The notes: generated by a model from the sequence alone, not told the origin. A DNA stretch of 64,000 nt from an uncultured delta proteobacterium (GCA_963745025.1 CAVUWD010000016.1:608001-672000); one strand, 5' to 3'. Positions 1 to 64,000 are shown, counted from the first letter of the stretch. Numbers and translations: made by a program.

Positions 1-1217
1 TCGAGAACCGGCTGCCGGTCGTCCACATCTGCGACAGCGCCGGCGGCTTCCTGCCGCTGCAGGCCGAGCTCTTCGCCGACCGCTACTACGCCGGCCGCAT
101 CTTCCGCAACCAGTGCACGCTCTCGAAGATGGGCGTGCCGCAGGTCGCGATCGTCGCTCGGCCATTGCACGGCCGGCGGCGCCTACATCCCGGCGCTCAG
201 CGACTACTCGTGATCGTGCGCGGCACCGGCGCCATCTTCCTCGGCGGGCCGCCGCTGGTGAAGGCCGCGACCGGCGAGGTGGTCACGGCCGACGAGCTCG
301 GCGGCGCCGACGTGCACACGCAGCGTGAGCGGCACGGCGGACTACCCAGCCGCGTCCGAGCAGGAGGCGATCGCCATCGCGCGCGACATCGTCGCCCAGC
401 TCGCGCGCGCCGCAGAAGGCCGCGATCGACCGCGACGAGCCGGAGCCGCCGCAGCTACGACCCGGAGGAGCTCTACGGGATCATTCCGCGGCGACATGAA
501 GATCCAGTTCGACATGCGCGAGGTCATCGCCCGCCTCGTCGACGGCAGCCGCTTCCACGAGTACCAGCCGGCCTACGGCACCACGCTGGTCTGCGGCTTC
601 GCGCGCCTCTGGGGCTACAAGGTCGGCATCCTCGCCAACAACGGCGTGCTCTTCAACGACAGCTCGCTCAAGGGCGCGCACTTCATGGAGCTCTGCGAAC
701 CAGAACCGCACGCCGCTGCTGTTCCTGCAGAACATCACCGGCTACATGGTCGGCCGCGAGTACGAAGCGCGCGGCATCACCAAGGACGGCGCCAAGATGA
801 TCATGGCGGTGACGGGCTCGGTGGTGCCGAAGTTCACGGTGATCGTCAACGGCTCGTTCGGCGCCGGCAACTACGGCATGTGCGGGCGCGCCTTCGACGC
901 GCGCTTCCTCTTCATGTGGCCGCAAGCGCCAGATTTCGGTGATGGGCGGCGAGCAGGCCGCGAACGTGCTCGCCGAGATCAAGATCAAGCAGCTCGAGCG
1001 CGAGGGCCGGAAGCTCTCCGCCGCCGAGATCGCTGCGATCCGCGAGCCGATCCTCGAGGAGTACACGCCGAGCTCGAGCGCCTACTACAGCACGTCGGAG
1101 CTCTGGGACGACGGCCTGCTCGATCCGCTGGACACGCGCAACGCGCTCGGGATCGCTATCTCGTGCGCGCTGAACACACCGATCGGAGAGCCTGGGTACG
1201 GGGTGTTTCGATTCTAG
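1..1217 (+). CDS. Acyl-CoA carboxylase carboxyltransferase subunit (methylcrotonyl-CoA carboxylase beta-like); 5'-truncated by the window, multiply frameshifted
   Basis: Motifs spread over four ORFs: [81 protein letters not shown]-terminal YGVFRF. Confidence 0.85.
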
Positions 1218-1384
1218 GAGGGATGCAGGTCTATCGGTTTGTCTCCTTTCGGGGCAGTCGCGATCGTCTTCGAGCGACGCAGCTGCTGAACAAGCCGACT
1301 AAGGAACCACTGGCGCCAATCTTTGGTCAGCCCGGACGGCGCACCGATTGACCAGGACCGCGGAGTCGGCCATTGATGCCGGTC

Positions 1385-2795
1385 ATGGTCGGCATCGTCT
1401 CCTACGGTTCTTACGTGCCCTACCGCCGTCTCAAGCGGTCGGCGATCGCACAAGTCCTCGGAATTCCCGCCAGCAAGGGGGAGCGGGCGGTGGCGAGCTT
1501 CGACGAGGATAGCGTGTCGATGGGCGTCGAGGCAGCGCGCGATGCGTTGCGAGCGACTTCGGCCCCATCGGTCCAGGCGCTGTTCTTCGCGACGACGACC
1601 CCGCCGTACGGCGAGAAGCTGCACGCGGCGATCGTCGGCGCCGCGGCCCGCTTGCCGGTCGAGATTCGCGCCGCGGATTCGACCGGTTCCGTCCGCGCCG
1701 GCCTCGGCGCCCTGCTCCAGGCATCGGACAGCGTGGGCGGTGGCGCGAAGCAGGCGCTGGCCGTGATCGCGGATTGCCGACTCGGCGCGCCCGAGGGTAA
1801 AGCCGAGCAGCAGAACGGCGACGGCGCGGTCGCGTTCGTGCTCGGCTCGGAGAACGTCATCGCGGAGATCGAGGCGAGCGCGTCGCTGACGCGCGAGTTC
1901 CTCGATACTTGGCGCGCGCCCGACGAGCGTTTTGCTCACACCTGGGAGGAGCGATTCGCCCTGACCCAAGCCTACGGACCGCTTCTCGGGAAAGCGGTGC
2001 AGGCGGTCCTCGCAAAGGCGAAGGTGACGCCGAAAGACCTCGCCAAAGTCGTGCTGGATTGTCCGAACCCGCGAGCGGTCGACGAGATCGCACGCGGCAT
2101 GAAGCTCGAGGCCGCTCAGCTCGCCGACCCGCTCGCACTGACGGTCGGGCAGACCGGCGCCACGCATGCCGGCCTGATGCTCGCTTCCGTGCTGCCGGCG
2201 GCGAAGCCTGGAGAGCGGATCCTCGTCGCCACCGCGGCCGATGGCGCGGATGCGATCGTCTTTCGCATCACCGATGCCGCCGCCCGCTACAAGCAGCCGC
2301 GCTCGGTCGGACGGCTGATCGAGTCGAAGGGCGACGTCTCCTACGGAAGCTACCTCAAGTGGCGCGAGATCATCCCGACCGAGCCGCCGCGCCGGCCCGA
2401 CCCCGACCGGCCCGCGGGACCACCGATGCTCCGGTCGTCGAGCTGGAAGTACGGCTTCGTCGGGTCGCGCTGCACGGCGTGCGGCACGCCGCAGCTTCCG
2501 CCGCAGCGCGTGTGCGTGAAGTGCCGCGCGTTCGACCAGATGGAGCCCTACCCGTTCGCCGATCGCACCGCGCGCATCGCCACCTACACGCTCGATCGGC
2601 TCGCGTACTCGCTGCAACCCGCCGACGGTCGCCGTCGTTCTCGACTTCGACGGCGGCGGACGGTTCATCTGCGAGATGACCGATTGCGAGCCGGAGAAGG
2701 TCGCGATCGGCGACGAGGTGGAGATGACGTTCCGCAAGCTCTATACGGCAGGAGGGGTGCACAACTACTTCTGGAAGGCGCGGCCGAAGCGGTGA
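1385..2795 (+). CDS. HMG-CoA synthase-like domain fused to a Zn-ribbon/OB-fold (DUF35) domain; frameshift near 2620
   Basis: YGSYVPYRRL, DEDSVSMGVEAA, GDGAVAF, CTACG..CVKC; after the shift the frame reads DFDGGGRFICEMTD..FRKLY..HNYFWKARPKR* (TGA 2793-2795). Confidence 0.8.
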
Positions 2796-2837
2796 AACTG
2801 GCGTCGGGCTCCGCAGCCTGAGGCCCCCGGAGGAAAC

Positions 2838-4022
2838 ATGGCCAGCAACGGAATCAAGGACCGCGTCGCGATCGTCGGCATGGGCTGCACGTCGTTCGGC
2901 GAGCACTGGGACAAGGGGCCGGACGATCTCCTCGTCGACGCCGCCTACGAGGCGTACGCGCTCGGCGGGCATCGACCCGAACGACGTCGACGCCTACTGG
3001 CTCGGCACGCTCGGTTCGGGGCTCTCCGGGCTCATGCTCTCCGAGCCGCTGAAGATCCCGTACAAGCCGGTCACACACGTCGAGAACTTCTGCGCGACGG
3101 GCTCCGAGGCGCTGCGCCACGCCTGCTACGCCGTCGCTCGCGGCGCCTACGACGTCGTGATGGCGATCGGCGTCGAGAAGCTCAAGGACTCGGGCTTCTC
3201 GGGGCTCGTCGGCAACGTTCCGCCCAACGACGGCACGCAGAGCACCATGACGGCGCCCGCCTCGTTCTCGCTGCTCGCGCCCGCGTACTTCAAGAAGTAC
3301 GGCCTCGATCCCAAGAAGGGCAAAGAGGTGCTCGCGCGCATCGCCTGGAAGAACCACAAGAACGGCGCGAAGAACCCGAAGGCGCAGTTCCGCAAGGAAG
3401 TGCCGATGGAGACGATCCTGAATTCGCCGAAGGTCGCCGATCCGCTCGGCATCATGGACTGCTCGGGCGTCTCCGACGGCTCGGCGGCGGCGATCGTCGT
3501 CGCGCCGAGGACGCGCACAAGTACCGCAAGGATCCGATCTACATCAAGGCGCTGTCGTTCGTCGCCGGCCCCGGCGAAGGCCACTCCAGGCAGGACTACG
3601 ACTTCACGACCTTCCCCGAGGTGGTGGCGACGGCGCGCGATGCCTACAAGCAGGCCGGCGTCACGAATCCCCGCGCCGAGATCAGCATGGCCGAGGTCCA
3701 CGACTGCTTCACGCCGACCGAGCTCGTGCTCTTGGAGGACCTCGGCTTCCGCGAGCGCGGCACGGCGTGGAAGGACGTGCTCGACGGCCTCTTCGATCTC
3801 GAGGGCCCGCTGCCGGTCAACCCCGACGGCGGGCTCAAGTGGTTCGGCCATCCGATCGGCGCCTCGGGCCTGCGCATGATGTACGAGATGTGGCTCCAGC
3901 TTCGCGGCGAGGCGGGCCCGCGGCAGATCAAGAACCCGAAGCTCGGCCTCACGCACAATCTCGGCGGCGCGCCCGGACGGTGCGTGAGCTTCGTCTCCGT
4001 GGTCGGACGCGACGTCGGCTAA
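2838..4022 (+). CDS. Thiolase-family acetyl-CoA acetyltransferase (SCP-x/PhlC-like); two compensating frameshifts
   Basis: VENFCATGSEA, DCSGVSDGSAA, EVHDCFT, VNPDGGLKWFGHPIGASG, HNLGG; GGAGG RBS. Confidence 0.85.
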   Translation: MASNGIKDRVAIVGMGCTSFGEHWDKGPDDLLVDAAYEAYALGGHRPERRRRLLARHARFGALRAHALRAAEDPVQAGHTRRELLRDGLRGAAPRLLRRRSRRLRRRDGDRRREAQGLGLLGARRQRSAQRRHAEHHDGARLVLAARARVLQEVRPRSQEGQRGARAHRLEEPQERREEPEGAVPQGSADGDDPEFAEGRRSARHHGLLGRLRRLGGGDRRRAEDAHKYRKDPIYIKALSFVAGPGEGHSRQDYDFTTFPEVVATARDAYKQAGVTNPRAEISMAEVHDCFTPTELVLLEDLGFRERGTAWKDVLDGLFDLEGPLPVNPDGGLKWFGHPIGASGLRMMYEMWLQLRGEAGPRQIKNPKLGLTHNLGGAPGRCVSFVSVVGRDVG

Positions 4023-4061
4023 GGGCGGTACGATCGACGTCGAGCGCCAAGGCTGATCGGT

Positions 4062-5156
4062 TCAGGCGTTCGCCGGCGGCAGGATCTTCCGCTCGATCAG
4101 TTTGCTGAACCAGTAGCGGAACGTCTCTTCGGTATCGTACGCCTGGCAAAACCCCGCCTGCTTGATCTTCACGGTGCTGACGAACGCCGGCGGCGGGGGA
4201 GCGGTGGCGCCGTACGCGAAGCAGAAGTCGGCGTAGTGATGCGACTCGCCGATCAATTCCGACATCGGCACTTTCCGCAATCCATGTTTGGCGATGATCC
4301 GGTCCCACACGGGCGCCTTGGCCGGCATGAACTCCGCGAGCCTCACGGGATTGTCGGGACCGAGTTTCACACCGAGCACCTCGGCGAACGAAGGCCACAG
4401 GTCACGCCACTCGAACACTTCGCCGTTCGTGAGGTTGAACGTCTCGCCTCTCGCATTGGCGGCCGTCGCTCCCCATACCAAAGCGTCGGCGACGAGCCGC
4501 GTGTCGACCGCTTCCCATACCCACGGGGCTCCGCCGGGGAATCCAAACGGGCGACCCTCTTCGCGGCAGATCGCCGCGAAGGCGCCTATGATGGGCGGAA
4601 GGTTCATCACCACGCCGTAGTTCGGTCCGACGATCAACTGCGGGCGCCAGATGGTGAACGTCCATCCTTCGCGCGCCGACTTGGCGCGGACGTAGTCCTC
4701 CTGCAACCAGTAGAAGTTCTCGTGCGGGTCGCGCGGGAAGCGTTCGCGCGCGGGAATCCGGATCGGGTGGAGGTGCACTCCGTATGCCTTCGTGCCCTGC
4801 AGGAGGCTCACGTGCTTCAAACCGTTCGCATTTCGTGAGAGTGGATCCATCAAGTTTCGCAGCATCTCCAGATTCGTGTCCATCTGGAGTTTTTCGCTCC
4901 ATCCCGGAACCAGACCCGGCAGCTCGAAGACCGCCGTGTACACGACATGCGTCACGGCGCCGCACCCCTTGGCCGTCTCGCGGCATGCCGCGGCGTCGCG
5001 TAGATCGAGCGCCGAGTGCGTGAATGATTTGGCGGTGTCTACTTCCGGACGACGCCGCGACAGCGCGATGACGTCGTATCCGTCGGCGAGAAAGCTCTCA
5101 ACGGTCGCAGCCCCGACGAGACCGCTGGCGCCAGCAATGAGCACGGTTCCCTTCAT
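4062..5156 (-). CDS. Extended SDR of the PRISE (progesterone 5-beta-reductase/iridoid synthase-like) type
   Basis: GASGLVG Rossmann motif, LQGTKAYG, NFYWLQED, TIWRPQLIVG. Confidence 0.8.
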   Translation of the reverse strand: MKGTVLIAGASGLVGAATVESFLADGYDVIALSRRRPEVDTAKSFTHSALDLRDAAACRETAKGCGAVTHVVYTAVFELPGLVPGWSEKLQMDTNLEMLRNLMDPLSRNANGLKHVSLLQGTKAYGVHLHPIRIPARERFPRDPHENFYWLQEDYVRAKSAREGWTFTIWRPQLIVGPNYGVVMNLPPIIGAFAAICREEGRPFGFPGGAPWVWEAVDTRLVADALVWGATAANARGETFNLTNGEVFEWRDLWPSFAEVLGVKLGPDNPVRLAEFMPAKAPVWDRIIAKHGLRKVPMSELIGESHHYADFCFAYGATAPPPPAFVSTVKIKQAGFCQAYDTEETFRYWFSKLIERKILPPANA

Positions 5157-5332
5157 GATGTCCCCCAGGCGCGTCGGTTACGCCGCTCCCGCGGCAAGTG
5201 CCCGTAGTGCGAAGTCCCTGTGACGTCGAATCCGACGAAAGTCCCGCGCGTTATGAACACGGTGCCGCCGATTCTCCCACTCCGTGGGGTGCAACGATGG
5301 CGGGTTGTTGCCGGTAGCCGCGTCGGCAGCCG

Positions 5333-6559
<1,227 letters not shown>

Positions 6560-6581
6560 GCGCCCGCCAGACGACGACCCG

Positions 6582-7610
6582 TCAGAACACGCGGTAGACG
6601 ATTGCCGTGAAGCGAGTTCCCTGCGGGCGGTTCAGTGCGTCGAACTCGCGAAGCACCGACAGATCGATGAGGAAGCCACGGAGCACGGCCGTGGCGATCG
6701 GCCCGAGCATGCAGCCTCGCTCGGACGAGTTGCGGATGCGGCTGCCGTCCATGCGGTCGTCGCGATACTGGAAGTCGAAGAACCCTTCGATGCCGAGGTT
6801 TCGCGTATGGGCATGGTCGAGATGAGCAAGCAGCTTGAACATGGCCTGCACGGTCGGGCCCAACTGGTAACGCGAGCGCGTGGCGGTCGCGGGATTGTGA
6901 AAATCGTCGTTCTTGGTGGAGCCGGCGAAGTACAGCGACGGCTCGAAGAAGACGCCGTTGCCGATGCTTCGCAGGTGGACGATGAGATCGTTCGAGTACA
7001 GGTACGTGTAGGTGTCGAAGCTCAGGTTCCGCAGGCCCCCCGGCTGATAGTGGCCGGTCGGTAGGAACACATCGACGTCCATCAAGCCTGCAATTTTCAA
7101 CGCTTCGCTCTCGTAGATCTCCGGGAAATTCAGACCGGTACCCAGCGCCAGGTCGCTCGGGCCCGCGGTGGATGCTGCGGCCTTGCCGACCGCGAAATCC
7201 GTCGCCACGAAGGTCGGTACCGCTTCCACGAAGTGCTGGACTCGCTCGGTGCGGAGCGGTGTCAGCAGAATGATGCGCTCGACGAGCAGGTACGTGCTGA
7301 GATGGAAACGGCCGGGCACGGCGCGCCCGCGGTCGTCGCGAAGCGAATCGGCATAGTAGTATTGATTGTACGTGCCGAGAAAGAGCGTCCACGGCGGCGT
7401 ATCCTTGCTCTGCTCCTGCGTCGCGAAGGAGCTGTGCGCACCGTCCATGTAGGTCGCGAAGAGCGGCAACCCCGCGCCCTTGTGGATTCCCTGGGCGCTG
7501 AGATCGCTGCCCCTCCAGACGAGTGCGGCCTGTGCTGCGCCCGGCGGCCAAAAGAGCAGCGCCAGCGCCGCGAGTGCCAGCCGAGACCCCCGCCGAACTC
7601 CCTTTCGCAT
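6582..7610 (-). CDS. Exported outer-membrane beta-barrel protein (SphA/Phenol_MetA_deg-like)
   Basis: Signal peptide (AAQA), amphipathic strands, GPSDLALG and LPTGHY motifs, C-terminal YRVF. Confidence 0.6.
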   Translation of the reverse strand: MRKGVRRGSRLALAALALLFWPPGAAQAALVWRGSDLSAQGIHKGAGLPLFATYMDGAHSSFATQEQSKDTPPWTLFLGTYNQYYYADSLRDDRGRAVPGRFHLSTYLLVERIILLTPLRTERVQHFVEAVPTFVATDFAVGKAAASTAGPSDLALGTGLNFPEIYESEALKIAGLMDVDVFLPTGHYQPGGLRNLSFDTYTYLYSNDLIVHLRSIGNGVFFEPSLYFAGSTKNDDFHNPATATRSRYQLGPTVQAMFKLLAHLDHAHTRNLGIEGFFDFQYRDDRMDGSRIRNSSERGCMLGPIATAVLRGFLIDLSVLREFDALNRPQGTRFTAIVYRVF

Positions 7611-7742
7611 CGCAGGGAAGGCCTAGCAGAAATCTATCGGGCCGGAGACAACTCTTTTGAGATCGCGAGCTCCTCCGGCCGGGTTCGCTGCAGCTCGTTC
7701 CTTCGACGCCACCCGGCTGCGTGGACAGGCGCCGAATCTGCT

Positions 7743-8057
7743 ATGGCGGGGCTCGTGCAGGACCGAGGCTTGCCGCCGGCCGTGTGGGACCAGTACTCGC
7801 AGGCAATCGGCATTTTTCTCAGCGGAGCGACGGTGCCGAGCGCGAGCCGCATCGCTCTCGTCGTCGGCACGTGGCTTAGCCTGATGAACCAAGGGGAGCT
7901 GATCGTGCGCGGCCCCATCCCGTGGATCAAGATTCTCCTCAACTACGCCACTCCGTTCATCGTCGCGAGCCTAGGCTTCCTCGCGGCGCGACGCCGCGCG
8001 AACGTCGAGCGCCTCGTTCGCCTCCTCGGTGACGGTCCGCCGTCGCCGGAGTCGTGA
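7743..8057 (+). CDS. Small membrane protein, NrtS (nitrate/nitrite transporter-like) family
   Basis: ALVVGTWLSLMNQGE..WIKILLNYATPF matches the NrtS pattern. Confidence 0.65.
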   Translation: MAGLVQDRGLPPAVWDQYSQAIGIFLSGATVPSASRIALVVGTWLSLMNQGELIVRGPIPWIKILLNYATPFIVASLGFLAARRRANVERLVRLLGDGPPSPES

Positions 8058-8113
8058 TCGGGGGCTTGAGGTCGCCGCGCGCTTCGGACAATATCCCCGG
8101 CCGTTCGAACATC

Positions 8114-9226
8114 ATGCGCATCGGTGTCCTAAGAGAGACGACTCCGAGCGAGCGCCGGGTGGCGTTGCTTCCCGACGGCATCGGCACGCTCGTCAAGGCC
8201 GGTGTTGAAGTCGTGATCGAAGCGGGCGCCGGCGCCAGCGCGGGTGCATCCGACGAGGCCTACGCTCAGGCCGGGGCGACGATCGCTGCAGATGCCCGCG
8301 GGGCATGCATCGGCGCGGCAGCGGTCGTCAAGGTGCAGCCGCCGACAGTCGAAGAAGCCGGGCGGCTCGACCCGGGAACTCTTCTCGTCAGCCTCCTACC
8401 GACGAGCGAGCGGCAGGATCTCCTCAGGATCCTGGCCGAGCGACGCATCACGGCCCTCGCTCTCGAGCGCGTGCCGCGCATCTCGCGCGCACAATCGATG
8501 GACGTGCTCTCGTCTCAGGCGACGCTCGCCGGTTACAAGGGTGTTTTGCTCGGGGCCTCGTTGCTGCCGCGCATCTTGCCGATGTTGACCACGGCTGCCG
8601 GCAACATCCGCCCCGCCAAAGCTTTCGTGCTCGGCGCCGGCGTGGCTGGCTTGCAGGCGATTGCGACGGCAAAGCGACTCGGTGCCATCGTATCCGCGTT
8701 CGACGTTCGCGCCGCGGCGCGAGAACAGGTGCAAAGCCTCGGCGCCACTTTCGTCGCCGCCGAGCTCGCGTCCGACGCCGCGCAGGACAAGGGCGGCTAC
8801 GCCAAAGCCCAGAGCGAGGACGAGCAACGGCGCGCGCAGGCGCTGCTCGATGCGCACCTGAAGGAGATGGACCTGGTGGTCTCCACCGCCGCGATTCCCG
8901 GACGCCGGGCACCCTTGCTGATCACCGAAGAAATGGTCCGGCACATGAAGCCGGGTTCGGTGATCGTCGACCTCGCTGCCGAGACGGGCGGCAACTGCGC
9001 GCTCACAAAGCCGGGGGAGACGGTCGAGGCCAACGGTGTGCTGATCCTCGGTCCGCTCAACCTGGCGAGCACGGTGCCGGTGCACGCGAGCCAGATGCTC
9101 AACCGCAACGTCCTCACGTTGCTCCAGTACCTGCTGCGCGATGGCGCCCTCGCGATCGATCTCGACGACGAGATCACCGGCGCGATGGCGGTGACCCACG
9201 CCGGAGAGGTGCGGGTCAGCGGCTGA
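8114..9226 (+). CDS. pntA: NAD(P) transhydrogenase subunit alpha, soluble domain I only
   Basis: ERRVAL, PRISRAQSMDVLSSQ, GAGVAGLQAIATAKRLGA, GGYAK, VDLAAETGGNC; no membrane segment. Confidence 0.9.
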   Translation: MRIGVLRETTPSERRVALLPDGIGTLVKAGVEVVIEAGAGASAGASDEAYAQAGATIAADARGACIGAAAVVKVQPPTVEEAGRLDPGTLLVSLLPTSERQDLLRILAERRITALALERVPRISRAQSMDVLSSQATLAGYKGVLLGASLLPRILPMLTTAAGNIRPAKAFVLGAGVAGLQAIATAKRLGAIVSAFDVRAAAREQVQSLGATFVAAELASDAAQDKGGYAKAQSEDEQRRAQALLDAHLKEMDLVVSTAAIPGRRAPLLITEEMVRHMKPGSVIVDLAAETGGNCALTKPGETVEANGVLILGPLNLASTVPVHASQMLNRNVLTLLQYLLRDGALAIDLDDEITGAMAVTHAGEVRVSG

Positions 9227-9427
9227 CGGCACGGACCTTCGGGTTCTTCCGGCCCCTCCAACGCCGTCGAGCCATCGCGGAGGCCCCGCCGGTGCGGGGG
9301 AGCGGATGGAGCCGCCATGGAAGGCGCATGCGCTCCGCTCACGGCGCGGTCCGCATCTCGCAGTCACCACGAAGGACGTTTGACGAATAACCAACGATCC
9401 CCGAGAACAAGCCCTTCAGGAGGACTC

Positions 9428-9886
9428 ATGGAGAAGCAGACACTCGACGACTACCAGGTCGGTGAGCGCATTGTCAGTCCCGGCCGGACGATCACCGAGG
9501 CTGACATCGTCAACTTCGCGGGCCTCACGGGCGATTGGCACCCGCTCCACACCGACGTCACCTACGCCGCCACGACGCCGTTCGGCGAGCGCATCGCGCA
9601 CGGCATGCTCGTACTCGCCGCGGGCAGCGCCCTCGCCTTTCGTCTCGGCACGTTCGTGCTGCTGCCGCGATCGTTCATCGCCTTCTACGGCATGGAGCGG
9701 GTGCGCTTCACGACCCCGGTGAAGATCGGCGACACCATCCGCCTCGAGGCCGAGGTCACGTCGATCGAGCACAAGGACGCCACGCGCGGCGTGCTCACCT
9801 GGAACGGCCGGATCGCCAACCAGCGGAACGAGGCCTGCTGCCTGTTCGTGATGAAGTTGCTGTGCGGTCGCGCGGCGCCGGCCTGA
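9428..9886 (+). CDS. MaoC-like hot-dog dehydratase
   Basis: GRTITEADIVNFAGLTGDWHPLH, RIAHGML, PVKIGDTI; AGGAGG RBS. Confidence 0.9.
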   Translation: MEKQTLDDYQVGERIVSPGRTITEADIVNFAGLTGDWHPLHTDVTYAATTPFGERIAHGMLVLAAGSALAFRLGTFVLLPRSFIAFYGMERVRFTTPVKIGDTIRLEAEVTSIEHKDATRGVLTWNGRIANQRNEACCLFVMKLLCGRAAPA

Positions 9887-10161
9887 AACCGGCCTGCGTC
9901 GGCGAAAATCACGATCGCGCTGCCGTCCATTTTGTGCCGGCCGCCGCACTGCGGATGATAACTGCCCCTCTTCACCGAGCGCCTGCCCGCGTTGCTGGTC
10001 GGGCCAGTCGCGCGTTCGGTCGGACGGTACCGGGACGCAAACTTTTCCCCGGCAGGCCCTGCGATTCCAGCTGGTTTGGCGAGCGTGAGAAGAATGGGAC
10101 GCCCGGGTTCTCATTTTCGAGATCATGTCGTGCTTTTCCTCGCTAGCATGACCCTCCCCCA

Positions 10162-10177
10162 AGGCATGTCTCTTGCT
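10162..10177 (+). promoter_or_regulatory. Candidate sigma54 -24/-12 promoter
   Basis: AGGCATGTCTCTTGCT (GG-N10-GC) about 75-90 bp upstream of the GspE/PilB gene. Confidence 0.55.
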
Positions 10178-10249
10178 GAGGCGTCTGTCCGTGATCGATT
10201 CGCCTAGGCTCTTACCCGCACGAGCAAACCAACGGCCGCCGACAACCCG

Positions 10250-12673
10250 ATGCCGGGAGGTCACTCGGTGACGAGAAAGCCAGACGCCAACCATGTGCCC
10301 GCCGCGCCGGATGCGGATCAGAGGCTCCTGAATCTCCTCAAGCGGAGCGCTCGCCTCGACGCGGCGCAAGTCGCGGCTATCGAGCAGCGCATGGTAGCGC
10401 AGCACATGCCGGCGATCGATGCGATCGTTGCGAGCGGCGCTTTGTCCGAGAGCGACCTGGCAGAGGCGATCGCGCGGGAGCTCAAGGTACCTCGCCTCGA
10501 CTTGCATGAGGTGTCCCTCGGCGGCGCGGAAGTGGAGCTGATCGAAGAGTCGGTAGCGCAGCGCCTCGGCGTCGTCCCCATCTGTGTCCAGAACGGAGTC
10601 CTCGTGGTCGCAATGGCGAATCCCCTCGACCGCGAAGCGATTCAGACGCTCGAGTTCTCGACGAGCCTGGCAATCCGCGCGGCGGTCGCACCTCGCAGCG
10701 AAATTCGCGACGCGATCGCTCGGCTCTACACCAGGGAGTCGTCGCTCGGTTCGCTGCTCTCCGGAGTGGATCCGACCTCGAAGCTCGAGGTTCTCCGTGT
10801 CGCCGACCGCGACCCCGCGCCCGTAGACGTGCGCGACATCGCACGTCAGGCGGAGCAGCCGCCGATCGTCAAGATCGTCAATCTCATCCTGTTCGAGGCG
10901 TTCAATACCGGCGCCAGCGACATCCACATCGAGCCGGGTCCCCACGTCGTCCTCGTCCGCTATCGGATCGACGGCGTGCTCGAGGAGAACCTGCAGGTTC
11001 CAAAATGGGTGCAGGCGCCAATCGTCGCGCGGGTGAAAGTCCTGGCCAAGCTCGATATCACCGAGCGCCGGCTGCCGCAGGACGGCCACTTCGCGCTCCG
11101 CGTGGGAGACGCCACGGTCGACGTCCGGGTCTCCTCGATGCCGACGATGTACGGCGAGAAGCTCGTGCTGCGCCTCCTCGATCCGTCACGCGGCGTGCGC
11201 AGGCTCGCCGACATCGGCCTGTCCGCGCGAGACCTGGCCATGCTCCGGCGGCTGATCGAGCGGCCCGAAGGCATGATCCTGGTCACCGGTCCGACCGGTA
11301 GCGGCAAGACGACGACTCTCTACGCGATCATCCAGGAGATCGTCTCGCCCGAGATCAACATCGTGACGATCGAGAATCCGATCGAGTACGAGCTCAAGGG
11401 AGTCACACAGATCCCGATCAACGAGAAGCAAGGATTGACGTTCGCAGAGACGCTCCGTTCCGTCCTGCGCCAGGATCCCGACGTGATCTTCGTCGGCGAG
11501 ATCCGTGATCACGAGACGGCGCTGACCGCCTTCCAAGCGGCGCAGACCGGACATCTCGTGCTCTCGACCGTTCATACCAACGATACCGCCGCGACCGTGA
11601 CGCGGCTCCTCGAGCTGGGCATCGACCCGCACACGATCGGTCCTTCGCTGCTCGCAGTCGTGGCGCAGCGCCTGGTTCGGAAGGTGTGCGTGTCCTGCGC
11701 CGAGCCGGTTCCGCCCGCGGAGCAAGCGCGGGAGCTTCTCGGTCTTCCGGCGGGCCATCCGCTCCGCCGCGGGCGAGGTTGCTCCGTCTGCCGCAAGACC
11801 GGTTTTTCGGGCAGGACAGGCTGCTATGAGGTTCTCGAGGTGACGAAGGGAATCGAGCAGCTGATCGAGAAAAAGGCCCCTGAGAACGAGATCCGCACGC
11901 TGGCCGAGGAACAAGGGATGACGTCCGTGCTCGACGACGCGCGCACGAAGGTTCTCGGCGGGCTCACCACCCCGTCGGAGGTCCTCCGCGTCATCGACCT
12001 CGACTCCGCACGGAAGCTCCTCTGTCCGGCATGCCACTCGACCGTCGAGGAAACCTACACGGTTTGTCCAAACTGTCGGAACCAGCTCCATCTCATCTGC
12101 TCGGGGTGTGGCACGATTCTCAAGAAGGGCTGGACGGCTTGCGCCTTCTGCGGCACCGCCGCCGCGACTGTCGGCGCTCCCCATGCACAGCCGCTCGCCG
12201 CGCCCGCCCGCGCCGACGACCATCGCGGCAGCGTCAAGATCCCCCGCGTGCTCGTCGTCGACGATGACCAGGAAGCTCTCGAGTCGGTCCGCCGGGCGCT
12301 CGCCAAGGCGGAGAAGCCGATCGAGATCGAGGTCGCCGAGAGCGGCGAAGAGGCTCTCGCCAAGATTGCGGCCAGCCGGCCGCACCTGATCGTCCTCGAC
12401 CTCTCGATGCCCGGCCTCGGCGGCTACGAGATCTGCCGCCGCGTCCGCGCCGATCTTAAGACCGCGCTGATTCCGATCATCATGATCGCGGGAGCGGCCG
12501 ATGCCGAAGCGGCGCGCCTCGGCTTCCTCGCGGGCACGGACGACTTCATTGGCAAACCGTTCGACGCCAAGGAATTCCTCGCGCGCGTCGGGCGCCTGCT
12601 CGCGCGCACATACGACTGGTCGAGCCGACTGCCGAAAGAGATCGCAAGCGCCGCCGACGACTCCGCCGCATGA
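10250..12673 (+). CDS. GspE/PilB-family secretion ATPase with double zinc ribbon and C-terminal receiver domain (start may be GTG 10268)
   Basis: ASDIHIEP, LDITERRLPQDG, Walker A GPTGSGKT, LRQDPDVIFVGE, HLVLSTVHTN; CPAC/CPNC/CSGC/CAFC; REC motifs VLVVDDD, LDLSMPG, KPF. Confidence 0.9.
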   Translation: MPGGHSVTRKPDANHVPAAPDADQRLLNLLKRSARLDAAQVAAIEQRMVAQHMPAIDAIVASGALSESDLAEAIARELKVPRLDLHEVSLGGAEVELIEESVAQRLGVVPICVQNGVLVVAMANPLDREAIQTLEFSTSLAIRAAVAPRSEIRDAIARLYTRESSLGSLLSGVDPTSKLEVLRVADRDPAPVDVRDIARQAEQPPIVKIVNLILFEAFNTGASDIHIEPGPHVVLVRYRIDGVLEENLQVPKWVQAPIVARVKVLAKLDITERRLPQDGHFALRVGDATVDVRVSSMPTMYGEKLVLRLLDPSRGVRRLADIGLSARDLAMLRRLIERPEGMILVTGPTGSGKTTTLYAIIQEIVSPEINIVTIENPIEYELKGVTQIPINEKQGLTFAETLRSVLRQDPDVIFVGEIRDHETALTAFQAAQTGHLVLSTVHTNDTAATVTRLLELGIDPHTIGPSLLAVVAQRLVRKVCVSCAEPVPPAEQARELLGLPAGHPLRRGRGCSVCRKTGFSGRTGCYEVLEVTKGIEQLIEKKAPENEIRTLAEEQGMTSVLDDARTKVLGGLTTPSEVLRVIDLDSARKLLCPACHSTVEETYTVCPNCRNQLHLICSGCGTILKKGWTACAFCGTAAATVGAPHAQPLAAPARADDHRGSVKIPRVLVVDDDQEALESVRRALAKAEKPIEIEVAESGEEALAKIAASRPHLIVLDLSMPGLGGYEICRRVRADLKTALIPIIMIAGAADAEAARLGFLAGTDDFIGKPFDAKEFLARVGRLLARTYDWSSRLPKEIASAADDSAA

Positions 12674-12719
12674 GCGGTGAAGCCCCGAGCGGCGATCGAC
12701 GGGAGCGCAACCGAGACAA

Positions 12720-12890
12720 TCGCCCGTGGGCTGATCAGCGAAGCCGACCGGACCGTCAGGGGCGCCTCTAGCAGCTGGCGTCGACCATCGCCACGAGCGC
12801 GAGCGAGGGCATGCGGACCTTCGAGCGCTACCGCCATTGGCTCGACACGAACGACCACCGGCACCGCTTCGACGAGAGCTCGTCTCGCCA
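12720..12890 (+). pseudogene. Possible PilT-like ATPase C-terminal remnant
   Basis: Reads ARGLI../RQGRL*QLASTIATSASEGMRTFERYRHWLD, resembling the PilT tail (QL.S.I.T...GM.TF); in-frame stop, no start. Confidence 0.35.
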
Positions 12891-12948
12891 GTCGGGAGGT
12901 GCCGAGGCTGATCGCGAAGCTTTGCCGACCGAGCTGAGCAACTGTCTT

Positions 12949-13209
12949 TTACTGCGCTTGCATTCTCGCGGTCGCTTCCCTGTGCTCGGCGATCTCGAAT
13001 TCGCGGAGTCTGCCCGAAGCGGAAAACCGCGCGGGGTTCATGACCGGCTCGCACCCTCCCGACTCGCCTGCCGCATAGCCCGGGTCACAGTGCCAAAAAC
13101 CATCCCTCCCGTAGTGTGCGTGTGCTACCGCCGGCTGCTCGTTCAACGACTGCGCATAGGCATTCGTGACCAGCAGGAGGACTGTCGCGGAAAGCAAGAC
13201 TATTCTCAT
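12949..13209 (-). CDS. Small exported protein with a Cys pair (WHCDPGY..C)
   Basis: Signal peptide (AYA), AAGGGAG RBS, upstream sigma54-like motif. Confidence 0.65.
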   Translation of the reverse strand: MRIVLLSATVLLLVTNAYAQSLNEQPAVAHAHYGRDGFWHCDPGYAAGESGGCEPVMNPARFSASGRLREFEIAEHREATARMQAQ

Positions 13210-13235
13210 CTGCGTCTCCCTTGTACCCTATAACG

Positions 13236-13251
13236 AGCAATCCCTATGCCG
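13236..13251 (-). promoter_or_regulatory. Candidate sigma54 promoter
   Basis: CGGCATAGGGATTGCT (GG-N10-GC) on the minus strand just upstream of the RBS of 12949..13209. Confidence 0.55.
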
Positions 13252-13721
13252 CTGGCACGGCATCGAAAAATTGCGGAAATATACACATTCTTGTGGAGAC
13301 CGATGGCTTTTACTGACGGACACATTTTGTCAATCGTCACTTCTGTCTCGATGGTGACACGGTTTAACCCGCGGATGATGAGCGGTGCTACCGAACGGGG
13401 TCAGAAAGAGAAGAGGTGCTGCGCTCTCCAAAACGTCGCATGGAACGCCTCGTCGATCGGTCGGGCGAACTCGATCCCTCGTTCGCACACACCTCTCGGT
13501 TCGGCAGCCTCACACCCGGGCGGCGCGTTCGCAAGGACAAATCCCACACGGCTTCTACCATGTGCGGCGGGCGAGGGGCGCCGGGTCCGCAAATCGGAGC
13601 GCTCGCGAGCTTGCGAGGGGACGCAAAAGAGAGGCATGAAGACGATTGCGAGGGAGAGCCGGCCTCGACGACTCAAGCGTGCCGTGGTGAAGGCGCTCGG
13701 CCGATTCAGGAGAAGGCGATC

Positions 13722-14363
13722 ATGAAAATCTACGACTGGCGGCTGGCGCCGAACCCGCGACGGGTTCGCATGTATCTCGCCGAAAAAGGCATCGAGGTCC
13801 CGTACGAGGAGGTGGGTGTACCGCAGGAGCTCCGCCTGAAACCGGACTATCTGGCCAAGTACCCCGAGCACGCGATGGTGCCGATGCTCGAGCTCGACGA
13901 CGGCACGTGCATCGGCGAGGCCATGGCGATCTGCCGCTACTTCGAAGAGCTCCATCCCGACCCGCCGCTCATGGGCACCGACGCAAGGGACAAAGCCATC
14001 GTCGACATGTGGGAGCGGCGAGCGTGCGAAGGCATGCTGTCGATGTCCGAGGCTCTCCGCAACGCAAGCCCTGGCTTCGTCGATCGCTCGCTCCCGGGTT
14101 ATCCCGATCGGCCGCTGAAGCAGATTCCCGGCCTGATCGAGCGCGGCAGAGCCCGCCTCGGTCGTTTCTTCTCGACCTTCGACGGGCAGCTTGCCAAGCA
14201 TCGCTACGTCACGGGCGAGCGCTTCACCGTGGCGGACATCACCGCTCTGTGCCTCGTCGATTTCCTTGGCTTCGCGAAGGTGGAGGTTCCCGAGGAATGC
14301 CGCCATCTCCATCGCTGGCACGGGGAGGTAGTCGATCGCCCGAGCGCGCAAGCGTCGCGCTGA
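13722..14363 (+). CDS. Glutathione S-transferase family protein
   Basis: MKIYD..APNPRRVRMYLAEKG, VPMLELDDG, AICRYFEE, FTVADI. Confidence 0.92.
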   Translation: MKIYDWRLAPNPRRVRMYLAEKGIEVPYEEVGVPQELRLKPDYLAKYPEHAMVPMLELDDGTCIGEAMAICRYFEELHPDPPLMGTDARDKAIVDMWERRACEGMLSMSEALRNASPGFVDRSLPGYPDRPLKQIPGLIERGRARLGRFFSTFDGQLAKHRYVTGERFTVADITALCLVDFLGFAKVEVPEECRHLHRWHGEVVDRPSAQASR

Positions 14364-14474
14364 CGGCCGCGGGAAGAATCACGCGTTTATGCGGACTCAC
14401 GCGGGCTGCGCCGCAACCTCAAGGGGCTCGCGCGCGCAATTGACTCGCATGCGGTTATCGGGTCTGGTCCGGCG

Positions 14475-15101
14475 ATGGCCCGAGCCGACCACGTCCGCGA
14501 TTCGCGCCCGGCTGGCGCGCTCGCCCATTTTCTCGGTCGCGCGTGGCTACGCGCGTTCGGGCGGCGCGTGGAAGGCCACCTGCCGATGACACCGAAGGTT
14601 GTGGTGATCGCCGCGCCGCACACGAGCAACTGGGATCTCCCCTTCATGCTGGCGACAGCCTTCGTGTTGGGCGTGCGGCCTTCGTGGCTCGGCAAACGAG
14701 AGCTCTTCCGCACCCCCTTCCGCCGGCTCATGTGCTGGCTCGGGGGCGTGCCGGTGGATCGCTCGCGGCGCGCGAACCTGGTCGAGCAGGTGGTCGCGCG
14801 CGCCGAGGCGGAGCGGCTGTTCCTCGTCATCCCGCCGTCCGGGACGCGGCGCCGCGTGCCACACTGGAAGTCCGGCTTCTATCACGTCGCGCGCGGCGCC
14901 GGCGTGCCGATCGTCTGCTCGTTCCTCGATTACGGGCGGCGCGTCGCGGGCATCGGCCCGACCGTGGTGGCGACAGGCGACGTCGGCAAGGACATGGACG
15001 TGGTGCGCGCGTTCTACGCGCCGATCGAGGGTCGGTACCCCGAGAATACGACGCCGATCCGGCTGCCCGAGGAGGATGCGCCGGCGGTGGCGCGCGCTTG
15101 A
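14475..15101 (+). CDS. Lysophospholipid (1-acyl-sn-glycerol-3-phosphate) acyltransferase family
   Basis: PHTSNWD (HX4D), GGVPVDR, PSGTR, WKSGFY. Confidence 0.88.
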   Translation: MARADHVRDSRPAGALAHFLGRAWLRAFGRRVEGHLPMTPKVVVIAAPHTSNWDLPFMLATAFVLGVRPSWLGKRELFRTPFRRLMCWLGGVPVDRSRRANLVEQVVARAEAERLFLVIPPSGTRRRVPHWKSGFYHVARGAGVPIVCSFLDYGRRVAGIGPTVVATGDVGKDMDVVRAFYAPIEGRYPENTTPIRLPEEDAPAVARA

Positions 15102-15262
15102 TTCAAGGGACCGCGCTCCTGCCCCCTATTTCCCAGGTGAGCGCGCGGCGCCGTTCGATCTCATCGACTTCCGGTAGCTTCCCGACCCTTGCAGTCGCGA
15201 TCCTTTGTCTGTATTTACGCGTCGGCTGTCGTCGAACTAATGAAGATCTGACGGAGGAAACG

Positions 15263-15694
15263 ATGAGATCGAATCGTCAACGGACCTGGCTGCCCACGCT
15301 CACCATCGTCGGTACCGTCGTCCTCGGCGCGGCGCTGGTCGTCGCCGCAGAGAAGAAGAAGGAGGAATGGAAGGTACCCCCGGCCGAGGCGCAGAAGAAA
15401 AATCCGGTGGCCGTGAGCGACGAGTCTCTCGCCGCGGGCAAGGAGGCCTACAACGGCCAATGCGAAGAGTGTCACGGCGCGAGCGGAAAGAACGACGGCA
15501 AGAAGATTGCCGAGATGAAGAAGGAAGATAAGGACCGGATGACGCTTCTTACGGACCCGTCAGTCGCGAAGCAAACCGACGGCGAGCTCTTCTGGAAGAT
15601 CTCCGAGGGAAAGAAGCCGATGCCCTCGGGCAAGAAGCTCATGGAACCAGACGAGATTTGGAGCGTCGTAAACTACATCCGCACGTTCAAGTAA
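15263..15694 (+). CDS. Exported monoheme cytochrome c
   Basis: Signal peptide, CEECH, TDGELFWKISEG..PMP (Met ligand); GGAGG RBS. Confidence 0.9.
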   Translation: MRSNRQRTWLPTLTIVGTVVLGAALVVAAEKKKEEWKVPPAEAQKKNPVAVSDESLAAGKEAYNGQCEECHGASGKNDGKKIAEMKKEDKDRMTLLTDPSVAKQTDGELFWKISEGKKPMPSGKKLMEPDEIWSVVNYIRTFK

Positions 15695-15707
15695 CGGCGC
15701 GGTCCCG

Positions 15708-15727
15708 AAAAACACGGGGCGCCCGTG
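15708..15727 (-). terminator. Possible intrinsic terminator
   Basis: Minus strand CACGGG-CGC-CCCGTG hairpin followed by TTTTT, between convergent cytochrome genes. Confidence 0.35.
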
Positions 15728-15750
15728 AGCCCGGCCGGCATCGCATCGCG

Positions 15751-15909
15751 ATCATCGTCCTCGAGAAGTCGGACCGGCCGGGCGGAAACGTTCGCACCGA
15801 CTTCATCGGCGGGTACACCTGCGAGCGGGCCCTAGCGACTTTCTCGAAAACGTCCCCGAGACGCTCGAGCTGGCGCGGGCCCGGCGGCTACCCTACGCGT
15901 TTGATCTGA
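15751..15909 (+). pseudogene. HemY/HemG-type (proto/coproporphyrinogen oxidase) N-terminal remnant
   Basis: VLEKSDRPGGNVRTDFIGGYTCER then, after a 1-nt shift, GPSDFLENVPETLELAR; no start, stops early. Confidence 0.6.
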
Positions 15910-16016
15910 TACTCGAAACGACCCCGGGTCGGTGCCGTTGAATGAGCGTAGCGTGCCAAAACGGCACGTGGCCGCGCCGGCGTGCCCGGCATGCGCTCCC
16001 CTCAAGCGGCAATTCG

Positions 16017-17720
16017 CTAGGGCTTGTTCTGGGCACGCTCCGCCGCGCGCCGGCGGTCGAGCTCGCGAATCTTCAGCCAGATGATGACAGCAAGGAGCCC
16101 CATCACACCGATCGAGGCGAGCAACCCTTTGCGGCGGAAGGCCCGCTCGGCGTGGGCCTCGGCGATCAGCTTCTCGGTCTTCTCGACCGCCTCGCGCCCG
16201 GCCGTGGCGGCGACGTCGAAGCCTCCCTTGTCGAAGGTGTGAACCCGGGTACGGGCCTGCATGATCGCCTCGTCCAGCTCACCCGCCGAGTTGAGGATCG
16301 GTTCGGTGTCGAGCCCGCGCTCGGCCAGATGTTCGGCCTCGGCCGGAATCGCCTTCTGAACCTTGGTGAGCTCCACCAGGGTGGAGTGGAAGTAGCGGGC
16401 ACCCTTGTTACACTCCGGGTTGTCCTTGGAGTACTCGTCGTGGCAGGAGCCACACAGCCCGTCCTTGGCATCGGAAATGAGGTCGATGCTCGGCTTCTCG
16501 ATGTCGTGCTTGCCGTGGCACTTCGCGCACTCGGGCCACCCGTGCTTCTCGAACGCCAGCTTGTGCTTGCTGCCGTCGAAGAGCGTGCCGTTCATCACGT
16601 GGCAGGTGCGGCACACCTGGGCGACCGAGCTGATCGCGGGCGGCTGCGAGGCGTGGTTGCCATGGCAGTCATTGCAGGCGGGCGCCGAGAGATCGCCCTT
16701 CTCGAGCAGCGCCTTCCCGTGCACCGACTTCTTGAACTCCTCGAGCTGGTTGGTGGGCAGCGGCGAGCCGTCGTCCCGCTTGTAGCCCGCCATGTACTTG
16801 GCGTCAGCGTGGCAGTGGCCGCAGGTCTGGGGAATCGCCTGCGCGTGGACCGTGGAGTTGCGGCTCTTCGGCCCCCGAATGCCGTGCAATCCGTGGCAGC
16901 TCACGCATTGGGCGGCTTTGCGGTCCTTCTCCTTGAGCAGCAGCTCCCCGTGCCGGCTCTCCTGGTACTTGGCGTACTGGTCGGTCGGCATCGAGGGGTT
17001 GAAGTTCCGCATGAAGGTGGGGTCGGCGTGGCAGTGCGCGCAGAACTGCGGAATCCAGTACGGGCGCATGTTCTTGTCAGGCCAGCCTTTGCTGATCTCG
17101 TCCGTCATCTCGAGATCGGTCGTTTTGCCCCCGTGGCACCCCACGCACATCAGCCCGCGGCGAAAGTGCGCGTCAGAGAGCATCGCCTTGAGGTTGAGGC
17201 GCTCCGGGGTGCCCGCCTTCTTCGGGTCGGGCGAGAAGCGGGTCCTCTTGGCATGTCCCGGGTCGGAGTGGCACAGCACGCAATTGTCCGTAAAGATGAG
17301 GTCGGCGCTCTGCGGTGACAGCTCGAGCGAGAGCAGGACCTTGAGATGGTCCGGGCTCGCGATCCTTTCGTCGGCGGCGGCCTGGCCGATCTTCTCGCGC
17401 GTGTGCAAAGGCAGCTTCTTCAGCAGCGCCCGCTCGGCGGCGCCCAGCACCGGATTGCCGTCCTCGCCCTTCTTCTGGAAGAGCGCCTCGACCGCCTCGG
17501 GCAAAGCGCCGTCATCCTTCGGCGGCGTCTTGGCGGCCTCCGCCTTGGGAGCCTCGACCTCGGCGGCCTTGGCGTGCTCGGGCTCGGCCGCGCTCGCCAC
17601 CGCGAACAGCAGCGCGAAGGCAATCACATTGCCTCTCCACGCTCGAGCCGATTCCCGAGGGCGAGCACACCCACCACCGCCAGGGCGATCGCCCCGGCGA
17701 TGCAGGGCAAAGGCAATCAT
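16017..17720 (-). CDS. Membrane-anchored nonaheme cytochrome c (starts ATG 17720 or GTG 17627)
   Basis: Nine CxxCH motifs (CVLCH, CVGCH, CAHCH, CVSCH, CGHCH, CNDCH, CRTCH, CAKCH, CGSCH), signal peptide, C-terminal TM helix. Confidence 0.92.
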   Translation of the reverse strand: MIAFALHRRGDRPGGGGCARPRESARAWRGNVIAFALLFAVASAAEPEHAKAAEVEAPKAEAAKTPPKDDGALPEAVEALFQKKGEDGNPVLGAAERALLKKLPLHTREKIGQAAADERIASPDHLKVLLSLELSPQSADLIFTDNCVLCHSDPGHAKRTRFSPDPKKAGTPERLNLKAMLSDAHFRRGLMCVGCHGGKTTDLEMTDEISKGWPDKNMRPYWIPQFCAHCHADPTFMRNFNPSMPTDQYAKYQESRHGELLLKEKDRKAAQCVSCHGLHGIRGPKSRNSTVHAQAIPQTCGHCHADAKYMAGYKRDDGSPLPTNQLEEFKKSVHGKALLEKGDLSAPACNDCHGNHASQPPAISSVAQVCRTCHVMNGTLFDGSKHKLAFEKHGWPECAKCHGKHDIEKPSIDLISDAKDGLCGSCHDEYSKDNPECNKGARYFHSTLVELTKVQKAIPAEAEHLAERGLDTEPILNSAGELDEAIMQARTRVHTFDKGGFDVAATAGREAVEKTEKLIAEAHAERAFRRKGLLASIGVMGLLAVIIWLKIRELDRRRAAERAQNKP

Positions 17721-17800
17721 ATTGCCTCTCCACGCTCGAGCCGGTTCCCGAGGGCGAGCACACCCACCACCGCCACCGCCAGGGCAATCGCCCCGGCGAT
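17617..17800. repeat. Imperfect tandem duplication with 93-bp period across the cyt b stop / cyt c start junction
   Basis: aaggcaatca(c/t)attgcctctccacgctcgagccg..ccccggcgat starts at 17617 and 17710; three substitutions and one 6-bp indel. Confidence 0.92.
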
Positions 17801-19099
17801 CAGGTAGTCGAGTCCCGCTAGGCCGTTGAGCACCACCTGCAGCAGCGCGGCCATCGAGAGAATGAACCACCGCCCCTTGTAGGCGATCACGCGCATGATG
17901 GTGATGCTGGCGGAGACCCCGAGAACGATCAGCGAACAGACCCAGGCGGTTGCCTTCGGGTCTGGCTCACCGGCGGGCAGGTGGCCGCCGATGTCCCAGG
18001 CCTTCAGGGTCAGGTACGATAGGAAGATGAGCGCCGCGACCGCCAGGTCGGTGAACATCGGCGACGGTTTGCCGGCCCTCGATTTCCGGTCGAGAAAGGG
18101 CACGAGCGCCCAGGTTCCCATCAGTAGGTTGACCACCATCAGCGCCGCCTGGGGCCCTTCCATGCCGAAGAGGTGCGGCGGAAACTCCTTGAGCAACTGA
18201 TAGATCCACAAGAAGTACCACTCCGGCTTGATCCCCGGGTACGCGGGCGCGAGCGGGTTAGCCTTCTTGCCGAGCTCCCAATCGATCCCGGGCACGCCTG
18301 GCCCGTAAGGCAGCTGGAACACGAGCACCGCCAGCACGATCATGCAGCACAACCAGATCAGCGCGTCGCGCATCATGAAGTCGGGGAAGAACTTCAACCC
18401 CGGCCGGTCGGGCGTCTGCTGCTTCATTGCGGGGGCCATGCCCTGCACCTGAATGAAGGCGAGGTGCACGACGATGATGCCCACGGTCACCAGCGGGAGG
18501 ATGACCACGTGGAGCGCGAAGAAGCGGTAGAGGGTGTTGATGGTGACGTCCGGGCCGCCGCGCAGCACCTCCAGCAGCCACTCTCCCACGAACGGCACGC
18601 TCTTCACCGAGTCGGTACCCACCGAAGTGGCGAAGAAGGCGAGCTCGTTCCACGGCAGCAGGTAGCCGGAGAAGCCGAAGCCGAGCACCACCCCGAACAG
18701 GCTGAAGCCGGTGACCCACGTGAGCTCGCGTGGCTTGCGGTAGGCCTTGAGGAACATGGTGGAGAACATGTGCACCACCAGCGAGAGCGTCATCAGGTGA
18801 GCGCCCCAGCAGTGAATCGAGCGCACCAGCCAGCCGAACGGCACCTTGGTCGTGATGTAACGAATCGACTCGTACGAGGTCGTCTCGCCCGCTTGGTAGT
18901 ACATCAGCAGCAGCGCGCCAGAGACGATCTGCATCGTGAAGAAGAAGAGCGTCGTTCCGCCCAGGTAGTACCAAACCATCGAGTGACCGCCGACCGGCAC
19001 CTCCTTGTGCTTGGCCCAGTCGACGAGCTTCTGAACCCCGAAGCGTTCGTCCAGCCACCCGAACAGGCGCTCGGGCACCGTCGCGTTGGCGGCGCTCAC
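17717..19099 (-). CDS. Cytochrome b of a Rieske/cyt b complex (fused b + subunit IV, extra C-terminal helices)
   Basis: YYLGG, GWLVRSIHCWGAH, YRKPRELTW, GYLLPW, RFFALH, PEWY; GTGA overlap with the Rieske stop. Confidence 0.93.
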   Translation of the reverse strand: MSAANATVPERLFGWLDERFGVQKLVDWAKHKEVPVGGHSMVWYYLGGTTLFFFTMQIVSGALLLMYYQAGETTSYESIRYITTKVPFGWLVRSIHCWGAHLMTLSLVVHMFSTMFLKAYRKPRELTWVTGFSLFGVVLGFGFSGYLLPWNELAFFATSVGTDSVKSVPFVGEWLLEVLRGGPDVTINTLYRFFALHVVILPLVTVGIIVVHLAFIQVQGMAPAMKQQTPDRPGLKFFPDFMMRDALIWLCCMIVLAVLVFQLPYGPGVPGIDWELGKKANPLAPAYPGIKPEWYFLWIYQLLKEFPPHLFGMEGPQAALMVVNLLMGTWALVPFLDRKSRAGKPSPMFTDLAVAALIFLSYLTLKAWDIGGHLPAGEPDPKATAWVCSLIVLGVSASITIMRVIAYKGRWFILSMAALLQVVLNGLAGLDYLIAGAIALAVAVVGVLALGNRLERGEAI

Positions 19100-19551
19100 A
19101 CTGTTTCCCGCGTGATGGTCACCGCGTCGCCCTCTCTTGTCGCGACCCACATGGTGAGCGGCCGCGGCGGCGGACCCGACAACACGCGTCCGTCGAGATC
19201 GTACTTCCCGTTGTGGCAGGCACAGAGGATCAGCGAGTCGCCCGGCACGTACTGGACCGTGCACCCTTCGTGGGTGCACTTGGCGTCGAGCGCGCGCAGT
19301 TCTCCGTTGACGTCGAAGACAATCGCCTTGCGCGTACCCGAGCGGGCGATCACGAAGTGTTCCTTCTCGATCTTCGCAACTTCTTCAGGGGTGAGCTTCA
19401 ACGGGCCGGTCGCGGTCTCCGAGAGCGGCCGCAGGTAGCGCAACACGGGGTAGAGAATGCTGGCTCCCCACCCCACCACGCTCACACCCAGCAAGACGTT
19501 GAGAAAGCCGCGGCGATTCGGAGCGATCAACGGCCCATCAGTGTCAGACAT
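19096..19551 (-). CDS. Rieske [2Fe-2S] protein
   Basis: Tat motif NRRGFL, CTHEGC, CACH, GPPPRPL. Confidence 0.95.
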   Translation of the reverse strand: MSDTDGPLIAPNRRGFLNVLLGVSVVGWGASILYPVLRYLRPLSETATGPLKLTPEEVAKIEKEHFVIARSGTRKAIVFDVNGELRALDAKCTHEGCTVQYVPGDSLILCACHNGKYDLDGRVLSGPPPRPLTMWVATREGDAVTITRETV

Positions 19552-19836
19552 GCCCCCCCCCGATGAGAAAGCTCTTAAGAACTCAAGATGCGACGACGAT
19601 GGCGGAAACGACGAAAACAGAACCGGCAGGCGCGACCCGCAGCACGACGTCAGTTGGCGAGGTCAAGGCGAGCAGACATGGGGAAATGCCGGCGTCCGAG
19701 AATACCCGTTATGCAGCGTTCGGCCGCTTGTGGCGGCTATCCTGATCCTCTCCTCTCGATCCTGGTTTCCAGTTCCTCCGTTTGCGTGCGTCTCTTTGTA
19801 GCATGAGAATCTGATAGCTATAAACGGCGAGGAGAT

Positions 19837-20343
19837 TCAACGTCCCGGAGGGACGGCGGTGTGCTCCGAAAGTTGTTTCGACAAATCCCGCTGGAGACTC
19901 CTCAGCCACAGGGCCTCCACTGTGAGAAATCGTTCTCCAACCACCTCGGCGATCCGTCGCATCAGGAGGTAACCGGAGGACGGGTCGGTTTCGAACAGTC
20001 GATGGAGATCATGACGTGTGAAGGCGAGGAACTCGCTCGGTTCCGTCGCCTTCGCGGAAAGGGCGAAGCGGTACGGCTTGACGAGGGCGGACCAGCCGAT
20101 CGTCTGCCCGGGCAATGCGGACTCGACGCAGACGTCCTCCACAACTCCGCCGAGGGACAACGGTAAGCACAGGTCGACCCTGCCGGAGAGGACCGCGTAG
20201 ATGCGGTCCGCGGCGTCACCGAGCAGAAAGACGTATTCTCCCTTCCGGCAGGATTGGGTTCGGGCAATCGCCGCCAGTCGTAATCGCTGCGATTCGTCCA
20301 GTCCTTCCAGAATATCGATTTTCCGCAAGACGTCCGGGTCCAT
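19837..20343 (-). CDS. Stand-alone cNMP-binding-fold protein (Crp-like, no HTH)
   Basis: GEYVFLLGD, YAVLSGRV, GWSALV; lacks the canonical Glu/Arg of the phosphate-binding cassette. Confidence 0.8.
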   Translation of the reverse strand: MDPDVLRKIDILEGLDESQRLRLAAIARTQSCRKGEYVFLLGDAADRIYAVLSGRVDLCLPLSLGGVVEDVCVESALPGQTIGWSALVKPYRFALSAKATEPSEFLAFTRHDLHRLFETDPSSGYLLMRRIAEVVGERFLTVEALWLRSLQRDLSKQLSEHTAVPPGR

Positions 20344-20367
20344 GGGCTTTCCTTAATCCACCAACGC

Positions 20368-20706
20368 TTAGTTCGTCGCCGCCTTTCGCATCGCGAACGT
20401 CTCGGAAGCGCGGCAGAGCGTCTCCACAGACGGGCTCGTCACGAACTCATCGGCCGCCGCGCGTTCCCTCGCCAGGTAGTCCTCGATTTGCACGACGACG
20501 GCGCGTCCGACCCGCACCTTCGGATCGACGGAGCCGGGCTTGGCGAAGAAGCGTGGTTCCCTGACGAGTTCTTCCGCCAGATTCCCCTCTTCCGCGGCGC
20601 GGGTCCGTCTTTTCGCCTCGATGCTGAGGTAACCGACGATCAGCATGAGAAAGGTGGGCACGATCATCAGCGCGATGAGTAGAGTCACGAGTACTGGGGT
20701 GGGCAT
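20368..20706 (-). CDS. Hypothetical single-pass membrane protein
   Basis: GAGGAG RBS, N-terminal TM helix, first gene after a sigma54 motif. Confidence 0.65.
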   Translation of the reverse strand: MPTPVLVTLLIALMIVPTFLMLIVGYLSIEAKRRTRAAEEGNLAEELVREPRFFAKPGSVDPKVRVGRAVVVQIEDYLARERAAADEFVTSPSVETLCRASETFAMRKAATN

Positions 20707-20771
20707 GGGGTTTTCTCCTCTGTTGCCGGAGAGGCTTCCCTTCGAAGCCTCTTTTGTTGTCACTAGATGAA

Positions 20772-20787
20772 TGCAACCCACATACCA
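20772..20787 (-). promoter_or_regulatory. Sigma54 -24/-12 promoter
   Basis: TGGTATGTGGGTTGCA (GG-N10-GC), directly downstream of an NtrC-type activator gene. Confidence 0.7.
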
Positions 20788-20893
20788 GTCGCGTATCCTC
20801 CGTAATGCTATGATTTCACGCCGAATTCAGGCATGGCGCAGAGGACATATCTGACAATCGGTCAGGACGAAAGTTACCGAGACTGACGGAATG

Positions 20894-22296
<1,403 letters not shown>

Positions 22297-22300
<4 letters not shown>

Positions 22301-24191
22301 GATCCCTCCACGCCTGCACGCCGAAAGATGATCTCGAAGCAGGAACCCACGCCGACTTCGCTCCGCACCATCTGGAGATCGCCTCCGAAGCGGCGCGCGA
22401 AGCTCCGTGAGAGGAATAGGCCAAGTCCCGTCCCATGCCGCTTCGAGCTCCGGAACGGCTCGAACAAGTGCTTGCAAAATTCCGGCGTGATGCCACTCCC
22501 CGTATCACTGACCAGAATCCGCACGTCCTCACCGACACGGAAGCCCACCGTGACCGCCCCTCCCCGGCCGCCGAGCGAATCGATCGCATTCACGAGGAGG
22601 TTCACGAGGACGTGCTGGACGACCTCGACGTTCGCAGTGACCGCGGGAAGCTGCTCATCCCCCGTGACGGAAACGGATGCACCGGCCTCCTTAGCCGTCG
22701 GTGCAACCAGCGCGATGACCGATTCCACGACCGCCCTCAGGTCGATCGGCTCGACGGAAGGCGGAATGCCTCGCGAGAACCGCAGGAACTGCTCGGTGAT
22801 TTTCCGACAGCGGAGGACTTCCTTGCGGATGATGTCCGCGTATTCGCGGATTGCCGAAAGCATCGTCTCCGCGTCGCGTTCGGACCCGGGATCGTCGATT
22901 CGACCGAGGACGGCTTCAGCGCAGATCAGCATCGAAGCCAGCGGCGTGTTCATCTCGTGCGAGAACCCCGAGGCGAGCGCGCCGAGCGACACGAGGCGCT
23001 CGACCTCTGCGAGTCGCTCTTGTTCTTTCACCCGTTCGCTGATGTCGCGCCAGACCTCGACCACCTGCACGACCCTACCGTTGTCGTCGAACACGGGGAA
23101 GAGTGGACTTCCTCCACGACCTCTGTGTCCCGATCTTCCGAACCGACGCGGAACACCGCACGTTGCACCTCGCCGTTCGCCATGCAGTGTGCGGTCAGGC
23201 AGTCGGCGCCGTCCCGTCCGCCATCGAGCATGCACTGAACCGCCTCGCTGCATCGGCGGCCCCGGAGCGTCTCGGGCGGGACACCGAATCGTTTGCAGAA
23301 GGAATTGTTGGCGGCGACCACGCGGTAGTCATCGTCGAGCACCACGAGACCGTCATCGACGCTGTTCAGCACGCTCCGCAGTTGGGCTTCTTGATCGCGC
23401 ACCTCGTTGATGAGGCGCGAGACCGAAGCGGCCATGTTGTTGAACTCTGCGGCCACGGTGGTGATCATGTCGTTGCCATCGACCACGGCCCGCTGCCCCA
23501 GTTCACCGCCGGCGATGGCCCGCGCCGTTCGACCCAGCCGCGCCAGCCGGACGAGGACCAACTGTCGCAAAACGACGGCCATGCCCCCGAGCAGGAGGAG
23601 CGCGAGGCCCACCGTGCCGGCGACGATCCAGCCGGTATCGCGCCGCAGCTGTGCCTGAGCCTCCGCCAGCGAAACGTCGAGGATGAGAATTCCGTTCAGG
23701 CGCTTTTTTGAATCGTGGCAATTTTGACATTCGGGCCGGTTCTCGAGAGGTAGAACTGTCCGCAGCGCGGCGCCTCCCTCGAGCAGGACATCGCGCTTGC
23801 GCTCTTCGGGCTTCAGGGAGTGACACGTCAGGCACGTCCCTTCTTCCTCCGGGGAGAGCTTCTTGTCGACGAGGTCCGCGCGGCTCGCGAAACGGATGAT
23901 GCCTTCGTGATCGAGGATCATCGCGTTTCGCACGTCGGGCTGCGTTCCGATCTCCTCGAGGAGCTTAGAAACCACCTTGTGCTCCCCCCGGACCAACCGC
24001 TGGCGGAGCGCGGTCTGGAGGACGAGGTTCTGCATCTCTGCCGCGCGACGCCGGGCCTCGATCGTGCGCTGCAGATGGAGGCGGGAAAGCGCGAGCAAAC
24101 CGACCGCGAGCGGAACGACGACAAGGAGGGTGATCCCGACGGCGAGTCGGATCGTCAAGGGGTCGACGCCCAAGACTCGACGATTGATCAA
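22297..24191 (-). CDS. Sensor histidine kinase (periplasmic 2x CxxCH domain, HAMP, PAS, HisKA, HATPase); frameshift near 23095
   Basis: CLTCH and CQNCH between two TM helices; HEMNTPL, NLLVNA, DTGSG, GTGLGL; one missing base at TCC CC(.)GTG TTC joins the two ORFs; TTG start after GGGAGG. Confidence 0.88.
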
Positions 24192-24433
24192 CCGGCATCC
24201 TCCCGACAAGTATGGGTCGAAGGCTATCACGCGTCCAATAAGCAATTCAAAGGCCAGCGCTCACTTCGAGGCCAAAGACGTTGCTTCGAGATTCCGGACT
24301 GCTTGATAGGCCTTCGCCACGCTTCGCCCGGCAACGTTACGTGTGACATCGGCGGACGTGGAGGGGCAAGAACGGGGCAAATAGTCATGATCGACTCGAC
24401 AAAGAAGGACGTAACTGCTTGAAATTGCTTTTG

Positions 24434-24507
24434 GCCCCCGTAGCTCAGGTGGATAGAGCACAGGATTCCTAATCCTGGGGTCGCGCGTTCGAGTCGCGCC
24501 GGGGGCA
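24434..24507 (+). tRNA. tRNA-Arg(CCT)
   Basis: Acceptor stem GCCCCCG/CGGGGGC, D-arm TAGCTCAGGTGGATAGAGC, anticodon arm CAGGA-TTCCTAA-TCCTG, T-loop GTTCGAGTC; CCA not encoded. Confidence 0.97.
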
Positions 24508-24554
24508 TTGATATTTCAGGCACTTGCGTTCTTCTCCTCACCGCCCTCGCCCTC

Positions 24555-24586
24555 AAAGTGTCCAGAAAGTGTCCACGACGGTCCAC
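24555..24586 (+). repeat. Direct-repeat triplet, left end of element 1 (candidate arm-type sites)
   Basis: aaagtgtccag / aaagtgtccac / gacggtccac. Confidence 0.75.
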
Positions 24587-24628
24587 AGAGGAACTTCGTG
24601 AAGGCGGCGACGGCGGTGCGCGGCCGAC

Positions 24629-25006
24629 GTGCTGATTCCTACCGACGCCAAGGTCGTTCGGACCTTCACGATCCCTCGACCGGAGGGTCCGACCTCTCGC
24701 GCGCTATGCCGCGCTTGCGACCTTCCCCACACGGATCTCCTCTGCTCCCACTTCGTCCACGTCGGGATCAAGGGGTTGCGCAATAGCGTCGAGGCATACA
24801 AACGCGACTTCGTGGAGGCGCTCTGCGACCGCGGCGAGCAAGAGCGGCTGAACAGCGCATGGGTGCAATGCGTCGCGGGCGGCAATCCTTGCTGGCAACG
24901 CCGTGTGGAGATCGAGGATCTTGATTTCGCCCTCGAGGTCGCCGGACTCCCGGCGGAGTTCACGGTAGCGCGCCCCTCCCCGACGGGCCCGATGATTTTT
25001 GTTTGA
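24629..25006 (+). CDS. Hypothetical Cys-rich protein (possibly a fragment)
   Basis: 125-aa ORF inside element 1 with CRAC..CSH..C..C; no family recognised. Confidence 0.35.
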   Translation: MLIPTDAKVVRTFTIPRPEGPTSRALCRACDLPHTDLLCSHFVHVGIKGLRNSVEAYKRDFVEALCDRGEQERLNSAWVQCVAGGNPCWQRRVEIEDLDFALEVAGLPAEFTVARPSPTGPMIFV

Positions 25007-25324
25007 CGGGCGCCTTGTCCGTGCGCCGCCGTAGACACGGGAGTGTCGAAGGACGAATATCGGAGCGTTACGTCAACCAGGCCGCTTGTCCTGGCTAACC
25101 TCTATGAGTGGAGAATCGATCCGGATCGACAGAGTTCTGACGACCCGCTCGCGATTCGTGTGCTCATGAACGCCACCGACTTTTAAAGAGAGCGCGAGTC
25201 TTTACCTATCTCGGCGAACGCTGCGGGTGGTGGGACGGTGGTAACAAAAAGCCATGAGTCGATGAGATCAACAGATTTAATTGTCGATGATCAGTGTTTC
25301 TTTGCGGATCATGGATGAAGGCGC

Positions 25325-25675
25325 ATGAAGGGGCCATCGTTCGTGTGGTTTATGGGAATCACCGCGATGTTCGCGTTGTTCAGCAGCTGCGCGTTCTTCA
25401 GCCATCAACCGACCGGCCATATCTCGGTGAAAGCGGTTTCTTGGAAGCTGGTCCAACAATACGCTGAACCTGAGGCCGGATTGGTGGGGCACAAGATAAC
25501 GATCATCGATCCTTCGGACGGCCGAGTCGTTGCGGAGAAGCTAACGGATAATCTTGGATACGCCATCTTCGACGTGCCCGCTGGCAGCTATACCATAGAG
25601 GGTATCGGCGGTGAGCCTCAAAATGTCATTGTTTCGCCGGGTCAGACAGTCGGGTTTAAGTTGATCGTGCATTAG
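25325..25675 (+). CDS. Putative lipoprotein with a transthyretin/carboxypeptidase-regulatory-like beta-sandwich
   Basis: Lipobox-like FSSC, TDNLGYAIFDVPAGSYTI; lower GC than the flanks. Confidence 0.65.
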   Translation: MKGPSFVWFMGITAMFALFSSCAFFSHQPTGHISVKAVSWKLVQQYAEPEAGLVGHKITIIDPSDGRVVAEKLTDNLGYAIFDVPAGSYTIEGIGGEPQNVIVSPGQTVGFKLIVH

Positions 25676-26029
25676 TGCCATCTGAAGTGGACGACACAGG
25701 TCGGTCCGGTCCTAGCGCCGCGCGCGAAAGAGGAACCGCGACGGCGCGCGAGGCCGGCTCCCCTGCCCTCTTCGATCGCCGAATCCCGAGCAGGGAGCGT
25801 CCGGTTTATCAACCGGATGGTCCGCCAGAAAACTGTCGCGCGCCCGAGCCCTTTGGGAGCGAGTCGAAAAAACACGAGCCGCGGAGGCGAGCATATTCCT
25901 GTCCGTTGCTACACCCGACCACCGGGGAACCCCACGGGTCGCCCCCCGGTCTGCTAAGTAAGGGGGCCCCCTTCCCGCCTCTCGGCGGCGAGTTTCTCAT
26001 GCGAAAGACATCCGGCGACTCCTGCCGTC

Positions 26030-26062
26030 GAGGTGTCCACCGGGTGTCCACGAGGTGTCCAC
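26030..26062 (+). repeat. Direct-repeat triplet, right end of element 1 (candidate arm-type sites)
   Basis: gaggtgtccac / cgggtgtccac / gaggtgtccac, 11-bp period. Confidence 0.8.
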
Positions 26063-26167
26063 CGTGAGCTTTCTTGACCGACGTTGACCTACTACCCGCA
26101 CGGGCTAAACGTCGATTTGCCGCTGTGATACGCTCCGAGCTGCCTTGGCGTGAGCCGGCGCGCTTGT

Positions 26168-26209
26168 TTCCTAATCCTGGGGTCGCGCGTTCGAGTCGCG
26201 CCGGGGGCA
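26168..26209 (+). repeat. att site: 42-bp copy of the tRNA-Arg 3' half
   Basis: ttcctaatcctggggtcgcgcgttcgagtcgcgccgggggca, identical to 24466-24507. Confidence 0.97.
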
Positions 26210-26237
26210 CTTAGGTTTTTTGCTTCTGAACGTTTGT

Positions 26238-26265
26238 TTGACCAACTATTTTGACCAACTACAGC
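26238..26265 (+). repeat. Direct-repeat doublet, left end of element 2 (candidate arm-type sites)
   Basis: ttgaccaacta-tt-ttgaccaacta-cagc. Confidence 0.85.
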
Positions 26266-26291
26266 TTTGAGAAGGCTTAAAGCTCCCGGGC

Positions 26292-26590
26292 TCATCCTCG
26301 GCCTTCTCCGAGAAGCGCCTGCATCTTCGTCGCTGCATCGTGCTTCATTCTGTCGACGACGTGCTGTAGATGACCGTCGTCGATATTTGGCTATGGCCGA
26401 GCATCTGCATGATGGTGCGCTCGTGGACGCCTTGCAGGGCGAGGAGCGTACCCGCGGTGTGGCGGAGGTCGTGAAAGCGCACGGCTGGCAGCCCCGCACT
26501 CTTGAGCAGCGCCTTGAAGTCGCGTCGGAGGTTCCGCGGATGGATCGGCGTCCCGAGTGTGGTCGTGAAAACGAGGCCGTGCTACCATCC
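26292..26590 (-). pseudogene. Tyrosine recombinase/integrase C-terminal remnant
   Basis: HGLVFTTTLGTPIHPRNLRRDFKALLKSAGLPAVRFHDLRHTAGTLLALQGVHERTIMQMLGHSQISTTVIY (HxxR, LGH, Y); upstream in-frame stop and downstream frameshift. Confidence 0.9.
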
Positions 26591-26938
26591 AGCCTTCCTT
26601 GCGGCGGACGACCGATTTCCGGATGCGCACTTCCTCGCGGTATGGGGCGGAGAAGGCGAGTTCGACGAGCTCGAACGGGGGCGCCACAGTGATGAAGGCC
26701 AAAAGTGCGCGGATGAGAAGTGCAAGGCCGCCGCGGCGAACGTCGAAGCGGTCTACGATGAGCTAGAGCGGCGCACCTACGAATTCCTCGACCTCGGCTG
26801 GATTTATGACGCAAAGAACGCCGACCCCGAAGGCTTCGAGGCGCGCATGACGGCGGGCGATCGTCTCGTCGGAATTCCGACTCGCGATGAACTCCTCGAG
26901 GCGAGACGCGCGGCGGGGCTGGCAGCGGAGGTGATGCA

Positions 26939-27166
26939 GTGAGCCCGGCATGGATCAAGGGGCTAAAGGAGACGCAGGAGCGCCTCATGGCGGAGATCAA
27001 GAGCCACTGCGGGCTGCTGGATAGCGACCAACCGGATCTCTCGAGGCTCAGGATGGGCGATCTTCGCAAGCTCGGGGTCGTCATGGACGACTACATGCAC
27101 AGCACGGTTGCGGAAGCCGAGAAGGAAGCGGGCGAAAACGGCGCCGGCACCGAGGTGACGCAGTGA
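26939..27166 (+). CDS. Small hypothetical phage-like protein
   Basis: GTGA overlaps with neighbouring short ORFs on both sides (ending 26942 and starting 27163); GGAGG upstream. Confidence 0.45.
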   Translation: MSPAWIKGLKETQERLMAEIKSHCGLLDSDQPDLSRLRMGDLRKLGVVMDDYMHSTVAEAEKEAGENGAGTEVTQ

Positions 27167-27513
27167 GCGCCGCCGCGCCAGCGATCAAGGTCGGCGACCG
27201 TGTTCGTATTTCGAAGGCCTGGCTCCAGCGGAACGGCGCCGTGAACGATCCGAAGATGCGCGGCGTCCAGTGGTTGCCACGCGAACGATCCGCAAAGAAG
27301 GCAGATTCGCCTCGATCAAGTTTGATGAGTGCGACGAGCCAGAGGAGTGGGGGATCGAGGCGTTCGTGTGGTTTCGATTGATCCGCGGCGGACTCGATGG
27401 AGTCGGGAGCTAGGGGCGATGGCCGTCAAGCTCCGCGAATGGCAGCGCGATGATGTTCGGCGACGGCTTCGCGAACAGGCCACGCCTGACGCGCGTGGGG
27501 GAGGTACCTTACG

Positions 27514-27816
27514 ATGAGATTCAGGAGGGGGCGTTTTTATCTACTGGCAACGATGGTCGCCCTTGCGGCCCTCAACCCGTTTTCACAGCGCATCGCTGTC
27601 GCTCAGATTCCGGATGCGCCCGGAACCTTCACAGATTCAGACGGGGACGGGGTGAGCGACGACGCTGGGGAAGCCGAGCCTCTAGAGAAAGGGGTTAAGC
27701 CCAAATCCAACGAACCCGCGCCCGACCCCGCTCGTGACACGATCGACGAAATGAACAGGGCCACGGAAAGGGCCAGCGGTACCCCGGAGCCAGAACCGAC
27801 ACCAAAGTGGGACTGA
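27514..27816 (+). CDS. Small exported protein, copy 1 (contains DSDGDG motif)
   Basis: GGAGG RBS, signal peptide (AVA), paralog at 34644..34913. Confidence 0.75.
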   Translation: MRFRRGRFYLLATMVALAALNPFSQRIAVAQIPDAPGTFTDSDGDGVSDDAGEAEPLEKGVKPKSNEPAPDPARDTIDEMNRATERASGTPEPEPTPKWD

Positions 27817-27824
27817 GCAAGGCG

Positions 27825-28106
27825 ATGTTCGGCGACGGCTTCGAGCAGAGCACCATTAAGGTCGGCCTTCTTCTAATCGTGCTCGTAGCCGCTCAGGGCT
27901 GCGCAACGCACGTCGTGGAGTCCGTCGCCGTCGTGAAGTCGGATCCGCGTTCTGTCATCGTGCATTCGCCGGGGAACGACGCCGCAAAGGCTCAGGAGGT
28001 AGCGGACGCCGAATGCGCCAGAAACTTACTTTTCGCGGTGGCGGTGGAAGCTGATCCCCACGAAGAGAACTACGTGTTCAAATGCGTCGACCGTTTCGGG
28101 AACTGA
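27825..28106 (+). CDS. Putative small lipoprotein (start uncertain)
   Basis: Hydrophobic stretch then AQGC lipobox; ADAECAR..YVFKC. Confidence 0.55.
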   Translation: MFGDGFEQSTIKVGLLLIVLVAAQGCATHVVESVAVVKSDPRSVIVHSPGNDAAKAQEVADAECARNLLFAVAVEADPHEENYVFKCVDRFGN

Positions 28107-28107
28107 C

Positions 28108-28707
28108 ATGCGCACGGCCGCGGGCTTCGCCCTGGTGCTCGTTTTCGCCGCCTGCGCAGCGCCCATGCCGCGCCCTGAGCCCGCGGCGCTGGAGGCGAGG
28201 GCCGAGCTACCTCCGCACGTCGTAGAGGTCGCCTACGGGCTCTACTCGTGCGAGCGCGGCTACGTCATCCGGCAAGGCTGCTGCATCTCGCTCGCTGACA
28301 TCCCGCCAGGGCCTGTCGTGGAGATCTCGAGCCTACCCTCGGCCGGCGACGGGGCGCCGAGAATTTGTCCGAGCGGCGGCTGCGGCTCCTACGTCATGCC
28401 GACCTATTTGACCTCATACTCGGCGCCGGCCTACGGATACCCCTGGTACGGCTACGGCGGCTGGCCCGGCTTCTACTACGGCAGCCGGTTCTGCGCCCCG
28501 CACGTGCGACGCTTTCGCGGAGGCGAGCTGGCCTTCGCCGGGTTCGGCTCGTTCGGGCGGGAGCGGAGGCTCGCGCCGGCCGGATTCTTCGGTGCGCCTC
28601 CGCGTCAGTCGCCCGCGGTGCGCCGCTCCACGGGCGGCAGGTTCTTCGCCGGGAGCTCGCGCGGTGTTGCAGCACAGCGCAGCGCCAGGGGTGGAGCGTG
28701 GCGGTGA
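28108..28707 (+). CDS. Putative Cys- and Tyr/Gly-rich lipoprotein
   Basis: FAAC lipobox, SCERGY..CC, CPSGGC, YGYPWYGYGG. Confidence 0.55.
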   Translation: MRTAAGFALVLVFAACAAPMPRPEPAALEARAELPPHVVEVAYGLYSCERGYVIRQGCCISLADIPPGPVVEISSLPSAGDGAPRICPSGGCGSYVMPTYLTSYSAPAYGYPWYGYGGWPGFYYGSRFCAPHVRRFRGGELAFAGFGSFGRERRLAPAGFFGAPPRQSPAVRRSTGGRFFAGSSRGVAAQRSARGGAWR

Positions 28708-28743
28708 AGCAACGCTGAACTTCTCCCCTACCCTTTTCGATTC

Positions 28744-28770
28744 TTGACCAACTATTTGACCAACTACAGC
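28744..28770 (+). repeat. Direct-repeat doublet, right end of element 2 (candidate arm-type sites)
   Basis: ttgaccaacta-t-ttgaccaacta-cagc, one base shorter than the left copy. Confidence 0.85.
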
Positions 28771-28880
28771 ATCATTCGCAGTGGAATCTATGGACGTGCG
28801 ACCCGAGGAGAAACACCTGAAAGCCAGGAAAAACGCGGATTCTGGACGGAGTGGAAGCCAGCGGAAATGCACTATTCGAT

Positions 28881-28922
28881 TTCCTAATCCTGGGGTCGCG
28901 CGTTCGAGTCGCGCCGGGGGCA
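28881..28922 (+). repeat. att site: third copy of the 42-bp tRNA-Arg 3' half
   Basis: Identical to 24466-24507 and 26168-26209. Confidence 0.97.
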
Positions 28923-29277
28923 TAATGATTTTGGCTACTTGTTCCGATGCGCGGACTTGCCATCTGAAGCTGTGCCACTGTAGCAGTGGCGGCCGGTGCC
29001 TGTCCCGGGCGGTGCGGAAAGTAGCCGAGCACGTCCCGGTGACGGTGCAAGCGTCTCCCGAGTCGCGGACGGGAGTGTGCCGATAACGGAATTGCGTCAT
29101 GGCGTCATCGTGTAGAGTTGGCTACGCTCTGTCCCTTATGTTGACGTGCAACCCCTCTAGTGTTTCCTATGGTCCGTGCCGGGGGCCTGAACGGGCATCT
29201 GGCCCTCCGCTCCGAACGAGAAAGTAATCGCCGGCGGAGCCCGAGATCTGCGGGCCGTTGCAGAGAGAGGAACCGCC

Positions 29278-30918
29278 ATGACTGCATCAGACACCTCGAC
29301 CGAACTCCGTTTTGAGCCGCCAGGGCCAGGATCGTGGGAGCAAGACCCCGTACACTTCCCGCGCCCGATGACGCGCTACTTCCAGGAGACGCATCCCCCC
29401 TCCTTCAAGAGGGGCACCAACGACTTCGCCCGCTTCTACGGGATGCTCATCGACGGCCTCCAGATCGCCTACGTGAACGGCTTCGGCTACAACCAGGTAC
29501 TGCCGGCTCCGGACGCCGAACTCCCCGGGCGCTTTCAGCGCGCTGAACAAGTCTTCGCGCAGAAGCTCTGGCGGGAGCAGCTTCGCGACTGGGACGAGAA
29601 TCGCAAACCATCCTCCATTGCCACGCACCGGGAGCTGCAGGCCGTCAATCCGGACGCCCTCTCCGACGCGGAGCTGGTCGCCTATCTGACGCGCTGTCGC
29701 GACCACCATTCGGCCATGATCGCCCAGCACATGCGCTTCACCGCCGGTGCCGTGATCCCAACCGGGGACTTCCTCGCACACGTCGGGGACTGGACGGGTC
29801 TGCCGCCATCCGAGCTGCTGGGCCTGATGCGTGGTTCGGCAGTGGTGTCCTCGGGTGGCTCCGACGAGATGGAGCGCCTGAAGAGGACGTTCGCCCAGGA
29901 TCCCGCTGCCCGCGAGGTCCTCGCATCTGACGGCGACCCCGCACAGGTGCTCGCGAGCCTGCGTTCCCTCGGGGGCGAAGCAGGAGCGGCGGTCTCCGGC
30001 TACCTCGACTTGGTCGGCAACCGCCTTATCGACGGCTTCGACATCGCCGAGCCCTCGGCGCTCGAAGTGCCGGACGCACTCCTTAGGGCCATCCGCATCG
30101 CCGTTTCCGGAGAAGCCCAGGCCGCCTCGGACGTCGATGCCCGCATTGCCGAAGTCCGCGCCCAGGTCCCCGCGGCGCACCAGGCCCAGTTCGACGAACT
30201 GCTCGGCGAGGCCCGCCTCACCTACCGCCTCCGCGACGAGCGTGGCGTCTACAGCGACATCTGGGCCTCGGGCCTCATGCGGCGCGCCACCCTTGCGGCT
30301 GGCCGGCGGGTTGCGAGTCGCGGCCGCATCGCCACCCCCCAGCAGATGCTGGACGCCAGCCTCGACGAGATGTGCGCGCTGGTCGCCGGCGCTGGTGGCC
30401 CGTCCGCGGACGAGCTCGCCAAGCGCGCCGAATACCGCGCGACCCACACTGCCAAAGACGTCCCGCCCTTCCTTGGCCCGCCCAAACCGCCCCCGCCTGA
30501 CCTCGCGGCCCTTCCCCCATCGGTCGGCCGCCTCATGCGCGCGACCTTCATCGCCTTGGGCCACCTCTTCGGGAGCTCCCAGGCGCAGAACGAAGAAAAG
30601 ATCCTCTACGGGCTCGCGGCGAGCAAGGGCGTCTACGAAGGGCCCGCGCGCCGCGTCTCCGGCCCCAACGAGTTCGGCCGGATCGCCAAGGGCGACGTGC
30701 TCGTCACCGAGTCGACGACCGAGGCCTTCAACATCCTCCTCCCGCTCCTTGGCGGGATCGTCACCGACAACGGCGGCCTCCTTTCACACGCGGCGATCGT
30801 CTCGCGCGAGTACGGCATCCCCGGCGTCGTCGGGACCCGCGAGGCGACCGAACGCATCGCCGACGGCGTCCTTGTCCGCGTTGACGGCGATGCCGGCGAA
30901 GTCACGGTGCTTGGATGA
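29278..30918 (+). CDS. PEP-utilising enzyme-like subunit: helical substrate domain plus phospho-His swivel domain
   Basis: GLAASKGVYEGPAR, GDVLVT, GGLLSHAAIVSREYGIPGVVG, VRVDGDAGEV; no ATP-grasp domain. Confidence 0.88.
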   Translation: MTASDTSTELRFEPPGPGSWEQDPVHFPRPMTRYFQETHPPSFKRGTNDFARFYGMLIDGLQIAYVNGFGYNQVLPAPDAELPGRFQRAEQVFAQKLWREQLRDWDENRKPSSIATHRELQAVNPDALSDAELVAYLTRCRDHHSAMIAQHMRFTAGAVIPTGDFLAHVGDWTGLPPSELLGLMRGSAVVSSGGSDEMERLKRTFAQDPAAREVLASDGDPAQVLASLRSLGGEAGAAVSGYLDLVGNRLIDGFDIAEPSALEVPDALLRAIRIAVSGEAQAASDVDARIAEVRAQVPAAHQAQFDELLGEARLTYRLRDERGVYSDIWASGLMRRATLAAGRRVASRGRIATPQQMLDASLDEMCALVAGAGGPSADELAKRAEYRATHTAKDVPPFLGPPKPPPPDLAALPPSVGRLMRATFIALGHLFGSSQAQNEEKILYGLAASKGVYEGPARRVSGPNEFGRIAKGDVLVTESTTEAFNILLPLLGGIVTDNGGLLSHAAIVSREYGIPGVVGTREATERIADGVLVRVDGDAGEVTVLG

Positions 30919-32168
30919 AAAAGGTCGTCCCCTTCACGAAGGCGCGCGAGACATCGCTCTATGGGTCGAAGGCCGTGGGGCTCGGCGACGCCGCGCGCCA
31001 GGGCCTCGCGGTACCGCCCGGCGTGGCGCTCTCGGGCGACTTGGTCGAGGCCGTCGCCTCGGGGGAGGACAAGGCCATTGAAAAGGTGGCGAAGGCCGTC
31101 GCCGCCTTGCCGCCCCCGTTCGCCGTCCGGTCGTCGGCCGTCGACGAAGACAGCGCGGCGGCGAGCTTCGCCGGCCAGCACCTCACCGTGCTCAATGTCC
31201 ATTCGGCGGCCGATGTCCCCGGCGCCGTCCGCGAAGTCTGGTGGTCTGCGAACTCGGACTCGGCCATCACCTACCGCCAGCGTGTCGGCCTGTTCACCCG
31301 GCCGAGCGTCGGCGTCGTCGTCCAGACGCTCCTCAACCCCACCGTCGCCGGGGTCATGTTCACCGAGAACCCGGTCACCGGCGCCGATGAGCGCCTGATC
31401 GAAGCGAGTTGGGGCCTCGGTGAAGCCGTGGTCGCCGGCCTCGTCGTCCCGGACCACTTCCGCCTCGACCGTTCCGGCCAAGTGCTGGAGCGCAAGGTCG
31501 GGCGCAAGCGCATCGCGATCCGCTCGCTCCCGAACGGGGGCACCTTCGAGCAGCAAGTGCCACCCGCGCAGGTGAACCAGCTCTGCCTCGACGAGTCCCA
31601 GCTCGTGGCCTTGGGCGAACTCGCCCTGCAGTGCGAGAAGGTCTACGGCCCGCGGCGCGACATCGAATGGGCGTTCCAAGATGGGACGCTCTATCTCCTC
31701 CAGTGCCGCGCCGTCACCACCGGGAAGGCGCGCAGCGAGGCACCCCCACCGGGTCCGCCCCCGCGCGACCCCGTGGCCGCCCTCCGGCGCACCCCCTTCT
31801 TCGCCGATATGGACCGGAGGCAGGCCGAGCAAATCGCCCGCCTGCTCAAGGAGCGCCGCTTCGCGAAGGGCGAGACCGTCATCATGGAGGGCTCCGGAGG
31901 CGCCGCCTTCTTCCTCATCGACTGCGGGGAGGCCACGGTCTCGAGCAAAGGCGTCCACCTCGCCACCTTCGGCCCGGGCGACTGCTTCGGCGAGCTCGCC
32001 CTGATCGACGGCGGCCCGCGCGCGGCGACGGTGACCGCAGCGACCGACCTGGTTTGCTACGGGCTCACGTTCTGGGAGTTCCGCCCGCTCGTCGAAAAAA
32101 ACGGCGCCATCGCATGGAAGCTCCTGCAGGCGCTAGCGAAGCGATTGCGCGCCACCAACCCGGGCTAG
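30915..32168 (+). CDS. PPDK/PEP-synthase ATP-grasp domain fused to a cNMP-binding domain
   Basis: YGSKA, FAVRSSAVDED..SFAGQH, AGVMFT, SWGLGEAVV, DIEWA, LLQCRAVT; Pro-rich linker; FGELALIDGGPRAATV; ATGA overlap with the upstream gene. Confidence 0.9.
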   Translation: MKKVVPFTKARETSLYGSKAVGLGDAARQGLAVPPGVALSGDLVEAVASGEDKAIEKVAKAVAALPPPFAVRSSAVDEDSAAASFAGQHLTVLNVHSAADVPGAVREVWWSANSDSAITYRQRVGLFTRPSVGVVVQTLLNPTVAGVMFTENPVTGADERLIEASWGLGEAVVAGLVVPDHFRLDRSGQVLERKVGRKRIAIRSLPNGGTFEQQVPPAQVNQLCLDESQLVALGELALQCEKVYGPRRDIEWAFQDGTLYLLQCRAVTTGKARSEAPPPGPPPRDPVAALRRTPFFADMDRRQAEQIARLLKERRFAKGETVIMEGSGGAAFFLIDCGEATVSSKGVHLATFGPGDCFGELALIDGGPRAATVTAATDLVCYGLTFWEFRPLVEKNGAIAWKLLQALAKRLRATNPG

Positions 32169-32262
32169 CACCGGACCTTCAGCCTCGTCGACGAAACGAC
32201 CGCACCCCGCCAAGGTTACCGAGGGGATCCCGCTTCGATGAATCTCGGGGCGCCCCAAACAG

Positions 32263-32305
32263 CATGTTCCTGGTCCAAAGTGTTACCTATGTTCCAGGTC
32301 GGTAC
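32263..32305. mobile_element. Possible IS481-type terminal remnant
   Basis: catgttcctggtc-caaagtgttacc-tatgttccaggtcggtac: 25-bp-period subterminal repeat of the AAAGTGTTACCTATGT type. Confidence 0.45.
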
Positions 32306-32377
32306 TCCCAGCTTCCTTAGCCCGCAGCACGCGGCCGACCGGCGCTGTGGCGCGGGCGCGAGAACGATCCGTGCGCC

Positions 32378-33556
32378 TTACCCGGAGCGCCCGTCTGGTC
32401 GCGGCGCGGCGAGCATGGGCGCGTAGCGGATCACGAACGTCCCGTACGCGAGCATCCAGAGGACCCCGCTCGCCAGGAGACCGCTCGTCTGTGGCACCCA
32501 GGCCAGCGCCGTGGCGACGCGGAGCGCGCCGGCCCCGAGGACAGCGGCGAACGCGAGCGTCATCCCGGGCGGCAGGTGGAGCGGCCGGCCGGTGTGTCCG
32601 AGCGCGACGCGGCTCATGACGCCGAGGATGAGCGCCCCCGCCGCGCCCGCACCCGCCGCGTGGAGCCAGACCGTCGGCGTGACCGCGCCGACCGACGCCG
32701 CCGCGAGGAGTACGAGTGCGACGGGGATCCAGGCGAGCGCGACGTGGAGGATCCAGAGGAGCGGCTCGCGGCGGACGAGCCAGCCACGCCACAGATAGAG
32801 CCGGGCGGCGCTCGCCGCCGCGGCGACCGCCGCGATCGGTGCCGTCAGCGCCGGCGGCGCTTCGAACGAGACGAGCGGGAGGAGTGCGACCGTCGCCCCG
32901 ATCGCCACGGACTCGAGCCACGGCACGATGCGGACCGCGGCGGCGTCGCCTCCGGTTCCGCGGAGCCAGTTGCTCGAGAACGCGGGCGTGATACGCCCGC
33001 CGACGACGAGCATCAGCGCGACGACGGCGAGCATGGCTGCTCGGGAAAAGGCCGGCCGGTTCGTGGCGTGGAAGCCGACGTCCAGGAGCCACAGGGCGCC
33101 GAGGACACCGACGATCACGAGCTGGCGGTGCTGCTTCGCTGCGACGATCCTCCGTCCCGCGTCGAGGACGACGAGCGGCAGGAAGGCGAGGTCTACGCCG
33201 TGGACGAGCGCCGCCGGCAGCGCACGGCCGAAGAGCATCGCCAGGCGACCCGCGAGCCACACCGCCCAGAGCGCGGCGAGCGGGGCGCCGTGCAGCCGGT
33301 CCGTGCTCGTCCAGACGCAGACCGCGGTCAGCAGGAAGCCGGCGATCGCGGCCTCGAGGAACCCGAAGACCATCTCGTGCTGGTGCCAAAGGAGGGCAGG
33401 CAGCGCGAGCGGTGGCGCGAAGCCGCCGAGGAGCACGAGAAGCCAGGCAGGAACGATCAGGACCGCGAGCAGAGCCGTCGAGAGGAAGAAGACGCGGAAC
33501 GGGTACGCGAAGAGCGGCAGCGTCCCCGCCGGGGCCGCCGGGTGCAGGGTGTCCAT
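32378..33556 (-). CDS. nnrS: NnrS family membrane protein
   Basis: FAYPFRVFF, WHQHEMVFGF, GFLLTAV..W, GGRITPAF, EPLLWILH, MSRVALGHTGR, PRPDGRSG. Confidence 0.92.
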   Translation of the reverse strand: MDTLHPAAPAGTLPLFAYPFRVFFLSTALLAVLIVPAWLLVLLGGFAPPLALPALLWHQHEMVFGFLEAAIAGFLLTAVCVWTSTDRLHGAPLAALWAVWLAGRLAMLFGRALPAALVHGVDLAFLPLVVLDAGRRIVAAKQHRQLVIVGVLGALWLLDVGFHATNRPAFSRAAMLAVVALMLVVGGRITPAFSSNWLRGTGGDAAAVRIVPWLESVAIGATVALLPLVSFEAPPALTAPIAAVAAAASAARLYLWRGWLVRREPLLWILHVALAWIPVALVLLAAASVGAVTPTVWLHAAGAGAAGALILGVMSRVALGHTGRPLHLPPGMTLAFAAVLGAGALRVATALAWVPQTSGLLASGVLWMLAYGTFVIRYAPMLAAPRPDGRSG

Positions 33557-33682
33557 GTCCCCGTTCTGGCCGCTTCCAAAGCGGAGGTCGAGAGGGGGCC
33601 GGTGGCGGCGACCGCGCCGAGCTCCGCGCCGAGCGCGAATTCCTCGGCGAAGGGCGAGCTTCGCCATCTCGCCCGTCGCTAG

Positions 33683-33960
33683 CTCGAGCGTCTGGCCCGC
33701 TCGCTCGAGCGGCAGCATCCGGGAGCGGCAGGGTCGCTGCGCGAAGGACTCGAGGAGACTCTCGCCCTTCAGCGGCTCGGGATCTGCGACTCGCTGTATC
33801 GGACGCTTCGCAGCACCAACGCCATCGAGAATCTCAACGGCTCGGTGATGCACTTCGCGCGCAACGTCCGTCGCTGGCGAGACGCCTTGATGATGCTGCG
33901 CCCGGTGGACACGGGTCTGGACGAGGCGCAGAAACAGTTTCGCCGACTGAAGGGCAGACC
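33683..33960 (+). pseudogene. IS256-family transposase C-terminal remnant
   Basis: HPGAAGSLREGLEETL..RTLRSTNAIENLN..RNVRRWRD..EAQKQFRRLKG; preceded by a stop, no start. Confidence 0.8.
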
Positions 33961-34087
33961 TCGGCCGATCTGCTCAAAAGACGCGAGCAAGCACTCCGCC
34001 GAGGCGGGCGCGTCGTTGCCCGCGATTCAATGCTTCGAAGGTGCGTCGAAACGGTCGCGCGCCGTGGGCACCCGAACCTACTGAAGA

Positions 34088-34415
34088 TCATGTTTCGGTG
34101 TGGCTCAGAGCACGCTCGATCGCCTGCAGGACGCGCTTCTCGTTGCCCGAGACCGTGAACGCCAGATTCAGGACTCCGCCGCTGGCTTCGGCGACTTGGC
34201 GCGCATTCTCCAACAAATCGTTGCGAAAGGTGGCGAGCTCTTGTGGGTTCAACACTTTGCGCAACGCCTCGGCGTAGGCATACCACACCTTTCGAGCGTC
34301 TTGCCGGAGGTGATGCTTGAGCGCGTTGTCCAGCATCTTGTAGGCGACGCTATCAGGCGCGATGCCATGGTTCTCGGCCGCGGTCAGAACCGCGCGGAGC
34401 TCTCGTTCGTCGCCG
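34088..34415 (-). pseudogene. 5'-truncated TerB-like conserved protein
   Basis: DERELRAVLTAAENHGI..ARQVAEASGGVLNL..VSGNEKRVLQAIERAL; N-terminus missing. Confidence 0.5.
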
Positions 34416-34643
34416 AGATGGCGAAGTGCAAGAAGCGCGACGGCAGCCTGTGCATCGGGCCGACGCCGCCGGAGGATTGTGTTCCGCTCGGGAGCGGCCG
34501 AGTACTATAGGATCACGTGGGACGTGGTGCCCGCAGCGGAGCAGTGATTTCCACGAGAAGAACCGGGTAAGTGATAGGCGCATTGATGTCCGGCGACGGC
34601 TTCGAGCAAGCCGCGCCTGGCGCGTGGGGGGAGGTATCTTACG

Positions 34644-34913
34644 ATGAGATTCAGGATGGGGCGTTTCTATCTACTGGCAACGATGGTCGCCCTTGCGACC
34701 CTCACCCTGCTTTCACGGCGCGTCGCCGTCGCTCAGACTCCGGAGGAGACTCCGCCCGGAACCTTCACAGAGTTCCTAAAACAACAATGGGCTAGGCCCA
34801 AATCGGATGAACCCGCACCGGACACCGCTCGTGACACGATCGACGCAATGAAAAGAGCCAGGGAAAGGGCCAGCGGTACGCCGCAGCCAGAACCGACACC
34901 AAAGTGGGACTGA
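34644..34913 (+). CDS. Small exported protein, copy 2
   Basis: Shares MRFRxGRFYLLATMVALA and ARDTID..ERASGTPxPEPTPKWD plus the upstream leader with 27514..27816. Confidence 0.75.
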   Translation: MRFRMGRFYLLATMVALATLTLLSRRVAVAQTPEETPPGTFTEFLKQQWARPKSDEPAPDTARDTIDAMKRARERASGTPQPEPTPKWD

Positions 34914-35167
34914 ACAACGCGCGACGGCTCGTCGCCGGCCGCACCTCGACTGCCGAGATCAGCGGGGCACTCGGCCGGCTCTCTTGAAAGACATGCTGTG
35001 CCGTGGTCGGCCTCGAGGCGCAGGCGGTCAGGGCGCGCCGCGACTAGAGCACCGCCAGCACGCCGAGGACGCCGTCATTTCCCCATGTCTGCCCGCTTTG
35101 AGCTAGCGGAACAATCCCGGCCGGAGGAGCCCCCACCCACGTACGAGAACCGGCAGACACGGGACGG

Positions 35168-36307
35168 TCAATTACCGTGACGCTCGCGATACTGTCGGAG
35201 CCACTCGCCCGCCACCAATTGATGCCCGGCAGTGGTCCAATGCACGTCGCCGGGAATGAAATCCAGCGCCAGAATTTGTTGCCGGACCGCCGGATCGGCC
35301 GGGAAAAATACCCCGTGGAGGTCATAGCACCCGAGGTGCTGCTCGGCGGAGAAGGTTTGCCAAAAGTTCCGGTAGCGTGAATGCGCGTCGTTGGCGCTGA
35401 TCTCCTGCGGCCAGGGATAGATCGCAATCTCGAAACCGATGGCGTGGGCCGCACACAGCGATGCGAGTTTGGTCACGTAATACGCCGCGCTCCCCTCCGC
35501 GGCCTGGAGCCAGTCAGGCGGTTGGCCGCGCGTCCACGCTTCGCGGTCGTTGGGGTCGAAGACAAAGCTCTCACCGGTGTGTGGCTCCGTGAAGACCGTT
35601 TTTCTCCAAGGGTCTCGACCCTGCCGCTTGAGAAGCGTGCGGTAGATCAGCGAGTACTGCGCCAGCGGTGGCGGCTGCGGCGTCTTGACGTAGCGTCGAG
35701 TCCACGCGTCATCCTGATCTTTGTTCGCCGGGAGGAAATCGTTGAAGATCAACTCATCCGCCATGTCCGAGACGTCGATGAAGAAGACAATGTTGCTAAG
35801 ACGTAAGCCACCATCCAGCAACGCCTTCGTCTTGTAGTAGACGGTCTTGGGGCAATACGACAATACGCCTCCATTGAGGACTTCGATGCCTTGGGTGGAC
35901 AGGACTTTGTCGACGAGGCCGACCCATGTTTGCGCATAGGGCAAGCCCATCCCCTCAGTGAACGAGTCGCCGATGAACATCAGCCGGGGCCCGGACGACT
36001 GCAGTGGCACATCGCGCGGACTGTCATCCTTGAACCCGAGGCTGTTGGTGGCCAAGGTGTGTGAAACCTTCCCCCACGTGGCGGTGGTCACGCGCTTGGC
36101 GGCGAGGCCGTGGCTATAGTCGCGATCTTGTCGGCGGAACCCGCTCGCGTCCGCGCTGATTCTGAAGACGCCCCGATTCCTGTCGCGATAGTCGCCGAGA
36201 TGGTAGGTCAGATACCCAGCGATCCAATCCACCGCGAGTGGCAGCGCAAGGCCCACCACGATGGCGAGGAGCCGTACTTGCCAGCGTGGCGGCCTGAAGT
36301 CACCCAT
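35168..36307 (-). CDS. Membrane-anchored SGNH/GDSL hydrolase family protein
   Basis: TNSLGFKD, IGDSFTEG, NGGVLSY, DVHWTTAGH. Confidence 0.8.
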   Translation of the reverse strand: MGDFRPPRWQVRLLAIVVGLALPLAVDWIAGYLTYHLGDYRDRNRGVFRISADASGFRRQDRDYSHGLAAKRVTTATWGKVSHTLATNSLGFKDDSPRDVPLQSSGPRLMFIGDSFTEGMGLPYAQTWVGLVDKVLSTQGIEVLNGGVLSYCPKTVYYKTKALLDGGLRLSNIVFFIDVSDMADELIFNDFLPANKDQDDAWTRRYVKTPQPPPLAQYSLIYRTLLKRQGRDPWRKTVFTEPHTGESFVFDPNDREAWTRGQPPDWLQAAEGSAAYYVTKLASLCAAHAIGFEIAIYPWPQEISANDAHSRYRNFWQTFSAEQHLGCYDLHGVFFPADPAVRQQILALDFIPGDVHWTTAGHQLVAGEWLRQYRERHGN

Positions 36308-36418
36308 CTGACGGCTTCATCTTCGCCCCCTACTTCACCACCGAGACTCCGGGGGTCGCAGAAGACGCGACGGTGATGACCTGCATGATTCCACATGGAG
36401 GACAGCGGCTACAAGGGC

Positions 36419-36446
36419 CGAAAAGCTAGGTGTCGAAAAGCTAGGT
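36419..36446 (+). repeat. Short direct repeat
   Basis: cgaaaagctaggt twice with a 15-bp period. Confidence 0.7.
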
Positions 36447-36766
36447 CCGAATTGCGCCGCCGGGGTGGCGGCAAGGTGACCCACCCCGCGCGCCCCAGGC
36501 GCAGCAACGTCACGCGCACGCCCATCGCCTTCGCCCGCCCGACTCCGTCTCTCCGACCGAGCGCGGTGCACACCCGCTCCGCCAGTTCGCTACGTGGCGC
36601 GTCGTCGCCACGCGCAATCGCCCCGCCAATGATTGCGAGCCCTGTTGGCGCTCTCGGGGCGCTGGTCCGGTCGCGATCGGATCGCGATCGACGTGCCTTG
36701 CGATCCGACCGTGCTTTCGGCTAGGCGTGCAAACGAAGCGAACCGCCTGGGGACAGGAGGCACACG

Positions 36767-37927
36767 ATGAACCGCAGCGTGGACCGGATCCTGACGACTC
36801 ACGTCGGAAGCCTGCCCCGAAGCCGAGCGCTCAGCGACCTGTTGATTCGCCAGGAACGCGGCGAAGCGATCGACCGGGCGAAGCTCGATCGGGAATGTCA
36901 GGCCGCGGTCCGGCACGTCGTCGAGCACCAGGTGGCATGTGGGGTCGACGTGATCAACGACGGCGAACAGCCGCGCGTCGGCTTCCAAACCTACGTGGGG
37001 CTGCGGCTGAAAGGCTACGGGGGTCGGAGTCCGCGCCCGTTCTTCCGGGACTTCGTCGATTTTCCCGACTACGCGGAGATCTGGCAAAAGCGCGGCATGG
37101 TCACCTCGAAGGTCTTCGACGCGCCGCAGGCCGTCGCGGAAATCGAGTACGCGGACTTGAGCGAGGCGGAACGGGAGTGCGACCTGCTTCTCGAGGCTGC
37201 AGGGGAGTATGCGGGACGCTATCGCGAGCTCTTCATGACGGCCGCATCCCCCGGGATCGTGGCGACGACCCTCCTGAACGCATACTACGATTCCCACGAG
37301 AGCTACGTGAACGCCGTTGCCCGAGAGATGCGGAAGGAGTACGAACGGATCCACTCGAAGGGGCTCCTCCTCCAACTTGACTGTCCGGACCTTGCGATGG
37401 AGCGGGTCGGGCTTTTCCAGAAGGAACCGTTGTCGCGGTTTCTAGAGGTCGTGGAGACTCACATCGAGGCCATCAACCGGGCTCTCGAGAACGTTCCGCG
37501 AGAGAGTGTGCGGCTCCACGTCTGCTGGGGGAACTGGGACGGACCGCACGTCTACGACGTGGCGCTCGAGGACATTCTTCCGATCCTGTACCGCGCCCGG
37601 GTCGGCGCCTTATCCCTCGAGCTCGCCAACCCGCGGCACGAGCACGAGATCGCGGTCTTGAAAAAGCATCCGCTCCCGGACTCGATGATCTTCGTTCCGG
37701 GCGTGATCGACTCGAAGACGAACTTCGTCGAGCACCCGGAGCTCATCTGCAACCGCATCCTGCGGGCCGTCGACGCGGTCGGCGACCGCAGCCGCGTCAT
37801 CGCGAGCTCGGATTGTGGCTTCGGGACGTTCGCGGGCTGGGAGATGGTGGCGCCGAGCGTCGTTTGGGCCAAGCTCCGCGCGCTTCGGGAGGGAGCCGAA
37901 CTCGCATCGAAGCGACTGTGGGGATGA
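36767..37927 (+). CDS. Cobalamin-independent methionine synthase II / epoxyalkane:CoM transferase-like Zn enzyme
   Basis: TTHVGSLPR, NDGEQ, LQLDCPDLA, LHVCWGN, PRHEHE, SDCGFGT. Confidence 0.9.
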   Translation: MNRSVDRILTTHVGSLPRSRALSDLLIRQERGEAIDRAKLDRECQAAVRHVVEHQVACGVDVINDGEQPRVGFQTYVGLRLKGYGGRSPRPFFRDFVDFPDYAEIWQKRGMVTSKVFDAPQAVAEIEYADLSEAERECDLLLEAAGEYAGRYRELFMTAASPGIVATTLLNAYYDSHESYVNAVAREMRKEYERIHSKGLLLQLDCPDLAMERVGLFQKEPLSRFLEVVETHIEAINRALENVPRESVRLHVCWGNWDGPHVYDVALEDILPILYRARVGALSLELANPRHEHEIAVLKKHPLPDSMIFVPGVIDSKTNFVEHPELICNRILRAVDAVGDRSRVIASSDCGFGTFAGWEMVAPSVVWAKLRALREGAELASKRLWG

Positions 37928-37972
37928 GCCCTGCGGGCCCGACCGGCGCAAAGGCTCCCTTCATCGAGGAGG

Positions 37973-38941
37973 ATGGTCATGACGCGCAAGAAGCTTTCGT
38001 TCACGCTCGAGGACGTCCGGGAGATGGCGAAGCGGTTCTCGAACTGGGGACGGTGGGGCGACGACGACGAGCTCGGCACCGTGAACTTCATCACCCCCGA
38101 CAAGGTCGCGTCGGCCGCCCGGCTCGCGCGGACGGGAAAGATCTTGAGCCTGGCGATTCCCTTCGACTCCAAGGGTCCGCAGACTGGAGAGTTCGGCAGG
38201 ACGAATCCCATCCACTACATGATGCAGGACGGAGGGGACGTCGCCTCGGGAGCGCAGGATTGGATCCCGACCCTACGTTACACGGACGACGCCGTGATCA
38301 TGCCGCTCCAATGCGCGACCCAGTGGGATGCGCTCGCCCACATCTTCTTCGACGGGAAGATGTACAATGGTGGCGTGCCGGCGCTCGTCGACAGCACGGG
38401 AGCGAAGCGAAACAGCATCGTGCCGCTGCGGAACCGGCTCGCCACCCGCGGAGTCCTCCTCGACATCCCGCGGCTTCGAAGGAAGAGCTGGCTCGAGCCG
38501 GGCGAGGCGATCTACCCCGATGAACTGGATGCGGCGGCCAGCGAGGCAGGTGTGAAGGTCGAACGGGGGGACATCGTCCTCGTGCGGACCGGGCAGGTCG
38601 CCATGTGCAGGAGCCGCGGGGATTGGGCGGGCTACAACGGCGGAGATTCGCCCGGATTGAGCCTCTCCTGCGCAGAATGGATCTACCGGAAAGAGATCGC
38701 CGGGTACGCGACGGACACCTGGGGCACCGAAGTGATTCCCAACGAGACGCCGGACGTCTTTCAGCCGATCCACTGCGTCTCGCTCGTGCACACGGGTATT
38801 CTGATCGGAGAAATTTTCGATCTCGAAGGGCTCGCGGAGGATTGCGCGGCGGACGGGGTCTACGAGTTCTTCTTCGTGGCGCCGCCGCTGCCGATCACGG
38901 GAGCCGTCGGTTCGCCGATCAACCCGCAGGCGATCAAGTGA
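37973..38941 (+). CDS. Cyclase / kynurenine-formamidase-like metal hydrolase
   Basis: NWGRWGDDDELGTVN, TQWDALAH, RGVLLDIP, GDIVLVRTG, GSPINPQAIK. Confidence 0.9.
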   Translation: MVMTRKKLSFTLEDVREMAKRFSNWGRWGDDDELGTVNFITPDKVASAARLARTGKILSLAIPFDSKGPQTGEFGRTNPIHYMMQDGGDVASGAQDWIPTLRYTDDAVIMPLQCATQWDALAHIFFDGKMYNGGVPALVDSTGAKRNSIVPLRNRLATRGVLLDIPRLRRKSWLEPGEAIYPDELDAAASEAGVKVERGDIVLVRTGQVAMCRSRGDWAGYNGGDSPGLSLSCAEWIYRKEIAGYATDTWGTEVIPNETPDVFQPIHCVSLVHTGILIGEIFDLEGLAEDCAADGVYEFFFVAPPLPITGAVGSPINPQAIK

Positions 38942-39096
38942 CGCCGTGAGGACGCCACGAGTCGGTCAGAAACACAGCCGGGTGAGCCGGAGCGCTTCAC
39001 GGCCGTCGACGCCGAGAGCGTTCGGATCGAGGCCCAACCGGCGTGGAGGATCGCGGAGGAGTCTATCGTATTATCCCTGGGAAAGGAGGTATCCCC

Positions 39097-39870
39097 ATGA
39101 GGCGACAGATGGACGTCAACAGTGACATGGGCGAGAGCTTCGGAAACTGGGTGATGGGGAACGACGCCGCCCTCTTGCCCCTCGTGACGACGGCGAACGT
39201 CGCTTGTGGGTTTCACGCCGGGGATCCGGTGACGCTGCTCCGCACGGTCCGCCTCGCGAAGCGAAACGGCGTCGTCGTCGGGGCGCATCCCGGACTCCCG
39301 GACCTCCTCGGCTTCGGCCGCCGGGCGATGAAGATCTCCCCCGAAGACGCGTACGCCTACGTCGTCTATCAGGTCGGCGCGCTCCAGGCGACGCTCGCTG
39401 TGGAGGGGATGCGGCTCCACCACGTGAAGCCACACGGGGCGTTCTACTCGGTCCTGAAGGCCGAGGAGGAGCTTGCGGATGCCGTGGCGGAGGCGATCGC
39501 GTCCCTCTCGCCGGAGCCGATGCTCTACTGGCCCGCGCCCACCGACTCGGCGCTTCCCCGGGCGGTGCGGAAGCGGGGGATCCGCGTAGTCGGAGAAATC
39601 TACGTGGACCTCGACTACGCTCCCGACGGCTCGCTCATCATCCAGCGGACGAAGCACTCGACGGACCTCGCGAAGACGACCGCTCAGGTGCGGCGCTACA
39701 TCGACACCGGAGAGGTCCTCGCGCAGGACGGCACGGCCGTCGCTCTCGATGCGGAGAGCATCTGCGTCCACGGGGACGGTCCGAACGCCGTCGATGTCGC
39801 GCGCGCCGTGCGCCGAACCCTCGAAGAATCGGGCTGTCTCACCGAGCCGGTTCTCGCCTACGCCGCGTAG
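39097..39870 (+). CDS. pxpA: LamB/YcsF family protein (5-oxoprolinase subunit A-like)
   Basis: DVNSDMGESFG, ANVACGFHAGDP, GAHPG, HVKPHGA, SICVHGD; AAGGAGG RBS. Confidence 0.88.
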   Translation: MRRQMDVNSDMGESFGNWVMGNDAALLPLVTTANVACGFHAGDPVTLLRTVRLAKRNGVVVGAHPGLPDLLGFGRRAMKISPEDAYAYVVYQVGALQATLAVEGMRLHHVKPHGAFYSVLKAEEELADAVAEAIASLSPEPMLYWPAPTDSALPRAVRKRGIRVVGEIYVDLDYAPDGSLIIQRTKHSTDLAKTTAQVRRYIDTGEVLAQDGTAVALDAESICVHGDGPNAVDVARAVRRTLEESGCLTEPVLAYAA

Positions 39871-39928
39871 CGGGTCGGAGGCCCGGCGACTCAATCCAGG
39901 AAGTTCCGAAGTTCCGAGGAGGCATGCG

Positions 39929-40957
39929 ATGAAATTCGGTTTGCTCTTCGCTCACCAGATCCCTCCCGAGAGCGGGATTCCGTGGAACGAGCCCTACCAG
40001 GACATGCTCCGCTGCCTGCCCCGCGCGGAGGAGCTCGGCTACGTCTCGGCGTTCCAGGTCTCTCACCACGTCCAGAAGGACGGTCTCTGTCCCGGGCCTC
40101 TCGTGGCGCTCGGCGGCGCCGCCGCCGTGACACAGCGGATGCGGGTCGGGACCGGGATCCTCCTCGTCCCCATGTACGCCCCGCTCAGGCTCGCCGAGGA
40201 CATCGCCGTCCTCGACAACCTTTCGAACGGTCGATTCATCCTCGGCGTCGCTCCGGGGTACGTGAGCGAGGAGTTCGCTGCGCACGGAGTTCCCCGGAAC
40301 CAGCGGGTCGGCCGGCTCGAAGAGACGCTCGACCTGATGACGCTCGCATGGAGAGAGGAGCGCTTCTCGTTCGACGGAAGGTACTTCAAGGTCCCGGAGG
40401 CGTGTCTCACGCCGAAGCCCGTCCAGAAGCCCCACCCGCCGATCTGGTACGGCGTCTCAGCCCCGGGCTCGATCCGCCGGGCGGCGCGCCGCCACGCGGT
40501 TCTCGTCGCCTCACCGCGACACGGAATCGCGGAGCTGAAGGAGCACTTCCGCATTTACGACGAGGCGGCGAGCGAGTTCGGCTTCAAGCCGGCGGAGCGG
40601 CCCGTCATCCGGCAGGTCTTCGTCGCCGAAACCCGCAACAAGGCCGAGAAGGTCGCTGCCCCGGCGGTCAGCTACCTCTACCGGGAACTCTATGGCGCCA
40701 AGTCCGCTCAGGGCGAGCGGGAGCTCCGCACCGACGACGGGCGGGTGATCTCGGACCGCCAGCAAGCCACGTACGAAGCGCTCAAGGGACGGTACGCGAT
40801 CGGCGAACCAGACTTCGTCTACGAATCACTCAAGAGTTGCGTGACGGAGCTCGGTGCAACCGAGATCATCTGCTGGATGCACATGCCGGGGATCCGCGGC
40901 GAGGAGGCGATGCGTTCTGTGGAACTCTTCGCGAAGGAGGTCATGCCCCGCTTCTGA
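39929..40957 (+). CDS. LLM-class flavin-dependent oxidoreductase
   Basis: MKFG, AEELGY, PLRLAEDIAVLDNLSNGR, PKPVQKPHPPIW, ELFAKEVMP. Confidence 0.9.
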   Translation: MKFGLLFAHQIPPESGIPWNEPYQDMLRCLPRAEELGYVSAFQVSHHVQKDGLCPGPLVALGGAAAVTQRMRVGTGILLVPMYAPLRLAEDIAVLDNLSNGRFILGVAPGYVSEEFAAHGVPRNQRVGRLEETLDLMTLAWREERFSFDGRYFKVPEACLTPKPVQKPHPPIWYGVSAPGSIRRAARRHAVLVASPRHGIAELKEHFRIYDEAASEFGFKPAERPVIRQVFVAETRNKAEKVAAPAVSYLYRELYGAKSAQGERELRTDDGRVISDRQQATYEALKGRYAIGEPDFVYESLKSCVTELGATEIICWMHMPGIRGEEAMRSVELFAKEVMPRF

Positions 40958-41050
40958 TAGGGAACCACGGGACCGAGGTCTCCGCGGCGATCTTCCCGGC
41001 GGTCGGCCCGCTGGGTCATGCGAGGAGGAAGTCCCGCTAGGGGGAAGCTC

Positions 41051-41758
41051 ATGAACGAACGCCTGTTCTCCGAAGAAGAGCTCCGGGAGATGGAGAAGCG
41101 CACCGTCGATCGCCTCAAGGAGGCCATCGATGCGGGCGATCCGGAGAGAGCGAAACAGATCGCGGAACGCATGTACAACGAGTTCGTGTCGATGCACGAC
41201 CTCTACCGCGATTGGACCACGGCTATGCTGAGCGCGATCGGCCGCCGCTTCGGCGACGAGGTCCTCGAAGAGATCATGACCGAAGGGGTGCGGGCCTGGT
41301 GGTTGCCGACTCTTCAGAGGTTCCCCCAGGGTCCCGAGACGCTCCGCCACCGGGTGAAGATGTTCATCGGCGGCCTGCGCGGGCACCTTCAGCCCCTCCA
41401 CCTCCAGGAGGACGACGAGAAGATCGTCATCCAGATGCGGCCTTGTGGCAGCGGCGGCCGACTCGTGCTCGAAGGGAAGTACGACGGCCCGGAGGCGTTC
41501 CTGAAGATCCGGAAACCTCAGCGGATGACCTACGGCCGTTCCGACTTCCCCGTGTACTGCGCACACGAAGCGCCGATGGAGCTCGTCGACATCGAGCGCA
41601 ATGGCGCCCCCTTCGTCGTCGTCGAGCCCGCCGCCGTGCTCGGAAAGGAGCTCTGCTCCTTCGTCGTCTACAAGGACCCGCTCAAGATTCCCGCGCGCTA
41701 CTGGCGGCGGCTCGGGAAGACGAAGCCGCCCGGGAGCGCGGAGCCGGACTCGAAATAG
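41051..41758 (+). CDS. Conserved hypothetical protein with Cys/His motifs
   Basis: Typical codon usage; MHDLY, RGH, PCGSGGR, YCAH, C..VYKDP. Confidence 0.75.
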   Translation: MNERLFSEEELREMEKRTVDRLKEAIDAGDPERAKQIAERMYNEFVSMHDLYRDWTTAMLSAIGRRFGDEVLEEIMTEGVRAWWLPTLQRFPQGPETLRHRVKMFIGGLRGHLQPLHLQEDDEKIVIQMRPCGSGGRLVLEGKYDGPEAFLKIRKPQRMTYGRSDFPVYCAHEAPMELVDIERNGAPFVVVEPAAVLGKELCSFVVYKDPLKIPARYWRRLGKTKPPGSAEPDSK

Positions 41759-41765
41759 CCGCGCT

Positions 41766-41830
41766 GCAGGGGCGCGTCGAGCGCGTCGAGGGCTCTGGCG
41801 TGTCGAGGGCTCTGGCTTGACGGCGCCTGC
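41766..41830. repeat. REP-like imperfect palindrome with internal tandem repeats
   Basis: gcaggggcgcgtcgagc ... gcttgacggcgcctgc enclosing gtcgagggctctggc twice. Confidence 0.5.
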
Positions 41831-41894
41831 GGTATCGTCGTAACGGCATTCGGCCCCGCTCGCTGCCGAGGCCGTAGTGGAGGGGAGGTGCATC

Positions 41895-43121
41895 ATGCAG
41901 GAGAAGCGTCCGCGCCACGTCCTCGACGGCTACCGCGTCCTCGACTTCACGCAGGTCCTCGCAGGGCCTGCGGCGACCCGGCTGCTCGTCGAGATGGGCG
42001 CCGAGGTCATCAAGGTCGAGCTGCCTCCGACGGGCGACTTCTCCCGGAACTTCCCGTTCCTGCAGGACGGACGGAGTGGTTACTACGTGCAGCAGAACCG
42101 GGGAAAGAAGAGTTTCTGCGTCGACGTGAAGCGGTCCGAAGGCCTCGCGCTCATCCAGGAGCTGATCCCCAAGGTAGACGTCCTCATCGAGAATTTCGCC
42201 CCTGGTGCGATCGGCCGCATGGGCCTCTCCTACGACGCCGTTCGCCGACTCAATCCGCGGATCGTCATGTGCTCGATCTCCGCGTTCGGGCAGACGGGCC
42301 CCCTGTCTGCCGAACCCGGATACGACTACATCGCTCAGGCGTACGCCGCGGTGACCTACATGATCGGCGATCCGGACGGACCGCCTTCGATCCCGATGCT
42401 CGGCCTCGGTGACGTCGCGACGGGAGCCCACGCGGTCGCGGCGATCGTCGCCGCTCTTCTCCACAGGGAGCGGACCGGCGAGGGACAGTACCTCGACGTC
42501 TCGATCCTCGACGCCTACTTTCACTGTCACGAGCTGAACGTACAGATCTACAGCAATTCGAAGGGAGCGGTGAAGCCGAAGCGGTCCGGGACGCAGCATC
42601 CGCAGATTTGCCCGACCGGCGTCTTCCGCGCACGCGACGGGTACCTGATCATCATGGCGTTCCTCGACCACCAGTGGCGCGCGCTGTGCGAGCTCATGGG
42701 TTGTGCGGAGCTGGTTCAGGATCCGCGGTTTGCGACCAACGCGGCGCGGCTCGAGCATCGAGATGAAGTCGTCGCGCGGATCGAGGGATGGCTCGCGTCG
42801 ATGCCGAGCGACGAGGCAGCAATGGAGGCCCTCCGGAAGGCACGGATCCCGAACGCGCCGGTCCTGTCGATCGAGCAGGCCGTGAAGCACCCGCATCACC
42901 GGGCCCGCGGAACCGTGCGGACGATCGAAGACCGGTTCCTCGGGGCGTTCGAGGTTCCGGGGTTTCCGCTGCGATTCTCCGCCTACCCGGATCGCCTCCC
43001 CCTGGACGCCCCGGTGCTCGGGGAACAGAACCGAGAGGTCCTGTCGACGTACCTCGGATACGACGCCGGGCGGATCGCCGCGCTCGAATCGGCGGGTGTC
43101 CTGGTACGCGGCGAGCGCTGA
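41895..43121 (+). CDS. Family III CoA transferase (CaiB/BaiF)
   Basis: VLDFTQVLAGP, GAEVIKVE, NRGKKS, ENFAPG, GYDYIAQA, APVLGEQN. Confidence 0.93.
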   Translation: MQEKRPRHVLDGYRVLDFTQVLAGPAATRLLVEMGAEVIKVELPPTGDFSRNFPFLQDGRSGYYVQQNRGKKSFCVDVKRSEGLALIQELIPKVDVLIENFAPGAIGRMGLSYDAVRRLNPRIVMCSISAFGQTGPLSAEPGYDYIAQAYAAVTYMIGDPDGPPSIPMLGLGDVATGAHAVAAIVAALLHRERTGEGQYLDVSILDAYFHCHELNVQIYSNSKGAVKPKRSGTQHPQICPTGVFRARDGYLIIMAFLDHQWRALCELMGCAELVQDPRFATNAARLEHRDEVVARIEGWLASMPSDEAAMEALRKARIPNAPVLSIEQAVKHPHHRARGTVRTIEDRFLGAFEVPGFPLRFSAYPDRLPLDAPVLGEQNREVLSTYLGYDAGRIAALESAGVLVRGER

Positions 43122-43494
43122 AGCACGCGCCGCTCCACGCCTGCCGCCGCGTGAGCGGAGGGACGTCGGTCACGGGCTGGACGCAGACCTGGCCTTGATC
43201 CGAGATTCCTACTCCGCTTCCCCGATCCGAAATCCGCGCGGGTCCTGTCGTCGGCGCAGCCCGCGCGGTGCTCGCTGGCGGCCCCACCGCGCGCAATTAC
43301 CAGTGCATCGGTATGCGCGACGATCTGCTTCTCGCAAACCTCGGCATGCATCTCGGTGCGCTCGACGTGGCACCCGTGTGGGTTCGTCGCGGCTCTTGGC
43401 TCAGCGTCGACCTCACGATTTTCATGATCGTCGCGTGATGACGGCGCGCATTGTCCCGAGGCGGTCGCGGTGCGCTCGCTGACCGCGCCGCGCT

Positions 43495-43878
43495 TCACTG
43501 CGTATCACGGGCGCGCGCCTGCGCGTAGCCCGAATACTGCGGCTGGTCGATCGCGAGTTTCTCCAGCGTGGTTGCGCGCAGATGCTGCGCGACGCCCGGG
43601 TCATCGATGCCGAGTTCCCGGTCGCGCAGGCGCCGGGCAAATTCCGCGTTCAAATCGGCAAGACTGCCGTCGTGGCCGAGGATCGCGACAAGCCGGCCGC
43701 GCTCGGCTGCGGCAAACGCCGGTGCGAGTTCCAGTTCGCGCTGCACGATATCGAGCGACTTCAACGCGACCATGAGATTGAAGGCCTTGTTGCCTTTGAG
43801 CTCGGGCTTGATCTCGTGTTCGAGAAACGCCTTGACGGCGCCGACCAGCTGCGCCGCGGTGGGTTTGTTCTGGGTCAT
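43495..43878 (-). CDS. Small kinase partner protein (DUF6285/LvaB-like)
   Basis: PTAAQLV.AV..FL, L.IV.REL, KLAIDQPQY; follows an APH-type kinase. Confidence 0.75.
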   Translation of the reverse strand: MTQNKPTAAQLVGAVKAFLEHEIKPELKGNKAFNLMVALKSLDIVQRELELAPAFAAAERGRLVAILGHDGSLADLNAEFARRLRDRELGIDDPGVAQHLRATTLEKLAIDQPQYSGYAQARARDTQ

Positions 43879-43885
43879 GACGTGC

Positions 43886-44887
43886 TCATGTCAGCAGGTT
43901 GAGGATGTCGATCTCCGACTCACACGTGCGCCGGCCAACATACGCGAGCTCGATCGCCCCGTCCGATCCCGATTCGTGGCGCGCGACGAACAGCTTGCAA
44001 ATCAAACCGTACTTGAGACAGGCGAACACCTCCCAGAAACGCACGTGGTTGCGGTCGACTGGGGCGCCGCCGGCTTCCTCGTACGCCGCGTAGACCGCCT
44101 CGCGCTCGCCGAAACCGCCCGCCGGAAGGGGGCTGTCGAAGCGCCAGACATTGATGCACAGCCATCCGAGGTCCTCCATGGGATCGCCGACGTGCGAAAA
44201 CTCCCAGTCGATCACGGCGCGGATTCCGTCGGGGCCGACGACGAAATTGCCGTTGCGATAATCGCCGTGCACGAGCACGGGCAGCGCGGGCGGCGGTTCG
44301 TGATCCTCGAGCCAGCGGATGGCCGCGTCGAACACCGGGTGTGGTTCGTGGAAATCACGATAAATGCCGCGGAACTTTGCCACCAGCGCAGCGGCCGGCA
44401 GCAGCGGCAGGTCCGCGATACCGCGCGTGTCGGCGCGCTGGATCGCGGCGAGGATCCGGCCGCATTGGGCGGTCATCGCGGCGCGTGCGCCGGCATACTC
44501 GGCATCCCGTAGGATGCGGCGCGGGAAGGTTTCCCCGGCGACGCGCTCCATGAGGTAACCCGCGCCGAGCCCATCGGACGGCCGCAGCACGTAACGTACC
44601 AGCGGCGAGGGCACGCCAGCCGCCGCGGCGCGCCGGATCAACTCGGCCTCGGTCGCCATCGGCACGCTGATGGTCCACGCCGCGCATTGGAGGTTGGTCG
44701 GCGCACGCCGCAGGATCAGCGGTAACGGGCCGTCGGCGCCGACGCCGTCGAACGCCCAGTTCTCCTGCGTCCCGCCACCCGAGAGCCGCGCGAGGCCGAC
44801 GATCCCGTGTACGCCGGGCAGGGCCTTGCGGACCACCGCAGTGAGCGCGGTTTCGACTTGGCCGGTGCTCGAAGGATGTGCAACCAT
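43886..44887 (-). CDS. APH-family phosphotransferase (LvaA / ACAD10-11 kinase-like)
   Basis: [35 protein letters not shown]. Confidence 0.9.
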
Positions 44888-45025
44888 CGGTCTCCCGCCG
44901 GGACGGTCGCTTCGCCTGCCGCCGTTGCTCGAATTATGGCATCATGGACCTGCTTCGGGCCGGGCGGCCATGGCTGTAGACCGGCGGTAAAAGTAACACA
45001 CTACGCAGGGCAGGGGGAGACGGGC

Positions 45026-46240
<1,215 letters not shown>

Positions 46241-46413
46241 AAACTCCCCTGCGGGGCCCGCAGCGTGGGCCGCTCCGGCGCTGCGGTTTGCAAGCAAGAA
46301 AGTACGCGTTGTATTGCTTGAGCCGCTGGTGTGTCGCAATCCACTACCTGGCGCATGCCAGCGTGCGAATACAAGCGCTTGAGTGCTGCGCTAAACGAGG
46401 AAGGAGCAGAAAC

Positions 46414-46887
46414 ATGGATCTCGCGGAAATGGAGCGACGGCTAATCCGGCTGGAAGACATCGAGGCGATTAAACAGCTCAAGGCCAGATATTGTGAAATC
46501 TGCGACGACGATCACAATCCGGATCGGATCACTTCGGTGTTTGTCGAAGATGGTATCTGGGAGAGCGCAGAGTTTGGGACCGGCAGAGGTCATGCGGAGA
46601 TTCGAAAACTTTTCCAGGGTTTCCAAGAGCTCATCGAATTCTCGCAGCATAACGTGATGAACCCGATCATCGAGGTACACGGCGACCAGGCGACCGGGGA
46701 ATGGTACTTCATGGGCCCGTTCAGGTTTCGCGACGGCCATCAGCCGAAATGGATCGCGCTTCAGTACAAGGACGACTACGTAAAGCTCAACGGCCAGTGG
46801 AAGTACAAGCATCTGAGGATCAACCTGCGATTGCTGGCTTCCTATGACGAGGGTTGGGCCAAGCAGCTTGTCTCCGCTGTCAAATGA
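46414..46887 (+). CDS. NTF2/SnoaL-like protein (BaiE/LinA-like)
   Basis: LEDIEAIKQLKARYC..D, HNVMNPIIEV.GD.ATG.W, YKDDYVK.NG.W; AGGAG RBS. Confidence 0.85.
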   Translation: MDLAEMERRLIRLEDIEAIKQLKARYCEICDDDHNPDRITSVFVEDGIWESAEFGTGRGHAEIRKLFQGFQELIEFSQHNVMNPIIEVHGDQATGEWYFMGPFRFRDGHQPKWIALQYKDDYVKLNGQWKYKHLRINLRLLASYDEGWAKQLVSAVK

Positions 46888-46917
46888 AAGTTGACTACGA
46901 ATTGTAAGGAGGCGCGC

Positions 46918-47949
46918 ATGCGACTAGCTTACATGCCCGATACTCATTTTGGCGGCTACGCACAGAAGATTCCTGGACGCCGCGAAGTCTCGCAGGCAAC
47001 CGAGCAACTGCTGGACGAAGCCGAAACGGCCGAGCGCGTAGGCTTCGATGGCATTTGGCTGCCGGAGCGTCACGCTCGAACCGAAACTTTCTTTCCATCA
47101 ACGATCGTGCTTGCCACTGCCATAGCCGCACGCACGTCCCGCGTTCACGTCGCCACGACAGTTATCCAGCCCACGTATCACCATCCGGTCCATCTTGCAG
47201 AGCAGCTGGCCATGATCGATCAGCTCTCCAAGGGAAGGCTCATCTTTGGCGCCGGTGTGGGTTATCATGCCGACTACTTCCGACTGTTTGGCGTTCCGAT
47301 GAAGCGGCGTGAGGCTCGCTTCGAAGAGTCGCTGAAAGTAATCGAGGGTGTCTGGACTCAAGACCACTTTTCTTTTACGGGGCAGTTTTACGAATTTGAC
47401 AACATCCTCTTGACTCCCAAGCCGTACCAACGTCCTCGTCCCCCGATCTGGATCGGAGCGTTCTACGACAAGGCGATCGAGCGCGCGCTCGACTGGGACG
47501 GGTGGGTCTGGTGGTTCCCCAGCGAGCTTGAGAGTGCGGCGCAGAAGATCGAATATTGGCGAGAGAAAGCCTACAAACGAGGGAGAAAGAACTGGTGTGT
47601 CGGGCTCGCCTACGAAGGCTGGATTGGAGATGACGAAGCCGAGGTGCGAAGATTACATGGCCATCGCTGGGTCAGCGAACTACAATTTTACGAGCAGCAC
47701 GGTATGACGCCCGACATTGAGGAGCAGCCCACGACGCGACTGGAAAACCAATTCCTCATTCTGGGGCCTGCGCAGAAATGGATCGATAAATTGGGCGAAG
47801 TGCGGGAACGCCTCAAACCGGACTACGTCTGTATTCGGACGCGCAATCCGCGACCGCCTTCCGGCTACTACCCGGACAGGACGGAATTTCTGGAATGTCT
47901 CACCAGGTTGGGGGAAGAAGTCATTCGCTACTTCCAAACCCGAATATGA
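46918..47949 (+). CDS. LLM-class flavin-dependent oxidoreductase
   Basis: GFDGIWLPERH, HPVHLAEQLAMIDQLSKGR, PKPYQRPRPPIWIG; AAGGAGG RBS. Confidence 0.9.
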   Translation: MRLAYMPDTHFGGYAQKIPGRREVSQATEQLLDEAETAERVGFDGIWLPERHARTETFFPSTIVLATAIAARTSRVHVATTVIQPTYHHPVHLAEQLAMIDQLSKGRLIFGAGVGYHADYFRLFGVPMKRREARFEESLKVIEGVWTQDHFSFTGQFYEFDNILLTPKPYQRPRPPIWIGAFYDKAIERALDWDGWVWWFPSELESAAQKIEYWREKAYKRGRKNWCVGLAYEGWIGDDEAEVRRLHGHRWVSELQFYEQHGMTPDIEEQPTTRLENQFLILGPAQKWIDKLGEVRERLKPDYVCIRTRNPRPPSGYYPDRTEFLECLTRLGEEVIRYFQTRI

Positions 47950-48200
47950 CCAGCTGATGGCTTTGACAGGAGCCAGCCGTTGCAGACGCGATGCCGCGGC
48001 ATCACCATCTTCGTGGTCCAGCCGCCGCGGTCGCTGTAGATCCTCGAGGCCTTCACCGGCGAGACCTGGCCGCCATCGACTGGGATCTCGGCGAGCAGCC
48101 GTGCTCGCCCGGGGAGCCCGGGTGGGCGCTTGGGTAGCGCGGCAAACCGACGGTCATGGCGCTACCTTTGTCTGAGGACGTCGACCGTGGCATCCCCGGC

Positions 48201-48962
48201 CTACTGCGCCGTCAGCGCGCCGTCTACCGCCATCGCACATCCGGTCACGAACGATGCGTGGTCGGAGCATAGCCAAAGTGCCGCCTCGGCAATCTCCTCA
48301 GGCTTGCCCTTGCGCCCGATCGGCTCGACGCTCACCAGGCGTTGATCCATCTTCGGGCGGCCTGCCACCAGCCGCTCCACCATCGGCGTGTCGATCACGC
48401 CCGGGCATACGGCGTTCACACGAATGCCGTCCTTGCTGTACTCGAGCCCTGCGACCTTGGTCAGGCCGACGACGCCATGCTTGGCTGCGGTGTAAGCCGG
48501 CATCCCGTGCGATCCCACTAGACCTGCGGTCGAGGCGGTGTTGACGATCGCGCCACCGGTCCCCTGCGTCAGCATCTGGCGGATCTCATATTTCATGCAC
48601 AAAAAGACGCCTTTCAGATCGATCGCAATCACCCGGTCGAAATTCTCTTCGGTGTCGTCAGCCAAGTGGAGCGTTTGACCCTCGATCCCCGCGTTGTTGA
48701 AGGCGCAATCGATTCGCCCGTACCGTTTCACTACTGCGTTGATCAGCGCCCCGACTTCGCCCGACTTCGAGACATCGCACTGAACGAACTCGACTTCCCC
48801 TCCCACCTTACGCACCATGTTGGCGGTCTCTTCACCGGCCTCGGCCACCACGTCGGCAATGCTGAGCTTGGCGCCTTCGCGCGTGAACGCGAGTGCCGCT
48901 GCCCTGCCGATACCCGAAGCCGCGCCGGTAATGAGCGCGATTTTGCGATCGAGTAGTCCCAT
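48201..48962 (-). CDS. Classical SDR dehydrogenase
   Basis: TGAASGIG, NNAG, YTAAKHG, RVNAVCPG. Confidence 0.93.
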   Translation of the reverse strand: MGLLDRKIALITGAASGIGRAAALAFTREGAKLSIADVVAEAGEETANMVRKVGGEVEFVQCDVSKSGEVGALINAVVKRYGRIDCAFNNAGIEGQTLHLADDTEENFDRVIAIDLKGVFLCMKYEIRQMLTQGTGGAIVNTASTAGLVGSHGMPAYTAAKHGVVGLTKVAGLEYSKDGIRVNAVCPGVIDTPMVERLVAGRPKMDQRLVSVEPIGRKGKPEEIAEAALWLCSDHASFVTGCAMAVDGALTAQ

Positions 48963-49417
48963 CTTGGCTCCCCATTGGTTGAAGCGTGTCGCGTGGCGAC
49001 GATTCGCCGAACCGCGCCGCCAGATTCTACGACATTCTATCATCCCGTCAAGGAATGCCACCGAAGCGCCCCGGCAAAAGTAATTGTCGCTGATCACGGC
49101 GGGTCTCCACCGCCGCAATGTGCACCGACGGCAGATCCATCCGGCACGAGCTCTCGGATGACGGGGACTTGGCAGCCAAGCGGGTGAGCAGCCGTTCACA
49201 CGCTGGCGCTATCGCGCGAGTTTGACCCAGTTTGACCCTGGACCGTCACCTCTACACGGAAAGCCCTCTTCCAAGGGATTCGATTTTTGGTTGTCTCTTC
49301 GGCGATTCGTGGGATATCCTACATCGCGTCTGCCCACTTGCGGCCCGATGCTTCAAAACCCTAAGATCTTGCGTCAGCTACACGATTCCCGGAAGCACCG
49401 ACAAGAGAAACTCGATC

Positions 49418-50608
49418 ATGGCCTTTGAACGTCACGATACCCTGCGCGGCAAGACGGCCGTCATCGGCGTAGGATTGTCCGAGGTCGGCCGCGTTCCCGG
49501 CAGGAGCCCGTTGTTGCTCGCCGCCGACGCAGCCAGAAAAGCGTTGGCCGATGCCGGCATCAGTAGAGACCAGGTCGACGGTGTACTGGCAAGCAGCGCC
49601 TTCGCGTCACCATTCCATCGCTTCAGCGTCGCCTTCAGCGAGTATTTCGGCATTCAGCCGACGTTCTCGAATACCTTGCAGGTGTCGGGCGCCACCGCGG
49701 CCACAATGTTCAACATCGCGGCGGCAGCGATCGCCGGAGGATTGGCGGAAGCCGTACTGGTGGTAGGGGGCGACAGTCTGCTGACCGGCTTGTCGCCGGA
49801 TCTCGCGTTGCGCTCTATGACCGAGAGCCGCGACCAGCAGTACGAAATGCCTTTCGGCATTCCGGTCGCCAATACGTTCGCCATGACCGCGCATCGGCAC
49901 ATGAAGGAGTTCGGCACCACGCCCGAGCAACTGGCAAAGGTGGCGGTCATCCAGCGCGAACATGCGCGACGCACGCCCGGCGCGCAGATGACCAAGCCTA
50001 TTACGGTCGACGATGTGCTCACGTCCGGCATGGTTACTTCACCCTACCACAAGCTCGATTGCTCGCTGATCTCGGATGGAGGCGCGGCCTTCATCGTCAC
50101 GTCAGCTGACCGAGCCAAGTCACTCGGGATCAGGATGCCGGTCTACGTCCTCGGCTGCGGCGAGTGCTACACCCATGAACATATTTTCCTGATGCCTTCG
50201 CTGACCACGACGGGCGCCGTCCAATCCAGCCGCAAGGCATACGAGATGGCCGGTTACGGTCCGGCCGACATGGATGTCGCCGGCGTGTATGACTGCTTTA
50301 CCGGCACCGTCATCATGATGCTGGAAGACCTCGGCTTTTGCCCGAAGGGCGAGGGCGGCCGTTTCGTCGAGGACGGTCAGATGACCTACGGCGGAGCGAT
50401 TCCTTGCAACACGCATGGCGGTTTGCTTGCTTTTGCACATTCTGGCGTGCCGGGTGGCTTGTTCCATTTCTACGAAACGATTCGGCAGCTGCGAGGCGAG
50501 TGCGGAGAACGGCAGGTTGCGGATGCTACGCTGGGCCTGGTGCACAGCCTCGGTGCGGGGTTTGCGACTAATGCGACGACGATTCTGGGTACGGAGGCCA
50601 CGTTATGA
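49418..50608 (+). CDS. Thiolase-fold protein (SCP-x/Ltp2-like, no N-terminal catalytic Cys)
   Basis: QVSGATA at the Cys position, DCSLISDGG, YDCFT, NTHGGLL. Confidence 0.88.
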   Translation: MAFERHDTLRGKTAVIGVGLSEVGRVPGRSPLLLAADAARKALADAGISRDQVDGVLASSAFASPFHRFSVAFSEYFGIQPTFSNTLQVSGATAATMFNIAAAAIAGGLAEAVLVVGGDSLLTGLSPDLALRSMTESRDQQYEMPFGIPVANTFAMTAHRHMKEFGTTPEQLAKVAVIQREHARRTPGAQMTKPITVDDVLTSGMVTSPYHKLDCSLISDGGAAFIVTSADRAKSLGIRMPVYVLGCGECYTHEHIFLMPSLTTTGAVQSSRKAYEMAGYGPADMDVAGVYDCFTGTVIMMLEDLGFCPKGEGGRFVEDGQMTYGGAIPCNTHGGLLAFAHSGVPGGLFHFYETIRQLRGECGERQVADATLGLVHSLGAGFATNATTILGTEATL

Positions 50609-51024
50609 TCAAGCCGGAAGAGGCGCTGATCAAGCCCTTGCCTATTCCGGACGGCGACACTGCCGTGTTCTGGAAGGCATTGAGTCGGGGCGAGCTGCTG
50701 CTGCAGCATTGCCTCGATTGCCGGCACGTCCATTACTACCAGCAGGGCATCTGCCGGAACTGCGGCTCGGCGCGGCTCGAACACCGGCCCGCCAGCGGAC
50801 GGGGCAAGGTGTATTCGTACAGCGTCGTCTATCGCGCGCCGGGGCCCGCGTTTAAGAATGATACGCCGTATGCTGTGCTGCTCGTGGAGCTGGAGGAGGG
50901 GCCGCGCATGATCAGTTCTCTCGTGGGCGGCAATCCTGAACAGGTGACCTTCGACATGCCGGTGCAGCTGGTGTGCGAGAAGGTCAGTGATGAAATTGCG
51001 CTGCCGCGATTCAAGCCGGCTTGA
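50605..51024 (+). CDS. Zn-ribbon/OB-fold protein (DUF35)
   Basis: CLDC..CRNC, SGRGKVYSY, VELEEGPR; ATGA overlap. Confidence 0.9.
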   Translation: MIKPEEALIKPLPIPDGDTAVFWKALSRGELLLQHCLDCRHVHYYQQGICRNCGSARLEHRPASGRGKVYSYSVVYRAPGPAFKNDTPYAVLLVELEEGPRMISSLVGGNPEQVTFDMPVQLVCEKVSDEIALPRFKPA

Positions 51025-51200
51025 GCCATGCGCACTCTGGACTCACCTCCCCCGCCATGCGCAGCTTTGCATAGCCGCGGGATTTCCACTCTTGTAATGC
51101 GCTAGAAGAAGCGCCGGAGGCGAGGCGCGATGCGATTACTTTGTCGCGCCGGCGCGGTGCACGGAAAGCCTCGAGCGCGTCGACGGTTTGACGGGCGAGG

Positions 51201-51983
51201 CTATTTGCCTTGCCAGACTGGCTTGCGTTTGTCCGCGAACGCGCGCGGGCCTTCCATCGCATCGGCACTACGGTAGACCGGCTCGTGGAATGCCATCGCA
51301 GCCTTGAAGCCTTCCTCGCAGCCTAGGCTCATGGCGGCGAGCACCGACTGTTTTGCAGCCCTCACCGACAGCGGCGCATTGTCACGGATCGACGCGGCGA
51401 GTGCCCTTGCGCATTGGCGCACGGCGTCGGGCGTCGCTTCGACGTGGTTGACGAAACCCAGGGCCTGTAGTCGCTCGATCGGCATCAATTCGCCGGTGAG
51501 CACCAGTTCCATCAGTATCGGCTGCGGCATCATCGACACCAGGGGCACAGCCCACGGAGAGCCACGTCCCATTTTGACTTCGGTGATGCCGAGGCGGGTC
51601 CCTGCCAGTCCCACGCGCAAATCGGAATTCAGCGACAGCAGCATGCCGCCGGCAGTCGCATGACCTGTCATCGCCGCGATGATCGGCTGCCGCACGCGCC
51701 GCATGCGCTGATGCATGGGATCCTTGATCAGGGTGAGCACGTCCTTCCCTTGTTCCTCCTGGATGCGCGCCGCCTCCTTGAGGTCCATACCGGCGCAAAA
51801 GGTGCCGCAGTCTGCGGAAGTGATGATGACCGCGTGGATCGATGCGGACGCATCCACCGCTTCCCACAGTTCATGAAGCCGGTTGGCCGCGCTTACGGAC
51901 AAGGCGTTGCGTGCTTCGGGTCGGTTGAGCACGATGGTGGCGATGCCATCCACCTCCTCGAACAGGACGTCGTTGTTACTCAT
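51201..51983 (-). CDS. Enoyl-CoA hydratase/isomerase family
   Basis: LNRPEARNA, FCAGMDL, PIIAAM.G.A.AGG, EGPRAFADKRKP.W.G. Confidence 0.9.
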   Translation of the reverse strand: MSNNDVLFEEVDGIATIVLNRPEARNALSVSAANRLHELWEAVDASASIHAVIITSADCGTFCAGMDLKEAARIQEEQGKDVLTLIKDPMHQRMRRVRQPIIAAMTGHATAGGMLLSLNSDLRVGLAGTRLGITEVKMGRGSPWAVPLVSMMPQPILMELVLTGELMPIERLQALGFVNHVEATPDAVRQCARALAASIRDNAPLSVRAAKQSVLAAMSLGCEEGFKAAMAFHEPVYRSADAMEGPRAFADKRKPVWQGK

Positions 51984-52033
51984 GGAAACCTCGATTGGTG
52001 TTCAACTCGGAGTGGCTCGACGTAGCGTGCACT

Positions 52034-52468
52034 TCATGACGGACCGCGCCGCGGCCCCGAACTGGAGCGCGGCCGCGCGAACTCGAGGTAGCGGGGATTG
52101 GCGACCTCGAGCTTGCGGACGGCCATCTTGCGGAGCGCCTGCAGGACACGCGAGCGCCCTACCCCCGAATCCATCTCCCCAGTGCGGATCCGCTCCACGA
52201 GAAGGCAATTCAACCGCACGACCTCCTCGCGGAGGGCTCGGTCGCCGCGGGCACGCGGACGGGCCTCGCCAAGGAGCGCCGCGAGATCCTCCGCTTCCTC
52301 GCGGAGGTGGCGTTCGCCGAGGTCGATCTCGCGGGCGACGATGCGCAGTACGTTGGCGACGACGCGTATCTTGTAGCGGAGCGAGCCTTTGGCGACCTCG
52401 ACCACCTCCCCCGCCAGGAACTCGGCGGCGGCTTCGAGGAGCTCGATGGCGGTTGGACGATCCTGCAC
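52034..52468 (-). CDS. Small kinase partner protein (DUF6285/LvaB-like), copy 2
   Basis: MQDRPTAIELLEA, RVVANVLRIVARE, KLEVANPRY. Confidence 0.8.
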   Translation of the reverse strand: MQDRPTAIELLEAAAEFLAGEVVEVAKGSLRYKIRVVANVLRIVAREIDLGERHLREEAEDLAALLGEARPRARGDRALREEVVRLNCLLVERIRTGEMDSGVGRSRVLQALRKMAVRKLEVANPRYLEFARPRSSSGPRRGPS

Positions 52469-52471
52469 GGG

Positions 52472-53509
52472 TCAACCTTCCTCGATCAGCTCGAGCAGCT
52501 CGAGTTCGTTCTCGGCCGCCCGGCGACCGATGGCCGCGAGCTCGACGTCGCGCCGGTACCCGTCCAGGTGGTTTCGCGCCTGAAGGATCGTGATCACCAC
52601 CCAGCGCAGGTTCGCGAACACCTCCCAGAAGCGGATCGCGCCACGATCAACCGGCTCTCCCCCAGCCCTCTCGTACTCCTCGAGGAAGTCCTCCAGGCGG
52701 CAGAGCCCACCGACCTCGCGTTCGTCCACGCCGAAGCGCCAGGTCCGCAGGCTCAGCCACGAGATGTCCTCCATCGGGTCGCCGAAGTGCGCGCCCTCCC
52801 AGTCGAGAATCGCCCGGATCCCTTCCGGGCCGTAGACGAAGTTTCCCACGCGGAAGTCGCCGTGCACCAGACCGCGCCGACTCGTCGACGGAACGTTGCC
52901 GAGCAGCCAACGAAAGCCGACCTCGAGCACGGGACGGGGCTCCGTGGCGAAGCGGCGGAACAGGGCCTGGTTGTGGAGCACGCTGCCGAGGGCCGGCGAC
53001 TTCCCCATCTGCCGGAGCGTCTCGAGCCCGCGGGTGGCGACGTCGAGGCGATGGAGCCGCGCGAGCGCCGCCGCGAGCTGCCGCGGTGCGGCTTCCCGGG
53101 CATGCGCGTACTTCTCTCCGCGAAGCAAGGGGCCGGGCGCGGTCTCGCCATCGATCCGCTTCATCACGAAGAACGGCGAGCCGAGGAGTAGGGGGTCCGA
53201 CGAGCACCAAAGCCCCTCCGGCACCGGAACGCCCGCCTGGCGGACCGCCTGCAACACCTGGAACTCCTCCGGCCGGCTGACGCTGTCGAGGCAGCTCGCC
53301 GGGGGATCGCAGCGCGCGATCAGAGCCTGCCGCTCCACTCGCCCGTCCTTCTCGAACACGGCCTCGAAGCTCCAGTGCGGTCGCGAGGTCCCGCCGCCGG
53401 CGCGAGCTAGGTTCTCGACCACGACGTGGTCGAAGCCCTGCTTCGCAATGAAGGTCGCGAGGGCGCGTGCGACATCGCCCTCCGTGCCCTCGGGCGTTCG
53501 CGCGGTCAG
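52472..53509 (-). CDS. APH-family phosphotransferase (LvaA-like), copy 2; probable CTG start
   Basis: AGGGTS, LVHGDFRVGN, LDWEGAHFGDPMED; open frame extends to CTG 53509 behind AGGAG. Confidence 0.85.
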   Translation of the reverse strand: MTARTPEGTEGDVARALATFIAKQGFDHVVVENLARAGGGTSRPHWSFEAVFEKDGRVERQALIARCDPPASCLDSVSRPEEFQVLQAVRQAGVPVPEGLWCSSDPLLLGSPFFVMKRIDGETAPGPLLRGEKYAHAREAAPRQLAAALARLHRLDVATRGLETLRQMGKSPALGSVLHNQALFRRFATEPRPVLEVGFRWLLGNVPSTSRRGLVHGDFRVGNFVYGPEGIRAILDWEGAHFGDPMEDISWLSLRTWRFGVDEREVGGLCRLEDFLEEYERAGGEPVDRGAIRFWEVFANLRWVVITILQARNHLDGYRRDVELAAIGRRAAENELELLELIEEG

Positions 53510-53521
53510 CCGAGTCTCTCC

Positions 53522-54367
53522 TCAGGGCCCGGAGTCTCTTTTCTTTCGGAACTGCCAGAAATCGGGCTTCCGCTTCGCGAAGAAGGCTTCGCCGGCCTCC
53601 TTCGGGTCCGGGCCTTCGAAGAAGTCGGGCGCCATCAAGCTCGACAACCGGCCGAACGAGCCCGCCATGTAATCGATGTCGCTGTCGAAGGTCGCCTTCA
53701 GGACCTCGATGCAGGTGGGGTTCAGGTCGAGGATCTCCGCGCACCAGCGGTCCACCTCTTCCTCGACCTTGTCGAGCGGAACTACCACGTTGACCAGACC
53801 CATCTCCAGCGCCTGCCGGGCGTCATAACGTCGGCATAGCATCCACATCTCGCGCGCCTTCTTCGCGCCGACCACCCGGGTCAGATACGCGACCAGATAG
53901 CCGTCGGCCGGGCTCGCGACCCGCGGTCCGTTCTGGCCGAAGACAGCGTTCTCGGCGGCGATGGTGAAGTCGCAGCAGTAGGCCAGGTGATTTCCTCCGC
54001 CGATCGCATAGCCCCTGACCGCGGCGATGATGGGCTTGCGACACATGCGCAGGTAGTGATTCGGGGGAAAGGAGCCGTAGAACTGGTGCCTGAGCCCGCC
54101 CTCGGCCTCCCACTCCACATCGCCTCCGCTCGAGAACGCACGGTCTCCGGCTCCGGTGAGCACGACGACCCCGACCGTACGGTCGTGGCTCGCGTCGTCG
54201 AGGGCTGTCGCGATCTCCCCGATCGTCCGATCGGTGAAGGCGTTCAGCCTGTCCGGACGGTTGATCGTGATCCGGGCGACCCCGCCTCCCCGGTCGCTGT
54301 ACTTGCGCTCGTAGATGACGTCCTTGAAATCGAACCCTGTGACTCTTTCCAGGGAAGTCCAAGCCAT
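53522..54367 (-). CDS. MenB/BadI-like crotonase (candidate ring-opening beta-ketoacyl-CoA hydrolase)
   Basis: ITINRPDRLNAF, AFSSGGD, YAIGGG, FGQNGPRV, GAKKAREMWMLCRRY. Confidence 0.85.
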   Translation of the reverse strand: MAWTSLERVTGFDFKDVIYERKYSDRGGGVARITINRPDRLNAFTDRTIGEIATALDDASHDRTVGVVVLTGAGDRAFSSGGDVEWEAEGGLRHQFYGSFPPNHYLRMCRKPIIAAVRGYAIGGGNHLAYCCDFTIAAENAVFGQNGPRVASPADGYLVAYLTRVVGAKKAREMWMLCRRYDARQALEMGLVNVVVPLDKVEEEVDRWCAEILDLNPTCIEVLKATFDSDIDYMAGSFGRLSSLMAPDFFEGPDPKEAGEAFFAKRKPDFWQFRKKRDSGP

Positions 54368-54373
54368 TGGTCT

Positions 54374-54722
54374 CTATCCTCGCGCAGCTGTCATCCGCTT
54401 GATTCGACCTATCGTCTGCGCACCACGATCGATGAGACGATCAAACGATGAGACGATCAAAAGCATGGTCCGTGCCATGCGATCCCGTCTTGATCGGAGA
54501 GGCGGTTCGGGAGAGTTCCGCAAGCTCGGCAGGCGGTGCCGGCCCATGGCCTCGGCCACCCGTGCCGGGGCGATCTCGGCGAGGGAGACAACCTCGTCGA
54601 GCGCGCCACGGCTCAGCTTCGCTTCGCGATCGAGACGCCGCCGGAGAAGGCGACGAGAGGACCTCGCGCATCTCAAGCAGTGACCTCCGCAAGCGGTCGA
54701 GCTTCGTTTCTATGGGCGACAT
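54374..54722 (-). other. Possible small frameshifted or degenerate hypothetical gene
   Basis: Two overlapping short ORFs (54441..54722, 54374..54676) in the operon gap. Confidence 0.3.
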
Positions 54723-54734
54723 CGCACGCCGCCA

Positions 54735-55565
54735 CTAGCGACGCGCTTCACCACCGGAGAGGAGTCCCTTCTTGCGGAGGAACTTGACGACCAGCGCCGC
54801 GATGCGTTCCGGGGCCTCGAACATCGGATAGTGGCCGACCTGGTCGAGCACCTCCATCTCGCAGTCCGGCAGCTCGCGGGCCGTCGCCTGAACGAGCTCG
54901 ACCGGCACCCAGAAGTCCTCGCGCCCCACGACCAGCAGCACCGGGCAGCGCGCACCGCGGAGACGCCCGCGCACGTCGTGATTCGCCCACCCGGAAAGAT
55001 CGCCCGCCGCCGCGAGCTGGCTGCCGCGATGCTGCCAGCGGAGCTCCGTCACCCTCTCCTCGGGCACGCATCGGGCGAGGGAGGAGATGGCGGCGCGTTC
55101 CATCACGTCCTGCCATCCTGGCATCCACGACGGTCTCGACATCTCCACGGGGTTCGGGAACGTCGGCGTCCAAGCCGCTCCCTCCATCGGCACCGCGGCG
55201 AGCAGCCCGTCGGAATGGTTCGCGACGAGATCGATCGTGATGTCGCCGCCGATCGAGCAGCCGATGACGACGAAGCGCTGGTCGCAGACCGCTCGGCCGA
55301 ACTGGTACACGAACTCGGCGTGCTCGTGGATCGTCTGCGTCGGCCGCCAGCCGACCGGGTAGGAGCGCGAGTGTCCCGGCAGGTCGACCGCGATGGCCCT
55401 CATTCCGCTCTTCGCGAGAAGCGGAAGAAGATAGCGGTATTCGCGAGAGTCGGACCCGGCCGTGTGCACACACACGATCGGGATTCCCGTGCCGATCTCG
55501 TCGAAGAAGGTCCTCGTTCCGCCGACCGACACGTAGCGACCGGTGATCTCTTCGAGTGGTTCCAT
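54735..55565 (-). CDS. Alpha/beta hydrolase
   Basis: HTAG, DLPGH, GCSIGG nucleophile elbow, GHYPM; GGAGGAG RBS. Confidence 0.9.
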   Translation of the reverse strand: MEPLEEITGRYVSVGGTRTFFDEIGTGIPIVCVHTAGSDSREYRYLLPLLAKSGMRAIAVDLPGHSRSYPVGWRPTQTIHEHAEFVYQFGRAVCDQRFVVIGCSIGGDITIDLVANHSDGLLAAVPMEGAAWTPTFPNPVEMSRPSWMPGWQDVMERAAISSLARCVPEERVTELRWQHRGSQLAAAGDLSGWANHDVRGRLRGARCPVLLVVGREDFWVPVELVQATARELPDCEMEVLDQVGHYPMFEAPERIAALVVKFLRKKGLLSGGEARR

Positions 55566-55593
55566 CTCTCGGCTCCTCCTCGTCCCGATGCGG

Positions 55594-56019
55594 CTACTTC
55601 GCGACTTGCGACACGCAGTCCGCGAGGTGGAAGAGCGCCTCGTAGATCCGCATCGCTTCCAGCAGGTTTCCCTCGATGGCGATCCGGGGAGGGGCCGCCC
55701 CGTTCGCGCTCGAGAGAGACGGGTCGTTCTCGAAGCGCCGCTGGCCGGGCATGATGAGATCGGCGAAGCGCCGCTCGCCGGAGACGAGTTCCTCCCACGC
55801 CTGGCGCGACCCGCGCAGCCGAAACGTCGAGCCGAAGGGCGGGATCGAATCGAGCGCCTCGACGATGCGGCCACGGTAGACCTTCAGCCAACACCTCGAC
55901 TCGTCGGCCTCGAGCAGGATCGACCCGTCGAACCAGCGCGTCTCCAGCGCGAACCCCTCGTGTCGGCTCAGCGCTTCTTGCAGTCGGTCCCGAAACCGCG
56001 TGCTGCCAAAATCGATCAT
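55594..56019 (-). CDS. Hypothetical protein (possibly SCP2-like fold)
   Basis: AAGGAGG RBS; first gene of the leftward operon; AWEELV.G and IEGNL pattern. Confidence 0.65.
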   Translation of the reverse strand: MIDFGSTRFRDRLQEALSRHEGFALETRWFDGSILLEADESRCWLKVYRGRIVEALDSIPPFGSTFRLRGSRQAWEELVSGERRFADLIMPGQRRFENDPSLSSANGAAPPRIAIEGNLLEAMRIYEALFHLADCVSQVAK

Positions 56020-56199
56020 CGTGGCGGCCTCCTTTCCCGGGCCCCGGCGATCGGAACCCGTCGCCGGGCGCGGACTTCCGGAAGCACCGGCGCTCCGATG
56101 GAACACTTCCGGTTCCATGCGAGCTGTTGCGCCCATTCCTTCGTCCTTCGCGTGGCGAATCTCCTTGGACGATCCGGCAGACTCGTCCGCTTTAAGCCA

Positions 56200-56215
56200 A
56201 GCACGTGACATGCCA
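56200..56215 (-). promoter_or_regulatory. Candidate sigma54 promoter
   Basis: TGGCATGTCACGTGCT (GG-N10-GC). Confidence 0.6.
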
Positions 56216-56375
56216 TCGACCGTTTCACGGTTGCTGCACCGAAAACCGATAAGGGCCGAGGCGATTTGCACCAATTGATGCGATCCGCGTCAGCCTATAC
56301 ATGATCGTGGATCGAGAGTATGGATCTGGGCACACCATGAATTGTCAATCGCTAAAAGGCTCGCTGCACCATCTG

Positions 56376-56391
56376 TGGCACGAAGCATGCT
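56376..56391 (+). promoter_or_regulatory. Sigma54 promoter
   Basis: TGGCACGAAGCATGCT (GG-N10-GC) upstream of the AOR gene. Confidence 0.7.
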
Positions 56392-56463
56392 GCCTACAGA
56401 AGTCCAGAGGGAACATCCGATTGCGCTAAACGATTTTCATCCCTTCATTAGGAGGAGGACGCC

Positions 56464-58387
56464 ATGATTCGCGGAGGCTACGCGCGCAACATTCTGCGAG
56501 TAGATTTGGGCACCGGCGAGATCAGAAAGGACGATCTCCCGGAGGAGAAGGTGCTGCGGCAGTACATAGGAGGCACGGGGCTCGCTCTTTATTACCTGCT
56601 CAAGGAGGCGCCGGCTGGCGCCAGCGCCACCGATCCTCGGACCCCGCTCATATTCATGACCGGTCCGCTGGCCGGGACCGCCGCCCCGAGCTCCAGCAAC
56701 TACGTCGTGGTCTCCTTTCACTACGAGACTCCATATGCCGCGGGAACGGGCCATTCACACGGGTTTTGGGCCGCTTACCTGAAGCATGCCGGGTATGAGG
56801 GGATCATCATTACCGGACGAGCCGCAGCGCCGGTGTATCTTTGGATCGATGACGGTGCGGTGCAGCTCAGGGATGCCGGCGCGGTATGGGGCAAAGACAC
56901 GCGCGAGACCGAGCGGCGGATCAAGGCGGAGCTGGGAGGAGAGCCGGAAAAGATCAGCGTAGCGTGCATCGGCCCGGCGGGGGAGGCTCTGCTTCCCGGT
57001 GCGATGATCAAGAACGACCGGAACCATGGGGCGGGCAAGGGCAGTCCCGGCGCGATCATGGGCTCGAAGAACCTCAAGGCGATCGCCGTGCGCGGCACCG
57101 GCACCGTGCCGATCGCCAAGCCGGACTGCATTTTTCGAGACCGCGACCCAGTGGGAGCAGAACCTCTTCATCACTCCGGAGGGGGGAGTGCCCCCAGTGC
57201 TCGCTCTCGTTCACAACGCGGGAGTCACTAGGGGTTACAACATCATTGGTGAGCTCTCGATGCTCGCCGGCAAGAACCTGACCGATCCCGAATGGGGCAA
57301 GGTGTACGGCCAGAATTACGTCGATGGCTGCGCCCGCTGGATCGTTACCGCCAGACCTTCTTATAACTGCAAGATCGAGTGCGCCTACGACGTCACGGTC
57401 ACGGATGGTCCCCTGCTCGGGCTCAAGGCGAGCCCGTGCGGTGGCGGTGAAAATACGGAGGGGGCCGCCGCCATGATCGGTGTGGAAGACCCCGGGGCGG
57501 CGCTGGCCATGACGGAGTTCTACGACGCGATGGGGCTCGAGTCCTCCACCGCCGGCTGCGTCCTCGCCATGGCCTTCGAGGCCTACAACAGAGGGATCAT
57601 CACCAAAGAAGACACGGGCGGCCTGGAGCTCAAGTGGGGGAATTACGAGGCGGCGATGGCCCTGATCGAGCAGATGTTGAAGAGGGAGAAGTTCGGAGCG
57701 GTATTGGCTCGGGGGCTCAAAGAGGCCGCCCGAGTCATCGGCAAAGGCGTCGACAAGTTCGTCGTCCACATCAAGGGCGGCGGGATCAATCTTCATGACT
57801 GGCGGCCGGTGTGGAGCGTTCTCTTCGGCGAGGTGATCGCCGGTGCGGGCGTGTGCTGGCAGGCGCCCGGAGTGGATGCGTGGTGCGGGGAGCCGGACCT
57901 GGGCTACCTCACCCACCCCCCGGGGACAGCGGACGACCTCCCCCATGCGCTGGAAAAGGTCGAGCAGGTGCGGCGGACGCAATTCAAGAAGCTGTGGGAG
58001 GATTGTCTGGGAATCTGCTGGTTCGCGGCCTGGGGTGTGCAGGACGTGACGAAGCTTGCCCCGAAGGCGCTGGCGGAAGCCGTCGGATGGGACGACTTCA
58101 CGACCGAGGAGGCCATGGCCGCCGGAGAGAGGGTCGTCAACCTGATGCGCGTCGTCTATGCGCAGCGAGGATTCAAGAAGGAGGACGAATTCGACGTTTC
58201 GCCGCGCCTGCTCGAGCCCCCCACGAGCGGCAGCGCGAAGGGAAAGTCGATCGCAGCGTTTTTGCCCGCCATGGTAGATGAATACTACCGACAGATGGGC
58301 TGGGAGGTGGCGACCGGCATGCCAACGCGGCCGGGCCTCGCCCGGCTCGGGCTCGAGGAGTATACGGCCAGCGTCGAGCGGCGCTGA
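56464..58387 (+). CDS. Aldehyde:ferredoxin oxidoreductase (W/Mo-bis-pterin); frameshift near 57125
   Basis: ILRVDL, MTGPLAG, LK.AGY.GIII.G, CIGPAGE, GAIMGSKNLKAI, L.WG, DCLGICWF, DEYY..GW; AGGAGG RBS. Confidence 0.88.
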
Positions 58388-58477
58388 CTCGACCAGTCGC
58401 AGGACGTTCCGATCGCTACGCGATACGCTGCGGTGGGCCGTCGAACTCGCCGGAAGCGCTGCTCAGGCAACCGTCGA

Positions 58478-58897
58478 TCACGAGGCCGCTGCCGCGGATG
58501 TGCGGTGCTCCGCAGCCAGGCGCCGTACGGTCTCGACGATCTCCCGGGATGAAGCCCCTGCCCCGAAGACTGCCGCGACTCCCTTCCCGACGAGAAGCTC
58601 TTCGTCTGATCGAGTCAGAATCGAACCGCCGAGCACGAGGGGGATTCTCGCACCTCCTTCCCCCAGGCGGCGGAGCAGTTCGTCGACGGAGTAGCGGTAC
58701 TCCCAGGAGTGGCAGCTAACTCCGACCACATCGGCGCTCTCGTCGCGTGCCGAGGCGGCGATGGTCTCGGGTGAAGCGAACCGACCGAGGTAAATCACCT
58801 CCATCCCGGAGTTGCGCAGAATAGAGGCGGCGGCGAGCGCCCCGGTCTCGTGGCCGTCGAAGCCGAGGATCGCGATGAGAACGCGGGACGGCCTCAT
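58478..58897 (-). CDS. Acyl-CoA mutase small subunit (cobalamin-binding domain)
   Basis: GFDGHETG (DxHxxG), GMEVIYLG, VVGVS, GG. Confidence 0.9.
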   Translation of the reverse strand: MRPSRVLIAILGFDGHETGALAAASILRNSGMEVIYLGRFASPETIAASARDESADVVGVSCHSWEYRYSVDELLRRLGEGGARIPLVLGGSILTRSDEELLVGKGVAAVFGAGASSREIVETVRRLAAEHRTSAAAAS

Positions 58898-60531
58898 GCG
58901 CTGGCCCTCGCGTCGAGGGAGCCGCCGTCGAGGGGTGGCGTCATCGCTCCGAAGGGGTCGTAGGCCGCACCGTAGGCGAGGCGCAGCATTCCCGCGACCT
59001 CACCCAGCGTGGCCTCGGCCTCGAACGCCGCGATGATCGCGGGCATGAGGGACTGCTCCCTGTTCTTGCCGGCCTCGAGAAGCGCGCGTAACGCCCCGCC
59101 GAGCCGCCCCATGTCGCGCGACCGCTTGAACTCGCGGATCCGCTCTACGTGGTCCCAGCAGGGCTCGACCTTGGTTTCGGCAACCTCGCGCAGCAGCCGG
59201 TCCTCTTCCTCCGGCACGGAGAAGACGTTGACGCCGACCCTCGGAACGGTTCCGTCCTCGACTTCGCGGGCTCGCTCGACCATCGCCCGCTCGAGAAGGC
59301 TTCGGAAGAAGCCGCGCGCGGCGAGATCGACCGGATCGCCCATGGCCTCGATGCGCCCCACGGCCTCGCGGATCTTCCCCTCCATCTCGTTCGTCAGGCG
59401 CTCCACGTAGTACGAGCCGCCGAGCGGATCCACGACGCCGGTGACTCCGGTTTCGAGGCCGATGATCTGCTGCGTCCGCAGCGCGACGACGTGCGCCTCG
59501 TGGCTGGGCGGCCGGTAGGCCTCGTCGAACGTGGAGATCTCCATGGCCTGGACGCCCGCCATCGCCAGCGCCAGCGCCTGCGACGTGCCGCGCACCACGT
59601 TGTTGATCGGCTGCTGCGCGGTGAGGGCGCTGCCCGCCGTGTGGGCCGTGATGTTCACGGACCACGAACGCGGGTCCTTGGCCCCGAACTCCTCGCGCAT
59701 CATGCGCGCGAAGAATCTGCGCGTCGCGCGGATCTTGGCCACCTCCTCGAAGAAGTTCATGCGGCAGTTGACCAGGATGGCGATCCGCGGAGCGAACCGG
59801 TCGATGTCGAGGCCGCGCGCGAGCAGCCCGCGCACCACCTTGCGGATCTCGACGAATCCGAGCGCCATCTCCTCCACGGCGTCGGGCCCGCCGTCGCTTA
59901 CGAAGTACGTGTCCTCGAGGAAGGAGTGGAACCTGGGCATCTCGCGCGTGCAGAACTCGATCGAGTCGAGCGCGAGGCGAAGGCGCAGCTCGACGGGCAT
60001 GTGGACGGCGTAGCTGTAGTCCTCGCCATAGAGCGGCATTTGCAACACCGAGCCTCGCAGCTCCTCCAGCGCGACCCCGCGGGCGCGGGCGACGAGATAC
60101 ACGGCGGCCACGCCGAACCAGCCCTGGACCGAGTGCGAGAGGGTCACGCGGTCGATCGGGATGCCGTCGTAGAGCTCGAGAAAGTCCTGCCGGCGGCAGA
60201 GCGAAACCCCTTGGGTGCCGACTCCATTGTGGGCCATCGGGTGGTCGGGATCGAAGCATGCGAAGGTCGGCGCGTCGCCGATCACGTCGAGGCCGCTCGC
60301 CCCGCTGTCGATCAGCCTGCGAAACTGGGCATTGGACCGAGCCGGTGGTCCTTCCCCGGAAAGCTCGCGCAGGATCCAGCCGCGGCTGCGATCCAGGCTG
60401 GCCCGCCGGCCGCGCGTGAACGGATACGAACCGGGATCGCCGAGGTCGCCGGCATAGTCGACCTCCGACAGATCGGCGGGTGAATAAAACGATTTGGCGG
60501 AATTTTGGGACCGCACGGGGTCAACGCTCAT
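58894..60531 (-). CDS. Acyl-CoA mutase large subunit (methylmalonyl-CoA mutase family)
   Basis: LGDPGSYPFTRG, NFFEEVAKIRA.RR, HTAG.ALTAQQP.NN, ALRTQQII, VDPLGGSYYVE, ATLGE. Confidence 0.92.
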   Translation of the reverse strand: MSVDPVRSQNSAKSFYSPADLSEVDYAGDLGDPGSYPFTRGRRASLDRSRGWILRELSGEGPPARSNAQFRRLIDSGASGLDVIGDAPTFACFDPDHPMAHNGVGTQGVSLCRRQDFLELYDGIPIDRVTLSHSVQGWFGVAAVYLVARARGVALEELRGSVLQMPLYGEDYSYAVHMPVELRLRLALDSIEFCTREMPRFHSFLEDTYFVSDGGPDAVEEMALGFVEIRKVVRGLLARGLDIDRFAPRIAILVNCRMNFFEEVAKIRATRRFFARMMREEFGAKDPRSWSVNITAHTAGSALTAQQPINNVVRGTSQALALAMAGVQAMEISTFDEAYRPPSHEAHVVALRTQQIIGLETGVTGVVDPLGGSYYVERLTNEMEGKIREAVGRIEAMGDPVDLAARGFFRSLLERAMVERAREVEDGTVPRVGVNVFSVPEEEDRLLREVAETKVEPCWDHVERIREFKRSRDMGRLGGALRALLEAGKNREQSLMPAIIAAFEAEATLGEVAGMLRLAYGAAYDPFGAMTPPLDGGSLDARASA

Positions 60532-60660
60532 TGGGGGATCTCCCTGGCGACTCCAATGGGAGTCACATGCATCACATTTTGATTCCGACGGCGACAGAAG
60601 CAAACGGTATCTTCAGGCCGTGTCTTCCAAACTAACGTCTCGTTCACACCCGGTTTCCCC

Positions 60661-61182
60661 CTATTTTTTCCTCTGCATCTTGCCCACGTCCCAGCTGATG
60701 ATCTTGTCCGGAACAATCCTGATCGCAACACGGTCCGGGGTGTACAGGGTGTTGAAATAATCCTCCTGCTCTTTCGGGGAAAACTTGCCCCAGTATTTGT
60801 CCACGTATCCTCGGCAAACTTTGACAACGATCTCCTTGTTCTCGATGATTTCCGCCCGTCCCTTGATCGTCAGGGCCTGCTCCTTGGCAAGCGTGGTCTC
60901 CTCCCGTGAAACGGAGGCGGACGTGCGGTTGTCTCTCCGGTAGGAGATCTCCTTGACCCGGCCCTTGACCGTGCTGGTGTAAACATCATCCCCCAGCATG
61001 CAGTAGAACATGGGAGTTACCATAGGCCAGCCGTTCTTGGTGAGGTGTGTGAGGTACAGCACTTTGCCCGTGTGCAGGAGATCTTTGATATCCTCCGCGC
61101 TCATCCACCACTCGGCCTGTTCATGTACTTTCTTCCACGAATCAACTGTCTGTCCTGGGATGTCAGCCGCTCTTTCTGCCAT
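60661..61182 (-). CDS. Pyridoxamine 5'-phosphate oxidase-like (flavin/F420 split-barrel) protein
   Basis: L...NG.P.VTPM.Y, K...RRDNR.S.SV, I.GRAEI, IVPDKIISWD. Confidence 0.8.
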   Translation of the reverse strand: MAERAADIPGQTVDSWKKVHEQAEWWMSAEDIKDLLHTGKVLYLTHLTKNGWPMVTPMFYCMLGDDVYTSTVKGRVKEISYRRDNRTSASVSREETTLAKEQALTIKGRAEIIENKEIVVKVCRGYVDKYWGKFSPKEQEDYFNTLYTPDRVAIRIVPDKIISWDVGKMQRKK

Positions 61183-61225
61183 TTTGACTCTCCTTCTTGA
61201 GACTCTTAATTCTCAAATACTTTCT

Positions 61226-61241
61226 CGCATTTTCTATGCCA
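61226..61241 (-). promoter_or_regulatory. Sigma54 promoter
   Basis: TGGCATAGAAAATGCG (GG-N10-GC) in an AT-rich spacer. Confidence 0.65.
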
Positions 61242-61422
61242 GAAAAATCAATTCGGATTCAGTAAAAGTTAAAGGTCTTTCGCCATTTTTTCGCAACTCA
61301 AGTGCCTCGGCTCAATAGTGGATTTGGCGAGCAGTTCCGGATTTGAGTTCGCGGATTGCGACAATGTGGCGAGATGCTACGTTCCGATAAAACTATAAAC
61401 CGCTGAGTATTGTGTTTCTTTT

Positions 61423-61438
61423 TGGCACATACAATGCT
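61423..61438 (+). promoter_or_regulatory. Sigma54 promoter
   Basis: TGGCACATACAATGCT (GG-N10-GC). Confidence 0.7.
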
Positions 61439-61495
61439 CGCATATCGGCAGGTAGCTCTTGCTCACGCGGCTCGAAAGGTGAGCTCTCTCGATAA

Positions 61496-63916
61496 ATGAA
61501 TTTCTCGGGAGCATTGGACGGTATCCGCGTACTCGAGTGTGGCGAGCTCGCGGCTGCTCCCTACGCTGCGAAGCTCCTGGCCCATCTAGGAGCCGATGTC
61601 GTGAAGATCGAGCCGCCGGCGGGTGACCCGGTGCGGCATCGGGGCCCGTTCCCGGCGAAGAAGCCACATCCCGAGCGAGGCGGGCTCCATCTTTATCTCG
61701 ATCAGGCAAAGCGGAGCGTCGTGATCGACTCTTCCCGGTCCGCCGACCGGGCCCGCTTCCGCAAGCTGGTGGCGAAGGCGGACGTCGTGATCGCCAACGG
61801 CTCTCCCGGCTCGCTCGAGAAGCGAGGCCTCACCTATGACGGACTGCGCGAGGCGAACCCGCGCATCGTCGTCACGACCATCACGCCGTTTGGCCTGACC
61901 GGTCCGCGGCGCGACTGGACGGCCGTCGAGATCGTCGAGGCCGCGGCGGGCGGCTGGCTCTATATCAGCCCGGGAGCGTTGCGAGATCCGTCCCTGCCCC
62001 CGCTCAAGGCCTTCGGCCAGCAAGCCGACTTCCAGGGCGGTGTGCATGCGGCGATCGCGACGCTCGGCGCCCTCTTCGCCCGGCAGCGCACGGGCCAGGG
62101 TCAGCACGTGGACGTCAACGTCCAGGCGGCGATCGCCTCGAACCTCGAGATGAACTTCATGCATTGGACGTACGCGCGCCGCGTCGCGTCCCGTCTCGGC
62201 CAGCGTGCCCTCGGGCCTTGGGGGATCATCCAGCTCGCCGACGGCCCATTCTTCGTGGTCTGCGTGGAGGAAGACCAGTGGCAGCGCCTCGCCGACTACC
62301 TTGGACGGCCCGAGTGGACCCAGTGGGAGATCTTCGCCGATCGTCTGGTGCGCGCCCAGAACGGGGACGTGCTGATGCCGCTACTCGAGCAGGCGCTGTC
62401 GCACCTCGCCTGTGAGCGCGCGTACGTGGAATTGCAGGAGCGGCGTATCCCCTGCTCGCCGATCTTCGACATGGCGATGCTGCTTCGCTCGGAGCACCTG
62501 AAGGCTCGCGACTTCTTCGTGAAGGTCGATCATCCGGACGCCGGCCCGCTCGTCTATCCGGGCGCACCGTTTCGCTTCTCGCGCACCCCCTGGCGCGCGA
62601 TCCGTCCTGCGCCGCGCCTAGGCGAGCACACCGCCGAGGTGCTCCAAGAATGGGGGAAGCGTCGGTCGCGGAAGGCTGCGTCAGACGCTCCTCGCTCTTC
62701 CGGGCGGGAGGCGCCGCTCGCCGGCGTGCGAGTGGCTGACTTCTGCTGGGTCTGGGCCGGCCCCGCCTGCACGCTGCAGCTCGCCCACCTTGGCGCGGAG
62801 GTGATCCGCATCGAAGCCCCGGGTCGCCCGTGCATCACCCGCCTCATCCCGCCCTTCGCCGACGACGTGCGAGGCATGAATCGCGCGGGTTACTTCAACC
62901 AATACAACCAGGGGAAGAAGAGCGTCGGCCTGAATCTCAAGCACCCCGACGGCCTCGCGCTGGCCAAGCGCCTTGTCGCGGTGTCGGACGTGGTCACCGA
63001 GAATTTTGCCGCGGGGGTCATGGAGCGCATCGGGCTCGGATACGAGGAGCTTCGGAAAATCAAGCCCGACATCGTCATGATCTCGTTCTCGGGTTATGGC
63101 GCCACCGGACCCGCGCGAAACTACATCGCTTACGGACCCGTCCAGGTGCCGATGATCGGTCTCGCGTCGCTCTCCGGCTACCCAGGAGGAGGACCCAGCG
63201 AGGTCGGCATCTCCTACGGCGACCCCAATGCCGGCATGCACGCCGCGTTCGCCGTGCTGGCGGGGCTAAGCCACCAGCGCCGCACCGGCGAAGGACAGTA
63301 CGTCGACATGTCCCAGTGGGAGGCGGCCGTGGGTCTCACGGCCGAGGCCTTCATGGAGTACACGATGGACGGCACGTATCCCCCGCGGCAAGGCAATCGG
63401 GACGTGATCGAGGCACCCCAGGGGGTGTTTCGCTGCGCGGGTGAGGACGAGTGGGTCGCGCTCGCGTGCTGGAGCGATGAACAGTGGCGGGAGCTCGCCC
63501 GGGCCATGGGTCGCGACGATCTGGCAGCGGACGCACATCTGTCGACGAAGGCCGGACGAAAGCGCAGCGAGCAGATGCTCGAGGCGGCGATCTCCGAATG
63601 GACGGGCTCGCGATCCGCGGAAGAGGTGGCGCAGCTCCTGCAGGCTCGGGGCGTTCCGAGCTATCCGGTGCTCAGCAACCGTGGGGTCGCCGAAGACGTG
63701 CAGCTCGATGCGTGGGGCGCCTTCGTCGATCTCGACCATCCGGAAGCGCGCGTTCGACGTCACATCGGCGCGCCCTGGCACTTCAGCGAAGCGGACGTCC
63801 GGGTGCGGCGAGCGGCTCCGCTACTCTATGCCGACACCGACTCGGTGCTCGGTGAGCTGTTCGGCTGCGACGAGGGGGAGATTCGCCGGCTGCGCGATGC
63901 CGGTGCGATCGCGTGA
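61496..63916 (+). CDS. Fused tandem family III CoA transferase (two CaiB/BaiF domains)
   Basis: LGADVVKIEPP..APRLGEHT, then WVWAGP..NQGKKS..ENFAAG..APLL. Confidence 0.92.
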   Translation: MNFSGALDGIRVLECGELAAAPYAAKLLAHLGADVVKIEPPAGDPVRHRGPFPAKKPHPERGGLHLYLDQAKRSVVIDSSRSADRARFRKLVAKADVVIANGSPGSLEKRGLTYDGLREANPRIVVTTITPFGLTGPRRDWTAVEIVEAAAGGWLYISPGALRDPSLPPLKAFGQQADFQGGVHAAIATLGALFARQRTGQGQHVDVNVQAAIASNLEMNFMHWTYARRVASRLGQRALGPWGIIQLADGPFFVVCVEEDQWQRLADYLGRPEWTQWEIFADRLVRAQNGDVLMPLLEQALSHLACERAYVELQERRIPCSPIFDMAMLLRSEHLKARDFFVKVDHPDAGPLVYPGAPFRFSRTPWRAIRPAPRLGEHTAEVLQEWGKRRSRKAASDAPRSSGREAPLAGVRVADFCWVWAGPACTLQLAHLGAEVIRIEAPGRPCITRLIPPFADDVRGMNRAGYFNQYNQGKKSVGLNLKHPDGLALAKRLVAVSDVVTENFAAGVMERIGLGYEELRKIKPDIVMISFSGYGATGPARNYIAYGPVQVPMIGLASLSGYPGGGPSEVGISYGDPNAGMHAAFAVLAGLSHQRRTGEGQYVDMSQWEAAVGLTAEAFMEYTMDGTYPPRQGNRDVIEAPQGVFRCAGEDEWVALACWSDEQWRELARAMGRDDLAADAHLSTKAGRKRSEQMLEAAISEWTGSRSAEEVAQLLQARGVPSYPVLSNRGVAEDVQLDAWGAFVDLDHPEARVRRHIGAPWHFSEADVRVRRAAPLLYADTDSVLGELFGCDEGEIRRLRDAGAIA

Positions 63917-64000
63917 GGTGACGGGATCCGGGTCGTCGGTGCGGGTGCGCGAGGTCGGTTCTGCAGCGCTCCGCCATGGCAGATTCCGGCGGCGCGAGCG

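What the first reader, a model, noticed from the sequence alone, without database searches (positions are those of the whole stretch)
29278..32168. Split PEP-synthase/RPH-like kinase with a fused cyclic-nucleotide sensor
Seen: a coupled gene pair (ATGA overlap). Gene 1 has a helical domain plus the phospho-His swivel (SHAAIVSRE). Gene 2 has an ATP-grasp, a Pro-rich linker and an intact cNMP cassette (FGELALIDGGPRAATV). No pyruvate-binding barrel is present. Known: rifampin phosphotransferase uses ATP-grasp + substrate + His domains in one chain; phenylphosphate synthase splits them into subunits with a separate CBS-domain subunit; GE..RAA cassettes are cAMP-type. Inference: a two-subunit small-molecule dikinase gated by cAMP or another cyclic nucleotide, substrate unknown. 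It sits beside an integration hotspot, so detoxification or second-messenger-triggered roles are both possible.
Basis: partly seen in the sequence, partly recalled or inferred. Interest (0 to 1): 0.72.

Follow-up and report, generated by a model that had tools for sequence, protein, structure and literature searches.

The report
Roaming cAMP-sensor split dikinase cassette
Two overlapping genes encode a two-part, rifampin-phosphotransferase-like kinase whose ATP-binding part carries a cyclic-nucleotide sensor, and this 3-kb unit has recently spread almost unchanged among soil bacteria of many phyla, although its substrate is unknown.

Summary
Gene 1 (29278-30918) is an RPH-like helical substrate domain plus a phospho-His swivel. 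Gene 2 (30915-32168) is a compact ATP-grasp, a Pro-rich linker and an intact cNMP-binding domain. There is no PEP/pyruvate barrel.

The pair has the H-then-I layout of the characterised two-component small-molecule dikinases (HpeHI, CreHI, PpsAB). The fused cNMP sensor is an add-on. I found no paper on it, and a Streptomyces relative lacks it.

The pair plus about 110 nt of leader and 35 nt of tail (29168-32203) behaves as a discrete nomadic unit:
- All 80 related loci share only this stretch with the window, at 72-96% nucleotide identity, in unrelated flanks.
- The loci carry labels from 8 phyla.
- RpoB between the same genomes is 57-63% identical, against 77-96% for the cassette proteins.
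- dS is as low as 0.08-0.12, and dN/dS is 0.13-0.3 in every domain.
- No partner gene, cyclase or mobility gene travels with it.
- It is patchy among close relatives.

The most likely reading is a cAMP-gated ATP-to-AMP dikinase that phosphorylates an unknown, probably environmental, small molecule, for detoxification or scavenging. This is a new variant of a known kind. The substrate, cNMP gating and transfer mechanism remain untested.

The parts
29168..29277 (+). Conserved leader that travels with the genes. It has a promoter-like core: -35-like TGGCCC at 29200-29205 and -10-like AGTAAT at 29223-29228 (relatives have TTGCCC-N17-AATAAT). A 5'-UTR and a purine-rich ribosome-binding site (29262-29272) follow.
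   Evidence: blastn similarity to the closest loci begins at 29168-29203. Sequences of 59 upstream regions are. The window's own copy does not pass the mechanical sigma-70 scan. There is no Rfam match and no consensus RNA fold.
29278..30918 (+). Gene 1, the 'H' subunit (546 aa). It has an RPH-like helical substrate-binding domain (residues about 20-431, 29335-30570) and a phospho-His swivel domain (residues about 435-546, 30580-30915).
   Evidence: ORF. Pfam PEP-utilizers at 470-540. AF2 pLDDT 96.2 and pTM 0.94. In Foldseek only RPH-Lm (5fbt, 5fbu, 5hv1) aligns over the whole chain, with E 6e-17 and TMq 0.63.
30787..30789 (+). Codon of the predicted catalytic His504, in the motif T496-x-x-G-G-x-x-x-H504 (TDNGGLLSH). 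Residue H-2 is Leu, not the regulatory Thr of PEP synthase and PPDK.
   Evidence: H504 and G499 are invariant, and T496 and G500 at least 90% conserved, in 109 family members. The motif definition and the role of the His come from PMC12167813 sections 8 and 10.
30915..31730 (+). Gene 2, N-terminal part: the compact ATP-grasp ('I' subunit, residues 1-272).
   Evidence: Pfam PPDK_N at 41-276, matching profile positions 79-318 of 328. The best PDB match is HpeI 9goj_A, E 9.8e-39. K19, R72-S73-S74, D77-E78-D79, E251, Q263 and R265 are invariant in 40 of 40 copies.
31731..31799 (+). Pro-rich interdomain linker (residues 273-295).
   Evidence: Translation. The AF2 model has low confidence at 268-283. 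This segment has the highest dN/dS of the three (median 0.32).
31800..32168 (+). Gene 2, C-terminal cNMP-binding domain (residues 296-417) and stop codon. The phosphate-binding cassette FGELALIDGGPRAATV lies at residues 358-373 (31986-32033).
   Evidence: Pfam PF00027 at 313-396. PDB hits to PKG and PKA-R CNB domains have E 3e-28 to 1e-23. G359, E360, R369 and T372 are invariant. Median dN/dS is 0.18.
32169..32203 (+). Short conserved tail after the stop codon. This is the 3' limit of the shared unit.
   Evidence: blastn end points are 32140-32203 in 80 loci. No terminator-like site was found.
24434..28922 (+). Context only. tRNA-Arg(CCT) lies at 24434-24507. Two further direct copies of its 3' 42 nt begin at 26168 and 28881 (att-like). 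Together they delimit two small inserted segments just upstream of the cassette.
   Evidence: ARAGORN. Direct-repeat family D3.

Best explanation
The two genes encode a two-component small-molecule dikinase of the RPH/HpeHI type.

Inferred mechanism, by homology:
1. The ATP-grasp part of gene 2 binds ATP.
2. His504 on the swivel domain of gene 1 attacks the beta-phosphate.
3. The gamma-phosphate is released as Pi and AMP leaves.
4. The swivel carries the phosphate to an acceptor held in the RPH-like helical domain of gene 1 and phosphorylates it.

The C-terminal cNMP-binding domain on the ATP-grasp chain most likely binds cAMP. The window has R-A-A in the binding cassette and most relatives have R-S-A. 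I infer that it switches ATP loading or subunit docking on or off, so that this expensive ATP-to-AMP reaction runs only when the host's cAMP signal permits.

The operon, with its own leader, is a self-contained accessory cassette. It has spread horizontally, and relatively recently, among soil and sediment bacteria of many phyla. It needs only universal inputs (ATP, cAMP). Its acceptor is therefore most probably a compound met in the environment, such as a toxin, antibiotic or phenolic, which is inactivated or trapped by phosphorylation.

Shown: the architecture, fold, conserved catalytic and cNMP-pocket residues, purifying selection and horizontal spread.

Inferred: the chemistry, cAMP gating and class of substrate.
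For: Architecture and fold.

Closest solved and characterised relative: HpeI (9GOJ). The HpeHI mechanism, gene layout and the T/SxxGGxxxH motif come from PMC12167813 sections 8 and 10.

Conserved residues:
- The catalytic His and motif are invariant in 109 family members.
- The ATP-grasp and cNMP-pocket residues are invariant in 40 of 40 copies.

The cNMP domain is closest to PKG and PKA-R CNB domains (E 3e-28 to 1e-23). It also matches the cAMP-regulated Pat acetyltransferase model (NF058543, E 4.7e-9).

Selection: median dN/dS is 0.13 for the grasp, 0.32 for the linker and 0.18 for the cNMP domain.

The host genome has 58 class III cyclase-domain matches.

Self-contained unit:
- 80 of 80 loci share only 29168-32203 with the window.
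- The commonest neighbour gene cluster occurs in 10 of 80 loci.

Horizontal spread:
- RpoB is 57-63% identical, against 92-96% for gene 1.
- Same-contig flank ORFs are 31-48% identical, against 77-96% for the cassette proteins.
- dS is 0.08-0.17 to loci labelled NC10, Rokubacteria, Verrucomicrobia and Alphaproteobacteria.
- The tree is a shallow star that mixes 8 phyla.
- Cassette GC exceeds flank GC in 62 of 67 loci.
- The full cassette is present in 4 of 41 relatives, in 1 of 301 sampled genomes of the phylum plus one divergent copy, and in 2 of 41 Variovorax genomes.

RNA-library contigs of 4 runs (3 studies) tile both genes.
Against: Nothing biochemical is known for this clade. Nucleotide binding, gating and the acceptor are all inferred.

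Specific weaknesses:
- The gene 2 model is only moderate (pLDDT 71, pTM 0.60). It gives no reliable geometry between the sensor and the ATP-grasp.
- The ATP-grasp is about 70 residues shorter in its N-lobe than HpeI. Only PPDK_N profile positions 79-318 match well.
- No cyclase and no substrate-related gene is linked in any of 80 loci, so context gives no hint of the acceptor.
- The window's own leader deviates from the relatives' promoter-like consensus at two positions and fails the sigma-70 scan.
- The RNA evidence comes from assembled contigs of mixed communities. It cannot show that this copy, or any single organism's copy, is transcribed, nor where transcription starts.
- Taxon labels of MAGs are the submitters' own. 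One control genome (G001) holds two RpoB copies, so that bin is mixed.
Confidence: 0.6

Rival explanations
1. It is a catabolic phenol-type kinase like HpeHI, CreHI or PpsAB. In this reading it starts the breakdown of a phenolic growth substrate by phosphorylating it, and cAMP couples it to carbon status.
For: It has the same two-component H/I layout and gene order. HpeI is the best solved match for the ATP-grasp (PMC12167813). cAMP as a carbon-status signal would fit (recalled general knowledge).
Against: The characterised systems sit in catabolic gene clusters (abstracts and listing). Here no neighbour recurs in more than 10 of 80 loci, and the unit moves alone. Both subunits are shorter than HpeH (71.1 kDa by the paper) and HpeI (40.6 kDa). 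NCBIfam scores for the PRK08296 models (about 109 bits) are far below their cut-offs of 578-730.
Confidence: 0.15
2. It is an antibiotic-inactivating kinase: a split, regulated counterpart of rifampin phosphotransferase. In this reading it has spread because it protects against a common soil natural product.
For: RPH is the only solved structure that aligns over all of gene 1. It is a stand-alone unit with its own leader, shows recent cross-phylum transfer and is patchy within genera. This is the pattern typical of resistance genes (general knowledge).
Against: It is not an RPH orthologue. NF041857 scores 87 and 177.5 bits against a cut-off of 999, and identity to RPH is 17-19%. No full-length copy was found on any of 72,556 plasmids or in 50,697 phage records. 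A cAMP sensor on a resistance enzyme has no precedent that I know of.
Confidence: 0.2
3. It is an anti-phage effector of the Pycsar/CBASS kind. In this reading a cyclic nucleotide made on infection binds the sensor and unleashes ATP-wasting or metabolite-phosphorylating activity.
For: The cNMP domain resembles the sensor domain of PycTIR effectors in PADLOC (E 2.6e-14 to 1e-13). The cassette is mobile and patchy, and in the window it lies next to a tRNA integration hotspot.
Against: The PADLOC similarity is limited to the generic cNMP domain, and gene 1 has no PADLOC hit. No cyclase is linked in any of 80 loci. The binding cassette is of the cAMP type seen in PKA and CAP (recalled), and its best sequence matches are PKA and PKG.
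Confidence: 0.05
4. The C-terminal domain is not a nucleotide sensor. In this reading it binds another ligand, as some CRP/FNR-family barrels do, or serves only as a dimerisation or docking module.
For: CRP/FNR-type barrels that bind non-nucleotide effectors exist (recalled, for example CprK and NtcA). No binding data exist for this protein. The PBC loop 363-368 is predicted with low confidence.
Against: The residues that contact the ribose and phosphate in true cNMP binders (G-E ... R-[AS]-A-T) are invariant or conservatively varied in 40 of 40 copies. The best matches are bona fide cAMP- and cGMP-binding domains.
Confidence: 0.12
5. It is an ordinary PEP synthase or pyruvate phosphate dikinase that has been split in two.
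For: Public annotation names it 'pyruvate, water dikinase'. PPDK_N and PEP-utilizers domains are present.
Against: There is no PEP/pyruvate-binding TIM barrel in either protein or in the neighbours. The N-terminal 430 residues of gene 1 have the RPH fold instead. PEP synthase models score 92 and 165 bits against a cut-off of 598 (NF005057).
Confidence: 0.01

Closest known systems
HpeHI, CreHI, PpsAB (and AcvAB): two-component small-molecule (phenolic) dikinases
   Same: Two polypeptides in the same gene order. H carries the RPH-like substrate domain and the swivel His. I carries the ATP-grasp. The T/SxxGGxxxH motif is present and there is no regulatory Thr before the His. There is no TIM barrel. 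HpeI (9GOJ) is the best solved match of the gene 2 ATP-grasp.
   Different: The I subunit here carries a C-terminal cNMP-binding domain that the HpeHI paper does not mention ('cyclic nucleotide-binding domain' occurs 0 times in it). Both subunits are more compact: 546 aa, and about 272 aa for the grasp. No catabolic genes are linked. The unit roams between phyla.
Rifampin phosphotransferase (RPH-Lm; PDB 5FBT, 5FBU, 5HV1)
   Same: The same three functional modules and the same fold for the substrate and swivel part (Foldseek E 6e-17, TMq 0.63). Like the cassette, it is a stand-alone enzyme.
   Different: RPH is one chain in the order grasp, substrate, swivel. Here the enzyme is split and the order is permuted. 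Identity is 17-19%. NCBIfam RPH models score far below their cut-offs. RPH has no sensor domain.
cAMP-regulated bacterial enzymes with a fused CNB domain, for example mycobacterial acetyltransferase Pat
   Same: A PKA-R-like CNB domain is fused to an enzyme so that cAMP controls catalysis. The NCBIfam Pat model matches residues 295-412 (E 4.7e-9).
   Different: The regulated enzyme is a GNAT acetyltransferase, not a dikinase. There the CNB domain is N-terminal (recalled); here it is C-terminal, behind a Pro-rich linker.
Compact split H/I pairs without a sensor (for example on Streptomyces sp. NBC_01001 plasmid NZ_CP108713.1)
   Same: A 569-aa 'PEP-utilizing enzyme' is followed, with a 4-nt overlap, by a 284-aa 'PEP/pyruvate-binding domain-containing protein'. 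It shares 66.7% nucleotide identity over part of the pair.
   Different: It has no cNMP domain. It is uncharacterised too.

Membership tests
Two-component small-molecule dikinases (HpeHI/CreHI/PpsAB subfamily) | Separate H (substrate domain + swivel) and I (ATP-grasp) polypeptides encoded side by side | tested here: met
   ORFs and the 4-nt overlap are and the Pfam domains. The layout is kept in 59 loci that hold both genes intact.
Two-component small-molecule dikinases (HpeHI/CreHI/PpsAB subfamily) | Swivel motif T/SxxGGxxxH with a catalytic His and no regulatory Thr at H-2 | tested here: met
   The motif is TDNGGLLSH with H504. H504 and G499 are invariant in 109 sequences. The motif definition comes from PMC12167813 section 8.
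Two-component small-molecule dikinases (HpeHI/CreHI/PpsAB subfamily) | H subunit has the RPH-type substrate-binding fold | tested here: met
   In Foldseek only RPH-Lm entries align over the whole model (E 6e-17 to 3e-12). All other hits cover the swivel only.
Two-component small-molecule dikinases (HpeHI/CreHI/PpsAB subfamily) | ATP-dependent phosphorylation of a small-molecule hydroxyl, giving AMP + Pi | not testable with these tools
   This needs an enzyme assay.
Two-component small-molecule dikinases (HpeHI/CreHI/PpsAB subfamily) | Embedded in an aromatic-catabolism gene cluster | tested here: not met
   No neighbour cluster recurs in more than 10 of 80 loci. The window's neighbours are NnrS, a GDSL-like protein and small unknown proteins. 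This is a contextual trait of the known members, not a structural one.
Rifampin phosphotransferase (RPH, NCBIfam NF041857 / NF000283) | Single chain that scores above the curated model cut-off | tested here: not met
   NF041857 scores 87 bits (gene 1) and 177.5 bits (gene 2) against a cut-off of 999. NF000283 scores 63 and 125 against 1700.
PEP synthase / pyruvate phosphate dikinase | C-terminal PEP/pyruvate-binding TIM barrel (PF02896) | tested here: not met
   It is absent from both proteins and from the neighbours scanned.
Cyclic nucleotide-binding domain (PF00027) | Score above the gathering threshold, and a phosphate-binding cassette with G-E ... R-x-A-T | tested here: met
   The score is 57.5 bits against 27.5. 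G359, E360, R369 and T372 are invariant in 40 of 40 copies.
Cyclic nucleotide-binding domain (PF00027) | Actual binding of cAMP or cGMP | not testable with these tools
   This needs ITC or thermal shift, or a co-crystal.
Pycsar / CBASS-type defence system | Effector gene linked to a nucleotide cyclase gene | tested here: not met
   No recurrent neighbour was found in 80 loci. The PADLOC hits are restricted to the cNMP domain.

The most novel reading that the evidence does not exclude
The cassette is a widely disseminated, second-messenger-gated inactivating kinase: an unrecognised resistance or detoxification determinant against a common soil natural product. It moves between phyla as a bare promoter-to-stop unit by a mechanism that needs no linked integrase, transposase or repeat.
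Probability: 0.2. Interest if true: 0.8.

Novelty: new variant of a known kind. Interest (0 to 1): 0.62.

Why it matters
Two-component dikinases were recognised only recently and are known so far as entry enzymes of aromatic catabolism. A version with a built-in cAMP sensor would be the first case I could find of second-messenger control over this chemistry. It would add a new output class to bacterial cAMP signalling.

Independently of that, a 3-kb operon of unknown substrate stays 77-96% identical at protein level across bacteria whose RpoB is about 60% identical. It sits in a different place in almost every genome and turns up in soil RNA libraries. This points to a strong, portable selective benefit in soils that nobody has named.

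Culturable, harmless carriers exist (Variovorax ginsengisoli CGMCC 1.12090, Variovorax sp. YR216, Mesorhizobium sp. KR9-304). The question is therefore directly testable.

Tried and rejected
Checks that gave nothing:
- Complex prediction of gene 1 with gene 2 returned 'no answer' (score 0.00, mark 0.32). It is not evidence either way. HpeH and HpeI also form no stable complex, according to PMC12167813 section 8.
- Rfam scan of 28900-32500 at E <= 1 gave no match.
- RNAalifold on 18 5'-UTRs predicted 0 pairs.
- The sigma-70 and terminator scan of 29000-32400 found 0 sites.

Search for an empty insertion site:
- In 5 relatives, using the window's flanks, none was found. That whole region is variable.
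- In 41 Variovorax genomes, none was found. The upstream flank of L046 matched no other genome.

Search for a carrier element:
- No plasmid record covers at least 80% of the cassette (0 of 72,556).
- Phage records give only distant ATP-grasp or cNMP hits of 38% identity or less.
- tRNA genes lie within 300 nt of the cassette in only 4 of 60 loci scanned, plus one doubtful overlap in L050.
- DNA shared between loci outside the pair is limited to close relatives.

Other points:
- A 38-nt stretch of the leader recurs in relative G011 in front of a luciferase-like oxidoreductase gene. Only 1 copy each was found in G000 and G011, and none in G006, G009 or G040, so I did not take it as a regulon motif.
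- The gene 2 AF2 model was too uncertain to read sensor-to-grasp docking.
- Earlier scan notes hold nothing on this cassette.
- RNA-library depth falls to 0 outside the cassette. The flanks are organism-specific while the cassette is shared by many organisms, so this says nothing about transcript ends.
Full report
OBSERVATION

One search lists the two ORFs as described. Gene 1 is 29278..30918 (+, 546 aa) and gene 2 is 30915..32168 (+, 417 aa). The start ATG of gene 2 overlaps the stop TGA of gene 1.

Pfam gives these domains:
- Gene 1: PEP-utilizers mobile domain at residues 470-540.
- Gene 2: PPDK_N at 41-276 and cNMP_binding at 313-396.
- Neither protein has the PEP/pyruvate TIM barrel.

The quoted motifs and the Pro-rich linker are present (translation).

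WHAT THE PROTEINS ARE

Gene 1. An AlphaFold2 model built on 109 diverse relatives (alignment A1) is very confident (pLDDT 96.2, pTM 0.94). It has a helical domain at about residues 33-431, followed by the swivel domain. Against the PDB, only rifampin phosphotransferase entries align over the whole chain (5fbt E 6e-17, TMq 0.63, 18% identity). Every other hit covers the swivel only.

Gene 2. Its best solved sequence relative is 9goj_A (E 9.8e-39). A full-text search traces 9GOJ to Dexter et al. 2025 (PMC12167813). I read the abstract and outline and sections 8 and 10. According to that paper:
- HpeHI is a two-component dikinase.
- HpeH carries the RPH-like substrate domain and the swivel His.
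- HpeI is the ATP-grasp.
- CreHI and PpsAB are homologues.
- The His sits in a T/SxxGGxxxH motif.
- The His takes the beta-phosphate of ATP and passes it to the phenolic substrate.

The window's pair has the same H-then-I order. Gene 1 carries TDNGGLLSH. H504 and G499 are invariant in 109 sequences, and T496 and G500 are at least 90% conserved. The residue two before the His is Leu, not the regulatory Thr of PEP synthase.

The ATP-grasp residues K19, R72-S73-S74, D77-E78-D79, E251, Q263 and R265 are invariant in 40 of 40 copies.

NCBIfam scores are far below the cut-offs of the RPH, PEP synthase, PigC/RedH and PRK08296 models. This is therefore a distinct subfamily, not an orthologue of any named enzyme. 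It is also more compact: the grasp is about 272 residues, and only PPDK_N profile positions 79-318 match well.

THE SENSOR

Residues 296-417 match PF00027 above threshold. They are most similar to the CNB domains of PKG and PKA regulatory subunits (E 3e-28 to 1e-23). They also match the NCBIfam model of the cAMP-regulated acetyltransferase Pat (E 4.7e-9).

In the phosphate-binding cassette, G359, E360, R369 and T372 are invariant in 40 of 40 copies. Position 370 is Ala in the window and Ser in the consensus. From memory, not from a call, R-A-A (PKA) and R-S-A (CAP) go with cAMP, and R-T-A goes with cGMP.

The domain is under purifying selection (median dN/dS 0.18 over 78 loci). The host genome holds 58 matches to the class III cyclase domain, so the signal is available.

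The sensor is an addition to the enzyme, not a general feature of it:
- A related pair on a Streptomyces plasmid has a 569-aa H and a 284-aa I, with the same 4-nt overlap and no cNMP domain.
- The fusion is older than the recent spread. A divergent copy in G268 (I-cNMP 51% identical) also follows an H gene (60-80% identical, read across two frame changes).
- Fused I-H and H-I single-chain relatives exist as well.

A protein search found 6783 hits at E <= 0.001 among 8000 scored candidates. All 120 listed carry PPDK_N + cNMP_binding at 85-93% identity.

In one-genome-per-species contigs, 266 of 297 candidate stretches encode a relative. The best 80 were kept, at 75-95% identity.

blastn of window 20000-42000 against those 80 loci shows that 80 of 80 share only 29168-32203 with the window, at 72.1-95.8% nucleotide identity. 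Nothing in the flanks matches. The shared unit is:
- about 110 nt of leader,
- both genes,
- about 35 nt of tail.

Loci share further DNA only with close relatives.

The loci carry labels from 8 phyla. Binatota, Methylomirabilota, Rokubacteria, Acidobacteriota, Verrucomicrobiota, Pseudomonadota, Chloroflexota and Planctomycetota are named in the tree. They include the isolates Variovorax ginsengisoli, Variovorax sp. YR216 and Mesorhizobium sp. KR9-304.

Controls for horizontal transfer:
- RpoB of the window's genome is 58-63% identical to that of four of the genomes behind the five closest loci examined. No RpoB was found in the fifth, G004. G001 has two copies, so that bin is mixed. Gene 1 is 92-96% identical in all five.
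- Against the three isolates, RpoB is 57-60% identical, while the cassette proteins are 77-82% identical.
- On the same contigs, flank ORFs of at least 200 aa find only 31-48% identical counterparts (median per locus; maximum 62%) in the window's genome. The cassette proteins are 77-96% identical (16 loci examined, 3 of them with no qualifying flank ORF).
- Synonymous divergence to the closest loci, labelled as other phyla, is only 0.08-0.17. It rises to about 0.9-1.3 for the most distant loci. dN/dS is 0.10-0.52.
- The concatenated tree of 59 rows is a shallow star that needs 13 changes of phylum label, where the minimum possible is 7. Labels are nevertheless clustered more than chance (0 of 200 shuffles as low), so there is vertical descent after transfer.
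- Cassette GC exceeds flank GC in 62 of 67 loci, by up to 0.12 in low-GC hosts (r = 0.73).

Distribution is patchy:
- Among the window genome's relatives, the full cassette occurs in 4 of 41 genomes including the window's own.
- In a sample of its phylum, it occurs in 1 of 301 genomes, plus one divergent copy.
- In Variovorax, it occurs in 2 of 41 genomes.

Even the same-genus relative G006 carries it next to DNA that maps to another contig of the window's genome. The two Variovorax copies (96% nucleotide identity) share only the cassette plus 81 nt upstream.

No mobility gene, repeat or cyclase travels with it. The commonest neighbour clusters occur in 10 and 9 of 80 loci. By eye these are a dehydrogenase-like protein and an ABC transporter; I did not scan them. 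I found no full copy on plasmids or phages. How the unit moves is unexplained.

EXPRESSION

Words of the cassette occur in runs of about 20 studies of soil, sediment and peat, six of them RNA libraries. Contigs of four RNA runs (three studies) tile 29244-32166. This is compatible with expression in soils. These are assembled contigs of mixed communities, and DNA carry-over is not excluded.

In the closest relatives the leader reads TTGCCC-N17-AATAAT and is followed by a purine-rich ribosome-binding site. The window's copy differs at two positions and does not pass the mechanical sigma-70 scan.

LOCAL CONTEXT

tRNA-Arg(CCT) lies at 24434-24507. Two more copies of its 3' 42 nt begin at 26168 and 28881. 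Together they mark tandem insertions. The cassette starts about 250 nt after the last copy.

Downstream lie, convergently, an NnrS gene and then a GDSL-like gene. None of this region is found in relatives.

MECHANISM AND ROLE

By homology, ATP is bound by the grasp and His504 is pyrophosphorylated. Pi is released, and the swivel delivers the beta-phosphate to an acceptor in the RPH-like pocket. cAMP binding to the C-terminal domain is proposed to permit or block ATP loading or docking.

The unit works in at least eight phyla with nothing linked to it. Its inputs must therefore be universal (ATP, cAMP), and its acceptor either environmental or universal. I favour detoxification or trapping of an environmental hydroxylated compound. 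Resistance, phenol scavenging, defence and non-nucleotide ligand readings are listed as rivals.

NOVELTY

The split dikinase as such is known. I found no paper on a cNMP-domain fusion to it. Five searches covered this: three returned no paper, and two returned papers, none of which mentions the fusion. Databases only carry automatic names such as 'pyruvate, water dikinase' or 'PEP/pyruvate-binding domain-containing protein'.

Subscription-only papers and supplements were not searched. Earlier notes of this scan describe one-to-many split dikinase arrays in CPR bacteria and name the same closest family, but none describes this cassette.

Verdict: a new variant of a known kind, with an unusual and unexplained pattern of cross-phylum spread.

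Noticed in passing
window 24434-28922: tRNA-Arg(CCT) is followed by two more direct copies of its 3' 42 nt, at 26168 and 28881. This is the signature of two tandem insertions at the tRNA. The segments between the copies hold only small ORFs without Pfam hits.
   Followed up: partly
window 27497-27824 and 34627-34921: A direct repeat of about 330 nt (88-91% identity), 7.1 kb apart, duplicates a small secreted-protein gene (27514-27816 and 34644-34913). It brackets the cassette and the NnrS gene. Weaker copies of this gene family occur elsewhere in relatives G006 and G011.
   Followed up: partly
L089 (G011:C3) about 1440-1540, minus strand: A 38-nt stretch identical to the relatives' version of the cassette's promoter-like core sits about 60 nt upstream of an unrelated 356-aa luciferase-like oxidoreductase gene. 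This genome has no cassette. Only one copy per genome was found in G000 and G011.
   Followed up: partly
L045 7037-8043: In one Acidobacteriota genome an IS630-like element (321-aa and 137-aa ORFs on the minus strand) is inserted after about codon 23 of gene 2 and breaks it.
   Followed up: partly
L097 (G268:C178) 1371-3002: The divergent gene 1 homologue upstream of a 51%-identical I-cNMP gene is read in three pieces across two frame changes. This is either a pseudogene or assembly errors.
   Followed up: no
G000, whole genome: The window's genome has 58 matches to the class III nucleotidyl cyclase domain PF00211, 56 of them over the cut-off. This is an unusually large cNMP-signalling repertoire.
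   Followed up: no
window 29230-29262 and the same place in 17 loci: The 5'-UTR holds a short GC-rich inverted repeat around AGATC, in shifting register between loci. RNAalifold found no consensus pairs, so it may be a DNA operator or nothing.
   Followed up: partly
L066 about 7479-7480: One Pseudolabrys-labelled copy lacks about 97 nt of gene 1 (window 30311-30409), which suggests an internal deletion.
   Followed up: no
G001 (genome of L003): This genome holds two separate RpoB loci (contigs C16 and C96), so the bin is probably a mixture of two organisms.
   Followed up: no
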